Shown piece by piece: positions 1 to 64,000 of a stretch of 64,000 nucleotides of DNA. Made by a program: the position numbers and the translations under genes. The DNA is from a virus: positions 8,382-72,381 of the IMG/VR virus record IMGVR_UViG_3300035698_013740; one strand, 5' to 3'. Numbering within the stretch: the first letter of the stretch is position 1; each line of letters starts with the position of its first letter. Below the pieces are notes generated by a model, which had not been told where the DNA came from, made no database searches, and was given only the letters and a program-made list of their open reading frames with translations.

Positions 1-768
1 GAGAACATTTTGCCACAATCAATAATTCCAACGCAAATACCTAGAAAGGATAAAAAGTCAATAGATGGTTTAACCAAATTGAATCCTAGAGGAACTACGC
101 AATTACCTACTACTCCATTAGATCCATTAAATCCAAGATCTAGGACAGTATCTGTTGCACTTCCAGGTCCAGCATCTGATCCAATAAACGATTCAGTATT
201 TACAGACGATCCGTTATCTATTTCAATAGATGACACTGTTAATTTCAAAATCAAAGACGTCATAAATAATAAAACAATTCAGTTTAGATGTACTGTATCT
301 AATTTGACTGAATCTGGACAACCTTCTTGGAATCAAATAGATTATATTGGAAGGCCATATCCTGTATATGTTTATAAAGGAGTCACTAGATCAGTGACAT
401 TTGATTTTAAGGCGTATGCTAGTAATGAACGAGAGGTGCCAATAATATGGAGTAAAATAAATTACCTAGCAGGATTAATTCATCCAGCAGGATATACACA
501 GGGTGGATTTATGATTCCACCGTATATTGAATTTACAATAGGTGATTTATTTAAAAAGCAAATTGGATTCATATCTAGTTATAATAACTCAATTGCACCT
601 GAAGTTCCTTGGGAAGTCAGATCGGACAGGTTGAAGCTTCCACAAATGGCAGATATAAATTTGACAATAAATATAATTGAAAACGAATTAAAGAGTCCAT
701 ACGGTCCTAATCATAAATTATATGGTTTTGATCCTACGTACGCAATACCTAATCCGGGCACCAAATAA
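1..768 (+). CDS. Putative baseplate/tail tube-initiator-like structural protein, probably 5'-truncated by the window edge
   Basis: Frame is open from base 1. Motifs YIGRPYPVYVYKGVTRSVTFDF, PPYIEFTIGDLF and PWE resemble contractile-tail tube/baseplate proteins; adjacent to a LysM wedge gene. Confidence 0.6.
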   Translation, partial: ENILPQSIIPTQIPRKDKKSIDGLTKLNPRGTTQLPTTPLDPLNPRSRTVSVALPGPASDPINDSVFTDDPLSISIDDTVNFKIKDVINNKTIQFRCTVSNLTESGQPSWNQIDYIGRPYPVYVYKGVTRSVTFDFKAYASNEREVPIIWSKINYLAGLIHPAGYTQGGFMIPPYIEFTIGDLFKKQIGFISSYNNSIAPEVPWEVRSDRLKLPQMADINLTINIIENELKSPYGPNHKLYGFDPTYAIPNPGTK

Positions 769-770
769 TT

Positions 771-1073
771 ATGGCACGATATTCAACACAACCTATTAAG
801 AAAACCATCAATGGAAAGAGAACTCTAACTACTACTAGATATCCAAAAATTCCAAATAGAATTTCTGACGTATATGTAGTAGCAACAGACGGCGATCGTT
901 TAGATATTCTAGCTCACCAGTTTTACGGAAGAGTAGATTATTGGTGGATTATTGCTTCTGCAAACAATGTAGGTAAGGCATCATTACACATAACAGAAGG
1001 GCTTCAACTTAGAATTCCAAAGGAAACTGACGCAATTATTCAAGAATTTAATCGGTTAAACAATGTCACTTAA
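771..1073 (+). CDS. LysM/tail-X-like baseplate wedge protein (gp53-like)
   Basis: GDRLDILAHQFYG..WWIIASAN..GLQLRIP LysM-type pattern. Confidence 0.8.
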   Translation: MARYSTQPIKKTINGKRTLTTTRYPKIPNRISDVYVVATDGDRLDILAHQFYGRVDYWWIIASANNVGKASLHITEGLQLRIPKETDAIIQEFNRLNNVT

Positions 1074-4000
1074 CAGACATAAAACATTTTCAAATAATGT
1101 AGCACATGAATTTAAGAGAAGAGAAAACGATTTTGGAGTCTCTAAACAATCTAGTACCTCCCAGGCTACACTGGCTTCACCAATAAATGATGAGCAAGAT
1201 AACAAATGGAATGGTACTGGAGGTCGTACTGTATGGTCTAGAGTGTCTTCAGGAGTAATTGGTTATAGACGAGACGATTCCAATAACAGGGAATCTCTAG
1301 AAAAGAGTTCTATTGACAGTTTGGGTGGAATAAAAACAATATCTACTAGAATTGATGGAGATCCAAAAGAAAATGAAATAAACGGAATAGTATTAGAAAC
1401 CAATTATAAAGCAGAAGACATGTATGGAATTAACCCATATCCTGGATTCAGATCTATTGCAAAGGTTTTATTTAATAAAGATTCTACATCAAATCTGCTA
1501 AACAGCAACAACAATCTTCAAATATTCTCAGATAGAGGACAGCCTGGTCCAGTTTTAGAATCAATTTCTATAAATCACCAAGGATCTTGGGGAATGATTA
1601 AAGAAGCAGACGTTACATGGAGAGCATTTAGCCAAGAACAGTTTGAAACGCTTTCTCATTTTTTATGTAATGTTCAAAAAACAGTAGTTGTGGAGTATGG
1701 TTGGTCTTCACACAGGAAGCCTACACTAGATCTAAGCGATATAGAAAAGGTGAAATACCTTCAGTCTAACCAAATTATGGCCTTAGTTAAAAAGGATAAT
1801 GAAAATTTTTATGAATCTGAAAAACAATTTATTGAATCATCTAGGCAGCTAGGAACTGCATCTCAAAATAACAATGATTTAGATTTTGAATCACTTACTC
1901 CATACGAAATAGAACAGGAGCGAAGAGGAGCAGATTACGATGTGTTTATTGGAATCATAAAAAACTTTGTCGTTCAAATAGAAGATGGTGCGTACGTTGT
2001 TACTACAAAATTGGTTTCTATGTCTCCTGCAGTTATTTCTTCTAGAAATTCAATTAATAACTATTTTGAAACTAGGTTTAATACAGATATAGATCACCTT
2101 AGATTAAATAAGGATCCTAGAGTTTGGTATAAACCATCTAGTTTAATTTCACCGACGTTTTCTAGCAATTCAGATGCTACTGTTCAAGAAGAAATAACTC
2201 AAACTGATTTATCAAAGATAGAAGATTTTTGGAAAATAATGAGAAATCCAGAAGGTCATATTTTCTATAACAAGTCTAGGGCAGTTTTTGAATTGCAGCC
2301 AGAAAACAGATTTCGTTCTACAGGATTAGAAGATCATAGGTGGCACTTATACACCCCAGAATTTATTACAGATTTACAATATGTAACTGATTTAGAATTG
2401 AAACGCGCATTGATTAGGGGTGGAAAATTATTAAAGAATTGGAAGCAAGTGGAGCCTGATGTTGTAAACCCAGATGGAGTTACCATTGGACTTATCTTTG
2501 GAGCAGTATTGGGTGGAATTGCTGGAGGCCCAGGTGGAGTTCTCATAGGTGGTGGAATTGGAGCAGCAACAGGTGAAGCAATGTCTACCTTTGCTAAGGA
2601 AATAGATAATTCCTTTGATGAAAGAAATTGGCAAGATATTAGGATATTTATTCAAAAAATAGCAGAATTATCAGGAGTAAGCATAACTGGTAAATTGCTA
2701 GAAGTATTTTCTAGACGATACCCTGCACCCATATTACATTTTGATTATCCAGAAATAGATCCATATAAATGGCTGGATCCATTAATGGATCAAATTAGAT
2801 ATGTATTAGAACGGCAGCATAGGCAGTATCTAGGTATGAGTAAAATACCACCATTTATTCCAGGTGCGATAGATGAGCCACAAGATAAAGGAAAGTTAGA
2901 ATACGATATTAATTTTGGAGATCCAACATACAATACAGTTGGCAATAGGGGATCTATAATTGAAAAGGTATACAATTACATTAAAGTTCATTTAAGTGAA
3001 AACTCATCTGGACGCGCATACTTAGATAATGGCATTCAGTTTGGAACAGATTTTGCGTTCAATGCAGTTAGGGATGTATTTAACCCGTTTACTGATTATA
3101 GATCTCCTAGATTAGATTTACGAGGTGGTAAAGGAAAAGGAATTGGATCTGATAGAGAAACTGAAATAACATTAGCAAGATTTGCAGCAATTCAACATCA
3201 TCTAGGAACAATAGATGCACCTAACGTAGATATTGGAAACGATAGCACATTTTCTCTGTTATCTAGAGACAAAAAACTAGAACGCCATTCATATTCCTTC
3301 ATTACTTGGGGATTATTAGAAGAACTGCTAAACGCTCAGTTTGTTTCTAAAACTTCTAAATTTTTAAAATTAGATTCAAGCACAACAAAAATCAGATTTC
3401 ATGAAAATTTAATTTCAACTGATGGTGATGTGTGTATACTTCCAAATAAAAACGCACCAAGATTTGATAAGGGAATATTAGTAGATGGGTCTAGATACGA
3501 TTTATCTATAAATGGAATTTCACATAGAGACGTAGGAAACGACACATCTGGAAAACTAGAAGAAGATGAAGCTTGGTTGTATTCAATATTTGTTAGTACG
3601 GATTTGATTAAATCTGTATTTGGAAAAACAGAAACAATGAAGGATGCATTAAGGGAACTCTTAGATTATATTAGCGGAGCACTAATAGACAACTATGAAT
3701 TTAGAATAGATCAGAGAGGATCTACTGCAAGTGTTGTAGATGTTGCGTATTCTAAATACGATAGCTCTACTGAGCGATATAGATTTAAATTCAATCAAGC
3801 CACATCTTTTATTAGAAATATTGATTCCGATATAAGTCACACTACACAAACGCAAATGCAAGCGATTTACGGAATGCATAGTGATAAAGATAACAACATA
3901 TATGGTCCTTTCGAATCTAGCATCACCCCAATTGTCTCCAAGGGTAAGGATAACTTAGATCTATTTGCACAAGATTTAATTGAAAGCGATGAATCTGATA

Positions 4001-4377
4001 CCGTTCAGAATAATACAGATAAGCTAGATAGCAAGCCAGGCGATGGACATTTTGGTAATTTTTGGATTAACCACGAATCGGGATGGGCTAATTATGTATA
4101 TCCTGACAAAGAAACCATAGTGAAACATATTTACGGTCTAGATGTTAATAGTGAACCAATTAACTCAGGAACTACCATACCGAATCTATCAGTTAGTATA
4201 ACGTTAGATGGAATTAGTGGAATCAGATATTGGGATGCATTTAACATAGATTACATACCTGCAATTTATAATGAACAAGGATTTTTCTTTGTCACATCAA
4301 TAAATCAGTCTATAGTAGCAGGAGATTGGGTAACAACAATAATTGGAAACTATAGATTAAAATCGGTATCTAGATAA
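1063..4377 (+). CDS. Large structural protein, probable baseplate hub
   Basis: 1104 aa. N-terminal VVVEYGWS and C-terminal LSVSITLDGISGIRYWDAFNIDYIP..FFVTSINQSIVAGDWVTTI resemble hub proteins; baseplate context. Confidence 0.55.
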   Translation: MSLNRHKTFSNNVAHEFKRRENDFGVSKQSSTSQATLASPINDEQDNKWNGTGGRTVWSRVSSGVIGYRRDDSNNRESLEKSSIDSLGGIKTISTRIDGDPKENEINGIVLETNYKAEDMYGINPYPGFRSIAKVLFNKDSTSNLLNSNNNLQIFSDRGQPGPVLESISINHQGSWGMIKEADVTWRAFSQEQFETLSHFLCNVQKTVVVEYGWSSHRKPTLDLSDIEKVKYLQSNQIMALVKKDNENFYESEKQFIESSRQLGTASQNNNDLDFESLTPYEIEQERRGADYDVFIGIIKNFVVQIEDGAYVVTTKLVSMSPAVISSRNSINNYFETRFNTDIDHLRLNKDPRVWYKPSSLISPTFSSNSDATVQEEITQTDLSKIEDFWKIMRNPEGHIFYNKSRAVFELQPENRFRSTGLEDHRWHLYTPEFITDLQYVTDLELKRALIRGGKLLKNWKQVEPDVVNPDGVTIGLIFGAVLGGIAGGPGGVLIGGGIGAATGEAMSTFAKEIDNSFDERNWQDIRIFIQKIAELSGVSITGKLLEVFSRRYPAPILHFDYPEIDPYKWLDPLMDQIRYVLERQHRQYLGMSKIPPFIPGAIDEPQDKGKLEYDINFGDPTYNTVGNRGSIIEKVYNYIKVHLSENSSGRAYLDNGIQFGTDFAFNAVRDVFNPFTDYRSPRLDLRGGKGKGIGSDRETEITLARFAAIQHHLGTIDAPNVDIGNDSTFSLLSRDKKLERHSYSFITWGLLEELLNAQFVSKTSKFLKLDSSTTKIRFHENLISTDGDVCILPNKNAPRFDKGILVDGSRYDLSINGISHRDVGNDTSGKLEEDEAWLYSIFVSTDLIKSVFGKTETMKDALRELLDYISGALIDNYEFRIDQRGSTASVVDVAYSKYDSSTERYRFKFNQATSFIRNIDSDISHTTQTQMQAIYGMHSDKDNNIYGPFESSITPIVSKGKDNLDLFAQDLIESDESDTVQNNTDKLDSKPGDGHFGNFWINHESGWANYVYPDKETIVKHIYGLDVNSEPINSGTTIPNLSVSITLDGISGIRYWDAFNIDYIPAIYNEQGFFFVTSINQSIVAGDWVTTIIGNYRLKSVSR

Positions 4378-4793
4378 TGTCAATATCAGAATATAATAAG
4401 CTTACACGTATAGATAGTTCACTCTATGCAAGAATTCCTAAGTCAGAAAGAAACTTTTCTACTGACAAGGATGTATTAAAAGGATGGTTTCATAGATACT
4501 TTATGTCCAATTCAAATGGAAAGGATTTAGTAAGAGAAGTATCCAAGAAAACGTATTTTCAATTTATTGATAATCCGTTTTGGATTGGAGTTATTCTTAA
4601 ATGGAATATAGTCAATAATGAGGCAAGAGAGTTGAATTTAAACCAAATACGCATGGGACTGAGAACTATAAACGATTTAGATGTATTGCTACCAAACTTA
4701 TTAGAATATCATAGATCTGGGGAGTATGTGAGCACAGGAGTACTTACTCCATCCACAACCCAAGTATCACCATTGCAAATATTTGATAAATGA
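4377..4793 (+). CDS. Hypothetical phage protein
   Basis: 138-aa ORF coupled to both neighbours (TAATG, ATGA overlaps). Confidence 0.65.
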   Translation: MSISEYNKLTRIDSSLYARIPKSERNFSTDKDVLKGWFHRYFMSNSNGKDLVREVSKKTYFQFIDNPFWIGVILKWNIVNNEARELNLNQIRMGLRTINDLDVLLPNLLEYHRSGEYVSTGVLTPSTTQVSPLQIFDK

Positions 4794-6142
4794 TAACAAC
4801 TATAACTAACGAAACCTTTGGTAGTTTTTTACGTAGATGGCAAAACGATGAATGTTTTGTAGATTTTGTATTATCTGATAGCGAACTACATCCTAGAAAT
4901 AATTCTATATCTTTGATTTTAATTAAATTTATAGATGACGGGGATACGTTTGTACTTCCAATAAATCATAATGAAGCAAATAACGTAAACATAGATTTGT
5001 TATTAATGCTCAGAAGTTCTAACACTGCAAAATACGTTTTAGAAAAAAAGAAAATTAACCATGCGTTTTCACTAAGGGGAAATGTAATTGATGTTTCCTT
5101 AAGTAGATATATAATGGATGGATCCACAACAGAATATGATCTCCATTATACAAAGTCCCATACTCACATATACTCTACTCAATATAAGTATAAAAACTTA
5201 AATAGGGCAATACCTGTTTTAAAGTGGGTAGAATGGTTTGAATCCGTATACGAAGAAATTTATCCATACCTTAAAGATATAAAGGTAAATTCGTTTTACA
5301 ACATAAGCTTTTTGAATACTCTATCTATTATAGAGCGAAATGGATTATTTGTAAATCCTAATAAATTCACAGGATCAGATAAGCATATTTCAAAACAAGG
5401 ATTGGTACATACCGAGTACAATCCATTTACCTCCACAGGTCGACCTTCTAATAGATTTGGCGGAGTTAATTTTTCTGGTCTTTCTAAGAGAGATAAATCT
5501 AGAGACGCATATGTTAGTAGATTTGAAGATAACGGAGAAATGGTATTGTTTGATTTTTCTGCATATCATCCGCATTTATTAGCAAAGTTAATTCAATACA
5601 AACTGCCAGAAGGCAATGTATATGAATGGCTAGGTAAACAATATTTTGATAAATCTGAATTAACTGACGATGAAATTGAAGAAGCAAAAATAAAGACATT
5701 TCAGTATTTCTATGGTGGATTTGATAAGAGTACATCATCTATTCCATATTGTGCAAAAATCATAGAGTTTACTGATACACTGTGGGAATACGGAAATGTC
5801 AAGGGATACATTTCATCTCCAGTATCTAAGAGAAAAATTCATTTAGATTTGATTAATGATATAACTAAGCAAAAGCTTCTTAATTATTTACTTCAGTTAT
5901 ATGAAACTGAAATGAACATCCTGGTAATGAATAGATTGAATTCGATATTATCTGGTAAATCAAGTAAATTGGTTTTATATACATATGATTCGTTCCTATT
6001 TGATATAAACAAATCAGAAAATGAAAATGGGCAATTGTTAGATCTAATTGTACAAGAATTAAATCCATCTGGACTATTTCCAGTTAGAGGATACAAGGGA
6101 AAATCGTATGGAAAATTAAAACAAATAGAACTAGAAAGATAG
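4790..6142 (+). CDS. Divergent family A DNA polymerase-like protein
   Basis: TSTGRPSN, motif A LFDFSAYHPHLLA, motif B AKIKTFQYFYGG, NYLLQ, motif C YTYDSFLFD. Confidence 0.8.
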   Translation: MITTITNETFGSFLRRWQNDECFVDFVLSDSELHPRNNSISLILIKFIDDGDTFVLPINHNEANNVNIDLLLMLRSSNTAKYVLEKKKINHAFSLRGNVIDVSLSRYIMDGSTTEYDLHYTKSHTHIYSTQYKYKNLNRAIPVLKWVEWFESVYEEIYPYLKDIKVNSFYNISFLNTLSIIERNGLFVNPNKFTGSDKHISKQGLVHTEYNPFTSTGRPSNRFGGVNFSGLSKRDKSRDAYVSRFEDNGEMVLFDFSAYHPHLLAKLIQYKLPEGNVYEWLGKQYFDKSELTDDEIEEAKIKTFQYFYGGFDKSTSSIPYCAKIIEFTDTLWEYGNVKGYISSPVSKRKIHLDLINDITKQKLLNYLLQLYETEMNILVMNRLNSILSGKSSKLVLYTYDSFLFDINKSENENGQLLDLIVQELNPSGLFPVRGYKGKSYGKLKQIELER

Positions 6143-6168
6143 TTATAGTACAATAGATAAGGAAAATT

Positions 6169-6798
6169 ATGAAATACGACGCATATTTTAGCGCTGCTTT
6201 ATCAACTACTACATTTTTGGCTAAAGTAGGGTTTGAGCCAGTAGATTTATCTAAGAGTATCCATAGAGACGCTCTTAAGGAATCTCTCAAAGAAATTGGT
6301 ACTCCTGATGATGTAATATACGAATTGATTCAAAACGTATTAGATCTGCTATACGAAGATGAAGATAAGGGAAGCGGTAGTGCTAGAGCACAACGAGATA
6401 AATTAGGACTTAAGCACATTGCATATGGTTTTTATTCTAAATCTGGAAAACAACCAGTTGAATTTAAGCGTGATGGTGATAAGTTTGTACAATCCAACGA
6501 TTCAGAATATGAAAAAATTGCAAATGATCGTGGTGAAGATGGTAAGGATAGTGCTCCAGTTAAACAAGATTCTACACCCAACGATTCTACACCTTCTACC
6601 GATAATGTTTCTACAGGCGAAGACGGAGAAGGTGAAGAGCAACCCCCAAATATTGTAGCAACACCACGCCCTGGAAATAGTAAAGAAGCAAAACGAGCAG
6701 CTGCATATGGATCAGTTGCAGCTGAGCTAGCAGTTAAGTACGTTGAAGATACAAAAGAACGTGAAAAACTAGAAGCAGAAGACAAAGAAGGTTTATAA
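6169..6798 (+). CDS. Hypothetical protein with acidic low-complexity C-terminus
   Basis: 209-aa ORF, same strand as neighbours. Confidence 0.65.
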   Translation: MKYDAYFSAALSTTTFLAKVGFEPVDLSKSIHRDALKESLKEIGTPDDVIYELIQNVLDLLYEDEDKGSGSARAQRDKLGLKHIAYGFYSKSGKQPVEFKRDGDKFVQSNDSEYEKIANDRGEDGKDSAPVKQDSTPNDSTPSTDNVSTGEDGEGEEQPPNIVATPRPGNSKEAKRAAAYGSVAAELAVKYVEDTKEREKLEAEDKEGL

Positions 6799-6812
6799 CT
6801 CCTTTCGAGATG

Positions 6813-6840
6813 TTGTTGTGTATTTATATGTACACAACAA
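6813..6840 (+). promoter_or_regulatory. Perfect 10-bp hairpin overlapping a TATTTATA motif, upstream of the GIY-YIG ORF
   Basis: TTGTTGTGTA (6813-6822) / TACACAACAA (6831-6840); TATTTATA at 6821-6828. Confidence 0.55.
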
Positions 6841-6852
6841 ATTTAGGAGACT

Positions 6853-7128
6853 ACGATCAAAAGCCAGTTTCAAATTTACAAAACTACAAATGTAGTTAAT
6901 GGTAAACAATATATAGGACTATCTGCACAAGGTAATAAAAATTATTTTGGATCAGGTAGATTAATAGAAAAGGCAATACGGAAATACGGTAAATCTTCAT
7001 TTACAAAAGAAATTTTAGATGAAACTACTGATGAAGTATATGCCAATGAATTAGAAAGACACTACATTGAAAGTCATAATGCTATAAAAAGATGGCATTT
7101 TGATAATTGTAAGTGGAGACGTAATTGA
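6853..7128 (+). pseudogene. Minimal/degenerate GIY-YIG (Seg-like) homing endonuclease without canonical start codon
   Basis: Translates as (T)IKSQFQIYKTTNVVNGKQYIGLS..NYFGSGRLIEKAIRKYGKSSFTKEILD..NELERHYI..KRWHFDNCKWRRN*; begins ACG/ATC after an in-frame TAG at 6844; absent from the ORF track. Confidence 0.75.
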
Positions 7129-7517
7129 AATCGCAATTGTTATGCACCTTCACTTCAAGAAATTTACTAGAAACAGTATTATCAGAGATTCAATATTCGT
7201 ACGACCTAATATTTAGCCATTTGTTTATTCTTCAAAATAAGTTAAATGAGGAGGAACTTTTTTGCACATACAATGTACATAACGATACAAATTATCGACA
7301 TCCTGATCTAAATACGATTCTAGTTCATCGAAAGAGACAAACTAATACGTTATATACGATCAACGCCCTGAATGAGTTGGTTAGGATGGAGACTGGAAGA
7401 GTAAGTCGCAGTCATGTTGTCCCATGGGAAGAGCACAGAAATAGTGTGCTGTTATTGGATAGCAATGGTCTACGCAAGGTATCAACTAAGGTATTTGAAA
7501 TTATCAATATCGATTAA
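7125..7517 (+). CDS. Hypothetical phage protein
   Basis: 130 aa, TTG start overlapping the previous stop; HRKRQTNTLYTINALN segment. Confidence 0.7.
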   Translation: MKSQLLCTFTSRNLLETVLSEIQYSYDLIFSHLFILQNKLNEEELFCTYNVHNDTNYRHPDLNTILVHRKRQTNTLYTINALNELVRMETGRVSRSHVVPWEEHRNSVLLLDSNGLRKVSTKVFEIINID

Positions 7518-7681
7518 TCTAAAAAAACATAGAAAATTTTGCGATAATTATATCTAAATGACGCTCGCAATTTCTAAGTTTATTTTAGCAAATGATGGCA
7601 AAAGACTATGGTACTTAATATTTATCTGTACTATTAAACGCTAAACACTTAAACACGTAAACAACGAGGAAAGACACCAAT

Positions 7682-8575
7682 ATGAATATTGATGCATTAA
7701 AAAAGAAGTTAACCAATCTTAAAAAAACTGGTAATAACGACGTATTCAAATTAGAATATGGATCACAAACAGTAAGGATTGTTCCTTACAAATTTAATTC
7801 TGATGATCCATTTACAGAGTTGCAATTTCATTACAACATCCAAAAGAAAACCTATTTATCTCCACAGACTTATGGGAGACCAGATCCGATAGCTGAATTT
7901 GGAGAAGCTTTGCGAAATGAAGGCAAAGACGGATGGAAAAAGGCAAAACCATTTCTTCCTAAATTGAGAACATACGTTCCTGTAATTGTAAGGGGAGAAG
8001 AAGACAAAGGAGTTCGTTTTTGGTCATTTGGAAAAACTGTATTATTGGAACTGTTAGCAATTGTTGCAGACCCAGAATATGGTGATATTTCAAGTGTATT
8101 GGAAGGGACTGATTTGAAGGTAGAGTATGAGTCACCAGAAGATGCTGGACAAATGTATCCAAAAACTTCTGTGAGACCTGCTAGAAAGGCTTCTAAACTA
8201 AGCGACGATCCTAAGTTAGTTAAAAAATGGCTAAAAGATCAGAAAAACTTAGAAGAAATGTTTACTGAACTATCATATGATGAGTTGGAAGAAATTTTAG
8301 AAAATTGGGTTAATCCTAAAAATTCTAAAAAGAATAACGACGATGATGATGACGATGATGGTGATGACGATGATGGTGACGATGATGGTGATGAAGAAAC
8401 AAAACCTAAGAAGTCTAAGAAGTCTAAAAAGGACAAAAAAGGTAAGAAGTCTAAGAAATCTAAGAAAAGTGATGCTCCTTGGAAAGAGGAAGATGACGAT
8501 GATGACGACGATGACGAAAACCTAGACGACGACGAATTCACAAAAGAATTCTCAGAAGTATTTGAAACCGAGTAA
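7682..8575 (+). CDS. Single-stranded DNA-binding protein (gp32-like)
   Basis: TVRIVPY..FHY..PDPIAEF..GVRFWSFGKTV..YGDI..GTDLKV; acidic tail; precedes RecA. Confidence 0.8.
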   Translation: MNIDALKKKLTNLKKTGNNDVFKLEYGSQTVRIVPYKFNSDDPFTELQFHYNIQKKTYLSPQTYGRPDPIAEFGEALRNEGKDGWKKAKPFLPKLRTYVPVIVRGEEDKGVRFWSFGKTVLLELLAIVADPEYGDISSVLEGTDLKVEYESPEDAGQMYPKTSVRPARKASKLSDDPKLVKKWLKDQKNLEEMFTELSYDELEEILENWVNPKNSKKNNDDDDDDDGDDDDGDDDGDEETKPKKSKKSKKDKKGKKSKKSKKSDAPWKEEDDDDDDDDENLDDDEFTKEFSEVFETE

Positions 8576-8581
8576 GTATAT

Positions 8582-9721
8582 ATGGCAAAGAAGAAATCTA
8601 GCAAACCTATTGACGGGAGCTTAGAAGAAACACTTGCCGATAGTCTTAATTCGTTATTCGAAGGTCAAAAAGTGGCGTATACTCTAGATGAGTTAGATGC
8701 GCCAACCCACGTATCCGATTGGATATCTACTGGTGATTCAATATTGGACATCAAGATATCCAATCGTCGATACGGTGGAGTGCCTGTTGGAAGAATAACT
8801 GAAATTACAGGATTAGAGCAAAGTGGCAAATCATTAGTATCTGCGCATTTATTGGCAAATACTCAAAAGAAAGGTGGAGTAGCTGTTCTCATTGATACTG
8901 AGATGGCAGTTAGTAGGGAATTTTTTAGAGCAATAGGTGTAGACACTAAGAATTTAATTCTAGTAAATGCAGATACTGTTGAAGAAATCTTCTCATACAT
9001 AGAAAATACAATTGAACAGATACGTAGCACGGTAGATAATTCTAGATTTGTAACTATCGTTGTAGATTCTGTTGCTGCAGCTTCAACCGAACAGGAATTA
9101 GCTTCAGATTATGGTAAAGATGGTTATGCAACAGGCAAAGCAATTATCATAAGTAAGGCATTAAGAAAAATTACTAATATGATTGGAAGGCAAAGAATTA
9201 CTCTAGTCTTCACTAATCAACTTAGAATGAAAATGAATGCACCAGCATTTGCAGATCCATACACTACATCAGGTGGAAAGGGTTTACAGTTTCATTCATC
9301 AGTAAGACTTAGGCTAAAAAAGAAAGCTAAGCTAAAAACAAAAATCAAAGGAAATGATGTTGTATCTGGAATTAAGGTTCAAGCTGTAGTAGTTAAAAAC
9401 AGATTAGGACCTCCTGAAGGATTCTGTGACTTTGAAATTAACTTCAATAGCGGCATTGATGAATATGCTTCTTGGCTTAAGGTAATTAAAGATTACAAAA
9501 TTGTCAAAAAGAAAGGATCATATTCAGTATATGATCATATAGATAAAGATACCGGAGAGGTATTAGAATCATGGCAATTTCAAACTGATGATTTTAAGGC
9601 AAGAATGAAATCAGATCCAATAATCAGAGATGCAATATATAATGAAATCTGTGATGAGATGATTATGAAATATGACGAAGGTGATGCAGAAGGTGAAGCA
9701 TCAGAATTAGAGTTGGCATGA
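8582..9721 (+). CDS. recA: RecA/UvsX recombinase
   Basis: GRITEITGLEQSGKS Walker A, IDTE, IVVDSVAA, FTNQLR, TTSGGKGLQFHSSVRL, VVKNRLGPP. Confidence 0.92.
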   Translation: MAKKKSSKPIDGSLEETLADSLNSLFEGQKVAYTLDELDAPTHVSDWISTGDSILDIKISNRRYGGVPVGRITEITGLEQSGKSLVSAHLLANTQKKGGVAVLIDTEMAVSREFFRAIGVDTKNLILVNADTVEEIFSYIENTIEQIRSTVDNSRFVTIVVDSVAAASTEQELASDYGKDGYATGKAIIISKALRKITNMIGRQRITLVFTNQLRMKMNAPAFADPYTTSGGKGLQFHSSVRLRLKKKAKLKTKIKGNDVVSGIKVQAVVVKNRLGPPEGFCDFEINFNSGIDEYASWLKVIKDYKIVKKKGSYSVYDHIDKDTGEVLESWQFQTDDFKARMKSDPIIRDAIYNEICDEMIMKYDEGDAEGEASELELA

Positions 9722-9724
9722 TCC

Positions 9725-10795
9725 GTGGTAAACGAAAATCAAAGATACTATGAGCTCTTTAATAAACTGAAGAGTGAGCGCCCAGATCATTCTAAACTAA
9801 CTGCAAATTCAAATGTTTTAATTGTTGACGGCCTAAATACGTTTATTAGAACGTGGTGTGCAATTCCAACTCAAAATGAACATGGTGACCATATAGGTGG
9901 AACCACTGGATTTTTAACATCAGTAGGATACGCTATTAGACAATTTAAACCCACAAGGGTAATAATTGCGTTTGATGGCAAAGACGGATCTGCTAGCAGA
10001 AAAAAAATATATTCTGAATACAAGGCAAATCGAGGTAAAAATCGATTATCTAGAGTGAACAGAGTATATGGCCAATTGTCAGATAACGAAGAAAGACGCC
10101 AGATGAAGCGTCAACTGCAGATAACTGCTAAAATACTATCTAGACTTCCAGTAAGTCTCATGTTATACCCAAGGGTTGAAGCAGATGATGTTATTGGATA
10201 TGTGTCTAGAAAGTTATGTAAGGAACGATCAATTATAATGTCGTCCGATAAAGATTTTCTTCAATTGGTTGATGATGAAACTACAGTATGGTCACCTACT
10301 AAGAAAAAGCTTTACACAAAGGAATCTTTATACGAAGAATATGGAATTCCTAATGAAAACTTTTTGTTGTTTAGAATGATAGACGGAGACGCTTCTGATA
10401 ATATTGGTGGAATAAAGGGAATAGCACTAAAAACACTGATAAAACGTTTTCCAATCATTACTGGTGGAAAAATATCTATGACGGATTTATTGGAATACGC
10501 CCAAGAACAAGTAGATGGTGGAAGCAAAATAAAGGTTTACTCTACTCTATTGGAATCTGCAGATATTTTGAAGAGAAATAAGAAACTAATGAATCTTGAA
10601 AAGACGTTAATTAGTGGAGCATTGAAACTGAAAATAGTAGATAATTTCAATTCACATATACCAGAATTAAATCGATTAGAATTGCAAAAGAAACTAATAA
10701 AGGAAGGTATGATAGATGCAATGCCAAGTCTTCCAACATGGATTCAGTCAACATTTAAAACACTAGATAGATACGCGCATGAGTCAAACGGATAA
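9725..10795 (+). CDS. 5'-3' exonuclease / flap endonuclease (T4 RNase H-like)
   Basis: IVDGLN, AFDG, YKANR, EADDVI, SSDKDFLQL, GDASDNIGGIKGI. Confidence 0.9.
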   Translation: MVNENQRYYELFNKLKSERPDHSKLTANSNVLIVDGLNTFIRTWCAIPTQNEHGDHIGGTTGFLTSVGYAIRQFKPTRVIIAFDGKDGSASRKKIYSEYKANRGKNRLSRVNRVYGQLSDNEERRQMKRQLQITAKILSRLPVSLMLYPRVEADDVIGYVSRKLCKERSIIMSSDKDFLQLVDDETTVWSPTKKKLYTKESLYEEYGIPNENFLLFRMIDGDASDNIGGIKGIALKTLIKRFPIITGGKISMTDLLEYAQEQVDGGSKIKVYSTLLESADILKRNKKLMNLEKTLISGALKLKIVDNFNSHIPELNRLELQKKLIKEGMIDAMPSLPTWIQSTFKTLDRYAHESNG

Positions 10796-12170
10796 TTTAT
10801 CTACATTCGGGCAATCATTTCAAACAAAAGTTCTTGCTGCGTTACTCACAGATAGGGGATTCTTAGAAAGAATTCGAGACATCATTCATCCTGAATTCTT
10901 TGAAAGTGATGCAAACACATGGGTTTCAGAACGCATATTAGATTATTATGATGAATATTCAATACCTCCTACATTGGAAGTATTTAAGATTCTGATAAAA
11001 ACTACTGTTGATGATGACATATTTAAAGCTGTCATTATAGATCAACTTAGGAATATCTATAAGAATTTAGAAGCAAAGGATATCCAATTTGTAAAGGATC
11101 AATTTTCTGAATTTTGTAAAAACCAAAGAATGAAGTCTGCATTACTGAAGTCAGTAGATTATATGCAGGCTAAAAATTGGGATGCTATTGCTGAGGAGAT
11201 AAAAGACGCCCAGAGAGTGGGAGAAGAATTTGATATTGGTCATGAGTATTTTGACGATATTAAAGCTAGATTATCTGAAGAAGCTAGATTGACTGTTCAC
11301 ACTCCTTGGGATATTATCAATTCTGCACTAGATGGAGGATTAGGACCTGGGGAATTAGGAGTTGTGTTAGCACCAACAGGTGGTGGAAAATCATGGATGT
11401 TATCTAAAATTGCACAACAAGCAATACTGGATGGTAAAAACGTAATTCACTATACACTAGAACTTTCTGAAAAATATATGGGAAGAAGATATGACAGTAT
11501 TTTCAGCGGAATTCCATCTCAGAACATCCTATCTAAGAAGAAAAAAATTACTAGAATTCTAAGGAACATTAAAGATCCTGGAAATTTAGTCATTAAATTC
11601 TATCCTCAGAAAACGGTTACTACTAGAACAATAAAATCTCATATTGAAAAGCTAATAGCTTTAGGTAAGAACCCAAATTTGATTATAATTGATTATGGTG
11701 ATCTCCTTAAGCAATCTAACAAATCATCTGATAGCAAATACGATGAAATGGGTGGGATATATGACGAGCTAAGGGGAATGGCAGGGGAACTGCAACTTCC
11801 TATATGGACAGCATCTCAAACAAATAGAAGTGCAGTAGATAAGCAGGTCATTCAAGCAGATTCAATGGCAGATAGTTTTGCAAAGGCAATGATCGCAGAC
11901 TTTATTATGTCAGTATCTAGAACGAACAATGATAAAGTGAATGATAAAGCAAGAATTCATATTGTTAAAAATAGATTCGGCTCAGACGGAATGACATTCC
12001 CTGCCAAAATGGATCTATCAATTGGATATATAGAAATTTATGACGTTAATTCTAGCGACGGGGTTAAGGTTAGAAATAATATGAAAAATGATGAAGAAAC
12101 TGATAAGGAAATGATTTTTAAAAGATATAAATCTATGAAGGGATCTAATAAGGGAATTGATGAAGAATAA
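10779..12170 (+). CDS. DnaB-like replicative helicase (gp41-like)
   Basis: APTGGGKS Walker A, YTLELSE, IIIDYGDLL, WTASQTNR, VKNRFG. Confidence 0.92.
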   Translation: MSQTDNLSTFGQSFQTKVLAALLTDRGFLERIRDIIHPEFFESDANTWVSERILDYYDEYSIPPTLEVFKILIKTTVDDDIFKAVIIDQLRNIYKNLEAKDIQFVKDQFSEFCKNQRMKSALLKSVDYMQAKNWDAIAEEIKDAQRVGEEFDIGHEYFDDIKARLSEEARLTVHTPWDIINSALDGGLGPGELGVVLAPTGGGKSWMLSKIAQQAILDGKNVIHYTLELSEKYMGRRYDSIFSGIPSQNILSKKKKITRILRNIKDPGNLVIKFYPQKTVTTRTIKSHIEKLIALGKNPNLIIIDYGDLLKQSNKSSDSKYDEMGGIYDELRGMAGELQLPIWTASQTNRSAVDKQVIQADSMADSFAKAMIADFIMSVSRTNNDKVNDKARIHIVKNRFGSDGMTFPAKMDLSIGYIEIYDVNSSDGVKVRNNMKNDEETDKEMIFKRYKSMKGSNKGIDEE

Positions 12171-12259
12171 AGTTGATGTTTATTAAAATAACGCGCAGAA
12201 ATCTTTAGGTATATATGATACTTAAACTTACCTGAAAAACTTAAAGACCGGAGAAGTGA

Positions 12260-14119
12260 ATGGAGTTAGCTAGTGGAATACTGTCTGATATTACAGTTTA
12301 TATGAAGTATGCGAAATATCAAAGTGAGTTGCAGAGAAGAGAAACTTGGGAAGAATTAGTTACTAGGAATATGGAAATGCATATTAAAAAGTATCCACAA
12401 TTGACAAGTGAGATATATGAAGTTTACGATTTTGTATATACCAAAAAAGTTCTTCCATCTATGAGGAGCATGCAATTTGCTGGAAAATCAATAGAAATCA
12501 GCCCTAATAGAGTTTTTAATTGTGCATATTTGCCGATAGATGATTGGAGAGCGTTTGGAGAAACAATGTTTTTATTATTAGGTGGTACAGGAGTTGGATA
12601 TTCAGTTCAATACCATCATATAGAAACTCTTCCAGAAATTAGAAAGCCAAATCCAAACAGAACAAAACGATTCTTAATAAGCGATTCAATTGAAGGATGG
12701 GCAGATACGATTAAAGTTCTTATGAAATCGTATTTTGAAGGAACGTCTACAATATTATTTGATTATTCAGATATTAGACCAAAGGGTGCAGCATTGGTAA
12801 CTAGTGGAGGTAAAGCACCAGGTCCACAGCCACTTAAGGATTGCGTTCATGATATTACTAAAATTCTAGATACTAAAACAAACGGAGAAAAATTAACGTC
12901 GCTAGAAGTTCATGATATTGTTTGCTTTATTGCGGACTCAGTTTTATCTGGTGGAATTAGAAGAGCTGCACTGATTGCATTATTCTCGTTTGATGATGAA
13001 GATATGGCAACTTGCAAATATGGAAATTGGTCCGAATTGAATCCACAGAGGGCAAGATCTAATAACTCTGCAGTAATTTTAAGACATAGAGTTAAGAAGG
13101 ACGAATTTTTAGAATTTTGGGATAGGGTGAAGAAAAGTAGATCAGGAGAACCCGGAGTTTATTTTTCTCACGACAAAGACTTTGGAACAAATCCTTGTGC
13201 AGAAATAGCTTTGAGAGCAAATCAATTTTGCAATTTAACTGAAGTGAATGCAGCTACAGTAGAAAATCAAGAAGATTTAAATGCAAGAGTAAAGGCTGCT
13301 GCATTTATCGGTACCCTCCAAGCGGGGTATACCGATTTTCATTATCTTAGGGATGTATGGAAAAAGACAACTGAAAAGGATGCACTAATTGGTGTAGGCA
13401 TGACTGGTATTGCAAACAGAAAATTAGAAAACTTAGATTTAGTAGGAGCATCTAAAATTGTGCTTAAGGAGAACGCAAGAGTTGCCAGATTGATCGGTAT
13501 CAATAAGGCTGCAAGAACAACAACTGTGAAACCTTCAGGAACATCTTCATTAGTTTTGGGATGTGCATCTGGGATTCACGCATGGCATTCACGCCATTAT
13601 ATTAGAAATATTCGAGTTGGTAAGAATGAAGCAATTTACGCATATCTAGCAGAGAATCATCCATCATTAATAGAAGATGATTTTTTCAAACCACATCTCC
13701 AGGCTATTATAGGAATTCCACAAAAAGCACATAGAGGTGGATTGCTAAGATCTGAATCTACTATAGACTTTTTAACACGAATTTCCAAATGGAACGAAGA
13801 ATGGGTTAGAGGAGGACATAGAAGCGGTGCAAACAGTCATAATGTATCTGCTACAATATCCATTAAGAATGGGGATTGGGCAATGGTAGCAGAATGGATG
13901 TGGTCAAATAAAACCAAATTTAACGGACTTAGTTGTCTTCCATTTGATGATAATGAACACACGTATGTGCAAGCTCCGTTTCAGGAATGTACAAAAGCAG
14001 AATATCAAACTAGATTAAAAACCCTATCCAATGTGGAACTTACCAACATATTAGAAGTAGAAGACAATACGGATTTAGCTGGTGAGTTGGCGTGTGTCGC
14101 TGGCGGATGTGAGGTATAA
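12260..14119 (+). CDS. nrdJ: Class II (adenosylcobalamin-dependent) ribonucleotide reductase
   Basis: VFNCA, GGIRRAALI, TNPCAEI, FCNLTE, TTVKPSGT, C-terminal CVAGGC; no beta-subunit gene adjacent. Confidence 0.88.
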   Translation: MELASGILSDITVYMKYAKYQSELQRRETWEELVTRNMEMHIKKYPQLTSEIYEVYDFVYTKKVLPSMRSMQFAGKSIEISPNRVFNCAYLPIDDWRAFGETMFLLLGGTGVGYSVQYHHIETLPEIRKPNPNRTKRFLISDSIEGWADTIKVLMKSYFEGTSTILFDYSDIRPKGAALVTSGGKAPGPQPLKDCVHDITKILDTKTNGEKLTSLEVHDIVCFIADSVLSGGIRRAALIALFSFDDEDMATCKYGNWSELNPQRARSNNSAVILRHRVKKDEFLEFWDRVKKSRSGEPGVYFSHDKDFGTNPCAEIALRANQFCNLTEVNAATVENQEDLNARVKAAAFIGTLQAGYTDFHYLRDVWKKTTEKDALIGVGMTGIANRKLENLDLVGASKIVLKENARVARLIGINKAARTTTVKPSGTSSLVLGCASGIHAWHSRHYIRNIRVGKNEAIYAYLAENHPSLIEDDFFKPHLQAIIGIPQKAHRGGLLRSESTIDFLTRISKWNEEWVRGGHRSGANSHNVSATISIKNGDWAMVAEWMWSNKTKFNGLSCLPFDDNEHTYVQAPFQECTKAEYQTRLKTLSNVELTNILEVEDNTDLAGELACVAGGCEV

Positions 14120-14121
14120 GA

Positions 14122-14433
14122 ATGGGTTGGGCAGATGATTATATTGAAACGTTAAAAGCGGGAATATCTGTATCGTTTAGACCCGTTGGAAACTCTATGA
14201 CACCGATAATAGAATCGGGTCAATTATGTAGAGTTAAACCATACGACTTTGTAAATTTCACGCATCCAATTAAGAAGGGTGATATTGTGTTATGCATGGT
14301 TGGAAAAAAGCAATATCTTCACATCATCAGAGGAATTCATAAGGATAGATACCAAATTGGAAACAACCACGGTAAAATGAATGGTTGGATACTGAAATCA
14401 AATATCTTTGGAAAATTAGTTAGTGTAAAATAA
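14122..14433 (+). CDS. S24/S26 peptidase-like protein
   Basis: GNSMTP serine motif, KKGDIVL, YLH. Confidence 0.55.
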   Translation: MGWADDYIETLKAGISVSFRPVGNSMTPIIESGQLCRVKPYDFVNFTHPIKKGDIVLCMVGKKQYLHIIRGIHKDRYQIGNNHGKMNGWILKSNIFGKLVSVK

Positions 14434-14441
14434 AATAGTAT

Positions 14442-16964
14442 ATGTATCAAAATTGTTATGTAGATTCGTACAATAGACAAGCGTATGTATGGGACGATAT
14501 ATTAGGACTTCAAACATTTCCGTATAAAAGATATTGTTATGTTAAGGACGAAGATGGAGAATTCACAACTATGTTTGGGGATTCTTGTAGAAAGACCTTT
14601 AATTGGAAGGATGAAAATCCAGACGATCTATTTGAAAGCGATGTAAATCCAACAACTAGAACATTAGTAGATTTATATACTGATGACGATACTCCTTCAA
14701 TAAATCATACAATATTAACATATGATATTGAAGTTGAAACTACCGTTGGATTTCCTCATGCGAATAAGGCAGAAAATACTGTAACATCAATTGCGGCACA
14801 CGACAATGTATCTCAAACATATGTCGTATTCATTTTAGATCCAGAAGGTAGAGTAAAGCGCACAGTAACTCCTACTAGAATTGTTGAGCCATTTGAGGAT
14901 GAAGAAAGTTTACTTATGGCGTTTGTTAATTATTGGGTAGATATTTCTCCAACAATTGTAACAGGATGGAATACATCAGGATTTGATAATCCATATGTCA
15001 TAAATAGGGTTGGAAAAATCTTAGGAGAAGATCATGTAAAGAGATTATCTCCAATTGGAATTGTGAAGTTCTCAGAATATGGTAATGTGTGGAGAATTGC
15101 AGGAGTGAGTCTATTAGATTATATGCAACTCTATAAAAAATTCACGTATACAAAATCTGCATCATATTCACTAGAAGCCATTTCTCAACAAGAATTGAAA
15201 CGCGGAAAAATAAAATATTCTGGAAATCTCAATGAATTACTAAAGGATGACATTAATAAATTTATTGAATACAATATAACAGATGTTGAATTAGTTTTAT
15301 CGCTAGACGCAAAATTACAATTAATAGATTTGGCTAGAGGTATCGCGCATGCAGGTAGAGTATGTTACGAAGATTTCATTCATTCGTCTAAGTACCTAGA
15401 AGGCGCCCTTCTTACATATTTAAAACAGAATAACGTTGTTTCTATAAATAAGCCAAAACGAGATTTTCAAATAGATGAAAGCAATTCATCTAAGGCAAGT
15501 TTTACTGGAGCATATGTAAAAATTCCCCAAGGTGGATTATATGACTGGGTATATGATTTAGATTTAACATCTCTATATCCATCAATCATAATGTCTTTGA
15601 ATATATCACCAGAAACCAAAGTTGGAAAGGTTGAAAATTGGAATGCTGATGATTTTAGAAATGAAACTAGAAAGAAATGGGTATTAGATGGTGATATAGT
15701 ATCGCATAAGCAACTCAAGAAGTTTTTTAAAGAAGGTGGAGTATCTATTTCGTCTAACGGAATAATTTATAGGACAGATATTCAAGGTTGTATTCCAAAC
15801 GTACTTAGTAAATGGTTTGATAAGAGAGTCAAATTCAAAAAGTTAATGCAAAAATATGGAAATGAAGGAGATGATAAAAAATACAAATTCTATAAGCAAC
15901 GTCAATTGGTTCAGAAGATTCTTCTTAATTCGCTATATGGGGTATTAGGTCTTTCAGTATTTAGATTTTATGATTTAGATAACGCATTAGCAGTTACAAG
16001 TGTTGGTCAGAATGTGATTAAAAATACGGCTAAAGCAATTAATCACAAATACAATAAAGAATTAGAAAGCGGAAATAAAGATTACAACATATACATTGAT
16101 ACAGATTCAGTTTATTTTAGTGCTAAGCCGCTGTTGGATGCTAGATTTGAAGATTTAGAAGATTGGGATGATGATAAAGTTGCAAAGGCAACATATGATA
16201 TAGCAGAAGAAGTTCAAAATTTTACCAATTCATTCTATGATGTATTGGCATATAGAATGTTTAATCTTAAAATACATAGACTTGAAATTAAAAAAGAATC
16301 TGTAGCTAGACGAGCATTATGGGTTGCAGCTAAAAAGGCATATGCCCAGTGGATTATTATTGATGACGGAGTTCCTGTAAATGAATTAAAGGTTACAGGA
16401 TTGGCAACAGTTAGATCATCATTTCCACCTGCATTTAAAAAGGTAATGACAGATGTTCTTAATGGAATTGTTTTGGAAAATTTAGAACAAGAAAAAGTAG
16501 ATTCAATTATCTTAGATTTCAAGAAGGTTATGAAAACGCTGACTCCGCTTGATATGGCAAGAGTATCTTCAGTTAACACACTAAAAAAATATAAATTGCC
16601 AACATCAAACAGTGGCAAAGTTGGAGTATTTAAGAAAGGAACTCCAATTCAAGTTAAGGCTGCAATGGCATACAATGATCTTCTTAAATATTTTGAATGT
16701 TCATACGATTTCCCTCCAATAGTAAACAATAGTAAAGTTAAATGGGTATATCTAAAGGATAACCCACTGAAGCTAGATCAATTGGCATTTAAAGGGGAAG
16801 ATGATCCTGTTGAAATCATGGAATATGTAACAGAATACATGAACGTAAATAAAATATATGATACGGAGCTTGATAACAAATTAGGAAGAATATATGAAGC
16901 TCTGCGATGGACTAAGCCTACTACAAATTCGGCATTAGTAAATAAATTCTTCACATTATCGTAA
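14442..16964 (+). CDS. Family B DNA polymerase with 3'-5' exonuclease
   Basis: YDIE, GWNTSGFD, YNITD, DLTSLYPSII, KILLNSLYG, YIDTDS. Confidence 0.95.
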   Translation: MYQNCYVDSYNRQAYVWDDILGLQTFPYKRYCYVKDEDGEFTTMFGDSCRKTFNWKDENPDDLFESDVNPTTRTLVDLYTDDDTPSINHTILTYDIEVETTVGFPHANKAENTVTSIAAHDNVSQTYVVFILDPEGRVKRTVTPTRIVEPFEDEESLLMAFVNYWVDISPTIVTGWNTSGFDNPYVINRVGKILGEDHVKRLSPIGIVKFSEYGNVWRIAGVSLLDYMQLYKKFTYTKSASYSLEAISQQELKRGKIKYSGNLNELLKDDINKFIEYNITDVELVLSLDAKLQLIDLARGIAHAGRVCYEDFIHSSKYLEGALLTYLKQNNVVSINKPKRDFQIDESNSSKASFTGAYVKIPQGGLYDWVYDLDLTSLYPSIIMSLNISPETKVGKVENWNADDFRNETRKKWVLDGDIVSHKQLKKFFKEGGVSISSNGIIYRTDIQGCIPNVLSKWFDKRVKFKKLMQKYGNEGDDKKYKFYKQRQLVQKILLNSLYGVLGLSVFRFYDLDNALAVTSVGQNVIKNTAKAINHKYNKELESGNKDYNIYIDTDSVYFSAKPLLDARFEDLEDWDDDKVAKATYDIAEEVQNFTNSFYDVLAYRMFNLKIHRLEIKKESVARRALWVAAKKAYAQWIIIDDGVPVNELKVTGLATVRSSFPPAFKKVMTDVLNGIVLENLEQEKVDSIILDFKKVMKTLTPLDMARVSSVNTLKKYKLPTSNSGKVGVFKKGTPIQVKAAMAYNDLLKYFECSYDFPPIVNNSKVKWVYLKDNPLKLDQLAFKGEDDPVEIMEYVTEYMNVNKIYDTELDNKLGRIYEALRWTKPTTNSALVNKFFTLS

Positions 16965-16986
16965 ACAACAAAAGGTTATAAAAAAA

Positions 16987-17718
16987 ATGGTTAAAGCCAG
17001 CTTAAAAAACTTCATCCAAAAATATCATTTGGGTGGAGCAGCAGATTCAGTAAAATGGAAAATAAAAAACAATGTACTGAGTACTAGATTTATTGCAGAA
17101 GATAAATCAGTATTAGGCTTTGTTTCTATGGAAAACGTAGATCTTCCAAACTCTGAATTTGGAATTTATGGAACTGCAAATTTAAGTAGAGTTATTAATA
17201 TGTTAGGAAGCATGATTGATATATCTATTAAAAATGCAGGACAAGATGATCCTATTGCGTTAGAATTTAAGGACGATGGATTCAATGTTAGTTTTGCATT
17301 GTCAGAACTTAGCGTTATTCCAAAGGCTCCAGATGCAGATGATGTTCCTTCAGATTGGGTAGCATACTTTAAATTGAATGATGACTTTGCTGAAAAGTTT
17401 GTAAAGGCAGTAAACGCTATTGGATCAAAGAATTTTGCAATAACATATGACAAAGCTCATGGGATTGCACGTGTGGTTGTTGGATATTCCACAGTTAATA
17501 CTACTCATGTCAGCATTGATGTTGAATCAGAGTACACTGGAAACCCGCTTCCAACCAAATTGTTCTCAGCTAAACATTTAAAGGAAATTTTGAATGCAAA
17601 TAAGGAAGCAGATGAAATGACACTAAGTGTTAGCAGTGAAGGAGTTGCAAATATTTCTTTTGACATTTTAGATTACAAGTCAGATTATTATTTAATAGAA
17701 GTAGATGAAGATGAGTAA
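16987..17718 (+). CDS. Putative sliding clamp (gp45-like)
   Basis: 243 aa, beta-rich, FGIY motif, between PolB and clamp loader. Confidence 0.65.
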   Translation: MVKASLKNFIQKYHLGGAADSVKWKIKNNVLSTRFIAEDKSVLGFVSMENVDLPNSEFGIYGTANLSRVINMLGSMIDISIKNAGQDDPIALEFKDDGFNVSFALSELSVIPKAPDADDVPSDWVAYFKLNDDFAEKFVKAVNAIGSKNFAITYDKAHGIARVVVGYSTVNTTHVSIDVESEYTGNPLPTKLFSAKHLKEILNANKEADEMTLSVSSEGVANISFDILDYKSDYYLIEVDEDE

Positions 17719-18682
17719 AAATCTAGATAAGTTTTTTGGAAATATAACAGATGATAAGCAATTAAACCATTCTCTATTTCCTGAAAAATATAGACCTACT
17801 AGGTTAGACGAATTTATTGGCAATGATGCAATAAAGTCAGCAGTAGCTAAACATATAGAAACTGGAAATATTCCACATCTAATGTTTTATGGATCTGCAG
17901 GAACTGGCAAATCTACATTGGCTAGAATACTAGCAAAATCGTTAGATTGTGATTACCTTATAATCAATGCGTCTGACGAAACTGGAGTAGACGTTGTTAG
18001 AACTAAGGTTAAAGGATTTGCAACAACTAGAAGCTTCAGAGATGGTAAAATAATCATATTAGATGAATTTGACTACATGTCTATAAGTGCTCAGGCAATG
18101 CTTAGGCATCTTATGGAAAAGTTTTCAAATAATTGTAGATTTATTCTTACCTGCAATTTTATAGAACGAGTTATCGAGCCAATCAAAAGCAGATGTCAGA
18201 TATTTAATGTTGTTCCTCCAAACAAAAAGAGTGTAGCTAAACACATATCTAAAATTCTTAAGAAGGAAGGTATCGAATACGAAACATCAGATTTGGTAAC
18301 AATCGTCAATCGCCATTATCCAGATATGAGGCAAATAATCAATGAGTGCCAGAGGCAAATTGACGACGATACTCTTGTATTAGATAAGAAATCTCAATTA
18401 GATGGGGATTTTAGATTGAAAATACTTGGTCTATTGGGAGAAAGTAGAAGCGCAAAATCTATCTTCAATGATATACGTCAATTGATAGCAAACAATCATG
18501 TTTCTAAATTTGATGATGTATATAGATTGTTATTTGATAAGCTGCATGAATTTGCAAAAGGAAAAGAAACTGCATGTATTTTAATAATAGCAGATTATTT
18601 ATATAAGGATGCGTTAGTCATAGATTCAGAAATAAACTTTATGGCATGCATTATAGAATTATTATCAGAACTTAAAAAATAG
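17705..18682 (+). CDS. Clamp loader AAA+ subunit (RFC/gp44-like)
   Basis: EKYRP, GSAGTGKS, INASDE, ILDEFD, FILTCN, SRC. Confidence 0.92.
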   Translation: MKMSKNLDKFFGNITDDKQLNHSLFPEKYRPTRLDEFIGNDAIKSAVAKHIETGNIPHLMFYGSAGTGKSTLARILAKSLDCDYLIINASDETGVDVVRTKVKGFATTRSFRDGKIIILDEFDYMSISAQAMLRHLMEKFSNNCRFILTCNFIERVIEPIKSRCQIFNVVPPNKKSVAKHISKILKKEGIEYETSDLVTIVNRHYPDMRQIINECQRQIDDDTLVLDKKSQLDGDFRLKILGLLGESRSAKSIFNDIRQLIANNHVSKFDDVYRLLFDKLHEFAKGKETACILIIADYLYKDALVIDSEINFMACIIELLSELKK

Positions 18683-18692
18683 GGTTACACTT

Positions 18693-19028
18693 ATGTCAAA
18701 AACGACAGACTTTACTAATTTGCCACCAAAGCAAATAACACTTGCAGACACAACAGCAGTTCTATGTCCACACTGCGAAGGTGATCAGTTTATGGAAACT
18801 GTTATGCTTAGGAAGGTTAGCAGAATTTTAACAGGAGATGCTTCAGATAGCTATCAGCATGTTGAGGTTTTAAATTGCGTCAAATGTGGAAAAATGTTAT
18901 TAGAAACATTACATCCACAAATTCAAGCACTATTGCTTAAAGAAATAAAGGACGCAGAAGACGGAATAGAAAAATCTGCAATAGACAACGGATCTACAAC
19001 TACTACTCCAATCATAACATCAATATGA
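18693..19028 (+). CDS. Zinc-ribbon hypothetical protein
   Basis: CPHC..CVKCG. Confidence 0.65.
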   Translation: MSKTTDFTNLPPKQITLADTTAVLCPHCEGDQFMETVMLRKVSRILTGDASDSYQHVEVLNCVKCGKMLLETLHPQIQALLLKEIKDAEDGIEKSAIDNGSTTTTPIITSI

Positions 19029-19603
19029 CCATACAAACATTTTTAAATGGATACACAAATCACAGTGGTGGTTGCCCAGGTTCTGATATGACTTGGGAAG
19101 TTGAAGGTTTTTTAAGAGGTGCAAGCACAGTGGCATATTCGTTTAAGGGTCATACTCATGATTCTAGATACCCATATGTTATGTCAAACACAGAATTAGA
19201 AGAGGGATTTGAACATGTCAAGATTGCAGATGAAACTCTAAACAGGGGTTTAGCAAGATTGGACGATGCTCCATATATTAAAAAACTTATATGTAGAAAT
19301 TGGTTTCAGATTAAACACGCAGAATCCATATTTGCAATAGGAACATTTGTCAATTCAACAAATCAATTGGTAAACGGTGGAACTGGTTGGGCAGTTCAAA
19401 TGGGAGTTGATGAGGGAAAGAATGTATATTTTTTCGATCAAAAAAACAATAAATGGTATTTGCGAACTAACGAAGATGACAAATTTAAATACATAGATTA
19501 CATTCCAGAGTTAACTACGGAATTTGCAGGAATTGGTACTAGAGCAATTAATGATAATGGAACTAACGCAATAACTGAATTGTTAGACAACATCGATAAA
19601 TAA
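19025..19603 (+). CDS. Putative SLOG-superfamily nucleotide-processing protein
   Basis: HSGGCPGSD, RN, GGTGWAV, FAGIGTR motifs. Confidence 0.5.
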   Translation: MTIQTFLNGYTNHSGGCPGSDMTWEVEGFLRGASTVAYSFKGHTHDSRYPYVMSNTELEEGFEHVKIADETLNRGLARLDDAPYIKKLICRNWFQIKHAESIFAIGTFVNSTNQLVNGGTGWAVQMGVDEGKNVYFFDQKNNKWYLRTNEDDKFKYIDYIPELTTEFAGIGTRAINDNGTNAITELLDNIDK

Positions 19604-19604
19604 T

Positions 19605-20069
19605 ATGGCAAAGAAAATAGATAAACCGAAAACATTATTTGATCATATACGCCAAATAACTGCAACTCAAAACCCAGATTATTGGTCAACATTGACAGAT
19701 ACAGATAAAAAATCATGGTCTACATACATGATTATGCGGTTTCTATCTATGCAGCCTGAGTGGATTACAACTGTTAATGAATTACAACCCTTTGTAGAAA
19801 GATTAGATCCACCAATTGTGTATGAATTGCTCATTGGCATTATTCCTAAGAGTAGAGTGTTTTTAAAATATGTAAAACCTGACTTTAAAACTCCAAAATA
19901 CGAACCGTGGCTAGTAGATCTAGTTAAGAAAGAGTTTGAATGTAAAACTGAACGTGCAATATCATACATAAACATTTTACGATCTTTAGAAAACGGAGTA
20001 GATACCCTATATTCTATTTGTACTAAGTACGGTACAGATCCAAAAATTGTAGAGAAATTAAAATTATGA
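19605..20069 (+). CDS. Clamp loader small subunit (gp62-like)
   Basis: LFDHI..YMIMRFLSM..IPKSRVFLKYVK; near gp44-like gene. Confidence 0.7.
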   Translation: MAKKIDKPKTLFDHIRQITATQNPDYWSTLTDTDKKSWSTYMIMRFLSMQPEWITTVNELQPFVERLDPPIVYELLIGIIPKSRVFLKYVKPDFKTPKYEPWLVDLVKKEFECKTERAISYINILRSLENGVDTLYSICTKYGTDPKIVEKLKL

Positions 20070-20974
20070 CAACAGAATCAGAACCAAGAAGATTAAGCTA
20101 TAGTCAGTTTTCTACGTGGTCACAGTGTCCTAGACAGTACAAATACAAATATGTTGACCGAATAGGAGGTAGAATGGGTAGCATTCATACTCTGTTTGGA
20201 ACTGCTATGCATGAAACTCTTCAGCATTATTTGTTGACTATGTATACTGAAACAAAGGCTAAGGCAAATGAGATAGACCTTAATAGGCTTTTGATGGATA
20301 GCATGAAGGCTGAATTCTTAAAAGAAAAAACCAAATTATTAGAATCTGGTGAAACTGACCTTACTAAAATATGTGGACCTAGAGATCTAAATGAATTCTA
20401 TAGAGACGGGTTAGAGATTATTAGATGGTTTAAAAAGTCAAAGAATTTAGCAAGATTTTATCAAAAACGTGGATGGAAACTTCTAGGTATTGAATTATCA
20501 CTAAATCTTAAAATACGAGACGGCATTATAGTAGTTGGGTTTATTGACGTAATCATTCAGAATGTTAGATCTGGTAAGATTACAATCATAGACATTAAAA
20601 CATCTACAAATGGATGGAGTAAGTGGCAAAAGGGATCTGATCTCAAAAAGCAGCAAATATTACTTTACAAAAAATGGTATTCTCAGCAGTATGATGTACC
20701 AATTGATAGTATTAGTGTTGAGTTTCAAATAGTAAGACGAAAACTACCAAAGGATTCTGAATTTCCAATTCCTAGAATGTCAAGATTTGCACCTGCACAT
20801 GGAAGGGTTAGCATGAACAAGGCTATTAAGGCTTTTGACGCTTTCGTAGATATGGTTTTCAAAGAAGATGGATCATTTATTTCAATATTAGATGACGATT
20901 ATCCTACAAAGCCTAGTAAATTGTGTGATTGGTGTGATTTTAACGGCTCACCCTGTGATATAAACTCAAAGTGA
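20066..20974 (+). CDS. PD-(D/E)XK RecB-like exonuclease
   Basis: LSYSQ..CPRQY, FGTAMHE, GFIDV, IIDIKTS, C-terminal CDWCDF..C. Confidence 0.85.
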   Translation: MTTESEPRRLSYSQFSTWSQCPRQYKYKYVDRIGGRMGSIHTLFGTAMHETLQHYLLTMYTETKAKANEIDLNRLLMDSMKAEFLKEKTKLLESGETDLTKICGPRDLNEFYRDGLEIIRWFKKSKNLARFYQKRGWKLLGIELSLNLKIRDGIIVVGFIDVIIQNVRSGKITIIDIKTSTNGWSKWQKGSDLKKQQILLYKKWYSQQYDVPIDSISVEFQIVRRKLPKDSEFPIPRMSRFAPAHGRVSMNKAIKAFDAFVDMVFKEDGSFISILDDDYPTKPSKLCDWCDFNGSPCDINSK

Positions 20975-21011
20975 TATATACTTATTTATAGGAACCAAAA
21001 TAAGAGTTTTT

Positions 21012-21218
21012 ATGGATAAGAAAAAAGTAGACATACAATTAACTAGTGTTAAATTATTATCGAATATATACCAATCATTCAAGATATTGGGCATTCAACA
21101 CGACACATCTCTTCAGAGAGTTGTAAACAGATCGATATTCTTATATCTAACAGACAGAGAGTTTAGGGATAGAGTTGATGAAGTAACTGAATTAGAAATT
21201 AGTGGATCAAACTTTTAA
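21012..21218 (+). CDS. Small hypothetical protein (possibly ribbon-helix-helix)
   Basis: LTSVKL strand followed by two helices. Confidence 0.55.
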   Translation: MDKKKVDIQLTSVKLLSNIYQSFKILGIQHDTSLQRVVNRSIFLYLTDREFRDRVDEVTELEISGSNF

Positions 21219-21234
21219 GAATTGAGCAGGTTAT

Positions 21235-22638
21235 ATGGCAAAACGGAAAAAAAAGATTTTATTGTTGTCTGATGATTTACGAATGCACTCAGGAATAGCA
21301 ACAATTAGCAGGCAAATAGTTACAGGTACTGCAGACAAATTTGACTGGGTTCAAATGGGCGCTGCAATAACTCATCCTGATGAAGGAAAAATATTTGATC
21401 TCTCTCAAGCAATTCAAGAAGAAACTGGGTGTAAAGATGCTAGCGTAAAGGTTTATCCTTGCTCAGGCTACGGAGATCCAAATAAGCTAAGGGAAATTAT
21501 AGCTAGAGAACAGCCCGATGCAATTCTCCACTTTACCGATCCTAGATATTGGATATGGTTATATGAATCTGCACACGAATTTAGAGAAAAACTTCCAATT
21601 TTATTCTATCACATTTGGGATGATCTCCCAGATCCAATGTATAATAGAAATTATTTTGAATCATGTGATTGGATTTCATGTATTTCTAAGCAAACATATG
21701 GAATCGTTAGGAGAGTTTGGGGAAGTAAAAGGGAATCTACTTGGAATCAGCCAAAAAAGTGGCAAGTAAAATACGTTCCCCATGGAATCAGTTCAGATTG
21801 GTATTATCCTGTTACAGATGAGGCTGAGCTAGTTGAAATGGAGACATTTACGGAACAGGTAAAAACTCAATGTGGTAAAAAGGATTTTGTTTTGTTATGG
21901 ATTAACAGAAATATTAGACGTAAACAGCCTGGAGATCTCATCTTAGCGTATAAAGAATTTTGTGATAAATTACCTAAGGCAAAATCTAAAAAATGCTTAT
22001 TGTTAATGCACACTTCTCCAATTGATGATAATGGTACAGATCTAATTGCAGTAAAGAAAGAATTATGTCCAGATTATGATGTGATCTTCTCAGGTGGTGG
22101 ATTAGATACTACTAGAATGAATTGGTTACATAATATGGCAGATGTTACAATTAATATTGCCAACAATGAGGGCTTTGGTCTTACAACATGTGAATCAATG
22201 ATGGCTGGAAATCCAATTATTGTAAATGTCACAGGTGGATTACAGGATCAATGTGGATTTTCAGTTGATGGAGTAGAATTAGATGAAGAAGATTATGTAA
22301 AGCATGGATCACTACATAATTGGAAAACATGGGAAGGCAAAGTAGATCACGGAGTATGGGTGAAACCAATTTGGTCTAGAGTTAGAAGTCTTAATGGTTC
22401 ACCACCTACCCCATATATTTTCGATGACAGAGTAGATTACGAAGAAGTATCAGATAAGATTATGGAATGGTACAATACTCCAGCAGATGAAAGAAAGGCT
22501 GCAGGATTAGCAGGAAGGCAATGGCTATTAGATGGTAAATTAAACCATAATTACATGTGTGATGCCATGGCAGACGGAATAAACGATACATTAAAAAATT
22601 GGAAACCTCTTAAACGATTTACTGTAAATAAAATATGA
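21235..22638 (+). CDS. GT-B glycosyltransferase (GT4-like)
   Basis: SGIA, VPHGI, NRNIRRK, NEGFGLTTCESMMAGNPII. Confidence 0.88.
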   Translation: MAKRKKKILLLSDDLRMHSGIATISRQIVTGTADKFDWVQMGAAITHPDEGKIFDLSQAIQEETGCKDASVKVYPCSGYGDPNKLREIIAREQPDAILHFTDPRYWIWLYESAHEFREKLPILFYHIWDDLPDPMYNRNYFESCDWISCISKQTYGIVRRVWGSKRESTWNQPKKWQVKYVPHGISSDWYYPVTDEAELVEMETFTEQVKTQCGKKDFVLLWINRNIRRKQPGDLILAYKEFCDKLPKAKSKKCLLLMHTSPIDDNGTDLIAVKKELCPDYDVIFSGGGLDTTRMNWLHNMADVTINIANNEGFGLTTCESMMAGNPIIVNVTGGLQDQCGFSVDGVELDEEDYVKHGSLHNWKTWEGKVDHGVWVKPIWSRVRSLNGSPPTPYIFDDRVDYEEVSDKIMEWYNTPADERKAAGLAGRQWLLDGKLNHNYMCDAMADGINDTLKNWKPLKRFTVNKI

Positions 22639-23102
22639 TAGAAATTAAAGCAGCAAGTGACTTTTTCCTAGACATTCAAAACAGATTTTCAGTATTCCTT
22701 GCTGGGAGTATTGAAATGGGAAAGGCAGAAAAGTGGCAAGATAAGGTAGTTAAATTATTGGAAGAAGATGACGTAATTGTCTTAAATCCAAGACGTGATG
22801 ATTGGGACTCATCATGGGAACAAACGGATGGTGATAATGAATTTACAAAACAAGTAGAATGGGAATTATTAGCTCAGACATATTGTGATTTGATCATAAT
22901 GTATTTTGATCCTAACACTACATCTCCAATTACACTGTTAGAACTTGGCTTATTTGGAGCAACACATCCACAATCAATTGTTGTATGTTGCCCAGAAGGA
23001 TTTTACAGAAAAGGAAATGTGGATGTTACATGTAGATGGTACGGAATTAAACAAGTTAATTCAATCGAAGAATTGGTTAACGAAGTAAAGGGTAGATTAT
23101 AA
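22635..23102 (+). CDS. Nucleoside 2-deoxyribosyltransferase-like protein
   Basis: VFLAGSIEMG..WQ..LNPRR..QVEWEL..SPITLLELG. Confidence 0.8.
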   Translation: MIEIKAASDFFLDIQNRFSVFLAGSIEMGKAEKWQDKVVKLLEEDDVIVLNPRRDDWDSSWEQTDGDNEFTKQVEWELLAQTYCDLIIMYFDPNTTSPITLLELGLFGATHPQSIVVCCPEGFYRKGNVDVTCRWYGIKQVNSIEELVNEVKGRL

Positions 23103-23507
23103 ATGACAAAATTGCAAGAAGCAATACAGCGTGGTATACATAAAGTATCTGACCAACTTCATAGACAAACCATGTGTGGTGGACCCGAAGTTTTATACGT
23201 GTCACCACGGGTATATACTGAAATTGAAAGAATGGACGGGTTCTATGATGGGACGTATTGCAACCGATACCACATCGTCAAAACGAATGCATTTATAGCA
23301 GGACCAGATGTATATGCAATAGTACCACGAGGTAGATTGACATACACATGTGAACCAACTGATAGTACGCCAATAGTTGATGCTGAGGGGTTGGATACAC
23401 TACTCGATATACCACATATTAATATTGAAGTGGTACGTGAGATACAACTGGCAGTGGATGCGACGTTTGAATTTACAAAAGAAGAGTGGGAAGAATTAAA
23501 TGATTAA
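23103..23507 (+). CDS. Hypothetical protein
   Basis: 134-aa ORF abutting neighbours. Confidence 0.55.
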   Translation: MTKLQEAIQRGIHKVSDQLHRQTMCGGPEVLYVSPRVYTEIERMDGFYDGTYCNRYHIVKTNAFIAGPDVYAIVPRGRLTYTCEPTDSTPIVDAEGLDTLLDIPHINIEVVREIQLAVDATFEFTKEEWEELND

Positions 23508-24783
23508 ACCATTATTAATATTTAGTGGACCAGTAGAAACACGATCAGGATACGGTGATCATGCTAGAGATCTAGTTTTATCCCTTATTAAAATGGATAA
23601 ATTTGATATTAAAATAGCATCTACTAGATGGGGTAGCACTCCTATGAATGCACTCTCTACTAGTAATGAAGATCATCAAAGGATACAAAATAGAATCCTA
23701 ACCCAAAATCCAGATAGACCTGTTGACATATGGGTTCAAGTTACAGTACCTCACGAATTTCAAAAGAACGGAAGATTCAATATTGGTATCACTGCCGGAA
23801 TAGAAACTACCGCTGTATCTCTAGATTGGATACATGGATGCAACAGAATGGATATGGTTATTGTTCCATCAAATCATGCTAAGGTTTGCTTAGAAGGCAC
23901 CCAATACAAAGAACAAAACAACCAAACTAGTGAAGTTGTTAATGTTCATAAGGTCAATGTTCCTGTTGAAGTTCTATTTGAAGGAACAGATACAAATGTA
24001 TTTAACAGCGAATACATTTCTGACGAACATGTAGAAAGTGAGTTATTAAATGTAAAGGACGATTTCAATTTCTTATTTGTAGGCCACTGGCTTCCTGGAG
24101 AATTAGGACAAGATCGCAAAGATGTTGGCATGATGATAAAAACATTCCTAAGTGTTTTCAAAAATAAGAAGGATGCACCTGGATTAATTTTAAAAACTTC
24201 TCAAGCTACATTTAGTGTATTAGATAGAGAACGAATTGCAACTAATATTAGAGATATTAAGGGAAGCATAACTGGAAAATTACCTAATATCTATTTGTTG
24301 CATGGAGATATGACACAACCTCAATTAAATTCATTATTTAATCATGATAAGGTTAAAGCAATGGTATCATTTACTAAGGGTGAAGGATATGGAAGACCAC
24401 TTCAAGAATTTATGTTCAGTGGAAAGCCAATTATATCATCAAATTGGTCAGGTCATATTGATTTCCTCACAGGATATGCAGATTTAATAGATGGTGAACT
24501 GACACCCGTGCATCCAACTGCAGCAAATAATATGATATTAGAACATGCAAGTTGGTATACATTGAATTATAGTAATGCAGGTAAGGCTCTAATGGAAATG
24601 TTTAAAAGTTATGATGAGAAGATTAAGCACACTAGTGGATTAGTAGAATCTAGATCTTATAAATTTTCTTTAGATTCTATGGATGTAGAATTTGAAAAGC
24701 TAATAGAAAAATACGTTACAGCACAAACACAGGTTCCACTTAAGTTACCAACAGGTGGGTTGCCTACGCTAAAACAATTATAA
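23500..24783 (+). CDS. GT-B glycosyltransferase (GT4-like)
   Basis: RSGYG, IVPSNH, DRKDVG, KGEGYGRPLQE..KPII. Confidence 0.88.
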   Translation: MIKPLLIFSGPVETRSGYGDHARDLVLSLIKMDKFDIKIASTRWGSTPMNALSTSNEDHQRIQNRILTQNPDRPVDIWVQVTVPHEFQKNGRFNIGITAGIETTAVSLDWIHGCNRMDMVIVPSNHAKVCLEGTQYKEQNNQTSEVVNVHKVNVPVEVLFEGTDTNVFNSEYISDEHVESELLNVKDDFNFLFVGHWLPGELGQDRKDVGMMIKTFLSVFKNKKDAPGLILKTSQATFSVLDRERIATNIRDIKGSITGKLPNIYLLHGDMTQPQLNSLFNHDKVKAMVSFTKGEGYGRPLQEFMFSGKPIISSNWSGHIDFLTGYADLIDGELTPVHPTAANNMILEHASWYTLNYSNAGKALMEMFKSYDEKIKHTSGLVESRSYKFSLDSMDVEFEKLIEKYVTAQTQVPLKLPTGGLPTLKQL

Positions 24784-24786
24784 ATT

Positions 24787-25314
24787 ATGGCAAATTATTC
24801 AGCAATATACAAACAGGCAGCTATCTCAGAGCATGCAGTAAGCCCTACAGGGATACTTCCTATGCAGCTTATAGCATTCGATTATAAGACTCCTGGACCA
24901 AGGCGCATTGGATTATCATTGGGATATATTCCTAGCACAAAGATGCTACATTGCATTAGACTTAATGCCCTTCCACTTAATCATTTTAGATTACTTATGA
25001 AGAATATGATAGATCATAAACTTCGTAACATTTATAAGAAGGCAAACAAGCGTAATGTTTTAATCGAATCAATTATAGTAAATAAATTTAGACTTCCATT
25101 TGAATCTGTTCCATATGGTCAGTTACAAAGTTTTTATGCAAACAATTTTAAAAACAACGCATACATAAAAAAGAATCCGGTGTATAGATCGTATCATATG
25201 CCTGATATGTCTGCAGCTACTGTAATGTTACCAGATTTAGAATATCTAGGATTAATTCCAAGAAAGAATAAACAATCTCCAACGGCAGAGGATATATGGA
25301 AGACAACAAAATAA
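24787..25314 (+). CDS. Hypothetical protein, weak resemblance to T4 gp2-like DNA end protector
   Basis: FDY..LHCIRLN..YRSY pattern; resemblance only. Confidence 0.4.
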   Translation: MANYSAIYKQAAISEHAVSPTGILPMQLIAFDYKTPGPRRIGLSLGYIPSTKMLHCIRLNALPLNHFRLLMKNMIDHKLRNIYKKANKRNVLIESIIVNKFRLPFESVPYGQLQSFYANNFKNNAYIKKNPVYRSYHMPDMSAATVMLPDLEYLGLIPRKNKQSPTAEDIWKTTK

Positions 25315-25991
25315 AAGTTTCATATGCAATAACTGTCTCTACTGAAATTGAAGAATTAAAGAGACTTATCCATAAGTTAACTTTAGCTAGAGAAGCTTGG
25401 GAGAATCAACTAACTAGTGAAGTTGTTGTATTAGTGGATAAAAGTAATACAACAGAAGAGGTAGTTGAATTTGTAAAAAGTTTAAGTGAGTGGCAACTTC
25501 ATGGATATGGCCAAGGCTATGCAACTAGATCAATTACTAAGGTAGAATTTGCAGATCTAAATAAAGATTTTGCTACATTTAAAAACACTCTAAATTCATT
25601 ATGCTCAGGCAAATGGATTTTTCAGTTAGATGCAGATGAGTATCCTCATGATCATCTATTGGAAAACATAAATGAAATATTAGACATCAATGAAGATGTA
25701 GAAGTTATATGGGTTCCTAGAGTTAATACAGTAGAAGGATTAACAAACGAAGATACTGCTCGTTGGAGATGGCATGTAACTGAAAATGGTTGGATTAATT
25801 GGCCTGACGCGCAATTGCGACTCTACAGAAATAAGCCAGAAATTAAATGGAAAAAACCTGTTCACGAACAGCTTAGTGGATATAAAGTTTGGTCTGCACT
25901 TCCAGATGAAGAACAATATGCATTGTATCATCCTAAAGGAATTGATAGACAAAGAAGACAAAACGCATTTTACGATACAATACAGGATTGA
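25296..25991 (+). CDS. GT2-like glycosyltransferase
   Basis: SYAIT, WIFQLDADE, PRVN, WPDAQLRLY, PVHEQL. Confidence 0.85.
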   Translation: MEDNKIKVSYAITVSTEIEELKRLIHKLTLAREAWENQLTSEVVVLVDKSNTTEEVVEFVKSLSEWQLHGYGQGYATRSITKVEFADLNKDFATFKNTLNSLCSGKWIFQLDADEYPHDHLLENINEILDINEDVEVIWVPRVNTVEGLTNEDTARWRWHVTENGWINWPDAQLRLYRNKPEIKWKKPVHEQLSGYKVWSALPDEEQYALYHPKGIDRQRRQNAFYDTIQD

Positions 25992-26530
25992 ATCAGAGGC
26001 TAATAGCATATCGTGGAAATATTCAAGGCAATAAGCCATACTTTCTTAATAAACCAGAGTATGTTGATATCGCTTTACAATATGGATATGATGCAATGGT
26101 AGATGTATGGATTAAAGATGGTGAGTATTGGTTAGGTCATGACAATCCTAGATATGCAATACCTACTCACTTTTTATCTACAAAGGGAATATGGTGTAGG
26201 GCCATGACACGAGAAGCACTTGATTCTATGATGAATGAGAAAGATATTCATTGCTTCATGAATGGTAATGATCCAATAGTCCTTACTAACAGGAATATAA
26301 TGTGGTTAAATGATTCTACCAAACTGTTTGACGATATGAAATCTGATGCTGTTTATTTTGATCCAGAAGGTGCTGAAGAAACAATGTATAGAAACATATA
26401 CGCAATATGTTCAAACAACGTAAGAGCAATACGGGAGATATTAACAGGAGAGCAGCAAAGAGAATTTAATATGAATGACGCTAGAGATATTGCAGATATA
26501 ATACCAGACCTTGATAACTTTACAGGATAA
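25988..26530 (+). CDS. GDPD-like (PLC-like phosphodiesterase fold) protein, catalytic residues degenerate
   Basis: LIAYRGN, VDVW, LGHD, ICSN. Confidence 0.65.
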   Translation: MNQRLIAYRGNIQGNKPYFLNKPEYVDIALQYGYDAMVDVWIKDGEYWLGHDNPRYAIPTHFLSTKGIWCRAMTREALDSMMNEKDIHCFMNGNDPIVLTNRNIMWLNDSTKLFDDMKSDAVYFDPEGAEETMYRNIYAICSNNVRAIREILTGEQQREFNMNDARDIADIIPDLDNFTG

Positions 26531-26531
26531 T

Positions 26532-27245
26532 ATGTACTCAATAATACTTCCATATAGAGATAGATTAAATCATCTAACCAAACTGCTTCCTAGACTCCAT
26601 GAGAAGTTTGATGGAACGGATTACGAAATTTTAATAATAGAACAGGATGATACTGAAAGCTTTAAATTGGCTCAGCTATTTAACGTTGGTGCGTTAAATT
26701 CTAAAGGTACCAACTTAGTATTTCATGATGTAGATCATTATCCAAGTGATGACGTATCATATGAAATAACTGATAGCCCAGTATATCCAATTCAAAAAGT
26801 ATTATTTCTGTCAGAAGATGGAGAATCATTACGTCCAATGTGGGATGTTCCTGCAGGATATCGTAAGTTTTCAAAGTCAGCAGACGGACACTGGGGTGGA
26901 GTGTTTATTCTTACCAAAAAAATGTTTGAAGGTATTGGTGGTTTTAATCCAATGTATTCCGGTTGGGGTAAAGAGGATAATGATAGGCACCAAAGACTAC
27001 TGTTAGCAGGATATCACCCAATTAGAAGACAGGTTGGCACATTTTACGGACTATATCATGAAGACAATTGTCCTTCACATACTGATACTGACTTCGTAAA
27101 AAACCACCAAATACTGAATGATATGCAAACGTATCTTCACATTGGTCACAAAAATATGACGTATGACTTTACTGAATTTTCGGTTGGTAATGATAAAAGC
27201 GTAAGATGGTTAAAGGTTACAAACATTAAAACGGTTGGAATATGA
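26532..27245 (+). CDS. GT7 beta-1,4-galactosyltransferase-like protein
   Basis: IILPYRDR, IEQ, FNVG, FHDVD, GGF..GWGKED. Confidence 0.85.
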   Translation: MYSIILPYRDRLNHLTKLLPRLHEKFDGTDYEILIIEQDDTESFKLAQLFNVGALNSKGTNLVFHDVDHYPSDDVSYEITDSPVYPIQKVLFLSEDGESLRPMWDVPAGYRKFSKSADGHWGGVFILTKKMFEGIGGFNPMYSGWGKEDNDRHQRLLLAGYHPIRRQVGTFYGLYHEDNCPSHTDTDFVKNHQILNDMQTYLHIGHKNMTYDFTEFSVGNDKSVRWLKVTNIKTVGI

Positions 27246-28144
27246 AATACAAAAAGGATCTCATAGTAGGAGCAGTGTCTTCAAATTATGAAGTTAGTGA
27301 TGTAGTCAATTGGAGTGAGTCTATTATTAAGTCAGGATTTAAAGGAGATGTAGTAGTATTCTGCTACAACTTTAAGGCGACCGACGCCATTCCCGATTTT
27401 TTTAGGAACAAAAATTTTAAAGTCGTAATTCCGCATTCGGATATGTTTGGTAATGATGTTGAAAAATTTCAAACCCATACTGGTGAAGGAGATTCTACGA
27501 ATAACTACACATTGGTACATCAGCAACGATTTTTTCACTATTGGCAATATTTGAAATATGGTGATGAAATGTATAGATACATTATTACTACTGATGTTAG
27601 GGATGTCGTATTTCAAACAAATCCGTCAGAATATCTAGATTCATTTGATGATGGTGAATATACAATTTTAGCATCTAGTGAGAATGTGTTAGCAGGCAAC
27701 GAGCCATGGTTTAGCGGAATGGCAACAAAACATTTTGGTGGATACGTATTCAATGATGTGTTATCTAAACGTCCAGTATTTAATGTAGGTACATTTGCTG
27801 CAAGACATAAAGTTTTTATGGATATGTCAATAAACAATTATTACTTATCATTATCATTTCATCCAGGAGTTCTTCCAGCCGTTGGGGATCAAACTGGATT
27901 TAATTTGTTGATTGCTACTGCATATTCAAATTATACTGCAAATTTGGGACCAAGTTCACATTGGGGATGTCAATGTGGAACAATGTTAAATCCGCAATTT
28001 GCACAACTTCAAGTAGAATCTATTGATGGCATACATGAAAAGGATAGTATTGTTTACAATGGAGATACTCCGTTTGTAATTTTACATCAATATGATAGAG
28101 TTCCAGACCTAGTAGAGAAAATAAACGAAAAATATAGTAAATAA
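27242..28144 (+). CDS. Putative GT-A glycosyltransferase
   Basis: TDVRDVVFQTNP, NVGT, DQ, HQYDR. Confidence 0.7.
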   Translation: MKYKKDLIVGAVSSNYEVSDVVNWSESIIKSGFKGDVVVFCYNFKATDAIPDFFRNKNFKVVIPHSDMFGNDVEKFQTHTGEGDSTNNYTLVHQQRFFHYWQYLKYGDEMYRYIITTDVRDVVFQTNPSEYLDSFDDGEYTILASSENVLAGNEPWFSGMATKHFGGYVFNDVLSKRPVFNVGTFAARHKVFMDMSINNYYLSLSFHPGVLPAVGDQTGFNLLIATAYSNYTANLGPSSHWGCQCGTMLNPQFAQLQVESIDGIHEKDSIVYNGDTPFVILHQYDRVPDLVEKINEKYSK

Positions 28145-28145
28145 G

Positions 28146-28508
28146 ATGATTGATTTAGTTGAAAAGTGGAAAGTTACTGGCTTGTTGGAGGGCATTGCTA
28201 GTACAGAACGTAAAGAAGTTATATCTAAACTGTTAGAAGAGTCTTCTAAATATTTAATAAGAATATCAGGAACTAGAACAATATCTGAACAGGCTGCAGG
28301 AGTTGTATTACCGGCAGTTCGACGAGTATATGGTAGTAACGGATACGAAGAATTTGACATTATTGATTTTTGTAAATTTATAAATCTTGAGGTTAGGAAA
28401 TGGAAACCTAAGTTTAACCACTACTCAAAATTAGACGAAGAAGCAGAAATGACTATTTATATATGTGAACAATACATAAAACAAGAGAGACGTAAAAATG
28501 GCAGTTGA
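28146..28508 (+). CDS. Small protein resembling the N-terminus of a T4-like major capsid protein
   Basis: LVEKWKVTGLLEGI..LLE..AGVVLPAVRRVYG. Confidence 0.55.
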   Translation: MIDLVEKWKVTGLLEGIASTERKEVISKLLEESSKYLIRISGTRTISEQAAGVVLPAVRRVYGSNGYEEFDIIDFCKFINLEVRKWKPKFNHYSKLDEEAEMTIYICEQYIKQERRKNGS

Positions 28509-28650
28509 AAAAATATATGAAATTGATTGGGATCTTGTCATCACATTTGATGATTTAAAGAGAATTTTACGGGTATTGGATTTCAGATTTTCGGAATCTG
28601 CTACCAATTTAAACCTGATAAGTGATTTAACTAAAGAAGTGGTGGTATAA
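28498..28650 (+). CDS. Small hypothetical protein (50 aa)
   Basis: MAVEKIYEIDWDLVITFDDLKRIL.. fills the gap between neighbours; below ORF-track cutoff. Confidence 0.6.
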   Translation: MAVEKIYEIDWDLVITFDDLKRILRVLDFRFSESATNLNLISDLTKEVVV

Positions 28651-28652
28651 GT

Positions 28653-29030
28653 ATGGCAATTAATTACCCAGTAGCAGAAATGGCAGATCGATATACGATT
28701 GCCCGATTGAAATTTGAACGAATTCAATCAAACGAACGTTTCAGATTTTCAGCAGAAATGGATATTTATTTCGAAGAGCTTGATAAATACGAAGAATTGA
28801 ATCCGTTTTTGGAAAGACTGTTCGAGAGCAACGGCAAAATCTGGGACCTAGAGACTGAGATTAGACGAGGCGCACTTGAAGATAAAGGGTTTGCGTGGAT
28901 TGGTGAACGAGCAATTGCTATTCGAGATGAGAATCGAGTTAGAGTTGGTATCAAGGGAGAAATCGTTGACCATTACGGTGAAGGATTCAAAGATATGAAG
29001 TGTAACTACTCAGGCGGGGATGAAGAGTGA
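28653..29030 (+). CDS. Hypothetical protein (DUF6165-like)
   Basis: DRYTIARLK..NGKIWDLE..IR..N..R..K pattern seen near glycan genes. Confidence 0.55.
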   Translation: MAINYPVAEMADRYTIARLKFERIQSNERFRFSAEMDIYFEELDKYEELNPFLERLFESNGKIWDLETEIRRGALEDKGFAWIGERAIAIRDENRVRVGIKGEIVDHYGEGFKDMKCNYSGGDEE

Positions 29031-29926
29031 GAGTATTAATCAAAACATATGGATACTTTGGAGATATTCTTTTTGCATCATCAATTGCTAAATCTCTTAA
29101 GACCCATACTCAATATGGGGTAACTCATGTAGATTTTCTTATTGGATTTCCACAACTTCATGAATTAATGTCAAATAATCCATATATTGATAGAGTATGG
29201 GTATCTGATCATCCTAATCCAATGCCACATAATTCAATATTAGATGAATCACAATATGATAGGATGTATCAATTAGGTCAACTATCATTTAGTCTTCCAC
29301 CTCCTGAAGAATTTCAAAGGTTGATTGGTATTGTCAATCCTAGAAAGAATTTTGAAGTGTATACTACTAAAGCTAACGATGAGTTAGTCCAAGCAGAATT
29401 TGCGTTAATTCGAGAAAAGTTAGATCCTTCTCAAAAAATAATTTATATACCATACAATTGGGATGCAAAGGCTTTTAGATATACTGAAGATGAATACGAA
29501 GCAGGTAGATATCAAAGACCTAGGGATGCAGAAATTCAAACTAGAAGTATTGATAAAATAGTAGATAGTCTATCTCAATATCATTACGTAGTTTTTGGTG
29601 GTCTTCCTTACGGTAATTCACAAATTGGAGTTGAAAGTCTTCAAAAGAGTTTGGCGTTGGAAGCGTCTATTATAAAGTATGCAGATTGGTATGTTGGTCC
29701 AGAAAGTGGATTATGCAATATAGCAGGTGGAGTTGGTACAAAAACGATAATAAATTGGGATTGGGTACATCACTTATATGGTCCTAAGGGAATAATAAAG
29801 CAATGTGATCCACCAATGTTAGGACCTGCAAACATGTTTGGTGCTGATAAACATTGGGTAATAGATCCATATGTAACTGATGAAGAATTATTTCAGAACA
29901 TAGTGGGCATCATTAAAAATAATTAA
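29027..29926 (+). CDS. GT9 (heptosyltransferase-like) glycosyltransferase
   Basis: GDILF, NNPYIDRV, ADWYVGPESGLCNIAGGVGTKT. Confidence 0.8.
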   Translation: MRVLIKTYGYFGDILFASSIAKSLKTHTQYGVTHVDFLIGFPQLHELMSNNPYIDRVWVSDHPNPMPHNSILDESQYDRMYQLGQLSFSLPPPEEFQRLIGIVNPRKNFEVYTTKANDELVQAEFALIREKLDPSQKIIYIPYNWDAKAFRYTEDEYEAGRYQRPRDAEIQTRSIDKIVDSLSQYHYVVFGGLPYGNSQIGVESLQKSLALEASIIKYADWYVGPESGLCNIAGGVGTKTIINWDWVHHLYGPKGIIKQCDPPMLGPANMFGADKHWVIDPYVTDEELFQNIVGIIKNN

Positions 29927-29935
29927 AAAAAAAAT

Positions 29936-30601
29936 ATGAGTAAAAATTGTAAATGCGCATCGTGCATATGTGGCACATTAGATAGTAAAGACTTTATAGG
30001 TTGGACAGAATCTATTGGAATAACACTAAATCCTGCACAAGTGATGCTGTATAACCATGTTATGAATAGTAATAGATGTATTCAATATAAATGTAGGCGA
30101 CTTGCAGGATTTTCATTTTTATATACACTGCTTGCATATTGGCTAGTTGTTAAGCATGATAGGTTAGTAGCTATGATAGTACCAAATCATTCAGGAATTA
30201 AGTTAATAAAGCAGGATTTAGTTCGTATGGGATTAGATTGGCCAACTAATGGATTTCTCATAGTGCCAAGTAATAATATAGAAATTGGATTAAGGGGATA
30301 TGGAAAACTAGATTATGTATTTTTTGATGAAGCTAGTTTCTGTAAAAATTTAGAAGACGCAGTTCAAGATTTAAAACGATATACTGCAGGATCAGCTGAT
30401 GATACTATAGTTCTTTATTCATCGTTTGCTCATCCATATCTTACATATTTGCAAAGAATGAGTTCTAGGTGGGATAGTGAATGGACGTTTTTTCAAGTTC
30501 CTGCATTTGTATTCAATATGCAACATAGTAACGCAATGACGCCACAACAAGTTGGACAACCACAATACGCAATGGAAATGGAGTGTAAATTTGATGGATA
30601 G
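29936..30601 (+). CDS. Degenerate stand-alone terminase-ATPase-like protein
   Basis: LNPAQ, KCRRLAGFS, LRGY, VFFDEASF, LYSS. Confidence 0.55.
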   Translation: MSKNCKCASCICGTLDSKDFIGWTESIGITLNPAQVMLYNHVMNSNRCIQYKCRRLAGFSFLYTLLAYWLVVKHDRLVAMIVPNHSGIKLIKQDLVRMGLDWPTNGFLIVPSNNIEIGLRGYGKLDYVFFDEASFCKNLEDAVQDLKRYTAGSADDTIVLYSSFAHPYLTYLQRMSSRWDSEWTFFQVPAFVFNMQHSNAMTPQQVGQPQYAMEMECKFDG

Positions 30602-31610
30602 ATTAAAAAAATCAGTTTTAATAACAGGAGTAGCAGGACTATTAGGTTCTAGGCTAGCTACATGGATTTTTGAAAATACAAATTACTATGTAGTAGGTGT
30701 TGATGATCTCTCAGGTGGGTATTGTGAAAACGTCCCAGAAGGTGTTCATTTTCATAAAATAGATTTATCAATAGCAGAAGGATTTAATTTCACTAATTTG
30801 AATAAAATGTTTAAAACATATAAACCAGATTATGTATTTCATTTTGCAGCGTACGCAGCAGAAGGATTGAGTCCGTTTATTAGATGTTTCAATTACGAAA
30901 ATAATTTAGTAGCAACTGCAAATATTGTAAACATGTGCATCAAATATGATGTGAAGAGATTAGTATTTACAAGTTCTATGGCGGTTTATGGAAATGCAGC
31001 TCCACCATTTAATGAAGATGTTCAGCCTAACCCAATTGATCCATATGGAGTGGCAAAATTTGCTGCAGAGCAAGACATTAAAATCGCTGGAGATCAACAT
31101 GGATTAGATTGGTGCATTATACGACCTCATAATGTGTATGGTGTAAATCAAAATATTTGGGATAGATATCGAAACGTTCTTGGCATTTGGATGTATCAGC
31201 ATCTCAATGGTCAGCCTATGACAATATTTGGTGATGGAGAACAAACTAGAGCATTCAGTTATATTGATGATTGTTTGGAACCTTTTTGGAAATCAGCTGT
31301 TAAAGAAGAAGCGTCAAAGCAAATTATAAATTTGGGTGGCATTCATCACATTTCTATTAATGATGCAGCACATACACTTAAAGAAGTGATAGGCGGTGGA
31401 GAAATCGTTTATAGAGAAGCAAGACACGAAGTTAAAAATGCATATCCTACTTGGAAAAAATCTGTAGATATTTTAGAATTTGAACATAATACAGATTTTA
31501 GAGAAGGATTAAAATTGATGTGGGAATGGGCACAAACTCAACCAAACCGTGATCAATTTATTTGGCCTGAATATGAATTAGAGAAGGGAATATATTCCTT
31601 TTGGAAATAA
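30594..31610 (+). CDS. NAD-dependent nucleotide-sugar epimerase/dehydratase
   Basis: ITGVAGLLGS, FHFAA, TSSMAVYG, YGVAK, HNVYG, GDGEQTRAF. Confidence 0.92.
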   Translation: MDRLKKSVLITGVAGLLGSRLATWIFENTNYYVVGVDDLSGGYCENVPEGVHFHKIDLSIAEGFNFTNLNKMFKTYKPDYVFHFAAYAAEGLSPFIRCFNYENNLVATANIVNMCIKYDVKRLVFTSSMAVYGNAAPPFNEDVQPNPIDPYGVAKFAAEQDIKIAGDQHGLDWCIIRPHNVYGVNQNIWDRYRNVLGIWMYQHLNGQPMTIFGDGEQTRAFSYIDDCLEPFWKSAVKEEASKQIINLGGIHHISINDAAHTLKEVIGGGEIVYREARHEVKNAYPTWKKSVDILEFEHNTDFREGLKLMWEWAQTQPNRDQFIWPEYELEKGIYSFWK

Positions 31611-31625
31611 TAAAGAGATAAGATT

Positions 31626-32045
31626 ATGTTGATATATGTAATAACTGCGTTAGTAATGGCACTTGTCATTGGTTTTGCTTTGGGATTTGATAAAGGACTA
31701 CGAAGAGCAAAGGAAGTTAGTATAGTCATTGATGGAAAGAAAATTTCTAGTACATTTGACGTAACAGGTAAGCGAGGAAATACTGAAGATCTTTCAGTAG
31801 TAATTGGAGATGCAGAAGCTAGCATTGCTGCAGTTAGGGACCGATTTACTAAACTGATTAATCATCCAGGTCGTGGACCTTCTACCCAAAAGGCAGGAAT
31901 ATTGAGTACAGATAATGTAGGAAACATTACGTCATACGTAACGGTAGAAGAATTAGAACCATCGTATGTTCAATCACTGCATGATAAATTAGAATCTGAT
32001 ACTGAGATAATTAGAAATGTAGCAAATCAAAATTATGATGCATAG
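31626..32045 (+). CDS. Membrane-anchored hypothetical protein (possibly extends to 32123 past a TAG)
   Basis: N-terminal hydrophobic helix; coding-like frame continues after the TAG. Confidence 0.6.
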   Translation: MLIYVITALVMALVIGFALGFDKGLRRAKEVSIVIDGKKISSTFDVTGKRGNTEDLSVVIGDAEASIAAVRDRFTKLINHPGRGPSTQKAGILSTDNVGNITSYVTVEELEPSYVQSLHDKLESDTEIIRNVANQNYDA

Positions 32046-32058
32046 CAGTTAGAGCTTA

Positions 32059-32115
32059 CTGATGTTATACGTGAACTAGAAGCTGATGTTATGCGTGAAC
32101 TAGAAGCTGAAGTTA
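32059..32115 (+). repeat. 24-bp tandem repeat, about 2.4 copies
   Basis: ctgatgttatacgtgaactagaag / ctgatgttatgcgtgaactagaag / ctgaagtta. Confidence 0.85.
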
Positions 32116-32748
32116 ATGAATAAACAACTAGAAAGATTAGTTCATCTTAAGGATAGAGGATTTAACCCAAAATCTATAATTGATATTGGCGCAAACATAG
32201 GTCAATGGTACGCAATTGCCAATGATGTATTTCCAAACGCAGATATTCTAAGCATTGAACCAAATCCACCATCTTTTGATGAATTGGTTAAAATAAATCC
32301 AAATTCAAAACAATTGCTACTTGGCGATTCTAATAATAAAGTAGTTGAATTTTTCGTTAATGAAGATGATGATAAGTGCACAGGAGCTTCTATTTATTTA
32401 GAACAAACACATTATTATTCTACTCCAACTGTGATTCCGTTAACAATGGGTACATTGGATAAACTGAATATGAAATTTGATCTTATCAAAATAGATGTTC
32501 AAGGAGCTGAACTGGATGTGTTACAGGGTGGCCTTAATACCCTTCAACACGCCACATTCGTAACTTTAGAACTTGCAGTTATGAGATATAATAAAGGTGC
32601 ACCATTAATAAATGAAGTAATACAATATATGAGTGCACATGATTTCATGATATTTGATATATTTGAATTACATTATTTAAACGGCGCACTTAACCAAATT
32701 GATATCTGCTTTTTAAACAAAAAGTATAACTATATGGTTGAACTTTAG
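32116..32748 (+). CDS. FkbM-family methyltransferase
   Basis: IDIGANIG, IEP, IKIDVQGAELDVLQG. Confidence 0.9.
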   Translation: MNKQLERLVHLKDRGFNPKSIIDIGANIGQWYAIANDVFPNADILSIEPNPPSFDELVKINPNSKQLLLGDSNNKVVEFFVNEDDDKCTGASIYLEQTHYYSTPTVIPLTMGTLDKLNMKFDLIKIDVQGAELDVLQGGLNTLQHATFVTLELAVMRYNKGAPLINEVIQYMSAHDFMIFDIFELHYLNGALNQIDICFLNKKYNYMVEL

Positions 32749-32792
32749 TTGATACCTGATATTTACATATATAAAAACAAACACAAATTAAT

Positions 32793-33407
32793 ATGACAGA
32801 ATTAGCACAGCGCATTATTAAAGATATCAGACGGGGAAAGCCTGTTATGGTAGTAGATGATTATACTAGAGAAAATGAAGCAGATCTAATTATATCAGCA
32901 AAACAAGCAGACATATATAATTTGACATTTTCTATGAGACATGCAAAGGGATTAATGTGTATTCCATGCATGCAAAATACGTTAGATAAGTTGGATATTG
33001 CAATGATGCATAGCAACTCATTAGATCAATATGATACTCCATTTGCAAATTCTATAGATGCAACCTACGGAACAACTACTGGAATGTCAGTAGATGACAG
33101 ATTGAAAACAATCCAGACACTATTGAATCCATTGGCAGTTCCAGGTGATGTTACTCAACCTGGACATATGTTTCCACTAAGGGCAAGAAAGGGACTTCTT
33201 AAGGAGAGAAGAGGACATACCGAATCTGCAATTGAATTGATGAGATTATCAGGTGAACCTGATGTCGCAGTCATTATAGAAATTATGGATGACAACGGCC
33301 AAATGTTAAGGGGAATGGATTTGGTTTCATACGCCCATATTTATGATTTAAACATGATCTCAGTAGAAGAAATTTATGAAGCAAGATACGGACTCCCTAG
33401 TAAGTAG
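32793..33407 (+). CDS. ribB: 3,4-dihydroxy-2-butanone 4-phosphate synthase
   Basis: DDYTRENEADL, GLMC, TTGMSVDDR, PGHMFPL, RRGHTE. Confidence 0.9.
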   Translation: MTELAQRIIKDIRRGKPVMVVDDYTRENEADLIISAKQADIYNLTFSMRHAKGLMCIPCMQNTLDKLDIAMMHSNSLDQYDTPFANSIDATYGTTTGMSVDDRLKTIQTLLNPLAVPGDVTQPGHMFPLRARKGLLKERRGHTESAIELMRLSGEPDVAVIIEIMDDNGQMLRGMDLVSYAHIYDLNMISVEEIYEARYGLPSK

Positions 33408-34398
33408 AGCATATAATGACTTCAGAATAATTGATAATTTGCTTATAAAAAAATCTAGTGATACTACTAGGTTAGCAAATGAAATTGAGTATTATATGAC
33501 CGTTCCTAAATGGTTTGCTCATTATTTTCCAAGAGTATTTGAATATTCAATATGTGAAAATAATAGTCCAAATTCATGGATGATAATGGAGTATTATTCA
33601 TATGACGATGCGTCTAAACTGTTGTTTGAACTAAAAAATCCATCTCCAACTAAAATCCAAAAGTTTATCAATCACATTGATAAATTTTTAGGTAGTGCTA
33701 GATTACATAATAATGCACACATACGTAATACAACAAAAGAGCAAACTAGAATAGACTCAAGATCGATGTATGTAGATAAGACTAAGCTGTATTATTACGA
33801 ATTAATTACAGATTTTGAGTTATTTAAAGAAATTGCATCATATCCTAGATTGTTCATAAACGGTAAAAGCTACCATAATTTTGAACAAATGCAAGAATGG
33901 ATTTTTAAAATGGTGGATTTTCACGTTAAAGAAATATATCCAGCGTTTATTCATGGAGATTTTTGCCTTTCAAACATACTATTTGGATATAATGAAAATT
34001 CAATAAACCCAAAATCTACTGTAAAATTTATTGATCCTAGGGGAAAATTTGGAAATGCAATTCATGAGGGAGATGTATATTATGATCTTGCTAAGTTGAT
34101 GCATTCTACTCATGGTGGATATGAATTTATTATACATGATAGATTTACAGTAACGCAGCTAGAAGATTCCAATCAACACTGGGAGTTGATCATTCCTGAA
34201 AACAAAGTAGTTCAACAGCATTTTGATGAATTGTTATTTTCAAAATATGATGCAAAAATCATAAAATTACTTCAGGGATTAATTTTTATAGGAATGTGTT
34301 CTAGGCACTATGACAGCGAAGATAGACAAGTGGCAATGTACCTTCAAGGAATAAAAATTCTAAACGAAGTAATGTATGAAAACGGGTTTGTAATATGA
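33376..34398 (+). CDS. APH/choline-kinase-fold sugar kinase of capsule-biosynthesis type
   Basis: MEY, HGDFCLSNIL, FIDPRG, GDVYYDLAKL. Confidence 0.8.
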   Translation: MKQDTDSLVSRAYNDFRIIDNLLIKKSSDTTRLANEIEYYMTVPKWFAHYFPRVFEYSICENNSPNSWMIMEYYSYDDASKLLFELKNPSPTKIQKFINHIDKFLGSARLHNNAHIRNTTKEQTRIDSRSMYVDKTKLYYYELITDFELFKEIASYPRLFINGKSYHNFEQMQEWIFKMVDFHVKEIYPAFIHGDFCLSNILFGYNENSINPKSTVKFIDPRGKFGNAIHEGDVYYDLAKLMHSTHGGYEFIIHDRFTVTQLEDSNQHWELIIPENKVVQQHFDELLFSKYDAKIIKLLQGLIFIGMCSRHYDSEDRQVAMYLQGIKILNEVMYENGFVI

Positions 34399-34622
34399 AA
34401 AAATATAGAGTAGGATTTGGAACACCAATACGAGAACGTGGAGGACCTAGATACGGGATTTCTACGTTTGTTCATGCGTACAGTTCAAGAACATATCATG
34501 AAATAGAAGCCAAAGATATGATGGAACTTATTAATAAAATTAAACATCAAGACGCAAAAGAAGCAGGATTGGATTTAAATACTGAATATCATCTTGAAAT
34601 AGAAGAAATTCCAAATGAATAA
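34395..34622 (+). CDS. Hypothetical protein
   Basis: 75-aa ORF overlapping both neighbours. Confidence 0.55.
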   Translation: MKKYRVGFGTPIRERGGPRYGISTFVHAYSSRTYHEIEAKDMMELINKIKHQDAKEAGLDLNTEYHLEIEEIPNE

Positions 34623-34971
34623 AAAATATAGATTTTGTTTTGATTTAGATGGCACTATTTGCCATACTAAGAAAATGGATCAATCATACCGTCAGGTAAA
34701 ACCAATAGATGGAATGCCTGAATTATTGCAAAAAATCGATGAAGATGGCCATTACATAATCATATATACTGCCAGAAATATGGAAACATATCAAGGTAAT
34801 ATGGGTAAGATCACTGCATATCAAGTTCCAATTATAATAGAATGGCTGAGAACGTGGAAAATTCCGTTTGATGAAGTGATTGTAGGAAAACCATTGGCAG
34901 ATTTTTACATAGATGATAAGGCAGTAGAATTTAGAACAGTAGCATTACTCAAAGAGGATTTAGGAATATGA
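34615..34971 (+). CDS. HAD phosphatase (EcbF/BcbF capsule-type)
   Basis: FDLDGTIC, YTARNM, GKP..FYIDDKA. Confidence 0.85.
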   Translation: MNKKYRFCFDLDGTICHTKKMDQSYRQVKPIDGMPELLQKIDEDGHYIIIYTARNMETYQGNMGKITAYQVPIIIEWLRTWKIPFDEVIVGKPLADFYIDDKAVEFRTVALLKEDLGI

Positions 34972-35819
34972 ACGAAGAATTTAGAGAATTTTATATAGAT
35001 ACAGCTGACACCCATTATATAGATTTAGTTCTGTCTAGGTTGTCAAATCAGGGTGACGGACAAACTGTTAGCCATTTTAGAGGAATTACTACTAATCCAA
35101 ATGCAATGTCAAAGGTAAATGCCCATACATTGTCTCAGTGGACATCTCAACTCCGTAAGATATGTAAATTATTGAATAAGTGGACTCACGGAATACCTAA
35201 AATTCCAGAATTACATGTTCAACTTCCAAATACACGATTTATATCTGATAGCGATGTTGCAAAATTTGTGGGTTATTTACAAGACAATTTAACTGAAGGT
35301 GAGTTTCAATTATGTATTAAGATTTCACCATATCAGTTAGCTTCTGTATCTGCATATTTGCAATCTGAAGGAGTTAAGGTTAATGTTACTGGATGTGCTG
35401 ATTATGCAAGCGTCCTTAGAGCCTCTTCATATGGAGTAGATTATGCATCTATCATACCAGGACGAATGGATGAACGTAAGATCCAATCAAATAAACATCT
35501 ATCATACTTAAATGCATGTGACCTAGGAAATACTAAAGTAATTACTGGAAGTATGCGAACAGTTAGAGGAGTTAGGGATGGATTCAAATATGGAACTATT
35601 CCAACTATCGGCAGTAGAGTTTGGAATAAAATACTAATTAATAAGCATGCACATGAGCAATTCGATACTATATTGAATGTTCCTAGCAAACTAAATCTTG
35701 GTAAATTTTTAGCTCCAGTTCAAATTACAAAGGATTCTCAAGATTTAACCAATGAATTTTTTGAAAGCATGGATGAACTTGGAACTCAGGCGTACATTGG
35801 ATTAATGTCAAGACGATGA
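34968..35819 (+). CDS. Divergent transaldolase/fructose-6-phosphate aldolase family protein
   Basis: YIDTAD, GITTNP, CIKIS, VNVT, IIPGRMDE, GSMR. Confidence 0.8.
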   Translation: MNEEFREFYIDTADTHYIDLVLSRLSNQGDGQTVSHFRGITTNPNAMSKVNAHTLSQWTSQLRKICKLLNKWTHGIPKIPELHVQLPNTRFISDSDVAKFVGYLQDNLTEGEFQLCIKISPYQLASVSAYLQSEGVKVNVTGCADYASVLRASSYGVDYASIIPGRMDERKIQSNKHLSYLNACDLGNTKVITGSMRTVRGVRDGFKYGTIPTIGSRVWNKILINKHAHEQFDTILNVPSKLNLGKFLAPVQITKDSQDLTNEFFESMDELGTQAYIGLMSRR

Positions 35820-36511
35820 AAGTAGCAATTCTTATTTCAGGAATGCCTCGCAATTATGAGCAAGGTTTTCCTTCGCATCTTAAATACCTAATAGAACCAT
35901 TTGATGAAGTAGACATCTTCATTCACACATGGGTAAATCCTGAATTAGTAGGTACTTCATTTTTTAATGAAGGTGGAAACAAAGTTACCAAGGATTTAGA
36001 ATCAGATTATATGAATAGGATAGTGGAACTATACAATCCTAAATCTATAACATTTGAACACATTACTCCAAATTTTCCAATGAGTGATGCTCATCATGAA
36101 AAGATGTTTCCTAACGTACGTCTCTATGCACATTGGTCTATGTTTTATGGAATGTATCGTGCATGGAAATTGATGGAAGATTATCATGCAAATGATGAAA
36201 TGACTGAATATGATTTAGTGTTCAGACTTAGATTTGATTGGGAGATTTATAGTCTTCCATTAGGAGATGTATTTCCAAACACAATTTACGCTCCAGATGA
36301 TGGACCACATAAATTATCATTCAACGATCAGTTTGCATACGGACAGCATACAGCTATGAAAAAATATATGACTACATATGAAGATCTATTTGAGATCAAT
36401 GAAGAAGTATATGGTATTGTTGGAGAAACTGTAGTATTTCAGAGAATGTTAGATACAGATACTAATATAGTAGTTCAACCAATAAAATACAGAATAATTA
36501 GAGAAGGATGA
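35816..36511 (+). CDS. Putative glycosyltransferase
   Basis: KVAILISGMPR, DIFIHTW, YDLVFRLRFD, NDQFAYG. Confidence 0.65.
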   Translation: MKVAILISGMPRNYEQGFPSHLKYLIEPFDEVDIFIHTWVNPELVGTSFFNEGGNKVTKDLESDYMNRIVELYNPKSITFEHITPNFPMSDAHHEKMFPNVRLYAHWSMFYGMYRAWKLMEDYHANDEMTEYDLVFRLRFDWEIYSLPLGDVFPNTIYAPDDGPHKLSFNDQFAYGQHTAMKKYMTTYEDLFEINEEVYGIVGETVVFQRMLDTDTNIVVQPIKYRIIREG

Positions 36512-36801
36512 TAAGCACTAAAGATTACATTAAAATTAATAAATGTGTAGATGGTGGGTTGTATAGTATAGAAGCTAGAAACGGAGTATTTGGATATTGG
36601 AATAGCAGTAGTGAATCATTTACTCTTAGACGATGTAAATTCGGGTCAATATTCTTATTTGATGAATACCATTGGGATATTGGAGCTCCATATGGAACTG
36701 TAAAGCCAATTGCATACTTAAACGAAGAGCGACCTGCTACTGATACTGAGGCGATTATTAGACTTTCAGAGTTAACTGAAGAACGCTTTAAACGTAAATA
36801 A
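36508..36801 (+). CDS. Hypothetical protein
   Basis: 97-aa ORF. Confidence 0.6.
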   Translation: MISTKDYIKINKCVDGGLYSIEARNGVFGYWNSSSESFTLRRCKFGSIFLFDEYHWDIGAPYGTVKPIAYLNEERPATDTEAIIRLSELTEERFKRK

Positions 36802-36805
36802 TAAA

Positions 36806-37342
36806 ATGATTAATAAAGACTGCCGGATTCAGACATATACAGGCAAACAATTTTATCTTTTGGATACTATTCAAGATGATATAGATGTTGTAGATATTGC
36901 TCATGCGTTGGCTAATATGTGCAGATTTAATGGACATTGCAATGAATTCTATTCAGTTGCTCAACACTCAGTAATTGTATCTCAATATTGTGATGATCCA
37001 TTATGGGGTTTAGCTCATGATATGACAGAAGCATATTTGCCAGACGTAACTAGACCATTAAAGCAAGTTCTTCCAAATTTTAAAGTAATTGAAGATAATT
37101 TAATGTCAGTTATTGCTCAAGCATTTGGGTTAAACGGAACAACAATTCCAGATCAAGTTAAGGTAATAGATAACAGAGCACTTGTTACTGAGCGTAGAGA
37201 TTTAATGGCAGACGCTCCAATTCCATGGGGTGGATTGCATGATCTAACGTGTCTTCCACAAAAGATAGTTCCAGTGAGTGCAAAAATGGCAGAGAAGATG
37301 TTTCTTAGAAGATTTCACGAGTTAGTAACAGTAGAAGTATGA
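36806..37342 (+). CDS. HD-domain (YfbR-like) deoxynucleotide phosphohydrolase
   Basis: IAHALA..RFNGH..YSVAQHS..HDMTEAY..D. Confidence 0.85.
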   Translation: MINKDCRIQTYTGKQFYLLDTIQDDIDVVDIAHALANMCRFNGHCNEFYSVAQHSVIVSQYCDDPLWGLAHDMTEAYLPDVTRPLKQVLPNFKVIEDNLMSVIAQAFGLNGTTIPDQVKVIDNRALVTERRDLMADAPIPWGGLHDLTCLPQKIVPVSAKMAEKMFLRRFHELVTVEV

Positions 37343-38103
37343 TTAGAGTATTTTATAGATTGTCAGATCATGGATATAAAAAGACAAAACCTGCATATGT
37401 CACAAATGACAATTGTTTATCGAATTTTGTAGCTTCATGTGAATTAGTTAATAGGGATTGGAAAATGAGAATCCTAATGGACAATGTATCTCAGGAAACA
37501 TATGATCATATTTTTAAGGAATATGCTGGAATTTGTGAAATACGAGGATCTAAATTGGGGTCAGGTGCACAGTCATTCAATAAAGTATTAGACTATGCAA
37601 TAAAGCATGGATCTGATGATGACATAATCTATTTTGTAGAGGATGATTATATCCATGAATACGGATGGGGTAAAATTCTTAAAGAAGGATTTGAAATAGG
37701 TGCAGATTATGTAAGTTTGTATGATCATCCAGATAAATATTTGAATCCGCAACTGGGTGGTAATCCATACGTTGAGGGTGGTGGAGAGGTAACTAGATTG
37801 ATGAAGTCAGATTCATGTCATTGGAAACTCACAAACTCTACAACAATGACGTTTGCTGCAAAATTGAAAACTCTTAAAGAAGATGAAGATATTTTAAGAG
37901 GCCATACTAGTGGGACATATCCTAAAGATTTTGATATGTTTTTAGCACTTAGAGAAAAGGGAAGATCACTAGTAACTCCAGTACCAGGATACGCAACACA
38001 TGGGGAAACCACATGGCTAAGTCCTTTTAAAAATTGGAAACAAATCTGCGCGGATACGAATATGACTTCACTTCACAGAATTAATCACGGAATATCAATA
38101 TGA
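37339..38103 (+). CDS. Putative GT-A glycosyltransferase
   Basis: YFVEDDYIH, YDHPD, STTMTFA, ATH. Confidence 0.7.
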   Translation: MIRVFYRLSDHGYKKTKPAYVTNDNCLSNFVASCELVNRDWKMRILMDNVSQETYDHIFKEYAGICEIRGSKLGSGAQSFNKVLDYAIKHGSDDDIIYFVEDDYIHEYGWGKILKEGFEIGADYVSLYDHPDKYLNPQLGGNPYVEGGGEVTRLMKSDSCHWKLTNSTTMTFAAKLKTLKEDEDILRGHTSGTYPKDFDMFLALREKGRSLVTPVPGYATHGETTWLSPFKNWKQICADTNMTSLHRINHGISI

Positions 38104-38699
38104 GACAAATATCACAAATACATGAGGTTCGCACAATTAAAGAGTTGCGAACCATGTCAAAATACAAAGGAGCATCATACGTGTTCTTTTGGGGTCATTC
38201 TGATACTGACCCAGAACGTGTGAATGAAGGATGCCTTAGCAATTGGTATCCTGCACCGTTCGAATTAGATGGAATAGTTTATCCTACCTCAGAACATTGG
38301 ATGATGACTGAAAAGGCTAGATTATTTGAGGATGATGATTCGTTAGCACTAATGTTAGAAGCTGAATCTCCATGGAAAGTTAAAAAGTTGGGACGAAAGG
38401 TTGCAAACTTTGATAATGATGTTTGGAGAAAATATTGTTTTGATTCAACAGTAAAGGGATGCATAGCAAAATTTACTCAAAATCCACATCTTGGTGAATA
38501 TCTTAAAAATACTGGAAAATCTGTATTAGTTGAAGCAAGTCCGTATGATACAGTTTGGGGAATTGGAATGGCGTTTGATAAGGATAATTTAGAAATCGGA
38601 GATCCTACAAATTGGAAAGGAGAAAATCTTTTAGGATTTGTTCTTATGGAAGTTAGAGATCAATTAAATTTCATATCATCTGCGGCATCATCAATATGA
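38100..38699 (+). CDS. NADAR (YbiA-like) family protein
   Basis: LSNWY, TSEHWMM..KARLF, KKLGRKV, KFTQN, LVEASPYDTVWGIG, GENLLG. Confidence 0.9.
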   Translation: MRQISQIHEVRTIKELRTMSKYKGASYVFFWGHSDTDPERVNEGCLSNWYPAPFELDGIVYPTSEHWMMTEKARLFEDDDSLALMLEAESPWKVKKLGRKVANFDNDVWRKYCFDSTVKGCIAKFTQNPHLGEYLKNTGKSVLVEASPYDTVWGIGMAFDKDNLEIGDPTNWKGENLLGFVLMEVRDQLNFISSAASSI

Positions 38700-39508
38700 T
38701 TAGTGTAGTAATTCCAACATATAAAAACCCAAGATGTTTAGATTGGTGCTTGACTTCTGCAATTAATAATGCACATGATGACAAAAATTATGAAATTATT
38801 GTAGTAGTAGACGGATTTATTGAAGAGAGTCAAGGCGTTTTAAATAAACATTCTAATGAAATACAAGTTTTAGATCTAGGTCAAAACTTTGGTATGCAGC
38901 ATGCATTAAATATGGGAGTCTATAATGCATCATATGAAAAAATTCTTATAGTAAACGATGATAATGTTTTTCCATATGGATGGAATTCTACATTAGACGG
39001 ATTTGCAATCACAAGTGTCAATAATAGAGTTATAACTCCAAATCAAATTGAACCTTTAGGTCCATCGATATTCAATTTTACAATTAAAGATTTTGGAAAT
39101 CCTGAAACATTTGATTTAGAAGAGTATTCTAATTGGGAATCTAAAAATAGAAATGGAAGTTGGACTGAGGATGGAGGAATTTTTCCATTCTTAGTAAGCA
39201 AGAGAGATTATATGATGGTTGGTGGTTTTGATACATTATATCAATCACCGTTCATATGCGACTGGGATTTCTTTCTTAAGTTAGAAATGGCAGGAATAGT
39301 TTTTAGAAGAACAGATTTACTTTCGTTTTACCACTTTGGATCTATTGCAACAAAAAATAGATCTGATGGTGAATCAGATAAATTTAAGAAGAGTGAACAG
39401 GATGCATTTGAAACATTCAGATATAAATGGGGCTTTGATGCATTCAGAGGAAAAAACAATACTCATAGACCAAGTAATACTACAATCAGGGGAATAGAAT
39501 TTAACTAA
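38696..39508 (+). CDS. GT2 glycosyltransferase
   Basis: SVVIPTY, IIVVVDG, NDD, VGGFD, DWDF, YHFGS. Confidence 0.88.
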   Translation: MISVVIPTYKNPRCLDWCLTSAINNAHDDKNYEIIVVVDGFIEESQGVLNKHSNEIQVLDLGQNFGMQHALNMGVYNASYEKILIVNDDNVFPYGWNSTLDGFAITSVNNRVITPNQIEPLGPSIFNFTIKDFGNPETFDLEEYSNWESKNRNGSWTEDGGIFPFLVSKRDYMMVGGFDTLYQSPFICDWDFFLKLEMAGIVFRRTDLLSFYHFGSIATKNRSDGESDKFKKSEQDAFETFRYKWGFDAFRGKNNTHRPSNTTIRGIEFN

Positions 39509-39509
39509 G

Positions 39510-39647
39510 ATGGCAAAAGGAAACACTAACGGAACTTACAGCGGTGGAAATAGCACCAAACGACCAGGAGTACACTCAAAAAGAAAGGCTTCTAAACTGA
39601 AGCAATCTAAAAACTATCTAAAGCGGTATAAAGGACAAGGAAAATAG
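39510..39647 (+). CDS. Small basic protein (45 aa)
   Basis: MAKGNTNG..RPGVHSKRK..SKNYLKRYKGQGK; below ORF-track cutoff. Confidence 0.65.
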   Translation: MAKGNTNGTYSGGNSTKRPGVHSKRKASKLKQSKNYLKRYKGQGK

Positions 39648-39716
39648 TTTAAAAATTGGTACTTATCTCAGCATTCTGATATTTATATAAGATTACAATG
39701 AAATACAGAGATATCA

Positions 39717-40034
39717 ATGCCAAACAAATTCAAAGACGCAGTTTCAAAGCTGCTCAAAGACACGTCAGGAAAACCTAGTAGTAAAAGAACAATTACTTTT
39801 ATTGCATTTAGTCTTATGTGTCTTGCATTTTTACTAAACCTTGCATTTGAAATTCCTATGGAGGAATTCATTTATGAAGGTATGTTATATGTAGTAGCAG
39901 GTGGTCTAGGCTTTAGCGCATTAGAACACTTATCACCTGGAAAATCGGGTGATACTCAAAATATAGATCGCTCATCAACCACTAAGGTGGGAGTTGGAGC
40001 GGTAGAAAATCCAGAAATGTTCGAGGGACAATAA
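39717..40034 (+). CDS. Two-helix membrane protein, candidate holin
   Basis: SSKR followed by two hydrophobic segments; upstream of endolysin. Confidence 0.5.
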   Translation: MPNKFKDAVSKLLKDTSGKPSSKRTITFIAFSLMCLAFLLNLAFEIPMEEFIYEGMLYVVAGGLGFSALEHLSPGKSGDTQNIDRSSTTKVGVGAVENPEMFEGQ

Positions 40035-40035
40035 T

Positions 40036-40314
40036 ATGTCATTTTTTAAAATAGGCGGAGTATTCACTGTTGCTCCTACAGGTGATGGAACAGTTACAGT
40101 TCAATGTGGCGGAAACGATTCTGGCACAGGATCATTAGCAAATCCTAAACTTACTAAGGCGTGGGGAGTAATGGTTGGAACTGCTACCGGTGGATCAATT
40201 GATTTTGACAATTCAGGATCAATTCAAGTTGCAGATATGATAGTAGGTGAAGTTTACCCATGCTATCCTAGAGCAGTAACTGCTAATAGCGGTTCAATTT
40301 ATATTTTATTGTAA
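40036..40314 (+). CDS. Small beta-rich hypothetical protein
   Basis: 92 aa, Gly/Thr/Val rich. Confidence 0.6.
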   Translation: MSFFKIGGVFTVAPTGDGTVTVQCGGNDSGTGSLANPKLTKAWGVMVGTATGGSIDFDNSGSIQVADMIVGEVYPCYPRAVTANSGSIYILL

Positions 40315-40323
40315 ATCATGTTT

Positions 40324-40448
40324 GTTATTACCAATTAGGAAGATAGCACTCAATAAATTTTGCACATACGTATAAACTAAACTACTTAAAGAGGTGATTC
40401 GATAAATTAACAAAATTTATTAGTGCAATCTTTCTAATTTGTAATAAC
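40324..40448. repeat. Long imperfect inverted repeat upstream of endolysin
   Basis: gttattaccaattaggaagatagcactcaataaattttg (40324-40362) vs caaaatttattagtgcaatctttctaatttgtaataac (40411-40448). Confidence 0.85.
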
Positions 40449-40465
40449 CAACAATAGTACAATAT

Positions 40466-40972
40466 ATGTCAAACCGAATATCCAAATATATTAGTTTTAG
40501 CGAGTCTATAAAATCTCAAACTGCCGTTAGAAAAAATATAGATAACAGCCCATCTAAAGATACACATCTAGTTGCTATGAAAAATATAGCAACCAAAATA
40601 TTTGATCCAGTAAGAGAACACTTTGGAGTTCCAATTGGAATCAGTTCGTTTTATAGAAGTCCTGCCTTGAATAAGGCAATTGGAGGATCGTCAACATCCC
40701 AGCATTCAGTAGGTGAAGCAATAGATATGGATGCTGACATGTATGGTAAACTTACCAACAGTGAAATATTTCACTTTATTAAGGAAAATTTTGTGTTCCA
40801 TCAATTGATATGGGAATATGGAGACAGCAATAATCCGGCATGGATTCATGTAGGATTGCGACTAAGTGGCATAAACAGACAAGAAGTAAAGAGCGCAGTT
40901 CATTATCAAAAATGGAATGCTAAGAAGGGAAAATACGTAACAAAAACGAAATATGTTCCATGGCAAGAATAA
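40466..40972 (+). CDS. Peptidase M15A endolysin
   Basis: SSFYRS..N..IGGS..SQH..GEAID, QLIWEY..WIHV. Confidence 0.88.
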   Translation: MSNRISKYISFSESIKSQTAVRKNIDNSPSKDTHLVAMKNIATKIFDPVREHFGVPIGISSFYRSPALNKAIGGSSTSQHSVGEAIDMDADMYGKLTNSEIFHFIKENFVFHQLIWEYGDSNNPAWIHVGLRLSGINRQEVKSAVHYQKWNAKKGKYVTKTKYVPWQE

Positions 40973-41967
40973 AGGCAGAATACATTTGGATTGACGGTAT
41001 AGAACCTACCGCACTAGTTAGAAGCAAAACTAAAATACTTATTGGAACTGAAGGCACAGTTCCAAACTTTCCGAAGTGGGGGTTTGACGGTAGCAGTACA
41101 AATCAAGCAGTTGGAAACGATAGTGATTGCATACTAAATCCAGTATCATTTAGAATTAATCCGCTAAACGATGACGGGTTTTTAGTGTTATGTGAAGTTT
41201 TAAATTCTGATGAAACTCCACACAAATCAAATAAGCGAGCTAAACTTAGAATAGTTCAAGATCAATTCAAAGACTATGAATGCTGGTTTGGATTTGAACA
41301 AGAATATACGCTAATGAAAGGCGGAAGACCATATGGTTGGCCAAAGAATGGATATCCACCGGCTCAGGGTCAATTCTATTGTGGAGTTGGTGCAGATAAT
41401 GTGTACGGCAGAGAATTGATAGAATCTCACTTGGATGCATGTATTATTGCAGAACTATCTATTGAAGGTATAAATGCTGAAGTAATGCCAGGACAGTGGG
41501 AATTTCAAATTGGTGCAGGTCTTGGGTTAAAAATGTGTGATGATTTAATTTACGCCAGATGGTTACTTTATAGAATTGGTGAAGCGTATGATATTAGTGT
41601 TACATTACATCCTAAACCAATAAAGGGAGATTGGAATGGTGCAGGAATGCATACCAATTTTTCTACTAATGGTATGAGAAGGCAGGGTGGGTATGAACAT
41701 ATTGAAAACGCAATTAAAAAATTAGAACATAATCACACTACCATAGTAGAAGTATATGGAGCAGATAATCATGAAAGATTAACTGGAAACCATGAAACGT
41801 GTGGAATTGACGAATTTAAATCAGGAGTTGCAGATAGAGGAGCATCTATACGAATTCCTAGACATGTAGCAAGTCAACAGTACGGATATTTAGAAGATAG
41901 AAGGCCAGCAGCAAACGCAGATCCATATGAAGTTGCTAGGGCTCTAATGGTAACGATCTGCGACTAA
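40960..41967 (+). CDS. glnII: Glutamine synthetase type II
   Basis: EYIWIDG, FDGSST, EQEY, NAEVMPGQWEFQIG, PKPIKGDWNGAGMHTNFS, RLTGNHET, YLEDRRPAANADPY. Confidence 0.95.
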   Translation: MARIKAEYIWIDGIEPTALVRSKTKILIGTEGTVPNFPKWGFDGSSTNQAVGNDSDCILNPVSFRINPLNDDGFLVLCEVLNSDETPHKSNKRAKLRIVQDQFKDYECWFGFEQEYTLMKGGRPYGWPKNGYPPAQGQFYCGVGADNVYGRELIESHLDACIIAELSIEGINAEVMPGQWEFQIGAGLGLKMCDDLIYARWLLYRIGEAYDISVTLHPKPIKGDWNGAGMHTNFSTNGMRRQGGYEHIENAIKKLEHNHTTIVEVYGADNHERLTGNHETCGIDEFKSGVADRGASIRIPRHVASQQYGYLEDRRPAANADPYEVARALMVTICD

Positions 41968-41986
41968 TAAATAAAAGGTTATAAGA

Positions 41987-42631
41987 ATGAAGGTTGAATT
42001 GGTTTGTGTCACTCCAGATGCAGAAGAAAATATTGTAAAAATCGCTAGAGTATCATCTAGCAGAAAAGATAAAAAGGCAAATAGTGCTGGGTTACTGAGA
42101 TACCTAATCACCAACAAGCATTGGTCTCCGTTTGAACATGGTTATATGACACTTGAAATTGAAACATCAAAATCAATTGGCATTCAGTATTTACGTCATA
42201 GATCATTTACGTTTCAAGAGTTTAGCCAGAGATACCAAGATGTTGGAGTTTTAGGAGAAATGTTTGAGCCTATTGAATTGAGAGCTCAAGCAACAGACAA
42301 CAGACAATCATCTACAGAAGTATTTGATCCAGTATGTGAAGATGGTAGATTAGCATCTAAGGTAGTTAGCGATACGTTAGACGTGTGTAAGACTGCATAT
42401 AATTTATTACTAAAGGCAACCGTTGCAAGAGAATGTGCTAGATTCGTTCTTCCAGTAGCAACTAGGACTAAGATTTACATGACAGGAAGTATTAGAAGTT
42501 GGATTCATCTTATTCAACTAAGAGATGATGGTCATGCCCAATTGGAAGCTCAAATTATTGCCAGAGAAGCTAAAGCAATATTTATTGAAGAATTTCCTGT
42601 AATTGCCGATGCATTAACGTTAGAGGTCTAA
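41987..42631 (+). CDS. thyX: Flavin-dependent thymidylate synthase
   Basis: HWSPFEH, RHRSFTFQEFSQRY, ECARFVLP, HAQLE. Confidence 0.93.
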   Translation: MKVELVCVTPDAEENIVKIARVSSSRKDKKANSAGLLRYLITNKHWSPFEHGYMTLEIETSKSIGIQYLRHRSFTFQEFSQRYQDVGVLGEMFEPIELRAQATDNRQSSTEVFDPVCEDGRLASKVVSDTLDVCKTAYNLLLKATVARECARFVLPVATRTKIYMTGSIRSWIHLIQLRDDGHAQLEAQIIAREAKAIFIEEFPVIADALTLEV

Positions 42632-42635
42632 TTTT

Positions 42636-43121
42636 ATGAAGAGAGGAATGGGTGCAAGACCACTATTGGCTTCAGAGATCAAAGAGGCTCAATCTAAATC
42701 CCTGTCAGCCGCTGGTGCCGCTCGACATCTAGATGTGTCATACAACACATATAAGAAATATGCTAGGATGTATGGACTCCACAATGATTTTGTAAATCAA
42801 GAAGGGCATGGTATCAGTAAAGGTTATTCTAGCACTGGTGGGAAATATCCTCTCAAAGATATTATAGAAGGAAAGCATCCAGAATATTCTAAAAATAAAT
42901 TGATGTCTAGGCTCATAAAGGCTGGATATCTTCAAGAAAATTGTAGATGTTGTGGATTTGACGAAAAACGACTTACCGATGATAGAGTACCATTAAAGAT
43001 GAATTTCAAAGATGGTAATTCTAAAAATCATTTATTTGATAATCTAGAATTGCTGTGTTACAATTGTTATTTCCTACAAGTGGGCAATTTAACAGGAAAG
43101 AAAAAGGATTTTTTATACTGA
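42636..43121 (+). CDS. HTH plus degenerate HNH-like domain protein
   Basis: AARHLDVSYNTYKKY; CRCCG..DGN..NLELLCYNC. Confidence 0.7.
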   Translation: MKRGMGARPLLASEIKEAQSKSLSAAGAARHLDVSYNTYKKYARMYGLHNDFVNQEGHGISKGYSSTGGKYPLKDIIEGKHPEYSKNKLMSRLIKAGYLQENCRCCGFDEKRLTDDRVPLKMNFKDGNSKNHLFDNLELLCYNCYFLQVGNLTGKKKDFLY

Positions 43122-43122
43122 T

Positions 43123-43371
43123 ATGGAAAAATTAACACCAGTAATGACACGAGTTCCACAAGAATGGGATAGTTGGGTAGAATGCGATAATAGCGATAGT
43201 GAAGTATTTGAAACTATCTATGATGCTTTTGGATTTGCAAATGATAAGTATGGATACACAGAATTTAGATTATCTCTTACAGATGGTATGATTTATGGTA
43301 TAGTTGAAGACGGAAAAGAAGACGTACCTAAAGAAGAACCTAAGCGATTTAATCTATATGGTGATAGATAA
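43123..43371 (+). CDS. Hypothetical protein
   Basis: 82-aa acidic ORF. Confidence 0.6.
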   Translation: MEKLTPVMTRVPQEWDSWVECDNSDSEVFETIYDAFGFANDKYGYTEFRLSLTDGMIYGIVEDGKEDVPKEEPKRFNLYGDR

Positions 43372-43386
43372 CCAATAGAGAAGTAT

Positions 43387-44067
43387 ATGTCTTTGCATCC
43401 TCATAGCAACAGAAAAATAAAAAAGGGATATCAATATCCATATGATAGGCGCAATATATGGAGGAGATCCTTTTGGGCGTTTAGAAATTTGTTGTGGCAA
43501 AACTTTAGATTTTTGAAGAGACAGCGATCTACATTGAAAAAGATATTTATTTTCAAACGTCCATTCATTCAATATAACGATGCTTGGCCACATTTAAAAT
43601 TGACAGGTCTTCACGATATTACCTTTAAGTGTAACAGAGTAAAGACCAGATTTGAACGAACTAGCGATATGAATGATGCTAGGAATCAAAGATTATCTAT
43701 GTCACACGAATATTCAGATAGGGTCATTGCTAGATATTCTGAAGATGGTGTGGTACTTACTACTTATGCATATAGAGATGGATATGGTCCTGCTACGAAA
43801 ACTCCACATCCAGCAGAGGTTGTATTATCTAGACCACTATGTACTGTTCCATATAATACTGAGATTCATATAAGTATTGTTAGAGAAAATATGATGACAA
43901 CGTATTCAGTACATGATAGATTTGGATTTGAATTTGGAGTATCTAGATTAGCTCAAACTAAGAAGCCATCATTTTTTCAAATGCCAAGCGGAGCTCATGC
44001 AAATAACGGCCCTACATCTCCATGGGCAACATCGGAAATAAATTGGGAAGAAGATTTTAAACATTAA
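43387..44067 (+). CDS. Hypothetical protein
   Basis: 226-aa ORF. Confidence 0.55.
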   Translation: MSLHPHSNRKIKKGYQYPYDRRNIWRRSFWAFRNLLWQNFRFLKRQRSTLKKIFIFKRPFIQYNDAWPHLKLTGLHDITFKCNRVKTRFERTSDMNDARNQRLSMSHEYSDRVIARYSEDGVVLTTYAYRDGYGPATKTPHPAEVVLSRPLCTVPYNTEIHISIVRENMMTTYSVHDRFGFEFGVSRLAQTKKPSFFQMPSGAHANNGPTSPWATSEINWEEDFKH

Positions 44068-44088
44068 AATTTTGTTGTATATTAGAAT

Positions 44089-44481
44089 ATGCTTAAAAAT
44101 ACAAAGAAACTGAATAAGGCTGACCGAGAAAAGGCATTTAATGATGTTTACCAATTAGCAAGAATTACAGGACTTCAATCTGGAGAATATTTTGAACCAA
44201 CCCCAATGATAGTTGTGGATGACATTGGTCAAGAATATATCATAGAAGAAGGTCTTTGTGGATTTGCATGGATAAATATTAAACCTGGAAATAGTCAATT
44301 TGCAAATTGGCTAAAGGCTAATGACCATGCAACTAAAGATTCATATTATGGTGGGGTAACAGTATGGGTATCTGAGTTCAATCAATCTATGGAACGAAAG
44401 ATCAAATATGCCAGAGCATTTGCCAAGGTGTTATCAGATAATGGATTGGAAAGAGTATATGTAGGATCTAGAATGGATTAA
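44089..44481 (+). CDS. Hypothetical phage protein
   Basis: CGFAWINI..QSMERK..AFAKVL..SRMD. Confidence 0.7.
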   Translation: MLKNTKKLNKADREKAFNDVYQLARITGLQSGEYFEPTPMIVVDDIGQEYIIEEGLCGFAWINIKPGNSQFANWLKANDHATKDSYYGGVTVWVSEFNQSMERKIKYARAFAKVLSDNGLERVYVGSRMD

Positions 44482-44625
44482 TTTGGCTGTGTACTTTACG
44501 AGATTTAGTAGTTATTATTATATCTCGCATTTGCAATCGCGAACTTAGTATGGTGATGATCATGCTTTTACAACTAAATAAGGTAAAGAGGATTTAGTGC
44601 CTGTAAGCACGATTCTTGGAAGATT

Positions 44626-44654
44626 AGGGATTTAACATGAATCCCTTTTCTTTT
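44626..44654 (+). terminator. Intrinsic terminator
   Basis: AGGGATT-taacatg-AATCCCT followed by tttctttt. Confidence 0.6.
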
Positions 44655-44746
44655 GTCAAAAAATTAGGGTGACTGTGTACTATTAGTCTGGATTTTGTTA
44701 TTATGTACTTGTCGTCACACACACACAAACCAACCGACGATTTATC

Positions 44747-44989
44747 ATGGCTATTAAAGATCAAACAATCGAGCCTGCCAAATACGGCGAAGGCGTTTCA
44801 GTCTACGAATTTGGCAGATATCCTCGCTCAAGCGTTCTAGCAGGGCAGACGAAAAAACAATACCTAGACGGTTTCGACACAGTAGAGGAAGCGCAGGAAG
44901 CATTTCCACGTGCTGTAGCTTCGGGCTGCACAAGATCGGCACACAACACATTCGACCATCTTCCTGATGGTCCAGATTTGGTATACTAA
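44747..44989 (+). CDS. Hypothetical protein (possibly early gene)
   Basis: 80 aa, after an intergenic gap; noticeably more GC-rich. Confidence 0.65.
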   Translation: MAIKDQTIEPAKYGEGVSVYEFGRYPRSSVLAGQTKKQYLDGFDTVEEAQEAFPRAVASGCTRSAHNTFDHLPDGPDLVY

Positions 44990-44991
44990 AA

Positions 44992-45252
44992 ATGACACTT
45001 TTAGAACATATGCCGCAGGACGCTCTCAATGAACTCACAGATGGTAGAGATCGAGTAACCAAATTCTTTGATAAAGATGTTGTTACTGAGTGGAATAGTT
45101 GGGACGGATTTATGTCAAAGCACGTAAAACCATGGCCAGGATCACATAAAAATGTTTTTGTATGGTGGGAACTTGAAACTGGCCATGCAATTGGTTGGAA
45201 TGAAAACCCATCACGAGGATGGTCATTCCCAGTTATTAAACTCAAAAAATAA
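44992..45252 (+). CDS. Hypothetical protein
   Basis: 86 aa, Trp-rich. Confidence 0.65.
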   Translation: MTLLEHMPQDALNELTDGRDRVTKFFDKDVVTEWNSWDGFMSKHVKPWPGSHKNVFVWWELETGHAIGWNENPSRGWSFPVIKLKK

Positions 45253-45452
45253 TGAAAAAATATCAAGATAATCCTGCTCCACTTTCTAGAGAATTGGAAA
45301 TGGAAAGCCTTCGTAAATCAATGAAGGCATGTAGAGATCTTCTTCGAGCATTTAATAGAGGATTGGAACCATACGGAGACGTTACGGTTCAAAGTGTAGA
45401 AGAAGAGTATTCAAAATATTACAATAGATTGAATGCGCTCTTTGCAAAATGA
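45252..45452 (+). CDS. Hypothetical protein
   Basis: 66 aa, TAATG coupling. Confidence 0.55.
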   Translation: MKKYQDNPAPLSRELEMESLRKSMKACRDLLRAFNRGLEPYGDVTVQSVEEEYSKYYNRLNALFAK

Positions 45453-45459
45453 GGTAAAT

Positions 45460-45732
45460 ATGGAATCAGTGGTAGATGAATTGGAATACCCAATTGACCA
45501 ATCAGGTCATGAAATGAAATTAGGTGACGAGGTAATCTTTTGGACTGGAGGCTATATTGCTAAGGGCCAAATCATAAAGCTCACTGGAAGAAAACCAAGA
45601 TATAACCGTAGAGGCCGTCTAACGCGATGGAGTGGATGGCCAGCCTGGATAGAATTTGAAAACGGTGGAACAATTACCCTGAGAGATTGTAGAAAGACTG
45701 CAATGAAAATAATTTTATCAAAGAATGCTTAG
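45460..45732 (+). CDS. Hypothetical protein
   Basis: ATG after GAGGT; SH3-like LGDEVIF. Confidence 0.55.
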   Translation: MESVVDELEYPIDQSGHEMKLGDEVIFWTGGYIAKGQIIKLTGRKPRYNRRGRLTRWSGWPAWIEFENGGTITLRDCRKTAMKIILSKNA

Positions 45733-45937
45733 AACTCATAAAATCAAAATCATACTAAATTCGTATGTACATTGGGACTATTGTATTGGCAAATCTATTC
45801 GTACTTCGTTTAACAAAGGGTCAATTAGATACATCTCATTCTCAGACAAAACATGGTCAGTAATAACCGACGGATTTGTTCCTGATGTACCATACAATTC
45901 AGATTTAACAGTATTTAAGGAACTAGGTATACTTTAA
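45725..45937 (+). CDS. Hypothetical protein
   Basis: 70-aa ORF coupled to neighbours. Confidence 0.5.
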   Translation: MLRTHKIKIILNSYVHWDYCIGKSIRTSFNKGSIRYISFSDKTWSVITDGFVPDVPYNSDLTVFKELGIL

Positions 45938-46467
45938 TGCCATACCAATATTTGATTACAATAGACAGATCGTCTATTAAAAGAAACCCAAATTATGGAA
46001 AAACTAGAATTCCATTTAGAGGAAGGTCTAGTCTATATGCAATATTTACAAATGAAATCCCAAAATCATTAAAGGATAAATTTGAAGTAGTAGATATTGC
46101 CACTGCAGGATTTGATGATGAAATGGTAGAATTAGGTGCACATGGAATTGGAAATCCAATTGAACTTCAAAAAGAATTATTGAATCTACCGCACAATCAG
46201 CGACCACGGAAAGTTGAAATTACAGCAAATGTACTAGACGTTGAATGTTGTAATCCACCACAATATCTATATGAATATCTTCCAGTAACAGTACAGTGTT
46301 ATATGTGTGATGTAAGCTTTTTACATACTGCATTAGAAGACGATTATAATGACTACTGTGATTATACGAGCACAGACACAAAATGCCCAAACTGCAAAGA
46401 ATGGGATTGTGTAGAACTTACGTATGAAGATTTAACAAAAGACCTAATAAAACAAACAGGACATTAG
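45937..46467 (+). CDS. Hypothetical Zn-finger protein
   Basis: CYMC..CPNC. Confidence 0.6.
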   Translation: MPYQYLITIDRSSIKRNPNYGKTRIPFRGRSSLYAIFTNEIPKSLKDKFEVVDIATAGFDDEMVELGAHGIGNPIELQKELLNLPHNQRPRKVEITANVLDVECCNPPQYLYEYLPVTVQCYMCDVSFLHTALEDDYNDYCDYTSTDTKCPNCKEWDCVELTYEDLTKDLIKQTGH

Positions 46468-46470
46468 AAT

Positions 46471-46689
46471 ATGAAATATTATGAAGTTCACGTAGAATGG
46501 CGTGATGAAAACGGAGATAAAGTTAAAAAGTTTACTGAAAGGTATCTTGTATTTGCTGTATCTGTTACGGATGCAGAAGTTAGAGTTACTAAAGTATTCG
46601 GAGAAGAAGAATCCACATCTGGAGTTGAATTCAATGTGAAGTTGGTAAAAGAATCTTCAATTGTTCGAGTGTTTGAAGTTGGTCAATAG
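46471..46689 (+). CDS. DUF4494-like small protein
   Basis: KVKKFTERYLV.AVSVTDAE..VKESSI. Confidence 0.6.
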   Translation: MKYYEVHVEWRDENGDKVKKFTERYLVFAVSVTDAEVRVTKVFGEEESTSGVEFNVKLVKESSIVRVFEVGQ

Positions 46690-46724
46690 TATGTGACAAT
46701 ACATACTCGATTTTCAAAAAGCTG

Positions 46725-46755
46725 CCCTTGCTAGAATTAATCTAGCAAGGGTTTT
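46725..46755 (+). terminator. Intrinsic terminator
   Basis: CCCTTGCTAGA-attaa-TCTAGCAAGGG-tttt. Confidence 0.75.
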
Positions 46756-46833
46756 GCCTTTTATACGGTGTACCTCATATTTATTTTAAATGGTTACATT
46801 TGTTCATTTAAATTATTAACGAGGAATGTGTAT

Positions 46834-47592
46834 ATGGACGATTCAACGATCGACAACACAAGAGAGTTCAGTGGTGAATTTGAAGAATTAAAAAGGGCAG
46901 GAATGCCTCAGTTTGTAAAACCTCTGACATTTGCGACAGAAAATCAAGGAAAATGGTATGATGAAATATCAAACCCGACAAATAAAATAATAATGTGCCA
47001 TGCTGTAGCAGGTGTGGGAAAAACGCATATAACGCTATATAGTGCACTTGAACATATTTTCAAAAAAGATAGACCTCAGAAGAAGCTTATTATTATTAAT
47101 CCTACTGTCGACGTTGGGAATGAAAATGCTCTTGGATTTCTTCCGGGATCTCTTGGACAGAAAATAGAAAATTATAATGAAAGCGCGTATTATGTTCTTG
47201 CTAAGTTAATGACTAAAAGTAAATTAGATGAATTAATAAAAAAGGAAAAGATTCAATTTAGAGTATTGAACTTTTTAAGGGGAGTAAATTTAGAGGATAT
47301 GGTAGTTCTATTAGATGAAGCTCAGAATGTATCTAGTAAGCAACTTAAGACACTGATGACTAGAATTAATGATGATACTAAGCTTATTATCCAAGGAGAT
47401 CTGGGACAATGTGATAAATTTAAGGATTGGAAACAATCTGGCTTCTTTGATGTTTGGAAAAGATTAAAGGGCGTAGAAGGTGTAGGCTATATGGAATTTA
47501 CACCGCATGATGTTATTAGATCTAAAATTGTAAAGGATGTTTTATCAAGATACGCTACTGAGGAAAATATTGTATTAAACGGTTTTTCTTAA
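46834..47592 (+). CDS. phoH: PhoH-family ATPase
   Basis: AGVGKT, LGFLPG, FLRG, LDEAQN, GDLGQCD, DVIRS. Confidence 0.9.
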   Translation: MDDSTIDNTREFSGEFEELKRAGMPQFVKPLTFATENQGKWYDEISNPTNKIIMCHAVAGVGKTHITLYSALEHIFKKDRPQKKLIIINPTVDVGNENALGFLPGSLGQKIENYNESAYYVLAKLMTKSKLDELIKKEKIQFRVLNFLRGVNLEDMVVLLDEAQNVSSKQLKTLMTRINDDTKLIIQGDLGQCDKFKDWKQSGFFDVWKRLKGVEGVGYMEFTPHDVIRSKIVKDVLSRYATEENIVLNGFS

Positions 47593-47662
47593 GAATAATT
47601 TAACATTGTAGATAAGTATTGTATATATTGTTAATTCAACTTATATACATACAACAAACAAA

Positions 47663-48172
47663 ATGAATATCGCTAGAAAGCATACATTGGTTTTAAACAG
47701 TACTGGAATTCCTATTATGATTATGGATTCTAGGCGGGCGTTTAAAAACGTATATACTGACGCAGTGTACCTTGTTAGCAATTACACTGGAGAATTCTTT
47801 AGATCAACCAATGAATCATTTGGAGTTCCTTCAGTTATTAGATCTAAGAGATTTGTAAAGCTACCATTCAAAAAGGCAACACGCACTAAAGAAAATGTCT
47901 TCAAAAGAGATAAATACGAATGTGTGTATTGTGGTGATGGCAATAAAAAGCATCTTACAATCGATCATGTGCTTCCAAAGTCCAGAGGTGGTAAAAGTTC
48001 TTGGACCAACGAAGTGACATGTTGCTTTAGTTGTAATAATAAAAAGGATAATAAGACTCCTGCAGAAATGGGATGGAAAGATCCAAATCCACAGCATCCC
48101 CATTACTTAATTCTTATGAATTCATTCGTTAAAAACGTTCCTAATGATTGGGAACCATATCTATTTATGTAA
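47663..48172 (+). CDS. HNH endonuclease
   Basis: LVLN, VPSVIR, RDKYECVYCG, TIDHVLPKSRGG..W.N..C..CNNKK. Confidence 0.9.
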   Translation: MNIARKHTLVLNSTGIPIMIMDSRRAFKNVYTDAVYLVSNYTGEFFRSTNESFGVPSVIRSKRFVKLPFKKATRTKENVFKRDKYECVYCGDGNKKHLTIDHVLPKSRGGKSSWTNEVTCCFSCNNKKDNKTPAEMGWKDPNPQHPHYLILMNSFVKNVPNDWEPYLFM

Positions 48173-48176
48173 AATT

Positions 48177-48332
48177 ATGAAAAAAGTTTATATTTATGAA
48201 TCTCCAGATAAAGGAAAGACTATCTTCCGTAGGGAATTTGGTGTATATGGAAAGCGTGAAAAGAAAATTGAATGGTATGCACCTGCTGCAATTGGAAATC
48301 CAATTACAGTAGTTTGGGTTCCTGAAGTTTAA
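48177..48332 (+). CDS. Small hypothetical protein
   Basis: YIYESPDKGKTIFRREFG. Confidence 0.6.
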   Translation: MKKVYIYESPDKGKTIFRREFGVYGKREKKIEWYAPAAIGNPITVVWVPEV

Positions 48333-48334
48333 AT

Positions 48335-48405
48335 GGGTCAATGGCCGAACGGTTAGGCACGGGGTTGCAAACCTCGGTATGTGAGTTCGAATCTCTCTTG
48401 GCTCT
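48335..48405 (+). tRNA. tRNA-Cys(GCA)
   Basis: GGGTCAA/TTGGCTC acceptor, loop TTGCAAA, U73. Confidence 0.85.
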
Positions 48406-48424
48406 CAAAAAATAAAGGTTACAT

Positions 48425-48727
48425 ATGTTAGATTTAGATAGGTTATTGGATTTAGAAATGCAAGGCAATGATTGTGACGCAACTACAATTAGAGATTATT
48501 TGCATAAGTTACTAAGGGAAGTTTGGGTAGAACAAGATGGATTCTCAGGTAAAAGACCATTTGGAAATAGTTCATGGGAATATGATATGTATATTCCTCT
48601 AATTAAAGATGGAATTATTGATGGTAAATTCGAAGATGATGATCCTGAATGTTATATTGAATCTGTTGATTCGAAATTAGGACATAAAATCATCCTTCAG
48701 CTCATTGACCATATATTTGGAAAGTAA
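48425..48727 (+). CDS. Hypothetical protein
   Basis: GFSGKRPFGNSSWEYD. Confidence 0.7.
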   Translation: MLDLDRLLDLEMQGNDCDATTIRDYLHKLLREVWVEQDGFSGKRPFGNSSWEYDMYIPLIKDGIIDGKFEDDDPECYIESVDSKLGHKIILQLIDHIFGK

Positions 48728-48728
48728 A

Positions 48729-49172
48729 ATGATAGAAACATTTTTGTATGATAGAGAAAAGAAGCGTGATGTATCAGAAATGATATGGAATATATGTGAA
48801 ACTGAATTTGCAGATTTTATAGAAAATGGTGGATTAGGTAGGTGTGATCATAGTAGTGTTGGAACTGCAATAGTACACACTCACCGAATATGTATATGCG
48901 GTCCACAAATCAGTGACAAATATATTCATAATGAGATTATGGCCTATTTTATTGGTCACTTTCATCATTGGAGATTATTTTTCTTTAAAGAAGCGTTTGT
49001 TATGGATAGATTATGTATTGCTGCTTCTTGCGCTGGTACTAGCAAATTTCCGAATGAGTTACATAGCCATGGTGGAGAAACGTTGTTTATGAGAGGAGCA
49101 GGAATTAATCATGATGACGAATGGGAACTTCATTCATATAATCATCAGCCGAGCATTTGGAATGGAAAGTAA
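48729..49172 (+). CDS. Hypothetical protein
   Basis: ORF between coupled genes. Confidence 0.5.
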   Translation: MIETFLYDREKKRDVSEMIWNICETEFADFIENGGLGRCDHSSVGTAIVHTHRICICGPQISDKYIHNEIMAYFIGHFHHWRLFFFKEAFVMDRLCIAASCAGTSKFPNELHSHGGETLFMRGAGINHDDEWELHSYNHQPSIWNGK

Positions 49173-49566
49173 GCAAGTAATAGTAGTTAGAAAGGATCTA
49201 AATATGCGAAAAGGAAAGATAGCTGCCCAAGTTGCTCACGCATCTATGGGAGTTATTTTAGATTTGGTTGCAAACGGTAGAATAGTATACTCAAAAGAAG
49301 ACTGTTGGGCTACCCAATATGAAGACATGACATCAGTCACCGAATGGCTGAATGGTTCATTTACTAAAATTGTAGTTAGTGTAGATTCAGAAGAAGAACT
49401 AATGGGTTTATTTTGTTTAGTAACAAATACATTAGTACCTTGCAAGTTAATATTAGATAGCGGTCTTACAGAATTTGGTGGAAAGCCAACATTTACCTGT
49501 ATGGCAATAGGTCCATGGTATTCAGATAGAATAAATAACTTTACGGAAAATTTGAAATTATTATAG
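49162..49566 (+). CDS. Peptidyl-tRNA hydrolase, Pth2 type
   Basis: VRKDLNMRKGKIAAQVAHAS, KIVV, DSGLTEF, TCMAIGP. Confidence 0.92.
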   Translation: MESKQVIVVRKDLNMRKGKIAAQVAHASMGVILDLVANGRIVYSKEDCWATQYEDMTSVTEWLNGSFTKIVVSVDSEEELMGLFCLVTNTLVPCKLILDSGLTEFGGKPTFTCMAIGPWYSDRINNFTENLKLL

Positions 49567-49607
49567 GATGTGATATTTATCTGTACACTTAAAATAGGAT
49601 AAATGTT

Positions 49608-50798
49608 ATGTCTGTAAATATTAAATTTGATGGTGAAGGTACTGGCACCAAAAAAGATCCATTCAAAATTCCAGTAGTACCATTGGTAAAAACCAAACTT
49701 AAACCACTATACTTAGAAATTGAAGTACTGTCTTCACATGGTGGCAATACAACGCCAGAACTATATAACGTTGGGTTTAGAACTGAACAGTGGATTGCAG
49801 TAGGTGGTTCTGTTAAGGAATCTATTACTGGTGGCATTAAGATGAGAGTTCCATTATATGCTAGGAATGATTTTCAAGATAAGCCTGAAAAGATTTATAT
49901 GGCTGCATTTAAGTATGCATCTAAGACACCAGCAGGACAATTTGTAAATGCATACAGGCTCTTAGATCCAAATTTTACATCTGAGGATGGTTGGAGTGGT
50001 AACGACTATTGGGCAATTTCATATACGGCTGAAGAAATGGTCGAGTATGCTAAATTGTTTGAAACACCAAAGGCAGAATTGCCAATTACTATTAAAGGAA
50101 CGTTAGATCTTCCACAAGTAGATGAAGTAGTAGAACTGCAATCTAAAGAATTATCTGAAGTGGAAGATATGCTTATTGCTCTAGAAAAACGAGTATCATC
50201 TCTAGAAGGTGGTGTTAAAGCTGAACCGGTAGATATGCTTATTGCTCTAGAAAAACGAGTATCATCTCTAGAAGGTGGTGTTAAAGCTGAACCGGTAGAA
50301 GTTGTAGTAGAACCTATTGCTGATGTATATGTTGAAGAAAATGTAGATGGTATTAATTTCTCAGTTGATCATGAATGGATAGATGAAAACACATTTATTT
50401 TGAATTTGAAACTTGATAATGTAGATGAATACGAAGGATTTGCAAACTTTCAATTTGATGTGCCATTTATCAATGGTACTAATTTTGTAGATACTATTGC
50501 AGAAGGAACTTATTTTGATAATACTCCAGCAAATGATGGAACATTTGATGAGGCAAAGGTAATTAGTGGATGGACTTGGCGAGCGTTTAGAAATGATAAC
50601 TTACAAAAGATCAGAGTGTCTGGTTTTGCATCATCTCTAAGTACAATTTATGATGATGGAACTTTAGTAAGAATGAAATATGACGTAACTGATTCAGCTG
50701 CTGAAAATTTTACATTTTTCTTTAATACTGTTAGATTAAATGGGTTAAGGACTCCAGTTAACCCAAAAAATCCAAGATACATTGTAACTAAAGATTAA
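49608..50798 (+). CDS. Hypothetical protein with coiled-coil linker and C-terminal cohesin-like beta-sandwich
   Basis: LNLKLDN..FANFQFDV..IRVSGF..GTLVRMKYDV resembles cohesin/CBM folds. Confidence 0.55.
   Translation: MSVNIKFDGEGTGTKKDPFKIPVVPLVKTKLKPLYLEIEVLSSHGGNTTPELYNVGFRTEQWIAVGGSVKESITGGIKMRVPLYARNDFQDKPEKIYMAAFKYASKTPAGQFVNAYRLLDPNFTSEDGWSGNDYWAISYTAEEMVEYAKLFETPKAELPITIKGTLDLPQVDEVVELQSKELSEVEDMLIALEKRVSSLEGGVKAEPVDMLIALEKRVSSLEGGVKAEPVEVVVEPIADVYVEENVDGINFSVDHEWIDENTFILNLKLDNVDEYEGFANFQFDVPFINGTNFVDTIAEGTYFDNTPANDGTFDEAKVISGWTWRAFRNDNLQKIRVSGFASSLSTIYDDGTLVRMKYDVTDSAAENFTFFFNTVRLNGLRTPVNPKNPRYIVTKD
50165..50299 (+). repeat. Perfect 66-bp in-frame tandem duplication
   Basis: Encodes DMLIALEKRVSSLEGGVKAEPV twice with identical DNA. 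Confidence 0.92.
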
Positions 50799-50859
50799 AA
50801 AAAAAGAATTTTTAGGAACATTGAAACAAAAAGAAACAGTTAGAGTATATTTAAACATA

Positions 50860-50970
50860 ATGACGAAGCAAAGACAACATATAAAACGATTTTGGTATAT
50901 AGATACGAACCCGAATAGGGATCCGCTATCTCACCAATCTATATGTTCAATCCTGGATACGGAATTGTAA
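50860..50970 (+). CDS. Candidate attenuator leader peptide (36 aa)
   Basis: MTKQRQHIKRFWYIDTNPNRDPLSHQSICSILDTEL*; contains sequence complementary to the downstream terminator. Confidence 0.65.
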   Translation: MTKQRQHIKRFWYIDTNPNRDPLSHQSICSILDTEL

Positions 50971-51004
50971 CGTTCATATATGGATATAAAACCATTAGGT
51001 TTTG

Positions 51005-51042
51005 GAGAGATAGGATTTTAGAATCTTATCTCTCTTTTTTTT
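51005..51042 (+). terminator. Strong intrinsic terminator (candidate attenuator 3:4 helix)
   Basis: GAGAGATAGGATT-ttag-AATCTTATCTCTC then T8. Confidence 0.85.
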
Positions 51043-51149
51043 GTTTTGCTGTTTCTTTATGAAACTTTTTGAAATATATTTAGTACTAGCTCATCTAGGA
51101 AACTAGAAAAAATGAGCAATTGTTTTTTGACTTATTGATATTACCAAAT

Positions 51150-51214
51150 GTGGGAGTAGCTTAATTTGTAAAGCATACTTAACGTAGTTGTAGATTCGAA
51201 TCCTACCTCCTGCA
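51150..51214 (+). ncRNA. tRNA-like RNA with shrunken anticodon arm
   Basis: GTGGGAG/CTCCTGC acceptor, D arm, TTCGAAT T-loop; anticodon arm only TAC-TTAAC-GTA. Confidence 0.6.
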
Positions 51215-51283
51215 CAAAAGAGTGGTAACCTTATACACGGGGTTGTAAGTAGATTATCGAAGAGATAAGTCTCACCATTATAT

Positions 51284-51358
51284 CTGGATATAGCGCAGTT
51301 CGGTCGTCGCACTTGATTTGGGATCAAGGACACGGGGGTTCAAATCCCTCTATCCAGA
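51284..51358 (+). tRNA. tRNA-Pro(TGG)
   Basis: CTGGATA/TATCCAG; CTTGA-TTTGGGA-TCAAG. Confidence 0.88.
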
Positions 51359-51361
51359 CAA

Positions 51362-51453
51362 TAGGGAAGGAGCATTGAAGTGACTAGCATGATGTTTGAG
51401 GAAGGGGTCGCAACCTAACTGAGTCAAGGAGAGTGAAAGACCTCCCTTTCCCT
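51362..51453 (+). ncRNA. Structured tRNA-like RNA of unknown identity
   Basis: TAGGGAAG/CTTTCCCTA terminal stem, TGACT/AGTCA, GGT-CGCA-ACC, T-arm-like GGAG..GTGAAAG..CTCC. Confidence 0.5.
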
Positions 51454-51462
51454 AAGTTTAAT

Positions 51463-51535
51463 CGAGAATTGGCGCAGCTGGTAGCGTACTCCGTCTGGAG
51501 CGGAGGGGTCGTGGGTTCGAGTCCCACATTCTCGA
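51463..51535 (+). tRNA. tRNA-Pro(TGG), second copy with C33
   Basis: CGAGAAT/ATTCTCG; CTCCG-TCTGGAG-CGGAG. Confidence 0.85.
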
Positions 51536-51542
51536 CTAAGAT

Positions 51543-51614
51543 GCTTCTGTGGCAGAGAGGATATGCAACGGTTTTCTAAGCCGTACCACGTGGGTTCGAA
51601 TCCTATCAGGAGTA
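51543..51614 (+). tRNA. tRNA-Arg(TCT)
   Basis: ACGGT-TTTCTAA-GCCGT; A20 present. Confidence 0.85.
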
Positions 51615-51620
51615 CAACAT

Positions 51621-51694
51621 ATGCCATTAGCACGGTCTGGTAGTGCAGCTGTCTTATATGCAGTTGGTCACAGGTTCAAATCCTGTATGGTATA
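51621..51694 (+). tRNA. tRNA-Ile(TAT)
   Basis: ATGCCAT/ATGGTAT; GCTGT-CTTATAT-GCAGT; A73. Confidence 0.82.
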
Positions 51695-51698
51695 CACT

Positions 51699-51770
51699 GG
51701 GCCTGTAGCTCAAAGGTAGAGCACCCCGCTCATAACGGGACGGTTGAGTGTTCAATCCACTCCAGGCCCA
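51699..51770 (+). tRNA. tRNA with CAT anticodon (elongator Met or Ile2)
   Basis: GGGCCTG/CAGGCCC; loop CTCATAA. Confidence 0.85.
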
Positions 51771-51784
51771 CAAAAAATTCACAG

Positions 51785-51945
51785 CGATGCGATTATAGTT
51801 CCCAATGAGTTCGAAATCGTAGTGACGAGGGAAATAGTACATCGCCTTCATCGTAACAAAAGGATGCCACTTACATTATCTTAGGATAAATAAAGACGGT
51901 ACTAACTTGCAGGCCATTACCAGAGCCGAAAGATTTAAATCTGGT
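51785..51945 (+). ncRNA. Candidate structured ncRNA inside tRNA array
   Basis: GCGATG/CATCGC, TTCCC/GGGAA, TCGT-AGTG-ACGA, CCAGA/TCTGG stems; no credible ORF. Confidence 0.4.
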
Positions 51946-51950
51946 TTTAT

Positions 51951-52033
51951 CTAGATGTTGGACAATTGGATGGTCCACCTGACTGTAAATCAGACGCTTA
52001 ATCGCCGTGTAGGTTCGAATCCTTCCATCTGGA
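51951..52033 (+). tRNA. tRNA-Tyr(GTA) with C1:G72
   Basis: CTAGATG/CATCTGG; loop CTGTAAA; long variable region. Confidence 0.82.
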
Positions 52034-52061
52034 CAAGGCTTTAGGAAACTAAAGTTTACAT

Positions 52062-52150
52062 TTATCCGTAGCTCAGTCTGGTCAGAGCGCGACGCCGTTA
52101 ACGTCGAGGCCCTTATAAGGTTTACATAGGTTCAAATCCTATCGGGTAAT
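52062..52150 (+). tRNA. tRNA-Asn(GTT) with long variable arm
   Basis: TTATCCG/CGGGTAA; CGACG-CCGTTAA-CGTCG; AGGCC-CTTATAA-GGTTT extra arm. Confidence 0.75.
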
Positions 52151-52155
52151 CAAAT

Positions 52156-52274
52156 GTGCAGGTGGCGGAACGGGTAGACGCTAGGGACATACGTCCTGAG
52201 AAGTTTAGGTATAATACACATAGTATGGTTAATACTTGTAAATCTTCGTAGAGGTTCGAATCCTTCACTGCACA
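52156..52274 (+). ncRNA. tRNA-like RNA: class II-type D arm, 4-nt anticodon loop, very long variable arm
   Basis: GTGCAG/CTGCAC; TGGCGGAACGGGTAGACGC; GGGAC-ATAC-GTCCT; about 48-nt arm; GTTCGAATCC. Confidence 0.65.
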
Positions 52275-52280
52275 CAACAT

Positions 52281-52354
52281 GGAACTCTAGTGTAAACTGG
52301 TGAGCATGTGAGTCTGAAAAGCTCATGGTTTGGGTTCGATTCCCAGGGGTTCTA
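52281..52354 (+). tRNA. tRNA-Phe(GAA)
   Basis: TGAGT-CTGAAAA-GCTCA. Confidence 0.85.
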
Positions 52355-52379
52355 CAAAACAAAAATGATGGTATAGTAA

Positions 52380-52853
52380 ATGATAGAAGGATTAACATTA
52401 GAAGAGCAGGCAACGAATCATGAAACATGGAGACATATTCATAGAGTTCAATATTATCTGTTAAACGTAGTAGCTAATTTACAAAAGAGATTACATATTC
52501 ATGATCAATCTAAATTGGCAGAACCTGAAGTACAACTTTTTACTGAATATACTGATAAGCTAAGGGATGTTACATACGGATCTGAAGAATACAAATCGTT
52601 TTTAAGTGGATTGAAACCTGCATTAGATCATCACTATGCAAATAACAGACACCATCCAGAACATTGGAAAAATGGTGTAGAAGATATGACTCTTCTAGAT
52701 TTGATTGAAATGATTTGTGATTGGAAAGCTGCAAGTGAGAGACACAATGATGGTAACATTCGTAAAAGTATTGAACTTAATACTGAACGATTCAATATGA
52801 GTCCTCAACTCAGAAGAATTTTTGAAAACACAGTAGACGAAATACTGATATAA
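52380..52853 (+). CDS. DUF5662-like HD-fold protein
   Basis: H..HDQSKL..E..HHYANNRHHPEH..EMICDWKAA. Confidence 0.75.
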   Translation: MIEGLTLEEQATNHETWRHIHRVQYYLLNVVANLQKRLHIHDQSKLAEPEVQLFTEYTDKLRDVTYGSEEYKSFLSGLKPALDHHYANNRHHPEHWKNGVEDMTLLDLIEMICDWKAASERHNDGNIRKSIELNTERFNMSPQLRRIFENTVDEILI

Positions 52854-52993
52854 AGATAAAACAACATGGATTGGATAGAAACCTTTTGGAACAGATTGAG
52901 TATTATAGAAAATATTGGGAAAACTCTGGGATAGACCCAGATACAATGAAGAAATTTGAATAGAAGCATATTCAATAGGAAAAGAATAATTTT

Positions 52994-53067
52994 GGTCCTA
53001 CAGTCCAGAGGCCGTGGACGCCACCCTGTCACGGTGGAGATCGAGGGTTCGAATCCCTCTAGGATCG
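52994..53067 (+). tRNA. tRNA-Asp(GTC)
   Basis: CCACC-CTGTCAC-GGTGG; G73. Confidence 0.88.
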
Positions 53068-53069
53068 CA

Positions 53070-53136
53070 TTTCGTATAGTATAAGAACGATGTGGCGTAT
53101 ACACCCATGATGGTTCAAACCCATCTACGAAATCCA
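53070..53136 (+). ncRNA. tRNA-like RNA with reduced D arm and encoded CCA
   Basis: TTTCGTA/TACGAAA-T-CCA; GATGG-TTCAAAC-CCATC; GTG-GCGTATA-CAC. Confidence 0.6.
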
Positions 53137-53142
53137 TTTTAT

Positions 53143-53231
53143 GGTGATTGAGGCAGATTATTGGTTAGCTGCGCTAGGCTGTGACCCTAGTAGGAGAAAT
53201 CCTTTTGCGAGTTCGATTCTCGTCATTCACC
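53143..53231 (+). tRNA. tRNA-His(GTG) with G-1 and long variable arm
   Basis: CTAGG-CTGTGAC-CCTAG; AGGA-GAAA-TCCT arm; C73. Confidence 0.8.
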
Positions 53232-53236
53232 CATTT

Positions 53237-53309
53237 GGTGCAGAAGAACAAATGGCAGTTCACCTGATTGTCTATCAGGAAGTTGCGGGTTCGAACCCCG
53301 TGTGCACCG
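53237..53309 (+). tRNA. tRNA-Asp(GTC), second atypical copy
   Basis: CCTGA-TTGTCTA-TCAGG; G73. Confidence 0.75.
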
Positions 53310-53311
53310 CT

Positions 53312-53387
53312 GTGGCCGTAGCTTAATTGGTAAAGCGCTAGATTGTGGCTCTAGTACATACGGGTTCAAGTCCCGTCGGTCACCCCA
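53312..53387 (+). tRNA. tRNA-His(GTG), second copy, no encoded G-1
   Basis: GTGGCCG/CGGTCAC-C-CCA; CTAGA-TTGTGGC-TCTAG. Confidence 0.88.
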
Positions 53388-53407
53388 TTTTCTAAATAAA
53401 AAATAGC

Positions 53408-53554
53408 ATGGAAATTGATATGATATATTTTGAAGTTTTATGTTGGGTATTGTTATACTTGATATTAGGAATAGTAGGGATCGTATGGTATACTGGAACA
53501 CAAGAATACCAAGATATGGATGACGAAGAAAGAGCAAAATTTTGGTTTGGATAA
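53408..53554 (+). CDS. Small membrane protein (48 aa)
   Basis: MEIDMIYFEVLCWVLLYLILGIVGIVWY.. single hydrophobic helix. Confidence 0.45.
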   Translation: MEIDMIYFEVLCWVLLYLILGIVGIVWYTGTQEYQDMDDEERAKFWFG

Positions 53555-53564
53555 AATAATTTAT

Positions 53565-53638
53565 GGATGCAAAGCTCAATAGGAAGTAGCACCGGACTTT
53601 TAATCCGGGGGTTGTGGGTTCGATTCCCACTGCATTCA
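53565..53638 (+). tRNA. tRNA-Lys(TTT)
   Basis: CCGGA-CTTTTAA-TCCGG. Confidence 0.88.
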
Positions 53639-53659
53639 CACACACAATCGTAATAGACT

Positions 53660-54034
53660 ATGTATAAATTATTTTTAGATGACGAGCGAATACCAAGAAC
53701 TATTTATCCTGAAGATCCTGTTGGATGGGTAGTTATTAGATCGTATTCAGAGTTTGTGAAAATTATAGAAGGAACAGGTTTACCTAAGATTCTTTCGTTT
53801 GATCATGATCTTGCAGAAGAACATTACGATCCAGCAATTTGGAGAGATGGAAATCCAGTTCCATACGATACATACAAAGAAAAAACTGGTTATGATTGTG
53901 CAAAATGGCTAATAAGCAAAGAACATGATCTTAGAAACATAGATATTAGAGTACATAGCTATAACCCAGTAGGTGCTAAAAACATTAGAATGTTGTTAGA
54001 AAACTGGAATAAACACTTAAACAAAAACGTGTAA
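53660..54034 (+). CDS. Cyclic-phosphate-processing receiver-like domain protein
   Basis: LFLDDERIP, SFDHDL, KTGYDCAKWL, VHSYNPVGAKNI. Confidence 0.75.
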   Translation: MYKLFLDDERIPRTIYPEDPVGWVVIRSYSEFVKIIEGTGLPKILSFDHDLAEEHYDPAIWRDGNPVPYDTYKEKTGYDCAKWLISKEHDLRNIDIRVHSYNPVGAKNIRMLLENWNKHLNKNV

Positions 54035-55156
54035 ATGCAAAATTATTTTGAGACTGATCTTCATTTGTCTCTAACTTCAAAGGGATTTAAGAAATTTTGG
54101 CAAGGATTTGCTGTAACAGATGGATATGACAATTTCTATTCAAGGTCAGAATCTTGGCAAGAAAAAGCAGATGGCTCAGAATCTAAACATATTGTATCTG
54201 CACCAAAACTTGCAAAAGCAAAAAATGTTGGTAGAGCAAATGAAGTAGCTCCTAGAGAACAAGCAATATTAGAAATCAAATCTACTCTTTTAAATAAAAC
54301 ACATAGTGGATATGTAAAAGAAGGAGAACCCTTAGTTCCATTAAGACCTCAAGCAATGACTGCTCTAAGTTTTGCAAAACGAAGTCATAATATTTCATAT
54401 CCTGCATTAATTCAACCAAAGCTAGATGGAACTAGAATGTTGTTTAATGGAGAAGTCGGTTGGACTAGAAAGAATATTGACTATATTCCTGATGTGCTTG
54501 TTCATCTAAATTGTGAGCTCCCCAACGGAATCGTATTAGATGGAGAATTGATGCTGGATCAAAACGAATTCACATTTCAGGAAACTATCTCAGCTATTAA
54601 GAAATTCAAGAAAGGAACTAGTGATCAACTTAGATATTATGTATATGATTTGGTAGATACTACATATCCTGATATGGATTTCACTGATCGATATGGAGTG
54701 CTTAAGGATATTGTGGAAGCACTTAATAACCCATATATTATCTTAGTACCTACATTCGAACTAGAGGCCAAAGAGCATATTCAGGAGTTCCATGACACAT
54801 TTGTTGCAGATAGTTATGAAGGTGCCATGGTTCGTAATAGATTAGGAGAATATAAGTTAGGAAATAGATCTTCAAATCTTCAAAAGTTTAAAGTATTTTT
54901 TGATGAAGAATTTATCATCATTGGTGCAAAGGATGGAGTTGGCAAATATGCTGGATGTGTTACATGGATTTGTGAGACAAAAGATAAAGTAGAATTTGAT
55001 GCAACTCCAAAGGGAACAATTGCTATGAAGCAGCAGTGGTTTGATGATCGAGATTCAATTATTGGTAAAGAGTTAACAGTTCGTCACTTTGGATATACCG
55101 ATGGTGGAAGCCTTAGATTTCCAGTTGGCATTATAATAAGAGATTACGAAGGGTAA
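54035..55156 (+). CDS. ATP-dependent DNA ligase
   Basis: QPKLDGTR, LDGEL, YVYD, YEGAMVR, RSSNLQKFK, LRFP. Confidence 0.92.
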   Translation: MQNYFETDLHLSLTSKGFKKFWQGFAVTDGYDNFYSRSESWQEKADGSESKHIVSAPKLAKAKNVGRANEVAPREQAILEIKSTLLNKTHSGYVKEGEPLVPLRPQAMTALSFAKRSHNISYPALIQPKLDGTRMLFNGEVGWTRKNIDYIPDVLVHLNCELPNGIVLDGELMLDQNEFTFQETISAIKKFKKGTSDQLRYYVYDLVDTTYPDMDFTDRYGVLKDIVEALNNPYIILVPTFELEAKEHIQEFHDTFVADSYEGAMVRNRLGEYKLGNRSSNLQKFKVFFDEEFIIIGAKDGVGKYAGCVTWICETKDKVEFDATPKGTIAMKQQWFDDRDSIIGKELTVRHFGYTDGGSLRFPVGIIIRDYEG

Positions 55157-55160
55157 AAAT

Positions 55161-55523
55161 ATGCTAGGAACACAAAAATTTGAAGTAAAATGGGAACATC
55201 TTGCACTTCTAGAACGTGCATATGTTGGATGGAATGGATGTGAGTTTGGAGCACCAAGTATGGATTGCAAAAGACCATACGGCAATAGCGACGTATTTAC
55301 TGATATAGGAGAAATACTTAATATTGAAGGTACGTATGACGAAGAAGAAGAGTATACAACTTTTTCTGACGAACAACAAACTCATATGAGAAAGATTCAC
55401 GAGGAAATGAAAACAGTACTTCAAATTCTATTTGTACATGCTACTACTGGTATTAGACAGGGTCTCTATGAATCAGAAAGATATGGAACAAATTGGAAGC
55501 TAAAATATAAGATAGATCACTAA
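55161..55523 (+). CDS. Hypothetical protein
   Basis: GAPSMDCKRPYGNSDV. Confidence 0.7.
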   Translation: MLGTQKFEVKWEHLALLERAYVGWNGCEFGAPSMDCKRPYGNSDVFTDIGEILNIEGTYDEEEEYTTFSDEQQTHMRKIHEEMKTVLQILFVHATTGIRQGLYESERYGTNWKLKYKIDH

Positions 55524-55533
55524 ACAGATACAC

Positions 55534-55603
55534 TCCTCTGTAGTATAGCGGTAGAACGTATGGCTGTTGACCATAAGATGACGGTTCAACTCCGTCCAGG
55601 GAG
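55534..55603 (+). tRNA. tRNA-Asn(GTT), imperfect acceptor stem
   Basis: TATGG-CTGTTGA-CCATA; GACGG-TTCAACT-CCGTC. Confidence 0.7.
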
Positions 55604-55644
55604 CTACATAAACAGCTTGAATTGAATAATAGAAGAAATTAAAT

Positions 55645-55717
55645 TGTCCACTAGATCAATTGGTAGATCATCGCACTTTGAATGCGAAGGTTCCAGGTTC
55701 GAATCCTGGGTGGACAA
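55645..55717 (+). tRNA. tRNA-Gln(TTG)
   Basis: TGTCCAC/GTGGACA; TCGCA-CTTTGAA-TGCGA. Confidence 0.88.
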
Positions 55718-55724
55718 CTTATAA

Positions 55725-55806
55725 GGTTCCGTGGTGGAATTGGCAAACACATCACACTTTGAATGTGATGCCGAAAGGCTTGTAGGTTCGAATCCTACCG
55801 GAACTT
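55725..55806 (+). tRNA. tRNA with Gln anticodon (TTG) on a Leu-like class II body
   Basis: TCACA-CTTTGAA-TGTGA; D arm GTGGAATTGGCAAACAC; GCC-GAAA-GGC variable arm. Confidence 0.78.
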
Positions 55807-55853
55807 CATAGACAATCAAAACCTTTTTAATAGGTTCGATTATACTTATATGT

Positions 55854-56555
55854 ATGAACTGTGAAACATGTAATAACCCTCATACTGGAACATTTGGATC
55901 TGGAAGATTTTGTAATCAATCTTGCGCATCTTCATTTTCAACTAGGTTAAATAGGGCTGAAATAAGTGCTAAAATTTCAAATGCGCTAATTGGTAGAAAA
56001 ATTAGATCATATGTTCGTTCTGGAAAAAATGTAAATTGTCCAATATGTAGGGACGCATTTTATTTAAAACCTAGCAGTAATACAATTTATTGTTCATGGA
56101 AATGTTATATGTCAGATGAATTGAAAAGTGATCGTATTGATTATTCAAAATCTGGAGGACTTAGAGATGGTGGAGGTTATTCTAAATTGATTGAATATAT
56201 ATCTCATAGTGGAGAGCATATGAAACTAAACGCAGATGAAGCTGAAGTTGCAAAGGTATTAGATCAATTAGGAATTACATGGATAAGAAATTGGAATGGA
56301 TTTGAATATGTTACTAAATTTGGAATAACTAGAAATTACTATCCAGATTTTTATATAGAAACTTTTGATTGCTATGTAGAATATAAGGGATATGTAACTT
56401 CTGATATGAAACATAAAATGGATAATGCTCAATTACTAAATCCTAATTTAAATTTAATTATTGTGTATTCAGATGATAAGAGATATAGAGATATGGGATT
56501 GAATTTATCAGAAATAAAAAACAATCCTAAGAAATTACTTGCCGGTCTAGTATAA
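55854..56555 (+). CDS. Free-standing homing-type endonuclease (Zn-finger repeats plus PD-(D/E)XK domain)
   Basis: CETC..FCNQSC, CPIC..YCSWKC, YYPDFYI..YVEYKGY. Confidence 0.78.
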   Translation: MNCETCNNPHTGTFGSGRFCNQSCASSFSTRLNRAEISAKISNALIGRKIRSYVRSGKNVNCPICRDAFYLKPSSNTIYCSWKCYMSDELKSDRIDYSKSGGLRDGGGYSKLIEYISHSGEHMKLNADEAEVAKVLDQLGITWIRNWNGFEYVTKFGITRNYYPDFYIETFDCYVEYKGYVTSDMKHKMDNAQLLNPNLNLIIVYSDDKRYRDMGLNLSEIKNNPKKLLAGLV

Positions 56556-56611
56556 TGGCAGTATCGTGGATTCCAAACCCACGGGTTGAGGTTCGATTCC
56601 TCAGACCGGTG
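56541..56611 (+). tRNA. tRNA-Trp(CCA)
   Basis: GCCGGTC/GACCGGT; GTGGA-TTCCAAA-CCCAC; G73. Confidence 0.78.
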
Positions 56612-56618
56612 CAAATGA

Positions 56619-56645
56619 GTGGGTTCGATTCCCACGACCAGTGCA
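56619..56645 (+). pseudogene. Orphan 3' half of a tRNA (T arm plus acceptor strand), Trp-like
   Basis: GTGGG-TTCGATT-CCCAC-GACCAGT-GCA vs GACCGGT-GCA of the upstream tRNA. Confidence 0.7.
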
Positions 56646-56665
56646 AAACTTAAAACTAAGAGATA

Positions 56666-57082
56666 ATGAGTGACGTAAGGGATTTTAAAAAGTTAGAAGA
56701 AACCGTTCATCCTCACCAACCAATTTATATGGATAAATACGGAACAGTTAGATTTAAACGAAATAAGATAGTAGATTATCTCATAAGTGGTAAAGTAAAG
56801 CAAGGTATAGATCTTAATGATTTGGCAATTATGGATTTTCCTAGAGAAGATTGGGAACAACTTGGTCAATTGATCGGATACTCAGTATCAGGATGGGGTG
56901 GACTATCTTACGTATCTCCAATTAATTGTGCTGCATGTGATTCTATGGTAGAAAATCCTACTGAAGATCCAAAGGATATTCAAATCAGAGAATTGACAAA
57001 TACGGTTAATAACTTGAAGAAGGCTTTACAAGAACCAATAGCAGATTTATTTGGTATTCATCCTGACTCATTAAGAGTATAG
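56666..57082 (+). CDS. Hypothetical protein
   Basis: HPHQPI..RFKRNKIV..QLGQLIGYS. Confidence 0.7.
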   Translation: MSDVRDFKKLEETVHPHQPIYMDKYGTVRFKRNKIVDYLISGKVKQGIDLNDLAIMDFPREDWEQLGQLIGYSVSGWGGLSYVSPINCAACDSMVENPTEDPKDIQIRELTNTVNNLKKALQEPIADLFGIHPDSLRV

Positions 57083-57087
57083 TATAA

Positions 57088-57162
57088 GCCGACGTAGTTT
57101 TGAAGGTATAAAACATCACTATGGTACAGTGAAGATCTCGGGTTCGATCCCCGACGTTGGCT
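57088..57162 (+). tRNA. tRNA-Thr(GGT)
   Basis: GCCGACG/CGTTGGC; TCACT-ATGGTAC-AGTGA. Confidence 0.82.
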
Positions 57163-57186
57163 CATCATAGACAAAGGTAAATAAAC

Positions 57187-57453
57187 ATGAAAACGTATCA
57201 TCTAACACATAACGATGAAGAAAATCGTTGGGAAGTAAGTCCAGAAAAAAGTGAAGCTGTTGCATTTTGGGTAAATGAAGATGGCTCAAATCTTACAAAG
57301 AATGAAGCAATTCAGCACGCAGCAGACATGTTAAAAGAAGAACATAACCAAAACGGATATCCAATTTCACTTCGCATTCATAACAAGAGTGGTGGATTTT
57401 CAAAAGATGGTGAACGCACATATGGTGGAGATCCATCAAGTTCAACAGGTTAA
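57187..57453 (+). CDS. DUF2188-like protein
   Basis: YHL..WEV..TKNEAI..A..LRIHNKSG..ERTYG.DP. Confidence 0.7.
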   Translation: MKTYHLTHNDEENRWEVSPEKSEAVAFWVNEDGSNLTKNEAIQHAADMLKEEHNQNGYPISLRIHNKSGGFSKDGERTYGGDPSSSTG

Positions 57454-57458
57454 AAACT

Positions 57459-57656
57459 ATGACACCAGAAGATACGAAACTAGATGCTACACTACTAGAA
57501 AGATCATACAATGATGAATGGTGGCGGTCAGATACTGGAGAAACACTAGTTGAATCTGTAAATAAATTAGTGAATACTTTTAATCTTAAAGAAGAAGATG
57601 CTATAGACATAGTTATGGAAGTATTTAGTGCAGCACGTGGTGAATATGGAGACTAG
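57459..57656 (+). CDS. Hypothetical protein
   Basis: 65-aa ORF. Confidence 0.6.
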   Translation: MTPEDTKLDATLLERSYNDEWWRSDTGETLVESVNKLVNTFNLKEEDAIDIVMEVFSAARGEYGD

Positions 57657-57809
57657 CAATTGGTATTGGCCAAGAGTATGGACAGCACCATCGAATAAAA
57701 ATCAAAGTAAGTTAGGATACGAAAATCCTCAGTCACGTATTAGTAATAGAAGAAAACATGTAGTAAAAACTGGTCCATTTAGCAAATATCAGCTAAATAT
57801 CCATTATAG

Positions 57810-57880
57810 GTTCGATTAGTTCAGGGGTAGAACACAACCTTCGTAACGTTGAGACGTCAGTTCGATTCTGACATTGAACT
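57810..57880 (+). tRNA. tRNA-Thr(CGT)
   Basis: GTTCGAT/ATTGAAC; CAACC-TTCGTAA-CGTTG. Confidence 0.78.
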
Positions 57881-57962
57881 CATAGGTAATATCAAAAAAT
57901 TTGAGATACCTGTTTCTTTTGTTAAAACTAATTTGTATATTAGTACTCAACAACTAGAAATA

Positions 57963-57973
57963 GTTCTTTGAAA
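57963..57973 (+). promoter_or_regulatory. boxA-like antitermination motif
   Basis: GTTCTTTGAAA resembles rRNA-leader boxA; follows a promoter-like TTGTATATTAG. Confidence 0.45.
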
Positions 57974-57974
57974 T

Positions 57975-58138
57975 GAACAAGAATTTAGCTACAGGAGTAG
58001 CGTCTTTTGAGAATCAATAGTATCAAAAGAAACATCAGATGGGATCATTAAGCGGATCCAAACCCAAACGATTTTTAGAAAAGGAATAAAATTACATCTA
58101 AGAATAATTGCTAGTAGGTTCGACTCCTATCTTGTTCA
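57975..58138 (+). ncRNA. 164-nt RNA with tRNA acceptor stem and T arm enclosing a multi-hairpin domain
   Basis: GAACAAG/CTTGTTC-A; GTAGG-TTCGACT-CCTAT; GCTAC/GTAGC, TCTTTTGA/TCAAAAGA, AGATG/CATCT, GGATC/GATCC. Confidence 0.65.
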
Positions 58139-58146
58139 CTGATAAT

Positions 58147-58271
58147 AAATGAGTGGAAGAAGTAAATTCGTCAGTTGAAATGCTGGAGGGAATGCTAATA
58201 GGCTATCGTACGTAATCTATTGTAAGTCATTGAGAGATTCACACTGTGGGTATCAAATCCCACCTCATTTA
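58147..58271 (+). ncRNA. tRNA-like RNA with 6-nt anticodon loop and very long variable arm
   Basis: AAATGAG/CTCATTT; TCAGT-TGAAAT-GCTGG; GTGGG-TATCAAAT-CCCAC. Confidence 0.6.
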
Positions 58272-58279
58272 TTTTTTAT

Positions 58280-58352
58280 GCCCTCGTAGCTCAGTTGGTA
58301 GAGCACCTGGCTCTTAACCAGGGGGTCGTAGGTTCGAACCCTACCGGCGGCA
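58280..58352 (+). tRNA. tRNA-Lys(CTT)
   Basis: CCTGG-CTCTTAA-CCAGG. Confidence 0.88.
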
Positions 58353-58422
58353 CACTATTCATGAAACAAAATGTTTGTTTATGAATATAACGTATATGAA
58401 TTAGACAACAGCAACAACAGCA

Positions 58423-58662
58423 ATGATAATTTTAATTTATTTTTTACGAGCAGTAGCAGTAATATTATGTGGATGGGTAATTTTTAAAGTCGCAAGGGCT
58501 GCATTTAGAAGTGCAGATGTTTCTGAGCAACTTGATGAATATCACGATACAATATCTGCAGCAAATCTTGTAGAAAACAGTGGAATCGATCCACTAGAGT
58601 TAGAAAACGCTAGAGAGATGTTAGAAAATCTTTCTGAAACAGTTCAACAAACACAAGACTAA
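58423..58662 (+). CDS. Small membrane protein
   Basis: N-terminal hydrophobic helix; precedes SPFH gene. Confidence 0.65.
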   Translation: MIILIYFLRAVAVILCGWVIFKVARAAFRSADVSEQLDEYHDTISAANLVENSGIDPLELENAREMLENLSETVQQTQD

Positions 58663-58683
58663 TAAACAGTTATAAAAAACAAA

Positions 58684-59889
58684 ATGAATAATTTAACACC
58701 ACGAAAGATTGTAGTATATGCGATTAGCGCAATCTGCCTTCTCTTTCTTCTTGTTCAAAGCGGTAAAATCGTTGAGAATAATCAATTTGGCTATTACCAA
58801 GTAAAGCAGTCGTTTCCTAAAGGTGACATCACAGTTAGAACTTCACCTGGATTTTATGGTCAAAACTTTGGAGATTTGTATACGTACAAATTCTCTGATT
58901 CAATTGCACTATCTACGTCTTCACTAGATGGTGGAAATCACGAAGCTACTCAAGCAATTAGAGTACAATTTCCAGATGGATATGCAGATGTATCATTTGT
59001 AGGCCAATACGAACTTTCGCATGCATTAGAAGATCAACTTACTCTACAAGAAAAATATTCTTCAAATGAAGCAGTAAAACGAATGATTCGTCAGCAAGTA
59101 ATTGAAGCATTTAAGAATACAGGATCACTTTTTAATTCTGGCGATGCGTATGCAGATAAACGATCTGATTTTATTCGTCTAGCAGAAGAGCAAGTACGAT
59201 ATGGACTTTACGTACCTTTAGTTAGTACAGTAGAAATTCAAAATGCAGACGGATCTACTAGAGACGAAAAGCGATTTACGTTCAGAACTAATGAAGATGG
59301 AACTCCTGTAATTAATAAAGAACCAACACTTACTCAGTATGGAATTACATTCACACAGTTTAATGTAAAGGATATGGATTTTGACGATAAACTTGAACAG
59401 CTTATTGATGCACGAAAAGATGCTCAGCTATCTCAGCAGGACGCTCTAACAGCAACTGCACAAGGTGAAGCTCTTGTTGCAGCAGAACGAGCAACTCAAG
59501 AAATTGAAAAAATCAAACAAGTTACTATTGCTGAAAAAGAGAAAGAAGTTGCAGTTCTAAACGCAGAACAGTCGTTTGAAACTGAAGCTTTGGCTGCTCT
59601 TACTGCATTAGAAACTGCTAAGAAAGTTAGAGCAGAAGGTGAAGCTGAAGCTGCAATTCAAAGGGCACTTGTAAACGCTGGATTATCTCCACGTGAACAA
59701 GCAGAATTTGATAGAGATACTGCAATCGGCGTTGCTGAAGCAATGGCTAAGATTAATCTTCCAGATGTTATGATCTTTGGTGGCGGAGACGGTGGTGGAC
59801 CACTCAATCCATTTGATGCTGTTGGCTTGCAGACCTTTATGCAAATTAGCCAAGGTATGAATAAGTCTACATCATCAAACAATAAATAA
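58684..59889 (+). CDS. SPFH/Band-7 (flotillin-like) membrane protein
   Basis: N-terminal TM, YGITFTQFNVKD, AEA/AER coiled coil, IGVAEAMAKI.LP. Confidence 0.82.
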   Translation: MNNLTPRKIVVYAISAICLLFLLVQSGKIVENNQFGYYQVKQSFPKGDITVRTSPGFYGQNFGDLYTYKFSDSIALSTSSLDGGNHEATQAIRVQFPDGYADVSFVGQYELSHALEDQLTLQEKYSSNEAVKRMIRQQVIEAFKNTGSLFNSGDAYADKRSDFIRLAEEQVRYGLYVPLVSTVEIQNADGSTRDEKRFTFRTNEDGTPVINKEPTLTQYGITFTQFNVKDMDFDDKLEQLIDARKDAQLSQQDALTATAQGEALVAAERATQEIEKIKQVTIAEKEKEVAVLNAEQSFETEALAALTALETAKKVRAEGEAEAAIQRALVNAGLSPREQAEFDRDTAIGVAEAMAKINLPDVMIFGGGDGGGPLNPFDAVGLQTFMQISQGMNKSTSSNNK

Positions 59890-59920
59890 TAACTAAGTTA
59901 CATTAGTTGTTGTTGGACTG

Positions 59921-59954
59921 GAAGAGGTACTTAGCAATAAGTACCTCTTCTTTT
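59921..59954 (+). terminator. Intrinsic terminator
   Basis: GAAGAGGTACTTA-gcaa-TAAGTACCTCTTC-tttt. Confidence 0.85.
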
Positions 59955-59976
59955 GTCCGTTGAGTATTTATAGTAT

Positions 59977-60048
59977 GGACTTATGTTTGTAATGGATGCA
60001 TATGACTCTACGAAAGTCAAGGTCTAGGTTCGAATCCTAGTAAGTCTA
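59977..60048 (+). tRNA. tRNA-Arg(ACG)
   Basis: GGACTTA/TAAGTCT; TGACT-CTACGAA-AGTCA. Confidence 0.8.
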
Positions 60049-60054
60049 CTACAC

Positions 60055-60126
60055 ATCCTTGTGGTGCAATTGGAAGCATAACGGTCTTCGAAACCGTAGA
60101 TGAGAGTTCGAATCTCTCTGAGGATA
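60055..60126 (+). tRNA. tRNA-Arg(TCG)
   Basis: ACGGT-CTTCGAA-ACCGT; A20. Confidence 0.8.
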
Positions 60127-60198
60127 CAAAATGATTACAATTCCGTAATCACTTAACAACAAAAAACAATATAGCTTGTATAGTTGAGGAAAAATAAA

Positions 60199-60729
60199 AT
60201 GAGCATATATCTGACCGCAGATACACATTTTGGGCACAAAAATATAATCAAATTTGCCAAAAGGCCATTTGAAACAGTTAAAGAAATGGATCAAGAGTTG
60301 ATCCACAGATGGAATTCAAAAGTTAGACCAAACGATGACATATATCACTTAGGTGATTTTTCATTTTCAGATGAAGGGAGAATGCATGAAATACTACTTC
60401 AATTAAATGGAAGAATTCATATGATTTGGGGTAATCATGATCATAGACTCAGAAATGATGCCAATTTAAGAAACTTTTTTGCTTGGACACGGTATTATCA
60501 TGAAATCAATTACAATCGAGAAAAGTTTATTCTGTTCCATTATCCAATGTTTGAATGGAATAAAATGCATAGAGGATCGTACCACTGCTTTGGACATGTC
60601 CATGGTAGCACACTCGGTAGAGGAGGACGATCAATGGATGTTGGAGTAGATGTACATGATTATTATCCAGTTCACATAGATGAGGTTGTGGACACTCTTA
60701 AGGATAAGGAAATTTTCACTCATCACTAA
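60199..60729 (+). CDS. Calcineurin-like metallophosphoesterase
   Basis: DTHFGH, LGDF, GNHD, FHYP, GHVHG, DVGVD. Confidence 0.9.
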   Translation: MSIYLTADTHFGHKNIIKFAKRPFETVKEMDQELIHRWNSKVRPNDDIYHLGDFSFSDEGRMHEILLQLNGRIHMIWGNHDHRLRNDANLRNFFAWTRYYHEINYNREKFILFHYPMFEWNKMHRGSYHCFGHVHGSTLGRGGRSMDVGVDVHDYYPVHIDEVVDTLKDKEIFTHH

Positions 60730-60748
60730 ATTTTAATCACAAACAATT

Positions 60749-61198
60749 TTGGATTGGATAGAATACTTTGTACGTATAGTAAACGTAGTAAAACTGAAAT
60801 CTAAAGATACTTCAACTAAGTGCGGTGCATTGATAGTAGGTGAAGATAATGAATTGGTTTCAACTGGTTATAACTCACTACCTAGAGGGGTAGATGATTC
60901 AAAACTAGAACGGTATGATCGACCTGTAAAATATTATTGGTTTGAGCATGCAGAACGAAATGCAATTTATAATGCTGCTAGGGTTGGAGTACAAACTAAA
61001 GGATGCAGTTTATATCTAAGTGCTGATGGACCATGTGTCGATTGTGCTCGAGCTATTATAAATGCAGGTATTAAAACAATTTACTGTAACTCGAAACAAA
61101 TTCTAGACCCTGAAAAGTGGGCAGAACAGCTTAGAATTTCTAAGGAAATGTTAGACGAGGCAGGAGTAGAAATAATAAAATACGATGTCCAAACTTAG
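60749..61198 (+). CDS. dCMP deaminase family protein
   Basis: SKD..CGA, TGYN, HAERNAI, PCVDC; TTG start. Confidence 0.9.
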   Translation: MDWIEYFVRIVNVVKLKSKDTSTKCGALIVGEDNELVSTGYNSLPRGVDDSKLERYDRPVKYYWFEHAERNAIYNAARVGVQTKGCSLYLSADGPCVDCARAIINAGIKTIYCNSKQILDPEKWAEQLRISKEMLDEAGVEIIKYDVQT

Positions 61199-61814
61199 TA
61201 GAGAACTTAAAGAATTAACGTTAGATATGGAAAAATTTGATACACCGGAAGAATTTTTTGATGCAATGGAACGGGATTGGAAAAATCAATCTTGGTATGA
61301 TAGCATGTGGTATGAAATTACATATAAATTTTCATCAGCAATTACCTTTTTTAAAGAAACAGGTAGAAGCTTACGAAATTTCTGGAGATTCAAAGGGGTA
61401 ATTTGGAAATTCAGAGATTGGGCAATTGGGTACAATATAGATATATTGGCAAAATCTTTAGAATATACTAGAGATGGCGTTAGAAATGATATTATATATC
61501 AGGAATACCTAGATCCAAAGGTTAAACAGATTGATAGATTCATTTGGCTTTCTAAGAACTATGAAAATGGTATGGAGTTAATTGATGAAGATAAAGGAAT
61601 TGATTATACGATATTTAGAAATACAGCAACACCTGAACAGCTCAAAGAATATGCAAACCTAACAGATAAGTTAGAAGATGCAATGTGGGTCGAAATGTGG
61701 ACGATTCTTTTGGGAAGTGGTGCAGAACCAACCAACAAGATTGTCCAGGATGACGGAGAAGAATTTACTTTAAATATCACAGACGGAACAGATGCAAGAC
61801 GTTGGTATTCATAA
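61185..61814 (+). CDS. Hypothetical protein
   Basis: 209-aa ORF, DGTDARRWY terminus. Confidence 0.65.
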   Translation: MSKLSRELKELTLDMEKFDTPEEFFDAMERDWKNQSWYDSMWYEITYKFSSAITFFKETGRSLRNFWRFKGVIWKFRDWAIGYNIDILAKSLEYTRDGVRNDIIYQEYLDPKVKQIDRFIWLSKNYENGMELIDEDKGIDYTIFRNTATPEQLKEYANLTDKLEDAMWVEMWTILLGSGAEPTNKIVQDDGEEFTLNITDGTDARRWYS

Positions 61815-62075
61815 TGGGCAATCCTAGAATGTTCTTAGAGCTAGTTTGGTATTATGTCATGACAATCTCAGTATTGCTTCCTCTTGCGTTCATTTACGTA
61901 TACACAAAGGATAAATTTACAAAATGACAGTGTGTAGATGCCAAATCGCTTAGCGTTAAAATGTTATATAGTTATAGTTATATATAGATGGCATATTTTT
62001 AATGTGATATAGATCATTTTCAAGGTATATAAGCTATTTATTAGTAGTAAATAACTGAGATTCGTGATGATCTAT

Positions 62076-62426
62076 ATGGCATTTGACATATTTAAAATTT
62101 TTGAAAAACTTCTTACCGGAGAAGGAGCGGTACTCTTTGGTGCGTTATTGGTGATTAGTGGATTACTAATTGCAGTACGTAAGCTTTGGGTTCGAGACAA
62201 TGAACGTGAAAAGTCTTTCAATAAGATGTTAGAACAGAAAAATATCATTTTGAAAGAAAAAGATGCAGTTCTAGAAGAACTACTAAGAAGTAATGTTGAA
62301 GTATTGACTACGCTAGATAAGAATATAGAAGCTATGGATAGAGAAATACCTGAATCCATACGATCTTCTAAGGAAATTATACTTCAATCTATACATTCAT
62401 TAGAAACATTAATAAATAGCAAATAA
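62076..62426 (+). CDS. Single-TM coiled-coil protein (holin-like)
   Basis: GAVLFGALLVISGLLIAV then coiled coil. Confidence 0.55.
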   Translation: MAFDIFKIFEKLLTGEGAVLFGALLVISGLLIAVRKLWVRDNEREKSFNKMLEQKNIILKEKDAVLEELLRSNVEVLTTLDKNIEAMDREIPESIRSSKEIILQSIHSLETLINSK

Positions 62427-62427
62427 A

Positions 62428-62913
62428 ATGTATATAGAACGGACGTTTGAACCTGAAATTAGACAAATTCGTGAGCTAACTAGTAAAATTACTACTAGAA
62501 ATTATACGTATGTTACTATGGCTGATTCAACTGTTAAAGGTTTCCATCAAACAGCATTGAGCGGTAACGGTGATATGCCATTACTTATACTTACAACGGA
62601 GTGGCAAGATGTTGGTGAAGGTGTATTAATGAAACTAACTGAAACGTTTAAAGAATTTGACGATAGTCATACAGTTATGTTAGTTAAGTGGCCAAAAAAC
62701 ATTATATTTCCAAAACACTATCACACATGGGCAGAATTCTTTCATGTTCTAGATGGTGAATGTTCCATATTCGTTCAGAACTTAGAAACTGATGAAGTTA
62801 TTATCGGCACTGGAGATTCATTCGGTCCAATACAACCATTGATACCCCATGGTGGGTTATCAATAGAAGATACGCTACTCCTCATAGTCACTACACCAGC
62901 TCTGAGTAAGTAA
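62428..62913 (+). CDS. Cupin-domain protein
   Basis: PKHYHTWAEFFHVLDG..GDS..PH. Confidence 0.8.
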   Translation: MYIERTFEPEIRQIRELTSKITTRNYTYVTMADSTVKGFHQTALSGNGDMPLLILTTEWQDVGEGVLMKLTETFKEFDDSHTVMLVKWPKNIIFPKHYHTWAEFFHVLDGECSIFVQNLETDEVIIGTGDSFGPIQPLIPHGGLSIEDTLLLIVTTPALSK

Positions 62914-62920
62914 AACTCAT

Positions 62921-63009
62921 GGAAGTGGTCCGGATGGACGAGGATCTTGTTTGCTAAACAAGTAACACCTTAGCGGGTGTCGGGGGTTCGATTCCCTTCA
63001 CTTCCTCCA
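62921..63009 (+). tRNA. tRNA-Ser(GCT), encoded CCA
   Basis: GGAAGTG/CACTTCC; CTTGT-TTGCTAA-ACAAG; ACACC/GGTGT arm. Confidence 0.85.
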
Positions 63010-63028
63010 CATAAAAGCAGAATAATAA

Positions 63029-63265
63029 ATGCCTACATATGATTATAAGAGAGAAGATGGTTCTATTTTTGAAATAACTCAGAGAATTACTGATGCTTCA
63101 CTTAAACTATGTCCAACTACTGGTCAATCCGTAAAGCGGATAATTAGTGGTGGTGCTGGATTAATCTTTAATGGTAGTGGATTCTATTCTACCGATTATG
63201 GTAGTAAGAAAAATGAAACCAACAATAAATCCAAAGGATCTTCCTCACAGGGGGAAGACTCTTAA
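63029..63265 (+). CDS. FmdB-like zinc-ribbon protein
   Basis: MPTYDY..FEITQ..CP..KRIIS..IFNGSGFY.TDY (most Cys lost). Confidence 0.75.
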   Translation: MPTYDYKREDGSIFEITQRITDASLKLCPTTGQSVKRIISGGAGLIFNGSGFYSTDYGSKKNETNNKSKGSSSQGEDS

Positions 63266-63491
63266 AACTTTAATCATAATAGAAGCATCTGGTATGATCA
63301 AAGATCTTAAGGATTTACCAAATGTTTCAAATAAGCATATTAGATCATTAACGGATCCTGAATTTGGAACTGTAAGACATTATGTGAATTACGCGTTTTT
63401 TGAAAATATGAATAATACTGACCTTAAAAAATATTTAGCAAAGGTGGAAACAAAACATCCGTTAGTTATATTTAAGAGAAAGGAAAGTTAA
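63213..63491 (+). CDS. Hypothetical protein
   Basis: 92-aa ORF. Confidence 0.5.
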   Translation: MKPTINPKDLPHRGKTLKTLIIIEASGMIKDLKDLPNVSNKHIRSLTDPEFGTVRHYVNYAFFENMNNTDLKKYLAKVETKHPLVIFKRKES

Positions 63492-63496
63492 TTTAT

Positions 63497-63570
63497 GCAC
63501 ATGTAGCACGGTCTGGTAGTGTAGCGCTCTGATACGGCGTTGGTCGCAGGTTCAAATCCTGCCATGTGTA
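63497..63570 (+). tRNA. tRNA-Ile(GAT)
   Basis: GCACATG/CATGTGT; GCGCT-CTGATAC-GGCGT. Confidence 0.85.
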
Positions 63571-63748
63571 CCCCATAGACTATTTTGTACTTCGATATAC
63601 TATTAGTATAACGAAGAAACAAAAACACTACTGAATAGCTCCAGATACGCGGAAACAAAAGGCTTTCAGAAACCCATAAGGTTGCGACCTTACGGATAAG
63701 TCCAATGCAAGTATGCGCATACAAACATTGGCAAAATTTATTATTTAT

Positions 63749-63825
63749 GCCCGATTAGCCAAGAATAGGACTAAGGCATCTGTTTTACATGCAGACAATC
63801 ACAGGTTCGAATCCTATATCGGGTA
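63749..63825 (+). tRNA. tRNA-Val(TAC)
   Basis: GCCCGAT/ATCGGGT; TCTGT-TTTACAT-GCAGA. Confidence 0.85.
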
Positions 63826-63828
63826 CAG

Positions 63829-63913
63829 CGCAAGCATGGTTAGACTATTCATCTACATATATGCTAATGCTAATCTTTGAAACGATTAGAGTCAGTGAAA
63901 CTCTGGCTTGCGG
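63829..63913 (+). ncRNA. tRNA-like structured RNA
   Basis: CGCAAGC/GCTTGCG terminal stem, CTAATC-TTTGAAAC-GATTAG, T-arm-like CAG-TGAAACT-CTG. Confidence 0.45.
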
Positions 63914-63917
63914 AAAT

Positions 63918-63993
63918 GCACTCGTGGGCAAATTGGTAAAGTCGCTAGTTTTAGAAACTAGAGAATTTGTGGGTTCGACCCCCACCGAGTGTA
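63918..63993 (+). tRNA. tRNA-Leu(TAG) with short variable region
   Basis: GCACTCG/CGAGTGT; CTAGT-TTTAGAA-ACTAG; variable loop AGAATTT only; A73. Confidence 0.85.
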
Positions 63994-64000
63994 CAAGCAA

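What the first reader, a model, noticed from the sequence alone, without database searches (positions are those of the whole stretch)
50845..51042. Candidate ribosome-sensing attenuator gating the phage tRNA array (codon-sampler leader peptide)
Seen: a 36-codon ORF (50860-50970) sits just before a 13-bp terminator with T8, and the main tRNA array starts ~110 nt later. Segment 2 (CTATCTCACCAA, 50926-50937) pairs 11/12 with segment 3 (TTGGAGAGATAG, 51002-51013), which overlaps the terminator's 5' arm. Segment 2 can alternatively pair with segment 1 (TTGGTATATAG, 50892-50902, codons F-W-Y-I). Established: this is the 1:2 / 2:3 / 3:4 layout of trp/his-type attenuators. Unlike those, the leader has no run of one amino acid. 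Its first 20 codons (ATG ACG AAG CAA AGA CAA CAT ATA AAA CGA TTT TGG TAT ATA GAT ACG AAC CCG AAT AGG) cover 13 amino acids, both Lys codons and three Arg codons. Apart from the start codon, each matches a tRNA in this array, including the unusual Thr(CGT), Ile(TAT) and Arg(TCG). Ala and Gly are absent from both the leader and the visible array. Inference: stalling caused by loss of almost any host tRNA (e.g. anticodon-nuclease defence or starvation) would switch on the phage tRNAs. Caveat: a promoter-like TATATTTAG near 51075 could drive the array independently.
Basis: partly seen in the sequence, partly recalled or inferred. Interest (0 to 1): 0.9.

Follow-up and report, generated by a model that had tools for sequence, protein, structure and literature searches.

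The report
Switchable terminator before phage tRNA genes
A short reading frame and a strong transcription stop with a built-in alternative RNA pairing sit in front of a phage's tRNA genes, and a distant relative keeps the same layout, so it is probably a switch that ties tRNA gene transcription to how well ribosomes are working, although the proposed 'codon sampler' detail is not borne out.

Summary
A 36-codon ORF (50860-50970), a 14-bp/T8 intrinsic terminator (51004-51042) and an 11/12 complement (50926-50937) to the terminator's 5' arm lie 108 nt before the first tRNA-like gene.

The only relative I could retrieve is L113, a metagenome contig whose neighbouring protein is 38% identical. It keeps a homologous non-coding module before its first tRNA block:
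- a promoter-like box;
- a 40-codon ORF ending at the same TAA inside a shared 12-mer;
- a different terminator;
- a different, perfect 10-bp antiterminator complement (shuffle p 0.014).

Three unrelated large-phage loci show the same layout. Such a complement occurs in 3 of 4 terminators lying within 400 nt before tRNAs, against 1 of 66 others.

My best reading (0.4) is a conditional terminator, most likely coupled to translation.

- The 'codon sampler': amino-acid diversity is ordinary, the codon/tRNA match is not replicated in L113, and the array is cut by the contig end.
- Exclusive 'gating': promoter-like boxes lie downstream of the terminator and a tRNA-Cys lies upstream.

There are no expression data. 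This scan has noted similar leader/terminator units before phage tRNA arrays on other DNA (unchecked AI notes). I found none in print.

The parts
50801..50881 (+). Promoter-like conserved block P1 (TTG 50821-50823; TTAGAGTATATTTA 50840-50853). It ends at or over the leader's ATG.
   Evidence: Local alignment with L113 2844-2920 beats 1000 of 1000 dinucleotide shuffles (first seen). The same 21-nt pattern lies in 27 IMG/VR stretches, many of them just before gene starts. Its function as a promoter is inferred.
50860..50970 (+). 36-codon leader ORF
   Evidence: It ends at the TAA inside the 12-mer shared with L113, whose 40-codon ORF (2976-3098) ends at the same TAA. The chance of an ATG-ORF of 36 or more codons ending there is 0.009 (window) and 0.018 (L113). 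The two peptides are not alike (p 0.385). There are no Pfam or PHROG hits. Translation has not been shown.
50892..50906 (+). Segment 1, a weak partner of segment 2
   Evidence: Paired with 50923-50937 in the minimum-energy folds. Duplex energy is -8.7 kcal/mol.
50926..50937 (+). Segment 2, the 5' strand of the antiterminator
   Evidence: 11/12 complementary to 51002-51013. It is present in the minimum-energy fold of the transcript cut before the terminator's 3' arm. Shuffle p is 0.034 and 0.017. A natural variant, C50932A, in one contig of run X4 weakens it.
50966..50977 (+). Conserved 12-mer TGTAACGTTCAT, holding the leader's stop codon
   Evidence: Identical in L113 at 3094-3105, and in both about 57 nt before the terminator's T-run. 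Its function is unknown.
50988..51003 (+). Small hairpin directly before the terminator
   Evidence: Energy is -3.6 kcal/mol.
51002..51042 (+). Segment 3 (51002-51013), intrinsic terminator stem-loop (51004-51035) and T8 (51035-51042)
   Evidence: 14 pairs, loop 4, T8. Energy is -17.1 kcal/mol.
51075..51082 (+). Second promoter-like box P2 (TATATTTA), downstream of the terminator
   Evidence: L113 has TTGACT-17-TATGTT at 3204-3232 in the equivalent place. Its function is inferred.
51120..51137 (+). 18-mer TTGTTTTTTGACTTATTG, identical in L113, 12 nt before the first tRNA-like gene in both
   Evidence: 1 of 1000 shuffles reaches the alignment score. Its function is unknown.
51150..51214 (+). 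First, degenerate tRNA-like gene of the block. The regular tRNAs follow from 51284.
   Evidence: Rfam RF00005, 38.2 bits. Not called by ARAGORN.

Best explanation
The stretch 50801-51148 is a conserved control module at the head of a tRNA block.

Transcripts start at a promoter-like box just before the leader, or arrive from the upstream Pth2 and 396-aa genes. They then meet a strong intrinsic terminator. The terminator's 5' arm can instead pair with segment 2, which lies inside a 36-codon ORF.

In folds made before the 3' arm is transcribed, the 2:3 pairing is the preferred state. A ribosome sitting on segment 2 (codons 20-30) removes that pairing and frees the arm for termination. A ribosome held earlier (codons 10-18) strengthens it.

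The most likely working is therefore a translation-coupled transcription attenuator. Smooth translation of the leader favours termination. Absent, slow or stalled translation favours read-through into the tRNA genes, which would give feedback between decoding capacity and tRNA supply.

Shown: the sequence elements, their conservation in L113, and the folding energetics.
Inferred: the promoter, translation of the ORF, coupling to RNA polymerase, and any effect on tRNA levels.
For: - Homology of the module with L113, although the phages are distant (396-aa protein 38% identical; Pth2 47%). Two local alignments are reached by 0 and 1 of 1000 dinucleotide shuffles, and by 1 of 180 other tiles of the window.
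- In L113 the terminator and its upstream complement have unrelated sequences, yet the complement is a perfect 10-mer (CCCGTATCCT with AGGATACGGG). It is reached by 14 of 1000 shuffles. The window's complement is reached by 34 of 1000.
- Both phages have an ATG-ORF of 36-40 codons ending at the same TAA, with unrelated peptides. This suggests that translation, not the peptide product, is what matters.
- In both phages the transcript cut before the 3' arm folds into the 2:3 helix, and footprints placed on segment 2 abolish it.
- Uniform scan of all held loci: of 70 distinct terminators, 3 of the 4 lying within 400 nt before a same-strand tRNA have a complement at p <= 0.05, against 1 of 66 others (Fisher 2.9e-4).
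- Adding L113, L107 and L088 and leaving out the window, 4 of 6 pre-tRNA terminators pass (combined p 3.4e-4).
- L050, L081 and L107 are unrelated in sequence. Each also carries a 40-46-codon ORF there, with the same footprint logic in L050 and L081.
- The 60 nt before the ATG are A-rich, like the starts of the phage's genes, which lack Shine-Dalgarno motifs.
Against: - There are no expression data: none of the 11 listed runs holding the stretch is RNA.
- At equilibrium the full-length RNA keeps the terminator by 9-12 kcal/mol whatever the footprint. The switch would have to be kinetic.
- The geometry differs between the homologues. The stop codon lies 7 nt after segment 2 in L113 and L050 but 31 nt after it in the window and L081. 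In the window a terminating ribosome therefore does not cover segment 2 (cost to free the arm 3.0, against 5.0 without a ribosome).
- Without any ribosome the 2:3 state is preferred. That is not the trp/his logic.
- The 1:2 helix is weak.
- If the promoter-like box is the start site, the ATG lies within about 0-4 nt of the 5' end.
- The only natural variant seen in the leader (C50932A, one contig, depth 4.8) breaks a 2:3 pair and lowers the cost of freeing the arm from 5.0 to 1.5 kcal/mol.
- Promoter-like boxes downstream of the terminator could drive the tRNAs independently.
- A complete 30-60-codon ORF lies near 27 of 66 control terminators, so an ORF as such is weak evidence.
- The recurrence rests on few cases. 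47 of the 52 tRNA-block starts examined had no terminator by my criteria, and none of 5 GenBank phage tRNA regions (62 tRNAs) had one.
Confidence: 0.4

Rival explanations
1. A self-contained short transcription unit. In this reading P1 makes a roughly 185-nt RNA (a small RNA or a tiny gene) that ends at a constitutive terminator. The same terminator also closes the upstream Pth2/396-aa operon. The tRNAs are transcribed from their own promoter (51075). The 2:3 complement is incidental, or is part of the RNA's final fold.
For: - A promoter-like box lies directly before a strong terminator 185 nt on, and a second box follows the terminator, in the window, L113 and L050.
- At equilibrium the terminator always wins.
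- The stretch folds well (z -3.45). L113 gives z -2.98, with 1 of 200 shuffles folding as well.
- A sub-threshold match to small-RNA models (HrrF, 33.8 bits against a gathering score of 77) reflects the hairpin-plus-terminator shape.
- Phage T4 carries small stable RNAs beside its tRNA genes (recalled, not checked here).
Against: - It does not explain why the complement to the terminator's 5' arm is kept in L113 with a different sequence.
- It does not explain why such complements are enriched at terminators before tRNAs.
- Apart from two short blocks there is no sequence conservation of the kind a trans-acting RNA usually shows.
- The peptides are not conserved.
Confidence: 0.3
2. A conditional terminator set by something other than the ribosome. 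Candidates are a phage or host RNA- or DNA-binding protein that recognises the conserved 12-mer TGTAACGTTCAT (core palindrome AACGTT) lying between segments 2 and 3, or an RNA partner such as a tRNA.
For: - The 12-mer is identical in two phages whose tRNA orthologues are only 55-89% identical.
- It lies inside the loop closed by the 2:3 helix in both.
- Bacterial tRNA arrays can be under protein control: the Anabaena trn array is induced by translational stress through the repressor TrcR (PMC8421152 and PMC10272220, abstracts read; passages on the site read).
Against: - No Rfam family, T-box included, matches at E <= 10 apart from sub-threshold small-RNA and miRNA models.
- L050, L081 and L107 share no such block.
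- The published TrcR site TGTAGTAT has no match with 1 mismatch or fewer in 50800-51150. It is also barely enriched in the window: 107 sites against 83.8 expected.
- There is no candidate binding protein.
Confidence: 0.15
3. The leader is a 'codon sampler' whose varied codons each match a phage tRNA, so that loss of almost any host tRNA (through an anticodon nuclease or starvation) stalls the ribosome and turns on the array.
For: - The first 23 codons all match anticodons of the visible array. Only 1 of 333 short ORFs, the leader itself, does this for 20 codons.
- Every tRNA species of the next block is represented at least once in the leader: window 7/7 (8.3% of 192 controls reach this) and 10/10 for two blocks (4.2%).
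- In L113 16 of 17 species are represented (2.4% of 41 own-locus controls, 0.5% of 3881 pooled controls).
- Pth2, a cyclic-phosphate receiver domain, a ligase and DUF5662 lie among the tRNAs.
Against: - Amino-acid diversity is ordinary.
- The number of matched codons is unremarkable in all five leaders. P(>=observed) is 0.27 for the window, 0.37-0.42 for L113, 0.70-0.83 for L050, 0.17-0.30 for L081 and 0.69-0.75 for L107.
- Species coverage is not significant in L050 or L107.
- The window's array is cut by the contig end.
- L113's leader contains Ala, Gly, Val and Glu.
- Only stalls at about codons 10-18 strengthen the antiterminator in the window. Stalls at codons 20-30 do the opposite.
Confidence: 0.1
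4. An ordinary gene-end terminator with a chance ORF and a chance complementarity. There is no regulation.
For: - Each single statistic for the window is modest (p 0.017-0.034) and was chosen after the fact.
- ORFs of this size are common in AT-rich DNA (P about 0.13 per 260-nt region).
Against: The layout and the homologous blocks recur in L113, before a different upstream gene. Independent tests there pass.
Confidence: 0.05

Closest known systems
Ribosome-mediated transcription attenuators that sense general slowing of translation, for example bmrB-bmrCD of Bacillus subtilis (PMC4191407; abstract and section list read)
   Same: A short leader ORF without a run of one amino acid, alternative stem-loops that include an intrinsic terminator, and read-through when translation of the leader is disturbed. 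A section heading of that paper says that rare codons affect the decision.
   Different: Here the element lies in a phage and stands before tRNA genes, not a transporter. Translation and regulation are untested. In bmrB the terminator lies inside the coding region. That is true here only of the second ORF (50943-51062) and of L107.
Classical leader-peptide attenuators of amino-acid operons (trpL, hisL, pheL; textbook knowledge; pheL in PMC3082878, listing only)
   Same: The 1:2 / 2:3 / 3:4 arrangement, with an intrinsic terminator and a short ORF covering segments 1 and 2.
   Different: There is no run of regulatory codons. The 1:2 helix is weak. The stop codon lies 31 nt past segment 2, so a terminating ribosome does not mask it. 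Without a ribosome the fold prefers 2:3. The downstream genes are tRNAs.
The inducible long tRNA array (trn operon) of Anabaena PCC 7120 (PMC8421152 and PMC10272220; abstracts read, and passages on the TrcR site)
   Same: A horizontally mobile tRNA array whose expression is tied to impairment of translation. The closest GenBank phage by DNA polymerase infects a cyanobacterium (Microcystis phage Mel-JY01, 46.6%).
   Different: Control there is by a DNA-binding repressor at the promoter, not by a terminator switch. No TrcR-type site lies here at 1 mismatch or fewer.
T-box leaders (tRNA-sensing antiterminators; Rfam)
   Same: Antiterminator/terminator competition linked to tRNA status.
   Different: No Rfam match at E <= 10 in the window or in L113. 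There is no conserved aptamer-like sequence across the five leaders.

Membership tests
Intrinsic (Rho-independent) terminator | G+C-containing stem-loop directly followed by a U-tract | tested here: met
   14-pair stem, loop 4, T8. Energy is -17.1 kcal/mol.
Leader-peptide attenuator (trp/his type) | Short ORF in the leader transcript, upstream of the terminator | tested here: met
   36 codons, 50860-50970. A positional counterpart in L113 ends at the same TAA. Translation itself cannot be tested here.
Leader-peptide attenuator (trp/his type) | Mutually exclusive antiterminator (2:3) and terminator (3:4) helices | tested here: met
   11/12 complement overlapping the 5' arm. It is present in the fold of the pre-terminator transcript and recurs in L113 with another sequence.
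Leader-peptide attenuator (trp/his type) | Run of codons for the amino acid that is sensed | tested here: not met
   No amino acid is repeated in tandem. Composition is ordinary.
Leader-peptide attenuator (trp/his type) | Anti-antiterminator (1:2) that holds segment 2 when the leader is not translated, and a stop codon placed so that a terminating ribosome masks segment 2 | tested here: not met
   1:2 is -8.7 against -12.3 for 2:3. Without a ribosome the fold prefers 2:3. The stop codon lies 31 nt after segment 2 in the window. The stop placement is met in L113 and L050, where it lies 7 nt after.
Leader-peptide attenuator (any type) | Read-through depends on translation of the leader | not testable with these tools
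   No RNA run holds the stretch. Reporter or Term-seq experiments are needed.
General translation-sensing attenuator (bmrB type) | Leader ORF without codon runs, several alternative stem-loops with a terminator, and response to impaired translation | tested here: inconclusive
   The structural features are present. The response could not be tested.
T-box / known riboswitch or leader families of Rfam | Match to the family's covariance model | tested here: not met
   Nothing in 50800-51149 at E <= 1. At E <= 10 there are only sub-threshold small-RNA and miRNA models. L113 gives the same result.

The most novel reading that the evidence does not exclude
Diverse large phages place a translation-sensing attenuator in front of blocks of their tRNA genes. 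It consists of an ORF of about 40 codons with a non-conserved peptide, an antiterminator inside the ORF and an intrinsic terminator. With it the phage would transcribe extra tRNAs only when ribosomes fail to run through the leader, for example after host tRNA cleavage or depletion. This would be a feedback loop between decoding capacity and tRNA supply that has not been described for tRNA genes.
Probability: 0.3. Interest if true: 0.85.

Novelty: new variant of a known kind. Interest (0 to 1): 0.6.

Why it matters
Phage tRNA arrays are now discussed mainly as counter-measures to tRNA-targeting defences and as codon supplements. How their expression is controlled is hardly known.

A terminator switch read by the ribosome would make tRNA supply self-adjusting. 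It would extend leader-peptide attenuation, known for amino-acid, synthetase and resistance genes, to tRNA genes themselves.

It can be tested directly with reporter fusions and end-mapping. The shared layout in unrelated phages offers several independent test cases.

If it proves to be only a small transcription unit with a constitutive terminator, the finding is ordinary.

Tried and rejected
- Close relatives. The 396-aa protein found no relative in IMG/VR, either alone or as a profile. It found none in GTDB genomes or in GenBank phages. Blastn of 49600-52400 against GenBank phages gave only tRNA pieces: 20 records, each covering 4% or less.
- Protein-library hits. That search gave 4 hits. 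Only P0004's contig was reached, through the metagenome scan (L113).
- DUF5662 and Pth2 anchors (31 and 80 loci). None holds a look-alike of the leader. Of 10 DUF5662 loci scanned, 9 had no tRNA.
- Pattern scans of IMG/VR, all without a further homologue:
  - the terminator 31-mer gave 0 hits;
  - the 12-mer plus T-run gave 61 hits, all unrelated contexts, about the chance number;
  - the 17-mer gave 10 hits, none near a tRNA;
  - the promoter-like pattern gave 27 hits. Only 1 locus has tRNAs, and those are on the other strand.
- Expression. No RNA holder was listed among the 11 runs. The laid contigs of 4 runs were near-identical, with one variant.
- Promoter type. The sigma-70 scan is at chance level (67 found, 70.4 expected). 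The Bacteroidota -7 box TAnnTTTG (PMC7641319, passages read) is not enriched outside ORFs (6 of 46 sites against 19% of the sequence). I therefore leave the promoter class and the host open.
- TrcR-type operator: rejected.
It does not flip the switch. Only the pre-terminator folds respond.
- Peptide look-ups. The 4 small ORFs are not in the protein collection and have no family (one Otopetrin match far below threshold).
- Generality. 47 of 52 tRNA-block starts had no terminator by my criteria. My finder also missed L113's bulged hairpin. 5 GenBank phage tRNA regions gave no pre-tRNA terminator.
- Papers. Searches (listings) showed no account of an attenuator before phage tRNA genes. Subscription papers and supplements were not seen.
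Full report
**What the window is**

The window is the last 64 kb of a 72,381-base IMG/VR virus record judged 34% complete. G+C is 34% and nearly all ORFs of 110 aa or more lie on the + strand. The DNA is held, nearly unchanged, by salt-lake metagenome runs.

By DNA polymerase the nearest GenBank phage is Microcystis phage Mel-JY01 (46.6%). T4-like phages come next at about 31%. Gene starts have A-rich upstream regions without Shine-Dalgarno motifs (58 starts listed).

From 48.3 kb to the contig end, 26 ARAGORN tRNAs plus two more seen only by Rfam (51150-51214 and 63749-63825) are interleaved with protein genes. These include PhoH, an HNH endonuclease, Pth2, DUF5662, a cyclic-phosphate receiver domain and an ATP-dependent ligase.

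**The observation**

- The 201-nt stretch folds better than all 200 shuffles (z -3.45).
- The first 23 codons match anticodons present in the window. Among 333 short ORFs only the leader itself has 20 of 20.

- The same octamer, TATATTTA, lies at 50846, ending 7 nt before the ATG.
- A tRNA-Cys lies upstream at 48335.
- The array is cut by the contig end.
- A second ORF (50943-51062, 39 aa) runs through the terminator.

**Relatives**

Close relatives are scarce. The 396-aa protein upstream has four relatives in the protein library. Only one contig could be reached, L113, where the protein is 38% identical.

In L113 the 396-aa homologue sits in the middle of a 30-tRNA array and has no leader after it. 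A homologous non-coding module does stand before L113's first tRNA block, behind an unrelated gene. The shared parts are:
- a promoter-like block (window 50801-50881, L113 2844-2920);
- the 12-mer TGTAACGTTCAT (50966, 3094), about 57 nt before the T-run of a terminator in both;
- the 18-mer TTGTTTTTTGACTTATTG (51120, 3331), 12 nt before a degenerate tRNA-like gene in both.

The two best local alignments are reached by 0 and 1 of 1000 dinucleotide shuffles, and by 1 of 180 other tiles of the window. The orthologous tRNAs are only 55-89% identical. The module therefore belongs to the tRNA block, not to the gene before it.

**Do the attenuator features recur in L113?**

Yes, for two of them, and these are tests made after the hypothesis was stated.

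- L113's terminator (about 3129-3167, -11.7 kcal/mol) has a different sequence. A perfect 10-mer complement to its 5' arm lies at 3080-3089, and 14 of 1000 shuffles do as well.
- L113 has a 40-codon ORF (2976-3098) that ends at the same TAA inside the shared 12-mer. An ATG-ORF of 36 or more codons ending there arises in 1.8% of shuffles, and in 0.9% in the window.

The two peptides are not alike (p 0.385). No family matches them.

The ORF starts are not homologous. The window's ATG abuts the promoter-like box, while L113's lies about 80 nt further on.

**Folding**

At equilibrium the complete leader keeps the terminator by 9-12 kcal/mol, whatever ribosome footprint is imposed.

Folds of the transcript as it exists before the 3' arm is made tell a different story. 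The 2:3 helix is the minimum-energy state in both phages. Cost of freeing the terminator arm in the window:

| State | Cost (kcal/mol) |
|---|---|
| No ribosome | 5.0 |
| A-site on codons 10-18 | 7.4-10.2 |
| A-site on codons 20-30 | 2.3 or less |
| Ribosome at the stop codon | 3.0 |

In L113 the helix is kept for codons 2-32 and lost for codons 34-41, which include the stop.

The logic that fits both phages is this: a ribosome on segment 2 gives termination, and a ribosome that is absent or held earlier gives read-through. This differs from trp/his in two ways. The 1:2 helix is weak (-8.7 against -12.3). In the window the stop codon lies 31 nt past segment 2.

**Is this layout special to tRNA blocks?**

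I scanned every held locus (about 1.9 Mb, both strands) with one procedure: a T-run of 6 or more, and a single hairpin of -9 kcal/mol or better. For each of the 70 distinct terminators found, I compared the best upstream complement to the 5' arm with 300 shuffles.

- Of 4 terminators lying within 400 nt before a same-strand tRNA, 3 reach p <= 0.05: L050 0.007, window 0.017 and L081 0.037. L100, at 0.47, in fact follows a 98-aa gene.
- Of the 66 others, 1 reaches p <= 0.05 (Fisher 2.9e-4).
- Adding the cases my finder missed (L113 0.014; L107 0.014 and L088 0.74) and leaving out the window, 4 of 6 pass (combined p 3.4e-4).

L050, L081 and L107 share no sequence with the window or with each other. 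Each has an ORF of 40-46 codons there. L050 and L081 show the same footprint logic. In L107 the ORF runs through the terminator.

Limits of this evidence:
- The numbers are small.
- 47 of 52 tRNA-block starts had no terminator by my criteria.
- Five GenBank phage tRNA regions with 62 tRNAs had none before a tRNA.
- Complete 30-60-codon ORFs lie near 27 of 66 control terminators, so the ORF alone says little.

**The 'codon sampler'**

- The leader's 17 distinct amino acids are reached by 16.5% of 103 control ORFs. L113's 18 are reached by 15% of 26.
- In L113, 34 of 40 leader codons match its array, against a control mean of 35.5; 83% of 41 controls do as well.
- Against the tRNA block that follows, the number of matched codons is unremarkable in all five leaders.
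- One weaker signal remains. Every tRNA species of the next block is represented at least once in the window (7/7, P 0.083; 10/10 for two blocks, P 0.042). The figures are 16/17 in L113 (P 0.024 own locus, 0.005 pooled) and 8/8 in L081 when two blocks are taken (P 0.03). L050 and L107 do not show it.

I read this as a hint, not as support. The absence of Ala and Gly from 'both leader and array' cannot be judged on a truncated array, and L113's leader holds Ala, Gly, Val and Glu.

**'Gating'**

The terminator cannot be the only gate. Promoter-like boxes lie between terminator and tRNAs in the window (51075), L113 (TTGACT-17-TATGTT, 3204-3232) and L050 (two TTGACA/TATAAT pairs). A further TATATTTA stands 29 nt before tRNA-Ile at 63496. 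Protein genes with their own starts interrupt the array.

Whether any of these boxes is a promoter is inferred. The sigma-70 scan is at chance and the Bacteroidota -7 box is not enriched outside ORFs. The pattern shared by the window and L113 does, however, recur before gene starts in other AT-rich phage contigs.

**Population data**

Four runs gave near-identical contigs. The single difference in the leader is C50932A, in one contig at depth 4.8. It changes His25 to Asn, breaks a 2:3 pair and lowers the cost of freeing the arm from 5.0 to 1.5 kcal/mol. It may be a sequencing error. If it is real, it speaks against tight selection on 2:3.

**Comparison with what is known**

The element works most like the ribosome-mediated attenuators that sense general slowing of translation, such as bmrB-bmrCD (PMC4191407, abstract). 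It is less like the trp/his type, whose defining codon run and stop placement it lacks.

It matches no Rfam family. The nearest thing in print for tRNA genes is the Anabaena trn array. That array is induced by translational stress but is controlled by the repressor TrcR (PMC8421152 and PMC10272220, abstracts). Its published site is not present here.

My paper searches (listings only) showed no attenuator before phage tRNA genes.

The scan's own notes describe similar leader/terminator units before tRNA arrays in other phages. They are unchecked AI notes and I do not count them as evidence. They did prompt the block-level codon tests.

**Verdict**

The general reading, a conditional terminator that is probably read by the ribosome and stands at the head of a tRNA block, is the best-supported explanation at about 0.4. 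A self-contained small transcription unit is the main rival, at about 0.3. The specific codon-sampler/anti-defence reading is at about 0.1.

Noticed in passing
window 51120-51137; L113 3331-3348: An 18-mer, TTGTTTTTTGACTTATTG, is identical in two phages whose orthologous tRNAs are only 55-89% identical. In each it lies after a small hairpin and 12 nt before a degenerate tRNA-like gene. Its function is unknown (a processing site, a weak second terminator, or a protein site). The 10 exact 17-mer hits in IMG/VR are all unrelated.
   Followed up: partly
window 51150-51214: A 65-nt tRNA-like gene is found by Rfam (38.2 bits) but not by ARAGORN. Its 5' part resembles tRNA-His at 53312. L113 has a counterpart at 3360-3437, plus an acceptor/T-arm minihelix at 3268-3312.
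   Followed up: partly
window 50943-51062: A second ORF of 39 codons starts inside the leader and runs through segment 3, the terminator and the T-run. L107 has a 44-codon ORF that spans its terminator in the same way.
   Followed up: no
L050 1141-1341; L081 minus strand (6700-6884 on the reverse complement); L107 8710-8822: Three unrelated large-phage contigs carry a 40-46-codon ORF, a complement to the terminator's 5' arm (p 0.004-0.037) and a terminator 34-298 nt before tRNA genes. In L050 a perfect TTGACA-17-TATAAT promoter precedes the ORF.
   Followed up: partly
window 49608-50798: The 396-aa protein of unknown function has a 22-residue tandem repeat. A near-identical protein (P0001) lacks one copy. 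Its homologue in L113 lies inside the tRNA array.
   Followed up: no
window 47663-48172: An HNH endonuclease gene lies directly before tRNA-Cys. A homing endonuclease in the T4 tRNA region is in print (PMC2330249, listing only). This could bear on the mosaic order of the tRNA regions in the window and L113.
   Followed up: no
window 51215-51283, 51360-51462, 63574-63748: Long spacers between tRNAs have extended self-complementary stretches, for example AGGGAAGGAG...CCTCCCTTTCCCT in 51360-51462. None matches an Rfam family at E <= 1.
   Followed up: no
window 63461-63475: The motif GTTAGTTATATTTAA resembles the box before the leader and lies 21-29 nt before tRNA-Ile(GAT) at 63496. On the + strand TATATTTA occurs only 4 times in 64 kb, all in the tRNA region.
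   Followed up: partly
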